A DNA stretch of 62,991 nucleotides, the filler included, from Octopus bimaculoides (taxonomy: Eukaryota): NCBI RefSeq assembly GCF_001194135.2. It is 9 parts of 7 records of this genome, joined end to end, with 100 filler letters (N's around TTAATTAATTAA, not from the genome) between each part and the next. Parts side by side here need not be neighbours in the genome. Positions count along the whole stretch, not along the records: positions 8,143 to 20,310 come from NC_068999.1; 8 more parts are not named here. One strand, given 5' to 3'. How positions within the stretch are numbered: the first letter of the stretch is position 1; each line of letters starts with the position of its first letter. The notes beneath the pieces are model-generated. The model was not told where the DNA came from, did not search any database, and saw only the letters and a program-made list of their open reading frames with translations. Below, piece after piece: positions 1 to 62,991 of this stretch. The position numbers and the translations under genes are program-made.

Positions 1-258
1 TACAGCATTAGCAGCCACAAACGTACGGAATCTTGACCAGTAATCAGACCATAGTTCTGTCGTAGAATCAAATGCTGCAAATGGTGGAATCGACACTGTT
101 GTTGAAGCAGCTGAAAAATAGCCACTAGAATCGCCTTCAACTTGTCGAGCACCAAACAGTTTTAACAGAGCGTCCATATCTCTCTGATGTTGTTGCATTT
201 GCTTGTCCATTTGTTCCCTAAACAATTTAATAAGTTCTACTGTCTGTTTTTCAGCCAT
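1..258 (-). mobile_element. LTR retrotransposon (Ty3/gypsy-like) gag N-terminus, running off the left edge of the window
   Basis: ATG at 258, open to base 1: MAEKQTVELIKLFREQMDKQMQQHQRDMDALLKLFG...IPPFAAFDSTTELWSDYWSRFRTFVAANAV. The PPF..FD...W..Y..RF..F..AN pattern is typical of gypsy-type gag. A PBS-like TGGCGTCGCC lies upstream (minus strand, starting at 334). Confidence 0.75.
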
Positions 259-316
259 TGTTATTACGATGAATAATTTTACGGTAAAGTAAGCATGTAT
301 CCTATCGGCCCTATCG

Positions 317-334
317 ATCCTATCGGCGACGCCA
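317..334 (-). promoter_or_regulatory. Putative primer-binding site of the LTR element
   Basis: TGGCGTCGCCGATAGG begins with TGG (complement of tRNA CCA), 76 nt upstream of the gag ATG. LTR boundaries not resolved. Confidence 0.45.
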
Positions 335-1262
335 ATAGGTACACTAAAGTATCCTTTGAAACAGTTAGGAGTTGTGACAGTGAATAAAAATCTTTCAGTT
401 GACATAGAAGTTTCTCCATGTGTTAAAAGCCGTATTTTTTGTCAGTACTGATGTAGCCCACTGTTATAGGAAGCACTTGAAGAATATGAGGTTATGAGCT
501 TCGGTTACTTTAGGAAAATTGTTTCAGTCATCTACTGAACTGATTCAGATGAGTCAGGAATGGATCACAATTGCATTGGTAATGTTAAAATAGTGGAACT
601 CCGACCAGTTAGCTAACATGATATGCTATAGAAAGTTTGGAATGCAATACTAGAAGTATGTGAATGCATGGTAAGTAACTTTAAGTAGTGGATAGGCCAG
701 CCAATAGAAGCAGAGACGATGGTAGTTTGATAAATGTTGAGTTTAGGTGTTTAGCATGCCTGTGTATCAGTACGTAATACTAGAAATATCTAGTAAGATA
801 TCCAGTTTGGCAAATTTAAATAGCTGCAGCAAATAGTTATAAAAACTCAAGATATATACAAATGTTTCGCAAGAGTACTAGAAAATATATCAAATAACCA
901 GATGATTTCTCTTTTGCAATCACTGACATTAAGGAGATGGAAATTAATACATAATTTGATTCTAAATTTCATCAGCGAAAATTGATCGGGAAGACATTGC
1001 GATCATCTGCATAATCGACAAATTAAAATCTAAGCTTCAAACTAAAACTATACAGTAAACGATAACAAACGATAAGACAGCATGCAAAGGTGAAACCCAA
1101 AGAAAGAGAGAAAGCTTTTTCACATGACAGCTGGTTGCGATCTTCCTACATAAAAAGTAATTATTAGATAAAATCCATATATTTATAAAGGAAATGTAAG
1201 TTGATTGATGCTTATTTTATCGACAGGATAACAAGTAGGGTATAAATTTAAATTGTCTTGAT

Positions 1263-3429
1263 CAAAGGTCGGCAACCTACGGTCCGTGAAGGGATTTTGA
1301 CCGGCCTGTGAGAACTGATGCCCAATGAGTTGTTTATTTAAAATTTAAATTTATTGTAATATGAGAGACGAGACTGTTGAATACAATAAAAGGCCTGTTG
1401 TTACATTCTTCCACAAATCTTCTGATTCCCTTTACCTAATATCCACCACCAACCGGATGTGAATGCTTTGACAGCAAAAACACAATTAAAAATTCTTTGC
1501 ATACGTAGGGCTCCGCACATCATTTCCGCTCACACAGCACAAAAATAATAACAATAATAACAATACGATTCCGAAACATTTCTACCCAATCACCACCACT
1601 CCCGCGTAAAAAAATAAAACAAAAAATTGAGAGCCGACTTGAGCCTGCCGACGCCGACGGACATAAAAAGACTTCAACTTTTACTGATTTATTTCATTAT
1701 TGTATTTTTTCAAATAATTCATTTGTCATCGTTTAAAATCTCATGTTTCTTCTTGTTCTCCTTACCACCATACGCTTACCTATTTCCGCCTTTATCATCA
1801 TGATCATTATCATTATCGCCCACATTATACAAGTTATTCGCCATAACCAAACGAGGCTTTCGAATACGATAAAAGATCTGCCATTAAAAAAAGTAGAATT
1901 ATTCGGATGCAAAATTTTAAGTTTGAATTTTAATTTTATTCGTAAGAAAATATTTCGATGACCATGAATGCAAAACGAAGAAAAGTAGATGCTGAATGCC
2001 GAATTTTCCAAGAAACTTGAACATTAGATTCGTTCTTCATTGAGCGCAGTGGAAACCCAATTTGTCTCGTGTTTCTATAAAGCATTGCTGTGAATAAGGT
2101 AACAAATATTAGGCGACATTATGAGATGCACCATTGTGAAAATTTTAGGACATTTACTGGACAAGCAAGGAAAGATGAAGTTGAGTAGTTGAAGTCTAGT
2201 TTTGGAAAACAAACGTCATTTTTTTAAAAACAGAAAAGGCGAAAATGTGGCAAATACAATTGCCAGCTATGAGGTCTCAAAACGCATCGCTGAAAAGATG
2301 AGACCTTTTATTGGCAGTGTTAGATATTGTTTCTCCAGAAATTTTTTTTTTATTTGAAACTATCAGCCTGACTCCAAGAACGGTCACATGGTGGGTTGAA
2401 GAACTGTCAGCAGTTGTTAAAAATCAATTAATCAACGCCTGAATTGAATTACAATATTTTTCAATTGCAATCGATGAGAGTACAGACGTAAGTGACACTG
2501 CACAACTTGTCATAGTGCGAGGAGTGACTTCAACTTTTCAAATCTTTGAAGAATTTATTCACCTAATTCCTATGAAGGAAACCATAACCGGAGCAGACAT
2601 CTTTAAAGCTTTGTAGAAACTGATATCAGAAATGAAGTTTGATTTTTTGAAGCTAATTGACACCACAACTGATAGTGCCCCAATAATAGTAGGACAAAAA
2701 AGGCTTTGTTGCACTACTGCAAAAACATGTAGAAAGCCTTGGAATAACACACAAACTTGTTAAAATTCATTGCATTATCCATCAAGAGATATTGTGTGCC
2801 AAGTCTTTGAAATTTAAGAATGCTATGGATATTGTTGTAAAGGCCATGAATCTGATTTTATCTCGTGGATTAAATCATCGTCAATTTAAACAGATTTTGC
2901 TAGATACTGAGGCAGAATATGGTGACCTTGCTTATTTCATTGATTGAATTCTATGCAAAATATATTTTCCCAGGTGAGAACTTAGTGAACCATTTGGAAG
3001 CACTTATCAATGTGAGCAGTTATTTTCCAAATTGAAGCAAACTGAGAACAATTTGAGATCAAGGTTAACTGATAATCACCTTCATAATATCTTGTTCCTT
3101 GCATCAGCAAGTTTGAAGTCTAATATTGAGAAGCTTTCAAGGAACAAAAAACATCAAGTTTCCCATTAAATTTTTGGCTACTATGTATTTTAAAGATTTT
3201 TTTTAAAACAAATGATTCCCACGATGTCTTAAATTGAATAAATAATGTTTTTCCATTCCTACATTCATTTGTGGTTAATACAAATTATTTTTAAGTATAG
3301 TCAACACTCATGATTAAATTTTAGCTTGTGTAATTTTCCATAATTATTCTTTTATGGCCTTCGTCCGGCCCGCTATCCGTTATTAATACTCGATCCGGCC
3401 TGTGGAGGCAAAGAAGTTGCCGACCCCTG
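1263..3429 (+). mobile_element. hAT DNA transposon (SPIN/GTF2IRD2-like), internally deleted and degraded
   Basis: TIRs CAAAGGTCGGCAAC (1263) and GTTGCCGACCCCTG (ends 3429). TSD degenerate (gtcttgat / atattgtg). Confidence 0.9.
1964..3169 (+). pseudogene. hAT transposase pseudogene
   Basis: MNAKRRKVDAECRIFQE..NIRRHYEMHH; FSIAIDESTDVSDTAQL; FHCIIHQE; NLILSRGLNHRQF; FGSTYQCEQLFSKLK..RSRLTDNHL..QVSH*. Multiple stops and frameshifts, and a large deletion between the last two blocks. Confidence 0.9.
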
Positions 3430-3708
3430 ATATTGTGACAAGGCTGGTTTGCAGGCGTTTTGATAAATGCATGTTTGGATAAATAAATGATATTAGTCAA
3501 TAATGAATACCGAAACTCTGGAATTGATTAACAGATGACTGTTGGGGCGGTGGTAGAGTAACTGAGCTCCAGTTAAGCATATGGGTGGAGGGGCATTGTT
3601 GAATATATAAATAAAAATATGAAAAAGTATACAAGAAATAATAATATAGAGATAAAAATAATGAAACAAAAAATGGGTAATTTAAAATATTTGAAAATAA
3701 CTCTAGAA

Positions 3709-4530
3709 CAGTGTCTGCCAATCGTTTTTACTTTGCGACACACTACGATACACCAAATAAAAATCCCAGCAAAATTGAATATTCTTTATTAGTATGAATA
3801 AAAATAAATAAATTCTTATAGTAACAATAAAATAACATTGTTTTATGGATATATATATATGATACAATAATGATATTTTTAGTGAGAAGGATGCAATTGA
3901 TTTTGAGAAGGAATTTTGTCAAAACGCGGCTCTAGATTAGATAAACAAATACCTAGCTCCTCATCTACCATCTGTAATCGTTCCGGATTTTTTACTTTAT
4001 TTCCATAAGCGCAGAGATACATAATTCGCAAAGATATGATGATCCAAAGGGCAACAGAGATTTAACGGCAGTAGTAGCTAATCGAGGATATTGGCTCCAA
4101 AGCGAAATCCAAAATTTTGACAATTCTAGCACAGAAAACGAGGCTTTATGCACAGGATCGTTTTTCAAGTTTATTAATTTTCTTATTCTGTTAATGTTAA
4201 TGGCAGGCGAGTACTGTCGTATCTTGTGAAAGGATTGATGACCCACTCGTACGTTTGGTAATCAAGTGATCGAAAATATATAGAAAATGATATAGAAAGG
4301 TTTTCTAATGTCTTCTGCACTTCTGACAAAATCTTTAATTTGCTTGGAAAAACCTCTACGCCTGAGAAACAATCAAGCTGCGAGTTTTTAACTTGCCTTA
4401 TCCACAGTTGTAACTTGTCGGTGAAACACTAATTTGCCTGTAACTGTAATAATATTTTCGTCGATTCTTTGCATGCTCAATATAGCATTTGACACATTAC
4501 TGCGAAATGAACTGAAAGGGACCAAACAAA
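3709..4530 (-). mobile_element. hAT (Buster/Charlie, ZBED5/8-like) 3' portion with transposase C-terminus
   Basis: FWISLWSQYPRLATTAVKSLLPFGSSYLCELCISALMEIK (dimerisation domain). Terminus CAGTGTCTGCCAA at 3709 is preceded by CTCTAGAA, the nTCTAGAn target typical of this group. Confidence 0.8.
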
Positions 4531-4709
4531 ACATACAAGCATTTACAACTTATGTGAGGAAGAAGTGGAGGATAAACAGAGATCAGTTGGCTGTGAGTTG
4601 TGCCATGCTNNNNNNNNNNNNNNNNNNNNNNNNNNNNNNNNNNNNNNNNNNNNNNNNNNNNNNNNNNNNNNNNNNNNNNNNNNNNNNNNNNNNNNNNNNN
4701 NNNNNNNNN

Positions 4710-5470
4710 AGCAACCCAAACCGATGAAAAGAGTACTAACAAATGCTAAACTATACACATCAACCACGAAACCAATAGTTAAAATATGTGGATGCCCAAA
4801 CTGTGGAACATGCCTCCAACCTACTGGAAGACTCGGAATTCCACTTCAAATAAAGAAAGAGGTTCACAATTAAGACCAGCTTTACTTGTGCATCCGACAA
4901 TTTAATTTATAACTTGTTATAACTTTGCGCAGAGGCGGTACCATAGCCAATGAGGGTTATCCGAGGCATGGTTATTGCTAGTTGAGAACTTGCTCAGGTT
5001 GTGGACAAGTATGTCACTTAAACAGAGAACCACACTGCATAAGGAACAGATCCGTTTCCCAAGAATAGAGAGATTCCTTTGAGTGAACACATAGAGAGAT
5101 GTGCCGGGAATCTCCAACTAAATTTCACGGTTTTCCCCATCTACCAGTGCAAGGAAACAATTTCTCTACCAGAACATTTAAATAAAGAAAATTTATTTAT
5201 CGAAAAATACAGAACACGCCTAAATATGAACGCATAACTAACTTTATATACTCTAATCCATGATCGCATGTCCACCACTGTACATATTTCATCTCACTAC
5301 TTTAGCTCATGTGTTCATATATATTAATTTATCCCACACAAAAGATGAGCAATTACTTCTGTCCCGAAGAATAGCAATCACTAATTACCTTCCCTTAGAT
5401 TTTTCTACTTGCTGATTCATTCACAAACTTTCATACAAGAACATGGGCTAAAAACTTAATAAGAAAATAC
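4710..5470 (+). mobile_element. Penelope-like element, GIY-YIG endonuclease region and 3' UTR (degraded)
   Basis: QPKPMKRVLTNAK..VKICGCPNCGTC..TSFTCASDNLIY..HKEQIRFP..IPLSEHIERCAG..IEKY..LNMNA* (stop 5235-5237). Same family as 21490-22360. Confidence 0.8.
4921..4991 (+). pseudogene. U4: U4 snRNA 5' fragment (nt 1-71), 3'-truncated retrocopy
   Basis: AACTTTGCGCAGAGGCGGTACCATAGCCAATGAGGGTTATCCGAGGCATGGTTATTGCTAGTTGAGAACTT matches human U4 nt 1-71 (recalled from memory) at about 60/71 positions. Compensatory changes in the 5' stem-loop (ACCAT/ATGGT versus ATCGT/GCGAT). No Sm site. Confidence 0.9.
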
Positions 5471-5792
5471 GAAATCACAATCATTTCAAGGTCGTGGTTA
5501 GCGAAATAATATTGTTTATATGTGTGTGAATTGAACCGATTGTTGGTTTTAAGGTGTGATCTAAAATAAAAATAAGATTTTCTTTATACATATTATTAGT
5601 TGTTAAATACTCTGAATTTCTTAAAATTCTACAAAAGTATTGTTGGATTAACCTGTCGTGCATGAGGATTTAACTGGGATTTGTATTCTACTTTAACTTT
5701 ATTTAAAGTAGAATACAAATTTAACTTTATTCCTTTATTTAAGTGTTTAATTGATATCTGCCAGGATTTTTAAAATCATATATTTCTCTCTC

Positions 5793-5847
<55 letters not shown>

Positions 5848-6499
5848 TAAAATGAAAGACGGAAGATAGAATATACCAGAATGTATTATTAATCACGACA
5901 ATTGTCTCGACACATCTAGCGTCGATCCCTCATGGTGGGACACTCAACAACTGGTTCAGGAGTATCCGGTGATGCAGATGTATCTCATCGGGTGATAAAT
6001 AAATACAACTTGTTAAAATAACAGTTCTGCAATGTAACTTCTCGTTTTGTAGAAAGAAAAGCAACCAGACGGAAATATCTTCATTTATATAGAAGATCAA
6101 AAATAAAATCACAGATGGCAAAAGGAGAAACGAACACACAATCCAGCGAGAAAAGTATTAAAAATAACCGTTAACAAATATAGATGTATAAACGCCCTCG
6201 GGCAAGCTGCATGACGCGAGTACACTCGCTTATACAGGGATCCACAAAAATGTGAGCATATGCACGCGTTAGATTTGGTGCACTCATGATCACAAAGCGA
6301 GTTAACTATCTACTTTGTGTTTGTAAGAATGGGAAGGTTAAAAGTAAACTTAAGTCATCTCTACCTTAAAGTAAATAAAATTATGTTAACGGTTACTCAA
6401 AATTCATTCCCACTGCATTGTGCGAAAGTACATTTATATGCGTGTAGGCATCTCGAGAGTCGTTCAGAAATTCTATTAATGATCTTCTTGTTAGTCCAT

Positions 6500-6680
6500 A
6501 GAATAGACAGGGATTCCTCGGAGCAGAGACGGCATCTCCTGAAAATTATACCGTATATTTTTCCTATGCCTTTTTAACTGTCTTTTGCTACTTCTGTCCA
6601 GAAATAATAAGGCGTCATCCCTATATAGACCTCCTGTTACTTCCGGAAAGGAAGACTGGATTAATAAAAGGATATATATA
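6500..6680 (-). mobile_element. Penelope-like RT fragment
   Basis: FPEVTGGLYRDDALLFLDRSSKRQL contains the GLYRDD catalytic motif of PLE (Neptune-type) RTs. Confidence 0.7.
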
Positions 6681-7079
6681 TATATATAGGTCAGTGATCC
6701 GAGCAGAATCATATGAACCCATTGCTATATCAAGTGCATTCTCCCTATCGAATCTACTCCATAATCTACCATCGAAATCTACTAGAGTGGATCGTACGGC
6801 AAGTTTAGTATCTATTTGGCGTCAGCACAAATCGGAACTTTTCATGCTAAAAATCACGACTTGATTAAGAACGATCGCGTTAATATATAAAGTATATCTA
6901 AAGTAACCGTGCTTTACCAGTAAATTACCAAGTGCAAACCATTCGTTTTAGTATTCATTATATATATAATTTAAATAATTTGGGAAAATGAATTTCTAAA
7001 TCAATCAGGTACAACCCTTCACCATTACATGCATCTGCAAATCGTACCTTGGGGTTTTATTTATCATATATTTATATAT

Positions 7080-7600
7080 TTATCTAGAAATATACAAAGT
7101 ATCTAATAAAGTCAGAATCCGGGGTACCCATGGTTGTCCCGGATTTTGCCCAGGTTACCGATCTTGTAGGTTTATATATCTTATCAGAACTAGAAATAGA
7201 ATTTACAAATATAGAGGGTGGTCTTTATAGGGATGACCTACTACTTATAACCAGGAACTGTACCAATAGGTCATTAAGAAGAAAATGTACAAGTTCTTTA
7301 AGAATAATGGCCTAGGGATATCTATAGAGAACGAGCATTATGCAGTAAATTATCTAGACGTCAACTTTAATCTAATCACTAATAAGATCCACTGAAAGAA
7401 AACCTAAAGTACATTAGTTCTTTAAATAACCATCCTAGATCAGTTAAAGAAGCTTTAATAGATAATATAGGCAAAAGAATATCTATGCTATCCTCAGATT
7501 ATGACACTTTTATTAAACATGCCCAATATTATAGTAAAGCATTAAAAGAAGCAGGATATAACTCTAATATAAAATTCTATAGTTATTAGGAACACATTAA
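7080..7600 (+). mobile_element. Penelope-like (Neptune-type) RT/thumb fragment
   Basis: GVPMVVPDFAQVTDLVGLYILSEL..GGLYRDDLLLI; VNYLDVNFNL; NNHPRSVK..IGKRISMLSSD..YSKALKEAGY. Frameshifted. Confidence 0.8.
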
Positions 7601-7606
7601 TAATAT

Positions 7607-7607
<1 letters not shown>

Positions 7608-7637
<30 letters not shown>

Positions 7638-7682
7638 AAGGAGAAGAAGAAGAAGAAGAAGAAGAAGAAGAAGAAGAAGAAG
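7608..7682. repeat. (AAG)n microsatellite
   Basis: Direct inspection. Confidence 0.95.
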
Positions 7683-7777
7683 ACTACACCGGGGATGTAA
7701 GACTACACCGAGGATGTGAAGACTACACCGGGGATGTGAAGACTACACCGGGGATGTGAAGACTACACCGGGGATGT
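7681..7777. repeat. Five tandem copies of a ~20-bp unit (GACTACACCGGGGATGTGAA)
   Basis: Direct inspection. The unit contains the terminal 13 nt of the adjacent repeat element. Confidence 0.95.
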
Positions 7778-8042
7778 TTAACATGTGAGAACGATAAATC
7801 ACTGCTCCGAAATTTATCCAAAAACATCGGAAATAAAGACATCGCATGGAGCCAAAAAATAGCTGACAAAGGGTTGGACTATATCCGAGTAAGTAATACT
7901 CATTGAAATTTATTGGTTTGATTTTGATGTAACACGTGTGTTTACGATCGCTGTGCGGGTAGTGGAGGTATCAAGTTAAAATACATCATTATATTTGGAA
8001 AGATAGAAATAAATTTCAATGAGTATTACTTACTCGGATATA
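7765..8042. mobile_element. PLE-type terminal segment with internal inversion (same family as 56450-56812)
   Basis: 7765-7914 is the reverse complement of ~56660-56812; 7915-8042 matches ~56572-56700 directly. Perfect 35-bp inverted repeat 7880-7914 / 8008-8042, cut by the gap. Confidence 0.75.
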
Positions 8043-8142
8043 NNNNNNNNNNNNNNNNNNNNNNNNNNNNNNNNNNNNNNNNNNNNTTAATTAATTAANN
8101 NNNNNNNNNNNNNNNNNNNNNNNNNNNNNNNNNNNNNNNNNN

Positions 8143-8199
<57 letters not shown>

Positions 8200-8458
8200 G
8201 TGTATGTTGCAGTTTTTTATTTTTTTTTATTTTTATCTTCATTATTTACTGATCATGTAGAAATAGTTGTCTGTGTGAAATCCAATACATCAGCACGTGA
8301 TTCTTGCATGCAGAAGTGTCCAAAGACATCCAGCCAGAGTCTCCAGCATATGACTGGTTTATACCCTGGCCTTCACTGGCTCAGCATACAAAAAGCAAGT
8401 GTCAAGGTGCCAAGATGACACACGGTTTTATAAATATATATATATAATATATAGGCAG
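8200..8458 (-). other. SELENOT: SELENOT terminal non-coding exon (3' UTR)
   Basis: Acceptor ttttctttttttaattccag ends at 8459; the exon contains the SECIS; AATAAA signals at 8226-8231 and 8216-8221 (minus strand). The 3' end is approximate. Confidence 0.75.
8304..8392 (-). promoter_or_regulatory. SECIS element, type II, GUGA variant
   Basis: G-UGAA (8376-8372) / GGAU (8331-8328) non-Watson-Crick quartet; helix II GGCCAGGGU/ACUCUGGCU (9 bp); unpaired AAA; apical mini-helix CCAG/CUGG; helix I CCA/UGG plus UUGUAUGC/GCAUGCAA. Confidence 0.9.
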
Positions 8459-8671
8459 CTGGAATTAAAAAAGAAAATAAATATATTGATTTTGTTAAAT
8501 AAACAAATGATTGCTATGACAGTTTCAACATGAATTCAAAAGGTGTGGACAGGATGCAGGATTTTAAACTGTAGGTCACCCCTGATAAATAAGCAACCTT
8601 TTTTTATTTTTCAAAGGAATTCATGCCATAAGCATTGCATCTATTTCTTGAATTTTTTTTTTTCTGCAGAC

Positions 8672-9003
8672 AGGTGCATGTATAGCTGTGTACTAAGAAG
8701 CTTGCTTCCCAAGCACATGGTTCTGGGTTCAGTCCCACTGTATGGCACCTTCAGCAAGTGTCTTCTACTATAGCTTCAGGCCGACCAAAGCCTCATGAGT
8801 GGATTTGATAGTCAAAAAATGGAAGCCAGTTGTGTGTGTGTGTGTGTGTGTGTGTTGTGTTTGTCCCCCATTGCCACTTGACAACTGGTGTTGGTGTGTT
8901 CCCATAACTTAGCACTTTGGCAAAAGAGACCAATAGAATAAGTATTAGGCTTAAAAAATAAATTCCTGAGGTCGATTTGTTTGACTACAACTTTTTCAAG
9001 GGG
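8672..9003 (+). mobile_element. tRNA-derived SINE (CORE-like family, abundant in this window)
   Basis: Head ..GGTTCAGTCCCACTG..GGCACC..GCAAGTGTCTTCTACTATAGC, internal (TG)n and the family tail. Homologous to the copy at 40172-40590. Confidence 0.8.
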
Positions 9004-9922
9004 GTGTTCATATGTGGAAGATGCACAGGATCCATAAGAACTATAGAGATTCAGGAAATTGATTTTCTCAATTGCCCTAGTGGTTCATTAGAGGTAGTAG
9101 ATAATTTCTGCTGCCTCAGAGACCAAATTAGTAATGGGGGAGGATGCATGGAGAGAGTGATAGCCAGAATAAGAATAGAATAGAGGAAATTCAGAGAGCT
9201 GTTACCTCTGTTGGCTACGAAAGGTTTCTCTCTCCAAGTGAAAGGGAGACTGTCTGATGCAAGCATAGAGACAGCAATTCTAGATGGTAGTGACACATGG
9301 GCCCTGAACAAAGAGGAAAAGCGAAGGTTAGAAAGGAATGAGGCTAGTATGCTCTGCTGAAAGCATAATGGAAGCGTACATGTACAGCAGAGTACTAGTG
9401 TTTTGAGAGAGAAATTAAGCATAAGAGAAATTAATTGTTGTGTGTAAGGGAGAAGACTGCACTGGTTTGGTCATGTGATGTAGATGGATGCTGACAGCAT
9501 GAAGTGCTGATCTCTCAAAGTAGATGGAACATGTGGAAGTGGGAGACCCATGAAGACATGGGACGAAGTACTGGGAGAACGACCTCAGTACGCTGAACCT
9601 TCCAGGTGAGATGAAAAAGGACCTAGATGCCTGGTGCCTTGCTGTATTCAAGAAGAACTGTACTCTTCCACTGGTGGTAAGAATTGACCGGCAAGAGTCC
9701 TGTGCCAATGCCATGTAAAAGCGCCTGCGCAATGTCCTGTAAAAGCACCCATGCAATACCACATAAAAGCACTCAGCACACTCTGTAAAGTGGTTGGCAT
9801 TAGGAAGGGCATCCAGATGTAGAAACTAAGCTGTGTCAAATCAGACTGAAGTCTGGTGCAGCTCCCCAGACCTGGTCAAACCGTCCAACCCATACCAGAA
9901 GGACAATGGACGTTAAATGATT
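9004..9922 (+). mobile_element. RTE-clade LINE 3' end (RT C-terminus and tail), degraded
   Basis: LEVVDNFCCLRDQISNGGGC..ARIRI..KFRELLPLL..KGRL..DTWAL..RRLERNEASM..RRLHWFGHV..GRPMKTW; tail ends GGACGTTAAATGA. Confidence 0.85.
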
Positions 9923-10565
9923 ATCGTTTAACGTCCACTTTCCATGCGTCAGGATCCAGTCTGACTTGGCATGGTTTTTCTATGGCTGGATGCACTCCCT
10001 AATGCCAACCACTCTGAGAGTGTAATGGGTGTTTTTATATGTCAGCGGTACGGGTGCCATTTGCACGACACAGGTATCTTCTAGGATTGCAATTTTGCTC
10101 GGCTTGATGGGTCTTCTTCTCAAGCACAACATAATACCAAAGGTCCTGGTCATTGCCTCCGTGAGGTCCAACACTCAAAAGGAGCTCAGCTACTTTGCTT
10201 CTGTGAGGCCCAACATTCAAATGTTGATTTTTTTTACGTGTCACCAGCATGGGTGCACTTGGCTTGACGAGTCCTCTTAAGCAGAGCACATCACCAAAGG
10301 TCTTGGTTACTAGTCATTGCCTCTGTGAGGTTCAAAGTTCGAAGGTCATGCTTCACCACCTCGTCCCATGTCTTCCTGGGTCTGCCTACCTCTACCACAG
10401 GTTCCCTCCACACTTAGAGATCAGCACTTCTTTACACAACTCTCCTCGTCCATACGCATCACAACTATAGACAGTGCAGTAGTCTCTCCTGCACACAGCA
10501 TCTGATTCCTCTTATGCTTAAACTTTCTCTCAAGATGCTTACACTCAGTCGAACAAACACACTGA
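9923..10565 (-). mobile_element. RTE-clade LINE 3' end, tail-to-tail with the preceding copy
   Basis: Starts TCGTTTAACGTCC (reverse tail), has the GGATG..CCCTAATGCCAACCACTCTG block, then reverse RT 3' sequence (ccatgtcttcctgggtctgcc = GRPRKTW). Confidence 0.8.
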
Positions 10566-10671
10566 CACTGCATATCCAAAGAATGAATTCACAGCTCCTA
10601 ACAAAGGACAGATTAAAATAATAAGAGATGGACATAAGTCTAGTGAGTTGTTTCTTACCTTGAGATAGAAA

Positions 10672-10778
10672 TTAGGCGAGATCATCCTTATGAAGTCTCA
10701 TATGATTATCTATAATCTGGAACATTTCGCTTGGAGATGGAATACGTCCATTTTCAAGTTTGGACCAAACTGGAACAT
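10672..10778 (-). CDS. SELENOT: Selenoprotein T, last coding exon
   Basis: Acceptor ttatctttctag; (G)AT completes Asp; DVPVWSKLENGRIPSPSEMFQIIDNHMRLHKDDLA* (TAA 10674-10672), like human DVPVWSKLESGHLPS. The exon continues to a donor AAG|GTAAGA at 10659. Confidence 0.95.
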
Positions 10779-11018
10779 CTAGAAAGATAAACAAAAATAA
10801 AATTAAATGTGGTGATTTAATTAAAATACCTTACTGCTGACATCACTTACTTTCAATGTCTGGATAAAAGAATAAAAATACAAAATAAAGACCAGAAAAC
10901 AATAACCTAGAAAGTAAACCTGTTTTGTAAGTCTTATTCTACAAACTTTAAATAGCAGTTCAAGAGCAGCTTCAGAAACATATCAACACAGTTTATACAC
11001 TAGGTATATAGCAAACTA

Positions 11019-13590
11019 CCATATTTGGTGGCCTATAAGATGCATGAGGGTATAGGACGTGAGGCCCAACATTCAAATGTTGATTTTTTTTACGTGTCAC
11101 CAGCATGGGTGCACTTGGCTTGACGAGTCCTCTTAAGCAGAGCACATCACCAAAGGTTTTGGTTACTAGTCATTGCCTCTGTGAGGTTCAAAGTTCGAAG
11201 GCTATACTTCTGTAAAATAAATTACCACTAAAATAATGTTTTAATTCTTCCACTTACCAGTATAACTTTATGTTATTACCGGTCATTATAAGCAATTTAT
11301 TGCATCCACATTCAATATAAATATACCATAGGTGATTGTTCACCAATAGATGGCAGCATATGTTTTGTAAACATACATATCGTAGGTGATTGGCAACACC
11401 CTGCCATCCACAAACCCTCCCCTTCTCCCTCTGATGTTACTATGTTCTTTTAGAAATGCTGGTTTTTTCCTTAATCTTTATGTTAATTATTTAGTGTTAG
11501 TTACAAGAACTTTTACTAATGTTAATAATAATAAATGATACCATAGTTCATGGTATATTCCCCCCCAAAATATGGTAAACATAAGTTGTTATTTGTCTTG
11601 CAATTTAACAAATCCAAGTTATACCATAAGACAATTTGTTTTAAAATATATGATAACAAAAAAACTATTACATGGGAAAATGTTTAATGTTCCATAAAAT
11701 CTCTTATCTCCAAAGTTAGGGAAAAAATAACAAAAAAACAAGCTATGATTAGTAATGTACGGTATGTATGAACAACAATTGGGGGGGGGGGGGAAACTAG
11801 AACACAAGCCTATAAAAAAATTATAAATAGCAAGTCATCATTATACCATAATTGAACATAAAACAATAGAGAGAAAAAAAAAAGAAAAAAAAACTAGGTC
11901 ATCAAAATTTTATTCATCTTCAAAACCAGAAAATTTATCATCTTCACTACTACTATCATCATCTTCAAATAATGCGTCATCTGTTCCACCAAGGGTCATT
12001 GCTAATGCCGCACTTTCTAAAAGATTTCACAACAATTTCTGGTCTGATGTCATCTCAAGCTTGCTTCACCCATTCACAGACTTGTGCAATGCTGGGTCTT
12101 TTCATCCTTCCTGTGGGTGTGACATTGTGGTCTGGCATTGTCATCCATGTGTTCCATTGCTCCTTCATGTTCTGCTTGAATGGCCTATTTAAAGAGACAT
12201 CTAGAAGTTGTAATTGACTTGTTAGCCCACCAGGAATAACCGCTATCTCTGTCTTCAATTCTGCCACTTCTTTTTTTAATGGCTTCAGTCCTATGCACTC
12301 AAAACTGATCCCAAACCAGAAGAGAGGGTTTTCGCAATAGTTCACCAGGACGTCTTGCCCATACATCTTGTAGCTATAAATGCATTCTGGCTTCATCCAT
12401 CCAGCCTTTGAGATGAATGTAAACATGCACACCTTTTGATATTTTTTCTTTAGGGATAGTTTTTTTGCTTAAAATTCAGAGAAAGAGGCAGTTTTGTGCC
12501 ATCAGTGCAACACGAGAGAACAACCATATAATGGATCTTCTCTTGGCCTGTAGTTTTTACTGAAATTGTCTTGGATCCCTTGATACCCACAGTTCTATTT
12601 GATGGAACATCAAACGTTAGTGGGATTGAGATTTTTTTCGAACAGCTATAACAAATTTATGAAACTTTACTATTTTATCATCATAGTCACCTGGCATTCT
12701 CTGTGCAATTGATGTTTTTGTAAGCATTCACAAACCTTCCCGTTTCATAAATCGATAACACCATCCTTCTGTTCCAATAAAGTTCTGAATCCCCTTTTCA
12801 TTCGCTAACCATTTGTCTTGTTCCTTATCATTTTCGTATAAACGACTGTGCCTGAAATTCTCACATCTACTACCCACATCTTTATTTCCTTCTCAATTTC
12901 AGGCCAGTATGAAGCTAACGAAGGTTATAGTTTCCTTTCTTTGCTGGGAGTAGTTTATTTTCTTACAGCTGCCAGAAAGTACCATTTTTTTCAGTAGGAG
13001 GAGGGCCAAAATACCATGTTGCTGCTACTGTTTCCATGCTCTTTAGCATAGTCTATTACTTGAAGCTTGTACCGAATAGTGTAGCTTAATCTCTTTCCTC
13101 CTGTGGCCATATTCATATAAGTAAAATCCAGAAAATAAAAAAATCTCTGATCCGTAACGACCTGTGTCTCATGAACAACTGAATGAAGATTTTGTGTTAT
13201 CCTTCATATAGCGAACGTCAGCAGCGTTGCCAGGTAGCTTCAGCGTTATCAAGTGACGATTCAACACATTTTGTAAACAGAATACATTTTGTAAATAAAC
13301 ATGTAAAACGTTTAAGATATCGGGTAATAAAATATCAAAAATAACAACATATATAATAATTAAAATATTAGCAATAGTAACCGTGATGATGATAAATAAT
13401 AATAATCTAATGTGTTTTTGAAAAAATAGACTATTACAATATCATAAAGAGTTTAAGCTAGGCTACATCTACATGACCTCTGATGTATAATTTTGGCTAA
13501 CAGTCACAAGTTTTGAGCCTATATTGAGTGCATTGGACACAAGGGGATTTTTGGGGTAAAAAAAGGTGTCTTATAGGCCATAAAATACAG
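11019..13590 (-). mobile_element. pogo-family (POGK-like) DNA transposon, full-length but degraded, in a SELENOT intron
   Basis: TIRs CCATATTTGGTGGCCTATAAGATGCA and (reverse complement) CTGTATTTTATGGCCTATAAGACACC, with TA on both flanks. Transposase from ATG 13110: YKLQVIDYAKEHGN..WPEIEKEIKMWV..AVIPGGLTSQLQLLDVSLNRPFK..TPTGRMKRPSIAQVCEWVK..KSFRKCGISN. Confidence 0.9.
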
Positions 13591-13747
13591 TAAATATACA
13601 AATTCGCCAACACTGTGACTTTGGAGTACAGGTAAGTTCACCACCATCAATTCACTGCAGGGAGAATCATTCACAGTGAAGAAAGTTTACCAAGAAAATA
13701 TACCCATAGTATCTCAATATTAATAGTTGAAGACTATTTTATTGAAG

Positions 13748-13782
<35 letters not shown>
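13748..13782. repeat. Poly(A)35 tract
   Basis: Direct inspection. Confidence 0.9.
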
Positions 13783-13783
<1 letters not shown>

Positions 13784-14831
13784 CCAGTAAAATTGATGAC
13801 AGTAAACTTATCGAACATGGTGACTTTGAGCTACTGAGAGATTCATGTTGTGATACCAGAAAAGATTATAAATACCAATAAATCCCACCCAAGTCTCTTC
13901 AAAATGGCAGGTTATATCAAAAAACATATTCACAGGCACAGGCATGGCAGTGTTGCTAAGTTTACTTTGCAGTCACATGGTTTACAGCAGAGTACTTTGA
14001 GCAAATGTCTTCTATTATAGCCCCAGGTTAACTAATACCTAGCACATGAATTTGCTAGACAGAAACTACACAGTAACCTGTCGTGTGTGTGTGTGTGTGT
14101 GTATGCGTCCACCACAGTATGACATGGCGTTGGTTTGTTTACATTCCTCATAACTGAGTAGATCAGCAAGAAACTGATAAGAATAAGTAGCAAACCTAAA
14201 AATAAATATTGGGGTCAATTTGTTCAATGTGGAGCCCCAGTATGGCCACAATCCCGCGACTGAAACAAATAAAAACGTATAGATACACTTTGCTTGATAA
14301 GAAAAAGAAATAGCAATTGTATGAGCCAAAGAGGATGCCTCTATGCAATGACTCAACATGTTAGAAATAGTTGTCGAATTTCCTTCAAATTGTATCCTAC
14401 CATCTTTAAAAAGACACAGGGGGAAATGTATTCTTAGATAAGAAATGCTTTATATAAAAGCAAGTCATAGCTGGAATGCATGCCTTAGATTTTAGGTCTA
14501 ATGAATCAGGCTGGCCCAGCGATAACAAGTAACTCTAAAGTAAGAGTAGAATATTTTTTTGTTCAGACAGGCAAATTATAACAGAGTTATCTACCCTTAC
14601 ATCGATAAAATATCTGCAACATTTTGATTGTCAGAATTAAAATTGTTAGAAAAAATGCTTTCCAATATTTTTTCCATTTCTCTATCGAGGTCAACTCTGC
14701 CTTTCATGTGTTTGGAGTCGATAAAATAAGTGTCAATCAAGTACTAGTATGGATGCTATCGACTAATTCCTTCCCCTCAAAACTAATGACTTTGTGTCTC
14801 AATCCAAAACCATTAATCTTTTATGCCTTAA

Positions 14832-15131
14832 TCCCTTTTAGTATTCAGATTACCCTGTCAAATGTAATGCTTATTTATTCACATTGGAATTTATCATGCA
14901 TTAACTTGTAGCTACGTGATTTTAATATCATCATCATAATTTAACGTCTATGTTTCATGTTGGCATGAATGCAATTGTTTATTTTCAGAATGATATTGTA
15001 GGCTACATGTGAGACTAGATTTGGCCAGTTTGAACATGGAACAGGTAGAACATTGTGCCGGATCTGGCCAGTTTGAACATAAAACAAGAGGAATGTTTGG
15101 GCTGGATAAAGCTGGTTTAAATGCTAAAGGG
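14832..15131. mobile_element. piggyBac-type MITE (TTAA-flanked) with an RTE tail inserted inside
   Basis: TTAA-tCCCTTTTAGTATT at the left and AATGCTAAAGGG-TTAA at the right. Confidence 0.65.
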
Positions 15132-15744
15132 TTAAGTTAAAAGAGACTGGTAGGAGAAAAGATTTTGATAGCTAAAGACTGAAGACTTGGTATGAATGTT
15201 TGTAACAGGGTAGAATCTATTAAAGGCAGCTAAGAGCCAACCAACAGGCGGTGTTAAACTGATACATTAAGTCTATCACACTGGAACAAGTAGAGTTCAT
15301 CTGAAGATTTCTACACAATTTCTGACAAATTATTTTCACTCACCAGATTTGTGTTAACATGAAGTTGTGGTAGACAACTCTTGACCAAGATGCTACACAT
15401 GTGACTACTTTTCTAAATAGATTTGATATTTACCCTATAAATGTGAGGGGTAAGTAGTCTAATAAAAAGTCAACTGACATAAATATGGTTTACATCATTT
15501 TAACGCCTACTTTTCCATGCTCGTATGGGTTAGACAGAATTTGTGTAGGAAAATTTTCCAAGGCTGGATGCCCTTCCTATCACCAATCCTCACTCGTTTC
15601 CAAGCAAGGTTCCCTCATGGCTGGACATGCTTTTACAGAAGACTGGAAAACGATGGATATCACTTGTATAATGGTGATACTTATTTACAACTATCACATG
15701 ATGTCATAAGGAAACACTAACATGCATGCACACACCATCATTAT

Positions 15745-16100
15745 CATTATTTAGTGTCCATTTTCTATGCTGGCATTGACTAGATGGTTTGACAGGAACT
15801 TGTAAGCCAGATAGTTGTACTAGGCTCCAGTCCGGTTTGGTTTCTATGGCTGGATGCCCTGCCTAATTCCGATCACTTCACAGAGTGTACCAGGTGCCTT
15901 TTATGTATCACCAGCAATGGCCACAACTATGATGTCACTTAGCATTACATGACTTCTCAAGCACAGCAAATCATCAAAAGTCACTTGTCACTGCCTCCAG
16001 GTAACTCAACATCCAAAGATCAAATTTCACCACCTCACCCCATGTCTTCCTGAGTCTACCACTTCCACAGGTTTCCTCCACAGTAAGAGATCAGCACTTC
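15745..16100 (-). mobile_element. RTE-family 3' end, degraded
   Basis: Reverse tail block GGCTGGATGCCCTGCCTAA..CAGAGTGTACCAGGTGCC and reverse GRxRKTW (ccatgtcttcctgagtct). Confidence 0.7.
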
Positions 16101-16344
16101 TTTGGCAGGCTTTTTTCAGTTTCCTTCTACTAGGTCCACTCACAAGATTTTGGTCAAGTTCAGGGTTATAGTAGAAGACACTTGTCCAAGGTACCACACA
16201 GTGGGACTGAATATGAAATCACATAGTTAGAAAGCAAACACCTTAAATCACACAGCCACACTTGCACAATAACAAAGTACAAAGTACACAAGTTCAATTT
16301 CACCCGAGAGAGAGAGAGAGAGAGAGAAACATGCAGAGGCTTAC

Positions 16345-16432
16345 CATTGAATGTTACTTCAAAAGCTCCGGTAGAAATCATATGCCCTTCAAGAGCATTA
16401 CTTAGAAAGAAGACCATCATACAAGAATAAAT
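16345..16432 (-). CDS. SELENOT: Selenoprotein T, internal coding exon
   Basis: Acceptor ttttatcaatttcag, donor G|GTAAGC; 88 nt; IYSCMMVFFLSNALEGHMISTGAFEVTFN, like human VYACMMVFFLSNMIENQCMSTGAFEITLN. Splice phases fit both neighbouring exons. Confidence 0.96.
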
Positions 16433-16555
16433 CTGAAATTGATAAAAACACAAATCACAATGAATTGAATCATCACCAAAAACAAAATACTTCAACAAAA
16501 AGAATTTTGAAGATTTTCACCCATTGATCATCTCTATTTGAAGCAGAAGATGGTG

Positions 16556-16775
16556 AGAGTTAACTCTTTTGTTATCATATTTCTATTAAAATACGCTGCC
16601 TTTATTTCAATTAATTTGGAAACTAATTTAGAATTTAGTAAAATAATTTTGTGATTATTCAGCTGGTATTTGGAACATAAATTAACTTGAAATTTTGATA
16701 GTAGGCTTAAATTCAGATCATTTTAAAACAGGAAGCTAATATCATAGGACCAAGAATGGTCTCAGGCACATGACC
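16556..16775. mobile_element. TTAA-started MITE fragment (piggyBac-like); a matching right-end fragment lies at ~18205-18260
   Basis: Begins TTAACTCTTT. Shares the ATCATAG(G/A)ACCA block with 18205-18260, which ends AAAGAGTTAA. Confidence 0.5.
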
Positions 16776-17386
16776 AGCCACCTCTAATGAGAGAGATAAT
16801 TAAAGGAACAGAAATAAGACAGTACACCTGGGGGCCAGAGGCCAGAACATGGTGTTTTCGTAAGTGATTTTTCTGCTTGTTCACACCTGGGACTAGATAC
16901 CATAACCAACACCATGGGATAAGCAGCTTCTATACGGCTGCTCAATATGCTAGAAATAGGAGTCAAATCTTCAAATCATGCTATTGTCTTCAAAAAGGAG
17001 CAATGAGTGACATAGTCCTGGATTTCTTGTATAGCAATAAGAAGGGATGGCCACTGTTGGAATGTTCTAGATCCATTTGATCGGAGCTGGCCTGGGGGTT
17101 AAATACCAACACCAACACCATGGAGATATAACCAATGAGGGAATGTCTACACGATAGCTTGATTTGCTAGAAATAACAACCAAATCTCCTTTGAATCAGA
17201 ACATAAAGGGCACAAGGGATTTTTAGTATTCCTTACATTGCTTGAAAATTCGTTGGAATGGTCATGCCTGGAACACTGATTACAGATCTATTTGTTCAGG
17301 ACTAATCCAGAGCAAAACAAAACACTACACTACGAGAACATCACCACCACCACCACCACCACCACCAAGAAAAAAAAATTACTTAC

Positions 17387-17624
17387 CTTATTTGAAGTGG
17401 CCCAAGTGAAAACACTAGGAGTTTGCATATTGAGATAATGGAAAGGATTAAACTCTGATAAAATGATACCTATTAAGGACAACTTGAATATACTGAGAAA
17501 CTGTGCTATAACTGCCTTGATAGTTGGAGGTGGAAAGTTCTCGCCTTCAACTTGGAGATTAGGAAATCTTTGATGAATTGCTTGTGCATATTGCTCAAAC
17601 ACTTTTCGGTAACCTCAGGAATAA
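17387..17624 (-). CDS. SELENOT: Selenoprotein T, Sec-containing exon (TGA at 17617-17615)
   Basis: Acceptor ctcttctttctttcag; T TAT TCC TGA GGT TAC CGA = (C)YSUGYRKVFEQYAQAIHQRFPNLQVEGENFPPPTIKAVIAQFLSIFKLSLIGIILSEFNPFHYLNMQTPSVFTWATSNK; donor AAG|GTAAGT. Compare human CVSUGYRRVFEEY..IEGENY. Confidence 0.97.
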
Positions 17625-18597
17625 CTGAAAGAAAGAAGAGAAATAGGAATTTATAAAATGTTAACCACAGAGAATTTCATAACATATAATAACTAAATAC
17701 AAGGTAATTACCAAATTACCACAGTCTGAGTATGTGGCACTGCAAGCTGATTTTGGTGTATTTACACCGTTTGTCTGCACCAAGAAATTTTCTCCATAAC
17801 AAAACACAGTGAATGGCTTTCTTACTGGTTTGAATATCACCCCCAAGCATATTTAAACAGGTAATAACTTTGTACTTATATGCATCACTGCACATGACTG
17901 CTCAATAAAAATATAAGTACAAAATACAGACAACAAATGTAAACTTACATAGAAAAACACTGAGTGTGTGTGTGTGTGCGTGCACACACAGATTAAAGCT
18001 CTCAACACTTAGCCTAAAGTCATCACTATTACATATTCCCCCTATCAGGCAAGGGAGTATTTCGGTCTTGTGACTTACAAGGTAATCACAATAATGCTGG
18101 CACCATGAAAAAAAAGCACTCAGTACAGTCTTAAAGCGGTTGAAGTTAGGAAGAACATGGAGCTGCAGAAGCCATGTCGAAAGTAAGACACTGGAGCAAG
18201 ACCAAGTTTGTATCATAGAACCAGGGGTGATTTCAGACAGTTTAGTGTCGAAAGAGTTAAAAGAAAAATAAACGCAATTTCACAATGCTATAACCTACAA
18301 ATCTAAATGACACCATCAAAACTAGATATGCCTTTTTTCTTTACCAGGGATCCTAGGTGTGCTAAGTAAAAGGGTTGGCATCAGGAAGGGCAACTGGCCA
18401 TAAAATAATGCTTCAAAAGGTTTTGTGCAGCTTATGGCAGGTATGGAAATGTAGACAATGTAAAGAAATATGTAACAATTATTTTTAAGTTAAAAGAACA
18501 GATTCAACTGAACATTGAAACAAATCCAAGAAATTAGTGTGGATTCAATTTCTGAAATGGATTTAAGAATTTCCTAATTTTACAGTTTTTTAGCATT

Positions 18598-18977
18598 TAT
18601 CTTTTGTTTCATTCAGTGGACTGCAGCCATGCTAGGCCCAGCCTTGAAGGATTTAGTCAAGCAAATCAACCCCAGGACTAATTTTTTAAAGCTTGGTACT
18701 TATTCTATCTGTCCTGGAATCACTAAGTTATGGGGACATAAATCAACACCATTGTCAAATGGTGGTGAGGGACAAACACAGAGATATATTTACACAAACA
18801 CCCACACACATACAAACAGGCTTCTTTCAGTTTCCATTTACCAAATCCACCCACAAGGCTTTGGTTGGCCTGGAGCTATAGTAGAAGACACTTGCCCAAG
18901 GTATCACACAGTGGGACTGAACCCAAAACGATGTAGTTGGAAAGCAAACTTCTTACCACACAGCTACACTTGTGCCT
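18598..18977 (-). mobile_element. tRNA-derived SINE (CORE-like family), complete but CpG-decayed
   Basis: Reverse complement of the family at 40172-40590. Confidence 0.8.
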
Positions 18978-19059
18978 ATGTGGACTTTTGTTTTGGAACA
19001 ACCACTGTATTTTAAACATATGCTAGCATAATTTGTTGCATAGAGAAACATAGATTCTG

Positions 19060-20030
19060 TTCAAAGTAAGAAAGAAATACCCATACATGATGGTGCTTTA
19101 GACCAAAATACCTTTATAATTGCTTTTTTTCTATCATTATCAACAGAACAAATTAGGGATTCTTGATTCTCCTCATTAACAACACTTGATGGTAAACTCC
19201 TGATTTGAAAAATTTTGGGTGAATTCAAAATCTTTGTCACAATCTGATCATCACTATTTTTACGCTTGAGACTATGTAATGGATTTTCAATGGATATTTT
19301 TCTGGTGCTCAAAAAGAAGTCAGCATTTTCATCACGCTCTCAAAAGAGGGTCAGGTTTGAAAGCTTATGCAGTAGCAGATGCAGCAAGTGCACCATAAAT
19401 TACAAACTGGCACCAAATGTCAGAGATACAACGATGGTTTCAACTATTTATTTCTATTGTGGCATCTGAAATTTTGCTTTATTAGTTGTATGGGAGATAT
19501 ACTGTTGAATGATAGAAGGTACAAAAATATTTCTACAGTTTAAAACTAACTCAGATCCATGGGGACAGGCTCTAAAGTTATCAAATAGGTTTTTTTATTT
19601 TCTTGAAGTCAAATTGCAAATCCCAATTCTCAAGTAAACCAATTTTTAAAAAGTTCTTTATCCAAACACACATTCTTTTGGGCTTAGTAAAAGATCAGCA
19701 AATGCATTATTCATTTCAAGGCTGTATGACAATGAAACTTAACAATCACTACATGTTTTATCTTGTGTTGGGCAGATGCATTTGACAAGTAAGAACTGTC
19801 AGCCATTTATTTTGCTTGAATTCTCTGGCAGGTGCTTCATTACAAACTGCCAATGTTTTCACTAGTAAACATTTTTAGTAAAGGCCAGTTTCACTGGCAT
19901 TGTATATTCAATCAGCTCTAAGATTATGTTCCTAAACAAGTTAATCAGATATTGGACTGAATGCTTTTAGTCACTGTTTTCACCAGTAATGTCCAGTTTT
20001 CACATTTTGGTTGATGTAAACTATTCCTAT
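19060..20030 (-). mobile_element. Tigger/pogo transposase remnant, heavily degraded
   Basis: Motifs pieced across frameshifts: YNASETGL (=YNADETGL), KTLA..E, LTVLTC..NAS..HKIK, AQKNVCLDKELFKNWF, LFDN. Confidence 0.65.
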
Positions 20031-20057
20031 CTGCTATTTTATAATTAGGCCAGAACA

Positions 20058-20310
20058 TCATCATCATCATCATCATCATCGTTTAACGTCCGCTTTCCAT
20101 GCTAGCATGGGTTGGACGATTTGACTGAGGACTGGTGAAACCGGATGGCAACACCAGGCTCCAGTCTGATTTGGCAGAGTTTCTACAGCTGGATGCCCTT
20201 CCTAACGCCAACCACTCAGAGAGTGTAGTGGGTGCTTTTACGTGTCACCCGCACGAAAACGGCCACGCTCGAAATGGTGTCTTTTATGTGCCACCCGCAC
20301 AAGCCAGTCC
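20058..20310 (-). mobile_element. Young RTE-tailed repeat (CpGs intact), cut by gap
   Basis: (CAT)n tail then GTTTAACGTCCGCTTTCCATGCTAGC..GGATGCCCTTCCTAACGCCAACCACTC. Closely similar to 35874-36150. Confidence 0.8.
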
Positions 20311-20419
20311 NNNNNNNNNNNNNNNNNNNNNNNNNNNNNNNNNNNNNNNNNNNNTTAATTAATTAANNNNNNNNNNNNNNNNNNNNNNNNNNNNNNNNNN
20401 NNNNNNNNNNTATATATAT

Positions 20420-20565
20420 AATTGGTTGTCCGGAAAGTTCGTGCCGACTTTTAAAGGAAAGAAAGAGGTCAATAAATACTTGCCCTTACATTTTTAATGA
20501 ACCTAATATAAACCATTTTGCTGCACAATGCGTCTCCATCCTTCTTTTAACTTGAAAATACCCTC
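20420..20565 (-). mobile_element. mariner right-end fragment
   Basis: TTGGTTGTCCGGAAAGTTCGTGCCGA mariner-type TIR after TA. The reverse strand encodes RWRRIVQQNGLY, a transposase C-terminus. Confidence 0.65.
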
Positions 20566-20884
20566 TTTATTTCTATCTATATCAACTACAAAATCTAAGA
20601 CTAGAAGACTGTGTGTATTCTGAATAAAGGGCAAGAGTGGGTTGACAGATCATGGCTAGGTTTGGTCATATATATTGTCATATGTATCACTTTCCCTCAG
20701 GGAGGAAAGAAGACATTAGGAGCAGTCAATTGGATACTGGATATGAGGTAACTGTCTATAAATAGAGGGTGGGTAGGGGAAGATTTTAACTCATGATGTT
20801 AATGACTAGTTAAAGGAGCATGATGCTAAGAATACTTAAATGCTAATACAGAGGAAATTTTATTTTGGGTCACTATGGGTGATT

Positions 20885-20938
<54 letters not shown>

Positions 20939-21029
20939 CGTCGACCACTAACGTGGACAGTTAGATGCGCTGGCCTCCTGATAATTATTCGATATTAATT
21001 AATATATGACTAATTACCAGATTTTATAA

Positions 21030-21035
21030 TAATAT

Positions 21036-21069
<34 letters not shown>

Positions 21070-21176
21070 TAGAGAGAGAGAGACAGACAGACTGTCAGAC
21101 AGACAGACAGACAGTCAGACATACAGACAGACAGTCAGACATACAGACAGACGGACAGACAGACAGACATACAGAC

Positions 21177-21250
<74 letters not shown>

Positions 21251-21252
21251 TT
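21030..21252. repeat. Compound microsatellite (TA)n-(GA)n-(GACA)n-(GATA)n
   Basis: Direct inspection. Confidence 0.95.
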
Positions 21253-21489
21253 ATGCACATACATACACATCCGATGGTCATTTGAACAGTTCATAGACCA
21301 ACCAAGACACTATCATGGAATCTGACCAGATTAGGGGTATTTCCAGCATTTCCTTCAACCCTTGTGGGCCACACGTGTTTCGCGTCGGTTTTGTAGTGCC
21401 TAGATCCCTTTGGTGAAGAAGCTCTCATCTTGTTGGTCAGTAAGGTCATGAGTAAGGTCAGTAAGGCAACACAAGGTAACACCACACCT

Positions 21490-22360
21490 CATTTCAAAAC
21501 ACTTCCGTATGTATCAACTCACAACCATCGAAACAATGAGGCAAACAACACTATTGTACAAAATCTACCTTTGCTCACTAGAAATCCAAAGATGAACAAC
21601 ATTCTGAAAACACATAAATTCATCAATTGCAAAAAGCATCACAAATCGTTGAAAAGACAAAGGGAAAGCTTTTCAAAGCAACCACAAAACCAACGGCTTA
21701 AAAAATGTGGACGCCCAAGCTGTGAAACATGCCCCAACACAGTGGAAGGTTCGGAATTCCTTTCCAAACAAGGAGAGTGGTTCACAATTAAAACTAACTT
21801 CACTTGAGTTTTAGAGAACCTAATTTATGCCATAACATGCTCACGTTGTGGACATAACTATCTATATAAGACAGACAAGTATGACCCTGAGATGGAGAAC
21901 AGGTCCGGTAAATAAGGAACAGATCCGGTTCGCGCAATACAGACAAATTCCTTTAGTGAATAGTTAGAGAGATGTGCAGGTAATATTCAACCAAACTTGA
22001 CAGTTTTCCCCATCTAATGCAAAGACACAATTTCTAAACAAGAACGTTTAAATAAAACAGACCACGTCTAAATATCAAGGCATAACCAACTTTGGTCTCG
22101 GTATATATTTTAATTCATGATCATGATTTAATTCAGTATGTACTCATCACTGTACATATTTCATCTCACTACTTTAGCTGTTGTGTTTTCGTGTATATAT
22201 ATTTATTTATTCCCTCTCCGAAAGCTAAGGAATTACGTCCTCTGTCCCTAATAATAACGATCACCAATTACCTCCCCTAGATTTTTCTATTTGTTGAATC
22301 ATTCATTCACAAATTTCTCCACACACAAGATGGACTAAAGCCTTCGTAAGAAAATACATA
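21490..22360 (+). mobile_element. Penelope-like element, thumb/GIY-YIG region and 3' UTR (degraded)
   Basis: LPYVSTHNHRN..IVQNLPLLTRNPKMNNILK..FINCKK..LKKCGRPSCETC..FTIKTNFT..NLIYAITCSRCG. The 3' UTR (CACTGTACATATTTCATCTCACTACTTTAGCT) is shared with ~5276-5308. Confidence 0.85.
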
Positions 22361-22548
22361 ATTATTGTAACTTCCTTGTCATGATTAGCGAAAGTGAAAC
22401 CGATAGACAAATACTTTATAAGATATATTTTAAAATATTTTTAAACTATGTAAAATATGTGAAATTCATCATATATATATCATATATATATATNNNNNNN
22501 NNNACAACCCACCACGTGGGGATAATCAAAATTCTTTCCTATTTTTTA

Positions 22549-22589
<41 letters not shown>

Positions 22590-34818: not shown

Positions 34819-35417
34819 CAGCTCCGTCATGTGACTTTTAGAGGCTGCAACTTTTTATTTCGTGGTCCTATTCCTTCAATCAACATTCATAATTTATTCA
34901 CCTCTTATTCATGGCTGTATTTTACTTTATTCTATCTGGAGTTCAATATTTCCTGTCATCCTAAAGAACATCTTTGAAAGTACAAATTAAATTTATTTAA
35001 GTCTATTACAAATGTCAACAAGTAAAACTTCCAGATATGAATAAAAGAGCACTTTTATAATCCAGGCAACTTTCAAAGACAAACACAGCACACTTTTTGA
35101 TTCGCGAAATCATCCATCAGTTCAGAATAATGAAACTGAGAGCTAGGTTCGTGTTCAATAGATGTCATAGACAATCCACAAAGTCTGCTACACGTTCGTG
35201 GTACAATGTAATATTTTTACAAGAACTTTAGCAGATACAATGTATTATTACCATTTTATTTCTTGAAATTTTCAGTTAACATAGTTTAATTCTTGTTCAA
35301 CATCTTAACCAAAGTAAATAGATGAGTCATCAATGCACTTTGATTTGAACACGGGGCCACTCAATTGCAGAGCCCCCCTGCAATCCCTGCGATTGCAGGG
35401 GCTTTGCAACAACCCTG
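34819..35417. mobile_element. hAT-type MITE inserted into a SINE
   Basis: Perfect 8-bp TSD ATTTGAAC (34811-34818 / 35418-35425); ends CAG../..CTG with degenerate TIRs; the host SINE resumes on both sides. Confidence 0.7.
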
Positions 35418-35506
35418 ATTTGAACTCAGAACATAAATGCCATTTTGCTGATGAGTGATAGCACTAGTTAACTGCATTAACAACGATGATGATGATGATG
35501 ATGATG

Positions 35507-35563
<57 letters not shown>

Positions 35564-35873
35564 TAAGTATCAGTTGTGTACTGGGGTCGATCTAATCGAC
35601 TGGCCCTCTCCCCCCAAAAATTTGGACGTTGTGCCTAGAGGAGAAAAGAATAATAGTAATGAAAATAATAATGGTTTCAATTTTTTCCACAAGGGCAGCC
35701 ATTTTGGGGAGGGGCTAAGTCGATTACATCGACCCCAGTATGCAACTGGTACTTAATTTATCACCCCCCCCCCNNNNNNNNNNNNNNNNNNNNNNNNNNN
35801 NNNNNNNNNNNNNNNNNTTAATTAATTAANNNNNNNNNNNNNNNNNNNNNNNNNNNNNNNNNNNNNNNNNNNN

Positions 35874-36150
35874 GGACTGGCTCTTGTGCGGGTGACACAT
35901 GAGGTTTCTCGAGCGAGATGAGCCTGGCCGTTGCCAGTACCGCTTGACTGGCCTTCGTGCGGGTGACACGTAAAAGCACCCACTACACTCTCTGAGTGGT
36001 TGGCGTTAGGAAGGGCATCCAGCTGTAGAAACACTGCCAAATTAGATTGGAGCCTGGTGTAGCCATCCGGTTTCACCAGTCGTCAGTCAAATCGTCCAAC
36101 CCATGCTAGCATAAAAAGCGGATGTTAAACGATGACGACGACGATGACGA
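35874..36150 (+). mobile_element. Young RTE-tailed repeat
   Basis: GTAAAAGCACCCACTACACTCTCTGAGTGGTTGGCGTTAGGAAGGGCATCCAGC..GTTAAACGATGACGACG; sister of 20058-20310. Confidence 0.8.
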
Positions 36151-36212
36151 TTACACATTACATTATACATTACACACAATACTACGGACACACTACTGCT
36201 ATACTATACACC

Positions 36213-39200
36213 CAGTGGCGGATCTACAATATTGGAGCCCCCTTTACAACCAGCAACAGTAGAGTAATATCCAATAAGGGTCAAAAAATTTTCATGCCCT
36301 TGCAAGGTACTCCAGCTTGAGGCTCTGATAGCCCAAATGGTAGAGTTGTGATGTGGAATCCTTAAAAATAAGTCTGAAAGTGAGCCCTCTTTCCACCAGA
36401 AACGAGGTGTGAGTAATTACCAATATCTTTGTCGATGTGGTTGTTCCATGGCAGATCACTACAAATATTTTCCAGGCTATGTCTTATACTTTTAGAGTTA
36501 TGGGGGCTAAGAATTAGGGAAGTGTTATATAATGCATGATGCATTATATAACATATGAAAATTACAAAATACACTTTTTTTCTGTTTTTTGTAGCAACAG
36601 CTTTGTCATATGACAGATTCCTTGCAATGTCATTTTCTAGAGACAACATGCATAAGGAATTTTATCGTTCTTCAGTCATAGTAGGCTGAAATTCATTTTT
36701 TACAAAGGAAAGCTCTGAAGAACTCCTTTCTGCTTCAGAGCTCATAATAGGCTTTGTCATGTACAGCTTATGTGCAGTGGTAATATTAGGTGACACTTCA
36801 ATTAATTGTTGCTCAGAAATAAGCTGAAGAACTTCTGTGCATTGCATTTTAGATGGTGTTTTCTTCTGTGTTCCAAGATTTCCTAAAGTGTAAATAGTCT
36901 TTGAACTGATAACACTCATTTACTGATTCTAATTCTGAATTGTTTATCAATTCTGAGAGAAACTTGAACTTTTTTGCAATCTGCTTATATGGGTCCATCC
37001 TCTTGCTTAACTGGATTATCAACCAGTCATAGACTTCATTTAGAACTGCTATCCTAAATTTTTTGGCCCATTTCAAAGAAGCCCTATCACTTGTTCCATC
37101 TGTAAATTTCTTTGTAACAATGTGTTTGGAAACATCAGAGTAATTTGAGGTGATATATTCACATAAACCTTTTGCTGCTCCTGATTCAATCCTGTCGGTT
37201 GAATTTTCTCATAGTTCTTTAACAAATGAAAGCAAAGATGCTAGCGGAAGGTAACCCTCAAATATATCAGAACCAGGGGTTTGGAGTTTCTTACTTGTTT
37301 TGTTAAAACACTCCATAACGTCTTCCCAAACTACTGTTAAAACAGCATATTCCAATTTTACCAACTTATGGTATAAATTCTTTGCATCTCGCTTACATTC
37401 AGGCTTCCCTTCTGAGTCTTCAAACATACGTTTGAGAGTTTGTAAAATATCATTATATCCATTTTTAATTGTCTGGACTGCTTCATAGTGCACAGACCAT
37501 CTAGTTACACTTAAGCTCTTTAGTGAAGAGGCTAGATTGCCCTATGTGTTCAAAATGCCGCATCTTCGAGGAGATTCAAGAAAACATACAACTGCTGCAA
37601 GATGCCAAAATAGTCAACAATTTCAGGTACAGTAGACACTGCTTTTACCAAACAAGGTTGAGTGAATGGCTTGCACACGGTACATAGTCTTCATACCTGT
37701 TAATGTTTTTAAGAAGTGCTTGTAGCCTTTTCTCCAAGCCCTTCATGTTGGAAGCATTATCATACAACTGACCACATATTTCCAAGTGAAAGTTTATGCT
37801 CCTCAGAAATTGTTATTTTGTTGAGGAAGGTCATGGATGAATACTTTTCTATTGGCAAAATTGCTAAAAATCTCTCACGGGGTTTTCATTATAATAGTAT
37901 TGAACCACACATATTGACCAGCTGGTCAACATGTGTCATGTCAGGTATAAAGTCAACAATAATTGAGTAGTATTTGATGTCTAGGTTGTTGATCTGATTC
38001 ACCACTTCATATTTCATATGTTTTCCTATGATTTCCATCAATTCTTCATACACAGATTTGGATAGGTAAGTAATATTTACTTTTTCATTTTTACATTTCT
38101 CTAAGTGTTCATGTAAAAATGGGTCAAACTCTGCAATAAGCACTATGGCCCCCTTGAAATTTCCATTGTGTGGGGAGCCCCACTTTTCCTCATGACCTCT
38201 AAATGCTAAACCTCTTTCACTTAAGAACTTTATAACTGCTACAACTGTTTTTAGTACTTCAAAATAGTTCTGCATGTTTTTTCTCAGCTGTTCCTCAAAT
38301 TGCTGATCCACAGTGGTTTTGTTTGACTTTCATGTTAGCCAGCTCAACATCGCCCTGTTATTTTTCGTAATGTCTGCATGATTTTCTAGAGTTCTGAGTA
38401 TATTCATCCAATCAGAAAACCCTTCTGTTGTAAGTGATATTTGGCATTTAGAAAAGAGTTTGCTCTTTGAGTAAACTAACCAGGATCTCATAACAGTCTT
38501 ACCATTTTTCAATCTTTTTTTCAAAGTACCTGTTTGAGAAACTTTGATTTTGCTGTTTGTAAATCTTGTTGGATTTAGTATATACATTATCTGTATATAT
38601 ATAAAAAAAACAAAGAAACTGATGTCTTGCATTAACCAGTTTTGTATTAAATCATTATCAATTGTTATGAGCCAGTTTGCTAGGTCACTGTATTCTCTGA
38701 AATCACTAAATTTGCTTCCTGTTTCTGCTCTCTCTTTTCTCAAAGTTCTTGACTAATGTGATCATCATCTGCATCAAAAGTGTCAACAGTAGGTTGATTA
38801 TTGCTAAACAGAGCACTCGTTCTTTGTACCCTATCATTGGCTTCACTGGTTCTTGTATGGGTTGTTTCAGTTGCAGGCGATGACAAACTTTTACTTGACA
38901 TTGTAAAATAGTTTGATAGTTTTTGACATTTAGAAATTTCATTAGATTGCTTTTCATTGAGTTGGCGTTTCTGGTTTCTGCTTAAGTACTTTCTGGAAGA
39001 TATTGCTATTCCTCTTGGAGCCTAGACCTCTGTGAAAAAAAATTAAGGTAATATTTTCATTAACCACAGTGAGTCAGAGATCGATCAAGATAAGGGTCCA
39101 CAACTTAATATATAATCATAAATGAAGAATTGTTCATTTTGTTCAAGGTGATATTCAAACAATTTTTTAAGTAGAAAAAATGCTTTGTTACTGAACAGAT

Positions 39201-39635
39201 TGTAAGTCCAAAATTAGGAGGCAAACCCTTTCATTGGTCATTAAATAATGGTGTGAAAATAAGAATTCTTATCTCTACTATGCTGATGTAGTAGAAGACA
39301 TATTTGACAATGGGAGGGACAGGGCCGAAGTTTCCAAAATAATTCAAATAAAGTGAATTATCTGCGAGTCATTTCTACTTTTATTTTTTATGCTATTCCA
39401 CACTGGCAGAAACATCAGGTGAACAACTCATAGTTAGACACTGTGTGTCTAGACTCAGCGTAGGAGTATGATATGACGTCCACTAAGACTGGTAACAGTA
39501 ATCTGCATGGCAAAATACAAAAACAAAAAAAAAACATTGACGGAATGAAAAAATTAAGTTGAATCAGAGGGGCCCCTCTGGGATTAGGAGCCCTGAAACT
39601 TAAGCTTCATTAGTTTTATGGTAGATTCACCACTG
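36213..39635 (-). mobile_element. hAT DNA transposon (ZMYM1/Tip100-like), full-length, transposase degraded
   Basis: Perfect 8-bp TSD TATACACC (36205-36212 / 39636-39643); TIRs CAGTGGCGGATCTAC and CAGTGGTGAATCTAC (13/15). Transposase blocks: RSWLVYSKS, GFSDWMN, IKFLSERGLAFRGHEE..GNFKG, YYSIIVD..PDMTHVDQL, TRWSVHYEAV, EAERSSSELSFVKNEFQPTMTEER. Confidence 0.95.
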
Positions 39636-39741
39636 TATACACCATAGAATATATATTACATGTTACAGTAATATGCAACACTACATGTTGCATATTACGC
39701 ACTACATAATACACTACATGAGACAATATATACTATATCGT

Positions 39742-39958
39742 AAGGTAGCAAGCTGGCAGAAATGTTAGCACACTGGGCGAAATGCTTAGCGGTATTTCAT
39801 CTGTCTTTATGTTCTGACTTCAAATTCTGCCAAGGTCAACTTTGCCTTTCATCCTTTCGGGATGGATAAATTAAGTACCAGTTGTGTACTGGGGTCGATC
39901 TAATTGACTGGCCCCCTCCCTAAAAATTTAGGGCCTTGTACCTAGAGTAGAAAAGAAT
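39742..39958 (+). mobile_element. Meta/Sauria-domain-like SINE, complete
   Basis: GCTGGCAGAAATGTTAGCA..TTCAAATTCTGCCAAGGTCAACTTTGCCTTTCATCCTTTCGGG..GTACTGGGGTCGATCTAA. Confidence 0.8.
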
Positions 39959-39976
39959 GTATACTAATTTCTAGAG

Positions 39977-40731
39977 CAGTGGTTCTCAGCTAGGATCCAT
40001 ACAGAACTTTTTGGGGTCCACATAACAAAATAGTAAATTAAGGTGTTTTAAGGGCTCCTAAAAAATTTTGCTTTAGCTGTATGTAGTGATATGTATTGCA
40101 AGAAACAGCTTGGTTTATTTTTTTATTTTACATAGATTGTAGGATATAGATATAGATATTACATAGATATAGGCGTAGGAGTGGCTGTGTGGTAAGTAGC
40201 TTGCTTACCAGCCACATGGTTCCAGGTTCAGTCCCACTGCATGGCACCTTGGGCAAGTGTCTTCTATTATAGCCTCAGGCTGACCAAAGCCTTGTGAGTG
40301 GATTTGGTAGACGGAAACTGAAAGAAGCCCGTCGTATATATATGTATATGTATATATATATGTGTGTGTGTATATGTTTGTGTGTCTGTGTTTGTCCCCC
40401 CAACATCGCTTGACAACCGATGCTGGTGTGTTTACGTCCCCATAACTTAGTGGTTCGGCAAAAAAGATCGATAGAATAAGTACTAGGCTTACAAAGAATA
40501 AGTCCTGAGGTCGATTTGCTCGACTAAAGGCAGTGATCCAGCATGGCCACAGTCAAATGACTGAAACAATTAAAAGAGTTAAAGAGTAAGATCAACCTAC
40601 ACAAGATAATGTGTGATTTTGAAAGAAGTTTCTATAAAACTAATTTTTAAATATTAAATGGCTATGGGGGTCCACCAGAATGAATTAGTAATCAAAGGGG
40701 TCCATAGATAAAAAATGGTTGAGAACTCCTG
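39977..40731. mobile_element. Charlie-like hAT MITE containing a SINE insertion
   Basis: TIRs CAGTGGTTCTCAGC and CAGGAGTTCTCAAC; flanks TTCTAGAG / CTCTAGAT (nTCTAGAn target). Confidence 0.85.
40172..40590 (+). mobile_element. tRNA-derived SINE (CORE-like family), complete
   Basis: GGAGTGGCTGTGTGGTAAG head, GGTTCAGTCCC B-box, GGCACCTTGGGCAAGTGTCTT core, central (TA/TG)n, GACTGAAAC..AAAGAG tail. Confidence 0.9.
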
Positions 40732-40849
40732 CTCTAGATTGTAAGAAGGAGAAAGAGAAGTAATCCCAATCTTAGATAAGCACTGACAATAGTAGTAGTT
40801 AAAACAACACAACTCAACAGTGGTTTAAGTGGGATAGTAAGTTACCCTC

Positions 40850-41132
40850 TGAGGCACAAGTCCAAGTCCACGCAAGGTTGTTTGTGAAAGGCCATCAGTC
40901 ACCCATGCATACCAGCCTCCCCTCTCCACACCACTGATGTTATCCAAGGCAAAGACCAATACAGCTTGGCACCAGTGATGTTGCAACTCATTTCTGTAGC
41001 TGAGTTAACAGGAGCAATGTGAAATAAAGTGTCTTGCTCAAGAGCACAACACACAGCCCGGTCCAGGAATCGAACTCACAACCTCACGATCGTAAGCTCA
41101 ACACTCTAACCACTGAGCCATGTGCCTTCACA
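40850..41132 (-). mobile_element. tRNA-derived SINE (second family)
   Basis: Reverse CORE/V-like block GTGAAATAAAGTGTCTTGCTCAAG and head GGAATCGAACTC..CTAACCACTGAGCCA. Confidence 0.75.
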
Positions 41133-41729
41133 TAGTGAGTAGAGCTTTATAAAACACATTTTCCATTTGTTTGGATGCATTCACATATCTGTTGAGGTTG
41201 GCCAGCCCTCAAGGAGTAAACCTTTGATCAAAGATGGTCCAGTAGTTAGACTCCTATCTTCTTTATAGACAAAATGTATTTAGAATTACCTTATCCAATG
41301 TGTTATTGTTGTTTAATCTCTGACCACCTATGATTGGGCTGACATGTGGTTAAAAGTCATTCCAGCAGGGACAATCTCTGCTTTTTACTTAGATACAATN
41401 NNNNNNNNNNNNNNNNNNNNNNNNNNNNNNNNNNNNNNNNNNNNNNNNNNNNNNNNNNNNNNNNNNNNNNNNNNNNNNNNNNNNNNNNNNNNNNNNNNNN
41501 NNNNNNNNNNNNNNNNNNNNNNNNNNNNNNNNNNNNNNNNNNNNNNNNNNNNNNNNNNNNNNNNNNNNNNNNNNNNNNNNNNNNNNNNNNNNNNNNNNNN
41601 NNNNNNNNNNNNNNNNNNNNNNNNNNNNNNNNNNNNNNNNNNNNNNNNNNNNNNNNNNNNNNNNNNNNNNNNNNNNNNNNNNNNNNNNNNNNNNNNNNNN
41701 NNNNNNNNNNNNNNNNNNNNNNNNNNNNN

Positions 41730-41794
<65 letters not shown>

Positions 41795-41835
41795 ACATAT
41801 ATGCATTTTTGGTACAAGACTATCTTTTTACTTAC

Positions 41836-41951
41836 AGGTTGATCGCTTCTTTGTCCTCAGTTTAGGTGGTGGCACTAATGCAGTGGATATCGGCTCCCTT
41901 TGATAGCTTAGGACACTGCTGTAGGGTCTGTTAACTGGAAAGGGCTTCCAA
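41836..41951 (-). CDS. Candidate internal exon of an unidentified gene
   Basis: Acceptor ttttcttgatgttcacag, donor GTAAGT, 116 nt, one open frame: WKPFPVNRPYSSVLSYQREPISTALVPPPKLRTKKRST. No partner exons found. Confidence 0.3.
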
Positions 41952-43639
41952 CTGTGAACATCAAGAAAAACTAACATGAAAAATATGCTAGCACTAGCTT
42001 AACTATTATTTTTCAGACTGATGGCTATCCTCAATTATTATATTGACTCAATGATTCATTGATAATTAATTTGGTATGCTAGGAAGGTTAGACTTTGATG
42101 AGGAGGTCAAAATAGGATTAAAACAACATATCTGGAGTTGTCTCCCATATTTGCTGGGGTAGGAGAAGGAATGAAAATAATATCAACCATTAAGCAACAT
42201 TGTCTTTTCCACACCACATATTCATTTATTTCTAATTCTTTTATAATTTTCCCTGCATAATTATTGTATCTTTTGATAGTTTGATTCTTTACACCACTTA
42301 AAAAAAAGTCAAGTGTGATTCTAACTTCATGGAAACTGATAAGACCTAGTTACATTGAAATAAGGATTCTTCAATTGTAAAAAGGTCTTAAAGTGACAAT
42401 GGAGATTACACACACCAATTTGAGACAGAAAAGATCAACATGTCTGTTGACAAGAGACAAACCATGAGCCTATCTCCCTTGTTGTTAGTTAGTTGATCTA
42501 TCTTCTCTCCAGATAGAGCTTACAATATTTAAAACCTTAGTAGTTAATTCAAAGCCTAGAAATATTTTCATTCATATGCTTCATGGTGTCATCATCATCA
42601 TCATCATCACTGTCATGACAATGTTAACTTTTATTTTATGCAGGAGATAAACAACTGCTACTGCTGTCCAAGTGACCTCAATGCAAAGACATGCAGTGAC
42701 AAATACACATACACATACACAACTCTCACACACACATCTGCGTTTTATATTGTTACTGCAATAGTTCCTGTTCCTCAGAGCTGGCTGGTTTCAAACCTCC
42801 TCTTTTAGGCTAACCCAATCCACTTGTCTCTCCAGTTTCTCACCCATGTTGAGCTCCACCACCACTACTACCATGCTATACTAACCACTGTATTCAGTCT
42901 TTCTTTTCTAGAATTTTTGGCCCTGGGAGTCTCTTCCCTGCTTATAACTTTCCAGCAGGTGTTGACCTGAAACAGTTTAAATAAACATTAATGGCATGAA
43001 ATTCACCAGTCGCAGAGAGCCTGCAAAATTCAGAGGCACTACCTCTTACTCCAGACTCAGCAAGTAAAAAAAAATGCAACAGAATTCTGTACAGTTTCTG
43101 TCAATCAAATTTCACTTACATTGCATGGTCAGCTCAAGGTCATTATAGAAGACACTTTCCCAAGGTACTACACCTAGGGATGCTTGTTGAGAAAAACAAC
43201 TAATAAAATGGGTACTAATATAGTTAATGATGTAAGTCAAGACATTCTATTTCATTTAAATTTTACTTGTAGTGATGAAGAAAAAAATGATTATCTCATT
43301 AATTTTGATCAAGAGCGGTAGGGGAGGCAGCTCTGAAATTTAAAACTAATCTGACTGAGAGAATATTTTTTTTCCTCAAAATGCATTGCAGCTGATGAGA
43401 TTTTAATTAGTTCATTATCATTATCTTGCTTTAGACCCATGTGGCCTCACTTGGAGTAATAACATTAATATTTTTCAGAGCAAGGCTGGAAATGCTTGCT
43501 TGCATGTGTGGTCTGTTTCCTTTTTTACATTTTAGGGTTAGAGTTTGGTTTCTAAGAAAACTAAGCTCCATCACTGGAATTCAGATTTAAAGAGTTACAT
43601 GAAGAACGTTTGAGTAGTCTTTCATACATTCATTCTCTG

Positions 43640-43935
43640 CTTACAGATTGAATTAGCCCAGTATCTAAAGAATATTGGTTAGACAGTTAATAGGTGAAAA
43701 CAGATGTAAATTTATAATCAGGATAGAGAAGCTGTAGTTTTGAAGCAATTGGCCATAAAAGTTTTCTTCCTCACTGAATGTGAATGGAATGTTCACATCA
43801 GCAGGACAGCTGACCTCCACAACAGTACATACATTTTGTTTCCTGTCCAAACAATCATATCAGGCTTCTTATGTTTGCATTTTGCAGAACATTTGATGGG
43901 TATGTTCCACAAATGTCCTTATTGTTGGAGTGTGT
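43640..43935 (-). mobile_element. Non-LTR retrotransposon restriction-like endonuclease fragment (R4/NeSL-like)
   Basis: WNIPIKCSAKCKHKKPDMIVW..DRKQNVCTVVEVSCPADVNI (PD..E motif), frameshifted. Confidence 0.7.
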
Positions 43936-44007
43936 AATTGTACTCAACAACATAGATATTTTCTTTATTTACCCCAAGGCAGTCCTTGTTATTAATGATA
44001 TAATATA

Positions 44008-45294
44008 TCAGGCTGAGTAAAAAGTAAGCAATGTTTTGAAACATAAAATTCATCACAATATATTTCAACAATGTGGAAATTCTATTCATCAAGGTAAGTA
44101 CCATTACAATCAACACATTTTTCCAATGAGTAACAAGTTTGTTTATTCCAGTAACATAAAAATCTGGAGTTCTGGAGCTCTTTCAACGCACTTTCAGCAT
44201 CGGTTTGATTTTTGAAATCCTTGTTTCACAAGAAACCATCAAGGTGCTTGAAAAAGTGGTAGTCAATAGGAGAAAGGTCTGGAGAATAAGCTGGGTGGGG
44301 AAGAACTTCGTTGGCAAGTTCCCTCAACTTTTAGAGCATCATTAGTGAAATGTGTGGTTGAGCATTGCCATGAAGAATGATTGGCCTTCTTAGGTTGACC
44401 AATCTGAGATGGAGAAGTTGCAGATTTTCATTCATTTTGGCAATTTCATGGCAATATGTTTCTTCAGTAATGGTTTTTCTGGGTTTTAAGAAGTTATAGT
44501 GGATGAATCCAACAATAAATCACCAAAAAGTCACCATAACTTTCTTTTTGAAGAGCTTGGGTTTAGGGAAGGTTTTCAGTGCTTCATTTTGGTCTAACCA
44601 CTGCGAAGAATGTTTTTTTTTTATTATTGTACAGAATCCACTTTTCATCACAAGTTACAATATGATTGAGAAATGGATTGGTCTAGTTACAGAGAAGAAG
44701 CAATGAACAAATTTCATATTTGCACATTTTCTGATTTTCATTCAAATCGTGTGGTACCCATTTGTCAAGCTTTTTTGATTTTCTGATCGCATGCAAATGG
44801 TTGCAGGCAGTATTCTGACTAACTTTAAGTTCTTTTGTCAGTTCTCGAGTGATTTCATGCAGTTTTTTCTCAATGATGGTCTTTAATTGACTGTCACCAA
44901 TGACAGATGTGTGTCCTCTACATTCATGATCTTCAAGGCTCAGGTCTCCACTGTGAAATGGTTTAAACCATTTTCGAGCTGACCACTCACTGGTCATTTC
45001 TTCATCAGATGTTTTGTTGATGTCTCAAGCAGTTTCAGCTGCTTTACGTCCATTTTTGAAATTGAATAACAGAATTGCTCAAATATCACATTTTGACAGC
45101 TTCATTTCAGATGATTGTAACAATAGTGCAAAAAATATCAATGTTAATTTATCGATGCATTTGGGCAAGTCTATGTCTGTATTATCAGAAAATTGCAAAA
45201 AAAAAAAAAATGTTTAAAAGCATTCACAATTCTGCAAAAATCCAGTTCAAATTATTCATGGTTCAAAATGTTGCTTACTTTTTACTCAACCTGA
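44008..45294 (-). mobile_element. mariner element, full-length (~1.29 kb), transposase 45105-44082 disrupted
   Basis: 33-bp TIRs TCAGG(C/T)TGAGTAAAAAGTAAGCAA(TG/CA)TTTTGAA with TA flanks; WVPHDL, IVTCDEKWILY, HPAYSPDLSPIDYHFF. Confidence 0.95.
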
Positions 45295-45303
45295 TATATC
45301 ATA

Positions 45304-45469
45304 CAGTTCTATATTTAAGAGATGAGGAATTATTTACATTATTTACATTATTTACATTTGACGGATATTCGTCCTCATCTTGTTTGTTGTTAACACAACG
45401 TTTTGACTGATATACCCTCCAGCCTTCGTCAGGTGTCTTGGGGAAATTTCGAACCTGGGTTCTCATTCC
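45304..45469 (-). mobile_element. 3' part of the tRNA/hammerhead element family (second copy), cut by gap
   Basis: Reverse strand GACAC-CTGACGA-AGGCTGGAGGGTATATCAGTC-AAAACGTT-GTGTT, then the same GATGAGGAC..AATGTAAAT tail as 31760-31804; ends CTTAAATATAGAACTG. Confidence 0.8.
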
Positions 45470-46720
45470 NNNNNNNNNNNNNNNNNNNNNNNNNNNNNNN
45501 NNNNNNNNNNNNNTTAATTAATTAANNNNNNNNNNNNNNNNNNNNNNNNNNNNNNNNNNNNNNNNNNNNATACATTTTCTTAGTGAATAATACTTCATGC
45601 GATTTCATATTATTAAGTAATTATATCTTGTTATTTCACTTCATTCAACACTATTCATAATTTATAAAATATGGTATAGAATACCTTCCTTGATGGCAGC
45701 TTTAGCGAAATAGTTGTATAGAAGTTTCACACCTCTTTTCTCCATTTCATGAAAGGATAATGAAATCTACCTAATGAAGAAATCCGAGCTATCAGTAAAG
45801 AGAGATATTTAATCAAGCAATATTCAGTTAGCCTAATATTGAATCTAAACCTTTTATCGATAAGATTTTGTTACTTCAGCATTACACTACTGAACGTTGT
45901 ACTGTAATCACCATTTTCAATCATAATGGGCCTCATTGTAATACATGATTCTATTATACATTAGAAACCCTCTTTTCATCTTCTCCAATTTCCATTTATT
46001 CTGCTCTCTTTCTTCTTCTCCCTACTTTTCTTTCCTATCTTTCTCCTCTTTTCTTCATCCTCTTCCACCTTCTTCCATTTTCTTCTCATAGTTCTCTTAC
46101 ACCTCCTCCTGCTCCCCCTCCTCCTCCTCCTTTCCCCTCTCCGCCTCTTCATAATAATCTTCCTTCGAGTTTTTCTTCTCTTTAAGCTAGCTTTCCCAAA
46201 CGTCATTTTCGTCTTCCTCCTATAATTTCAATCAACTTTTTTCTACCCCTCTATTGCGATTGCTCTATAATGAAGATGTCTTTGTCATCATCAAAATTGT
46301 CATCATTATCATCATCTTTGTCCTCAATATCGTTGCCGTTCACGTCAACTTTATAGTCAACATCAACATCATACATTTTAAAAATCTTACATTCACAAGC
46401 TTTACGATTTTCTTCTCGAAACATACGCACTTGCATACCATACCACTGTCCTGTTCTTGTTCAGACTTTCACCCTCCGCAAAAATTCCGAATTTTATTTA
46501 ATTTACTTTGCGGGAAGGACTGTTCCAACCAAGTCGTGTATTGTCCTTGCCTTCGAAAAGCGGAGTAGATGGAACAGGGAAAACTGACGGATGTACTCTA
46601 TTTTTTTTTTCGTTGTTCGAAAATGTTCGTTTTCTGTTTTCGTTTCTCATTGTTTTTAATGTTTTTTTTATGTCTTGTGCCCATATATGCATATATGTAT
46701 ACATATAGATGTAGGTATGT

Positions 46721-46773
<53 letters not shown>

Positions 46774-62272: not shown

Positions 62273-62656
62273 NNNNNNNNNNNNNNNNNNNNNNNNNNNN
62301 NNNNNNNNNNNNNNNNNNNNNNNNNNNNNNNNNNNNNNNNNNNNNNNNNNNNNNNNNNNNNNNNNNNNNNNNGTATGTATATATTTTTTGGCGAATGTGT
62401 GGGTGAGCATGTGTGTGTTTCACGTGAAGGTGGATGAGTAGATACATATTGGCACATGTACGTGGGTGTGCGGTCACGCATGTGTATGTATGGACTGGTG
62501 CGCTTACGCGATTACTATGGACATTTTTACTCCCTTACCTTTACTCCCCCCTTCACTTAGCGGTCATTCTAATAGCTCTTTTGTGTTAATAACGGTCAAT
62601 CACACAGTAATTTCCCTTTGTTTAACGGTCATTTTCATGGCATTTTTTGATGGACC

Positions 62657-62717
62657 GATAACTGAAGAGGTGCCGGCGTGGGTTTCCGCCCCGACATCCG
62701 AAACTCGGAGTTTTATC
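62657..62717 (+). ncRNA. Type I hammerhead ribozyme in a PLE pLTR-like segment
   Basis: Stem I GAUAA/UUAUC; core CUGAAGA (62662-62668); G10.1-C11.1 and an extended stem II; GAAA (62700-62703); stem III ACU/AGU with a CGG loop; cleavage triplet GUU (after 62712). Confidence 0.8.
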
Positions 62718-62991
62718 ATGGCTACCGAATAATTGTCACATATTATTTTTACAGATAAATCCCTCTATTTACATAATATCGCGGTCTCTTTCATTCTTTT
62801 GTTGTCTTACCATTCGTATCAATTTATATATATATATATATATATAAAGTGTAGTATATTGCCACTTAAGTGTGGCTGACCCCTAGGGGTGGATGTTACT
62901 GTTGCTTTTAGCCCCAGGAGGACATCTCCTCCAGCTGGCTTATCGACACACGACTGTGTCCTGTTTGCCAAGGGAGTTATATATATATATA

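What the first reader, a model, noticed from the sequence alone, without database searches (positions are those of the whole stretch)
8200..17624. Hidden selenoprotein gene: SELENOT with an in-frame UGA that the ORF track treats as a stop
Seen: three phase-compatible exons give CYSUGYRKVFEQY...KDDLA*, with TGA at the CxxU redox position and a SECIS about 520 nt downstream in the spliced mRNA. The ORF track starts this exon after the TGA. Established: SelT is an ER thioredoxin-like selenoprotein. Standard pipelines often truncate such genes or mis-splice around the UGA, so the existing model may be wrong (inference).
Basis: partly seen in the sequence, partly recalled or inferred. Interest (0 to 1): 0.75.

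Follow-up and report, generated by a model that had tools for sequence, protein, structure and literature searches.

The report
Selenoprotein T gene with its SECIS
This is an ordinary mollusc copy of the well-known selenoprotein T gene, in which an in-frame TGA is read as selenocysteine with the help of a hairpin in the 3' untranslated region; simple gene finders cut such genes short, but the biology is not new.

Summary
On the minus strand, three exons with canonical AG/GT borders (17624-17387, 16432-16345, 10778-10672) join in frame. They give (C)YS-TGA-GYRKVFEQY...KDDLA-stop, with the TGA at 17617-17615.

The product is a clear selenoprotein T: Pfam Rdx E 4e-18 and 286 SelT homologues. It is 83% identical to unnamed transcripts, 70% to a cluster that includes oyster SelT, and 65% to the limpet protein. 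All 12 related transcripts fetched carry TGA at the same codon. The Lottia genome has the same intron position, which splits the Cys codon TG|T.

A type II SECIS lies at 8394-8301. A covariance model built only from relatives' SelT SECIS elements finds it as the single significant hit in the piece (41 bits, E about 2e-7; next best 11.6 bits).

Corrections:
- Exon 1 (signal peptide and the first two bases of the Cys codon) lies outside the piece.
- The 3'UTR intron (10658-8459) is inferred.
- The SECIS reads GUGA where most relatives read AUGA, a known minor variant.

The claim that the existing gene model is wrong could not be tested, though it fits how such genes are treated in databases. This is a known gene and a known mechanism, so interest is low.

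The parts
17387..17624 (-). SELENOT coding exon (exon 2 of the gene, first in the piece), phase 2 start. It encodes (C)YSUGYRKVF...WATSNK.
   Evidence: Canonical splice sites and translation; tblastn to P0001 E 1e-35; blastn to transcripts L001-L003.
17615..17617 (-). In-frame TGA, the selenocysteine codon of the CxxU redox motif.
   Evidence: TGA sits at the aligned codon in all 12 related transcripts. Lottia genomic DNA has T GTT TCC TGA GGG behind the same acceptor.
16345..16432 (-). SELENOT coding exon 3 (IYSCMMVFFLSNALEGHMISTGAFEVTFN + 1 base).
   Evidence: the exon borders match those in Lottia.
10659..10778 (-). SELENOT exon 4: the last 107 coding nt (DVPVWSKLENGR...KDDLA, TAA at 10674-10672) plus 13 nt of 3'UTR, up to an inferred donor CAAG|gtaaga.
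   Evidence: The donor is inferred from consensus and from the stop-to-SECIS spacing in relatives.
8459..10658 (-). Inferred 3'UTR intron (GT 10658-10657, AG 8460-8459), filled with interspersed repeats.
   Evidence: Splice consensus. The spliced stop-to-SECIS distance is 95 nt, against about 80 nt in L001/L002 transcripts. Repeats are listed. Not shown by RNA from this species.
8301..8394 (-). SECIS element, type II.
- Helix I: 8394-8384 pairs with 8311-8301.
- GUGA: 8376-8373.
- Helix II: GGCCAGGGU pairs with ACUCUGGCU.
- Apical AAA: 8360-8358.
- Mini-stem: CCAG pairs with CUGG.
- 3' side of the quartet: GGAU, with its GA at 8330-8329.
   Evidence: Relatives-only covariance model R1: 41 bits, E 1.7e-7, sole significant hit. 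Rfam SECIS_1: 18.6 bits at the same place. blastn to the L002 SECIS: E 1e-7.
8216..8231 (-). Two AATAAA hexamers, candidate polyadenylation signals about 70-85 nt past the SECIS (inference only).
17625..20310 (-). Part of intron 1. Exon 1 (start codon, signal peptide, ...TG of the Cys codon) is not in the piece.
   Evidence: The N-terminal 55 residues of relatives give no tblastn hit here.

Best explanation
The piece holds the 3' four-fifths of a functional mollusc (probably cephalopod) orthologue of selenoprotein T (SELENOT).

The mRNA is spliced from at least five exons. The UGA lies seven bases into exon 2. It is decoded as selenocysteine, not stop, because a type II SECIS hairpin in the last exon recruits the Sec insertion machinery: SECIS-binding protein 2, the Sec-specific elongation factor and Sec-tRNA (established mechanism). 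The product is a thioredoxin-like (Rdx-fold) protein with a CxxU redox centre.

Shown here: the exons, the frame, the TGA, orthology, purifying selection and the SECIS.

Inferred: the Cys of CxxU (a split codon), the 3'UTR intron, the poly(A) site, the ER location, and actual Sec insertion.
For: Protein identity:
- Pfam Rdx PF10262, E 4e-18.
- 286 homologues, those that carry names being named selenoprotein T. Identity is 83% to P0001, 70% to the cluster that contains Magallana gigas SelT, 65% to Lottia and 55% to the hominid protein.

The TGA:
- It sits at the aligned codon in 12 of 12 related transcripts. The gene caller printed W there, or split the protein into 55-aa and 137-aa halves.

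Gene structure:
- All three intron positions are shared with Lottia, including the TG|T split of the Cys codon.

Selection:
- pN is 0.09 against pS of about 0.75 versus L001/L002, which indicates strong purifying selection.

SECIS:
- The model built without the window gives 41 bits, E 1.7e-7; the next hit scores 11.6 bits.
- The same model finds the Lottia SECIS (35.7 bits) as its only significant hit in 13 kb, a positive control.
- The core UGAA/GGAU fits the published consensus UGAN/KGAW (PMC3753652).
- The 111-nt MFE fold already gives the SECIS architecture, z = -2.5.
- Helix II and the mini-stem are kept across three species, with one-sided changes that preserve pairing.
Against: - There is no RNA or protein evidence from this species.
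- Exon 1 is absent from the piece, so the start codon and the Cys are unseen.
- Rfam SECIS_1 scores only 18.6 bits (gathering score 35) and found nothing when the whole piece was searched. The SECIS elements of the related SelT mRNAs also score only 19-27 bits or are missed.
- The base before the quartet is G (8376), where 9 of 10 relatives have A.
- In the MAFFT alignment, helix I of the window is one column out of register. The tool therefore counts several helix I pairs as broken.
Confidence: 0.93

Rival explanations
1. A decaying or non-functional SelT copy: the TGA now acts as a stop, and the A-to-G change before the SECIS quartet has weakened or killed the element.
For: The window reads GUGA where L001, L002 and seven other relatives read AUGA. 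Rfam scores it lowest of the set, at 18.6 bits.
Against: The reading frame is intact and all six splice sites are canonical. pN/pS is about 0.1. Every other SECIS feature is kept. GUGA_AA elements are the majority form in sponges and some algae, including sponge SelT (PMC3473315). One SelT relative here, L011, also has GUGA.
Confidence: 0.03
2. The TGA is a sequencing or assembly error for TGT/TGC, and the gene is a Cys-containing SelT homologue as in insects (the CG3887 type).
For: Cys forms exist; P0069 has CYSCGY. A single base would make the difference.
Against: All 12 closest transcripts carry TGA. A conserved SECIS would have no purpose in a Cys form.
Confidence: 0.02
3. The 3'UTR is not spliced: the mRNA runs straight from the stop at 10672 through 2.3 kb of repeats to the SECIS.
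For: There is no RNA evidence for the junction. SECIS elements work at distances of kilobases. In Lottia the SECIS lies about 390 nt downstream of the stop in genomic DNA.
Against: The donor CAAG|gtaaga and the acceptor tttttaattccag|C are both good. Splicing restores the roughly 80-95 nt spacing and the AAG-CTG join seen in L001/L002 transcripts. The intervening DNA is made of repeats. This rival changes only the transcript model, not the identity of the gene.
Confidence: 0.2

Closest known systems
Human/vertebrate SELENOT (selenoprotein T)
   Same: Rdx/thioredoxin-like fold. CxxU with Sec near the N-terminus (CVSU in human from my own knowledge; the database copy P0081 is garbled at exactly that motif, IWVSSGY; CYSU here). 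The hydrophobic middle segment and the C-terminal VPVWSKLE block are shared. Identity is 55% over 98% of the query. The SECIS is in the 3'UTR.
   Different: The SECIS has G, not A, before the quartet. The C-terminal tail is shorter. The introns are long and full of repeats.
Lottia gigantea SelT (LOTGIDRAFT_120388, deposited as 'partial')
   Same: 65% identity. All three intron positions are the same, including the split Cys codon. TGA lies seven bases into exon 2. The same model detects a SECIS downstream of the stop.
   Different: The Lottia gene is compact (about 2.3 kb from start to SECIS) and has AUGA. Its deposited model omits exon 1 and the CxxU motif.
Insect CG3887-type SelT homologues
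   Same: The same family and length, about 55% identity (P0069).
   Different: They have Cys (TGT/TGC) in place of Sec and need no SECIS. The window has TGA plus a SECIS.
GUGA_AA SECIS elements of sponges and green algae
   Same: G instead of A directly before the UGA of the quartet, with AA in the apical loop (PMC3473315).
   Different: In those organisms it is the majority form across the whole selenoproteome. Here it is one element whose nearest relatives have AUGA.

Membership tests
Selenoprotein T (SELENOT, Rdx family) | Rdx / thioredoxin-like domain | tested here: met
   PF10262, 65.7 bits against a cut-off of 22.6, E 4e-18.
Selenoprotein T (SELENOT, Rdx family) | Best matches over the full length are SelT rather than SelW, SelH or SelV | tested here: met
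   286 hits, with 90-100% query coverage among the best 120 listed apart from a few shorter fragments (80-89%). The named ones are all selenoprotein T or its CG3887 homologue. The cluster of P0003 contains Magallana gigas SelT.
Selenoprotein T (SELENOT, Rdx family) | CxxU motif with Sec encoded by an in-frame UGA | tested here: met
   xYS-TGA-GY at 17624-17609, with the TGA aligned to the TGA of 12 relatives. The Cys is only partly visible (third base T) and is inferred from the Lottia exon 1 end, TG|gt.
Selenoprotein T (SELENOT, Rdx family) | N-terminal signal peptide / ER targeting | not testable with these tools
   Exon 1 lies outside the piece. Relatives do have a hydrophobic N-terminus.
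Selenoprotein T (SELENOT, Rdx family) | Selenocysteine is actually inserted | not testable with these tools
   This needs 75Se labelling, mass spectrometry or ribosome profiling.
Eukaryotic SECIS element | Kink-turn core UGAN / KGAW | tested here: met
   UGAA at 8375-8372 and GGAU at 8331-8328. The consensus is from PMC3753652.
Eukaryotic SECIS element | Helix II of about 9-12 bp, then unpaired AA(A) in the apical loop. Type II has a further mini-stem. | tested here: met
   The 9-bp helix GGCCAGGGU/ACUCUGGCU, AAA at 8360-8358, and the mini-stem CCAG/CUGG. The MFE and constrained folds agree, and the consensus with L001/L002 keeps them.
Eukaryotic SECIS element | A directly before the quartet (AUGA) | tested here: not met
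   G at 8376 (GUGA). This is a frequent but not obligatory feature. GUGA_AA is documented in sponges and algae (PMC3473315) and occurs in relative L011.
Eukaryotic SECIS element | Reaches the curated Rfam SECIS_1 score | tested here: not met
   18.6 bits against a gathering score of 35. The SECIS elements of eight related SelT mRNAs also fail, scoring 19-27 bits or being missed, so this test is uninformative here. The family-specific model R1 gives 41 bits.
Eukaryotic SECIS element | Located in the 3'UTR of the same transcript, on the same strand | tested here: inconclusive
   It is on the same strand and downstream of the stop. It is homologous to the SECIS that sits about 80 nt after the stop in L001/L002 transcripts. 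No transcript from this species is available.

The most novel reading that the evidence does not exclude
The A-to-G change before the SECIS quartet is fixed in this lineage and marks a shift in SECIS usage. That could mean lower or differently regulated Sec insertion into SelT, or a selenoproteome-wide drift towards GUGA as in sponges and green algae, which would imply an altered preference of the SECIS-binding protein.
Probability: 0.08. Interest if true: 0.3.

Novelty: already known. Interest (0 to 1): 0.12.

Why it matters
The value is mainly practical. If the genome's annotation truncates, mis-splices or omits this gene, the model should be corrected: exon 1 added, the TGA flagged as Sec, and the SECIS exon included. 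The case shows again how ORF-based tracks and generic pipelines lose N-terminal-Sec selenoproteins. The same loss appears in the deposited Lottia, Lymnaea and Lingula models and in the split 55-aa and 137-aa calls in transcript assemblies. It adds nothing new about selenoprotein biology. SelT as a selenoprotein in molluscs was reported in 2012 (PMC3473315).

Tried and rejected
- Rfam, E up to 1, over the whole piece: no SECIS, only (TA)n artefacts called mir-297. Restricted to 221 nt, it gave a sub-threshold SECIS_1 hit.
- MFE folding of an 83-nt slice did not give the SECIS shape. The 111-nt slice that includes helix I did.
- My own crude pattern-plus-pairing SECIS scan found 4 RTGA-type candidates against about 1 expected by chance. 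Pattern alone is therefore not decisive. The others lie in introns or on the wrong strand.
- Exon 1 was looked for with five full-length relatives and is not in 17625-20310.
- A conserved stem-loop just downstream of the UGA (a Sec redefinition element) was looked for in seven aligned sequences. No pairs were predicted.
- No tRNA genes were found.
- The MAFFT alignment of the three closest SECIS elements puts helix I of the window one column out of register, so I did not use its pair counts as covariation evidence for helix I.
- The species could not be identified. The nearest transcripts carry no names.
Full report
**Observation**

I read the piece on the minus strand and located the claimed exons.

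- Exon A is 17624-17387 (238 nt), behind a polypyrimidine tract and CAG, and ends AAG|gtaagt.
- Exon B is 16432-16345 (88 nt).
- Exon C is 10778-10672 (107 nt, ending in TAA at 10674-10672).

All borders are canonical. With two bases supplied from an upstream exon, the three join to 435 nt. They translate to CYS*GYRKVFEQYAQAIHQRFPNLQVEGENFPPPTIKAVIAQFLSIFKLSLIGIILSEFNPFHYLNMQTPSVFTWATSNKIYSCMMVFFLSNALEGHMISTGAFEVTFNDVPVWSKLENGRIPSPSEMFQIIDNHMRLHKDDLA*. The single internal stop is the TGA at 17617-17615.

The mechanical ORF list does start this exon after the TGA. Its ORF begins at GTG 17602 and runs through the donor into the intron to 17330.

**Identity**

With Cys in place of the stop, the product matches Pfam Rdx (PF10262) at 65.7 bits, E 4e-18. 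A search of 5.8 billion proteins returned 286 hits at E <= 1e-5. Those that carry names are selenoprotein T or its insect CG3887 homologue.

| Match | Identity |
|---|---|
| P0001 (unnamed transcript-derived protein) | 83% |
| P0002 (unnamed transcript-derived protein) | 82% |
| P0003 (its cluster includes Magallana gigas SelT) | 70% |
| Lottia gigantea | 65% |
| Hominid SELENOT | 55% |

The source is therefore a mollusc. The gap between 83% and 70% suggests a lineage whose close relatives are poorly represented. From the look of the repeats I suspect a cephalopod, but that rests on memory and was not tested.

No protein from this locus itself is in the database.

tblastn of five full-length relatives hits exactly the three exons and nothing else. 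Their first 55 or so residues find no match in 17625-20310. Exon 1 therefore lies beyond the edge of the piece.

**Is the TGA a Sec codon?**

I fetched twelve related transcript contigs (L001-L012). Every one has TGA at the aligned codon, in the context TG[TC] NNN TCN TGA GGN TA. The collection's gene caller either printed W there or produced halves. Cluster members of 55 aa end at the UGA, and members of 137 aa start after it.

The Lottia genomic locus (L013) shows the same exon start, ttcag|T GTT TCC TGA GGG. Its exon 1 ends ...TTT CTG TAC TG|gtacgt. The split Cys codon and all three intron positions are thus conserved. That justifies reading the window's lone T as the end of a Cys codon.

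Against L001 and L002, the nonsynonymous difference is 0.09 per site and the synonymous one about 0.75, which is saturated. The frame is under strong purifying selection.

**SECIS**

In L001 and L002 a SECIS sits about 80 nt after the stop: ATGA, a 10-bp helix, AAA, and a CCAGA/UCUGG mini-stem. blastn aligns that element to window 8375-8326 at 82% identity, E 1e-7.

Rfam SECIS_1 hits 8384-8316 at only 18.6 bits (gathering score 35) when 221 nt are searched. It found nothing over the whole piece. The same Rfam model gives the SECIS elements of the related SelT mRNAs only 19-27 bits, and it misses L001, L002 and L012. It is therefore a poor yardstick here.

I built a covariance model (R1) from ten relatives' SelT SECIS elements, leaving out the window.

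- With filters off, over 12,168 nt on both strands, it gives one significant hit: 8384-8321 (-), 41 bits, E 1.7e-7. The next best is 11.6 bits, E 0.57.
- As a positive control, it finds one element in the 13-kb Lottia locus (35.7 bits), about 390 nt downstream of the SelT stop.

The anatomy comes from the folds:

| Feature | Sequence | Coordinates |
|---|---|---|
| Helix I | UUUUUGUAUGC / GCAUGCAAGAA | 8394-8384 / 8311-8301 |
| Base before the quartet plus quartet, 5' side | G, then UGAA | 8376, then 8375-8372 |
| Helix II | GGCCAGGGU / ACUCUGGCU | not tabulated |
| Apical loop | AAA | 8360-8358 |
| Mini-stem | CCAG / CUGG | not tabulated |
| Quartet, 3' side | GGAU | 8331-8328 |

The core fits the published UGAN/KGAW consensus (PMC3753652). 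The 111-nt MFE fold already has this architecture, with z = -2.5.

The three-species consensus keeps helix II and the mini-stem, with one-sided changes that preserve pairing. Helix I is formed in each species' own fold, from different sequences. MAFFT places the window one column out of register, so I do not claim formal covariation for helix I.

**The one oddity**

The base before the quartet is G (GUGA), where nine of ten relatives have A. L011 also has GUGA. GUGA_AA elements are documented as the main form in sponges (including sponge SelT) and in some green algae, and as rare in other invertebrates (PMC3473315). I read it as a tolerated minor variant. Whether it lowers efficiency is untested.

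**Transcript model**

Thirteen bases after the stop there is a good donor, CAAG|gtaaga, with GT at 10658-10657. A good acceptor, tttttaattccag|C, lies just before 8458.

Splicing them puts the SECIS 95 nt after the stop, compared with about 80 nt in L001/L002. It also recreates the AAG-CTG join seen in L002.

The 2.2 kb in between is made of repeats. This intron is inferred. An unspliced 2.3-kb UTR would still carry the SECIS. Two AATAAA hexamers at 8231-8216 may mark the 3' end.

**Mechanism**

By the established eukaryotic pathway, the SECIS kink-turn binds SECIS-binding protein 2. That protein brings the Sec-specific elongation factor with Sec-tRNA to the ribosome at the UGA, so the CxxU redox centre of a thioredoxin-like protein is made. 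Nothing here departs from that.

I also looked for a conserved stem-loop just after the UGA (a Sec redefinition element) and found none.

**The annotation claim**

I could not see the genome's annotation. The claim is plausible:

- This locus has no product in the database.
- The deposited Lottia model starts on the very codon after the TGA. The Lymnaea model starts at the same residue, and the Lingula model one residue later.
- A 2026 survey found only 11% (Ensembl) and 5% (GenBank) of vertebrate selenoprotein genes well annotated. 'Downstream' starts were typical of N-terminal-Sec families, including T (PMC12822975).

**Verdict**

The gene is a routine orthologue of a known selenoprotein, and SelT was already reported as a selenoprotein in a mollusc in 2012 (PMC3473315). 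Its value is as an annotation fix, not as a discovery.

Noticed in passing
window 11880-13130 (-): A decayed pogo/Tigger-type DNA transposon sits in the intron between exons B and C. Its reading frames are broken by many stops and shifts, but they still match Pfam DDE_1 (E 3e-7) and, weakly, the Tc5 transposase HTH.
   Followed up: partly
window 10203-10354 and 11059-11210: Two direct copies of a 152-nt repeat, 97% identical and 856 nt apart, bracket coding exon C (10778-10672). One is in the upstream intron and one in the inferred 3'UTR intron. They may be young copies of the same interspersed element. Recombination between them would delete the last coding exon.
   Followed up: no
window 8667-8855, 16167-16252, 18794-18982: Three copies of a SINE-like repeat (73-81% alike, in both orientations) are scattered through the introns. 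ARAGORN sees no tRNA-like gene in them.
   Followed up: partly
window 9381-9569 (+), 10386-10555, 15980-16103: A second repeat family. The + strand translation near 9400-9650 reads like the C-terminal end of a LINE reverse-transcriptase ORF (...RLHWFGHVM.MD...GRPMKTWDEV...), but it gave no Pfam hit.
   Followed up: partly
window 8143-8205; 17340-17372; 20060-20085; 13745-13795: Microsatellites are present: (TA)n at the piece edge (scored by Rfam as a spurious mir-297), (GGT)n directly after the exon A donor, (GAT)n, and a run of about 45 T.
   Followed up: no
L011 866-931: A SelT transcript from a marine metatranscriptome (62% protein identity) also has GUGA rather than AUGA in its SECIS. The variant therefore recurs within the SelT family.
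   Followed up: partly
L013 (Lottia gigantea KB202014.1) 5452-7768: The deposited 'partial' model LOTGIDRAFT_120388 starts at the codon after the Sec TGA. Exon 1 (5452-5625 by tblastn match, ending TG|gt) and a SECIS (7707-7768) are present but unannotated. A possible donor (cag|gtacta) lies 22 nt after its stop.
   Followed up: partly
L004, L006 3'UTRs; L013 7325-7337: The motif ACCAATCAG recurs near the SECIS or the stop in several mollusc SelT 3'UTRs. Its meaning is unknown, and it was not seen in the window.
   Followed up: no
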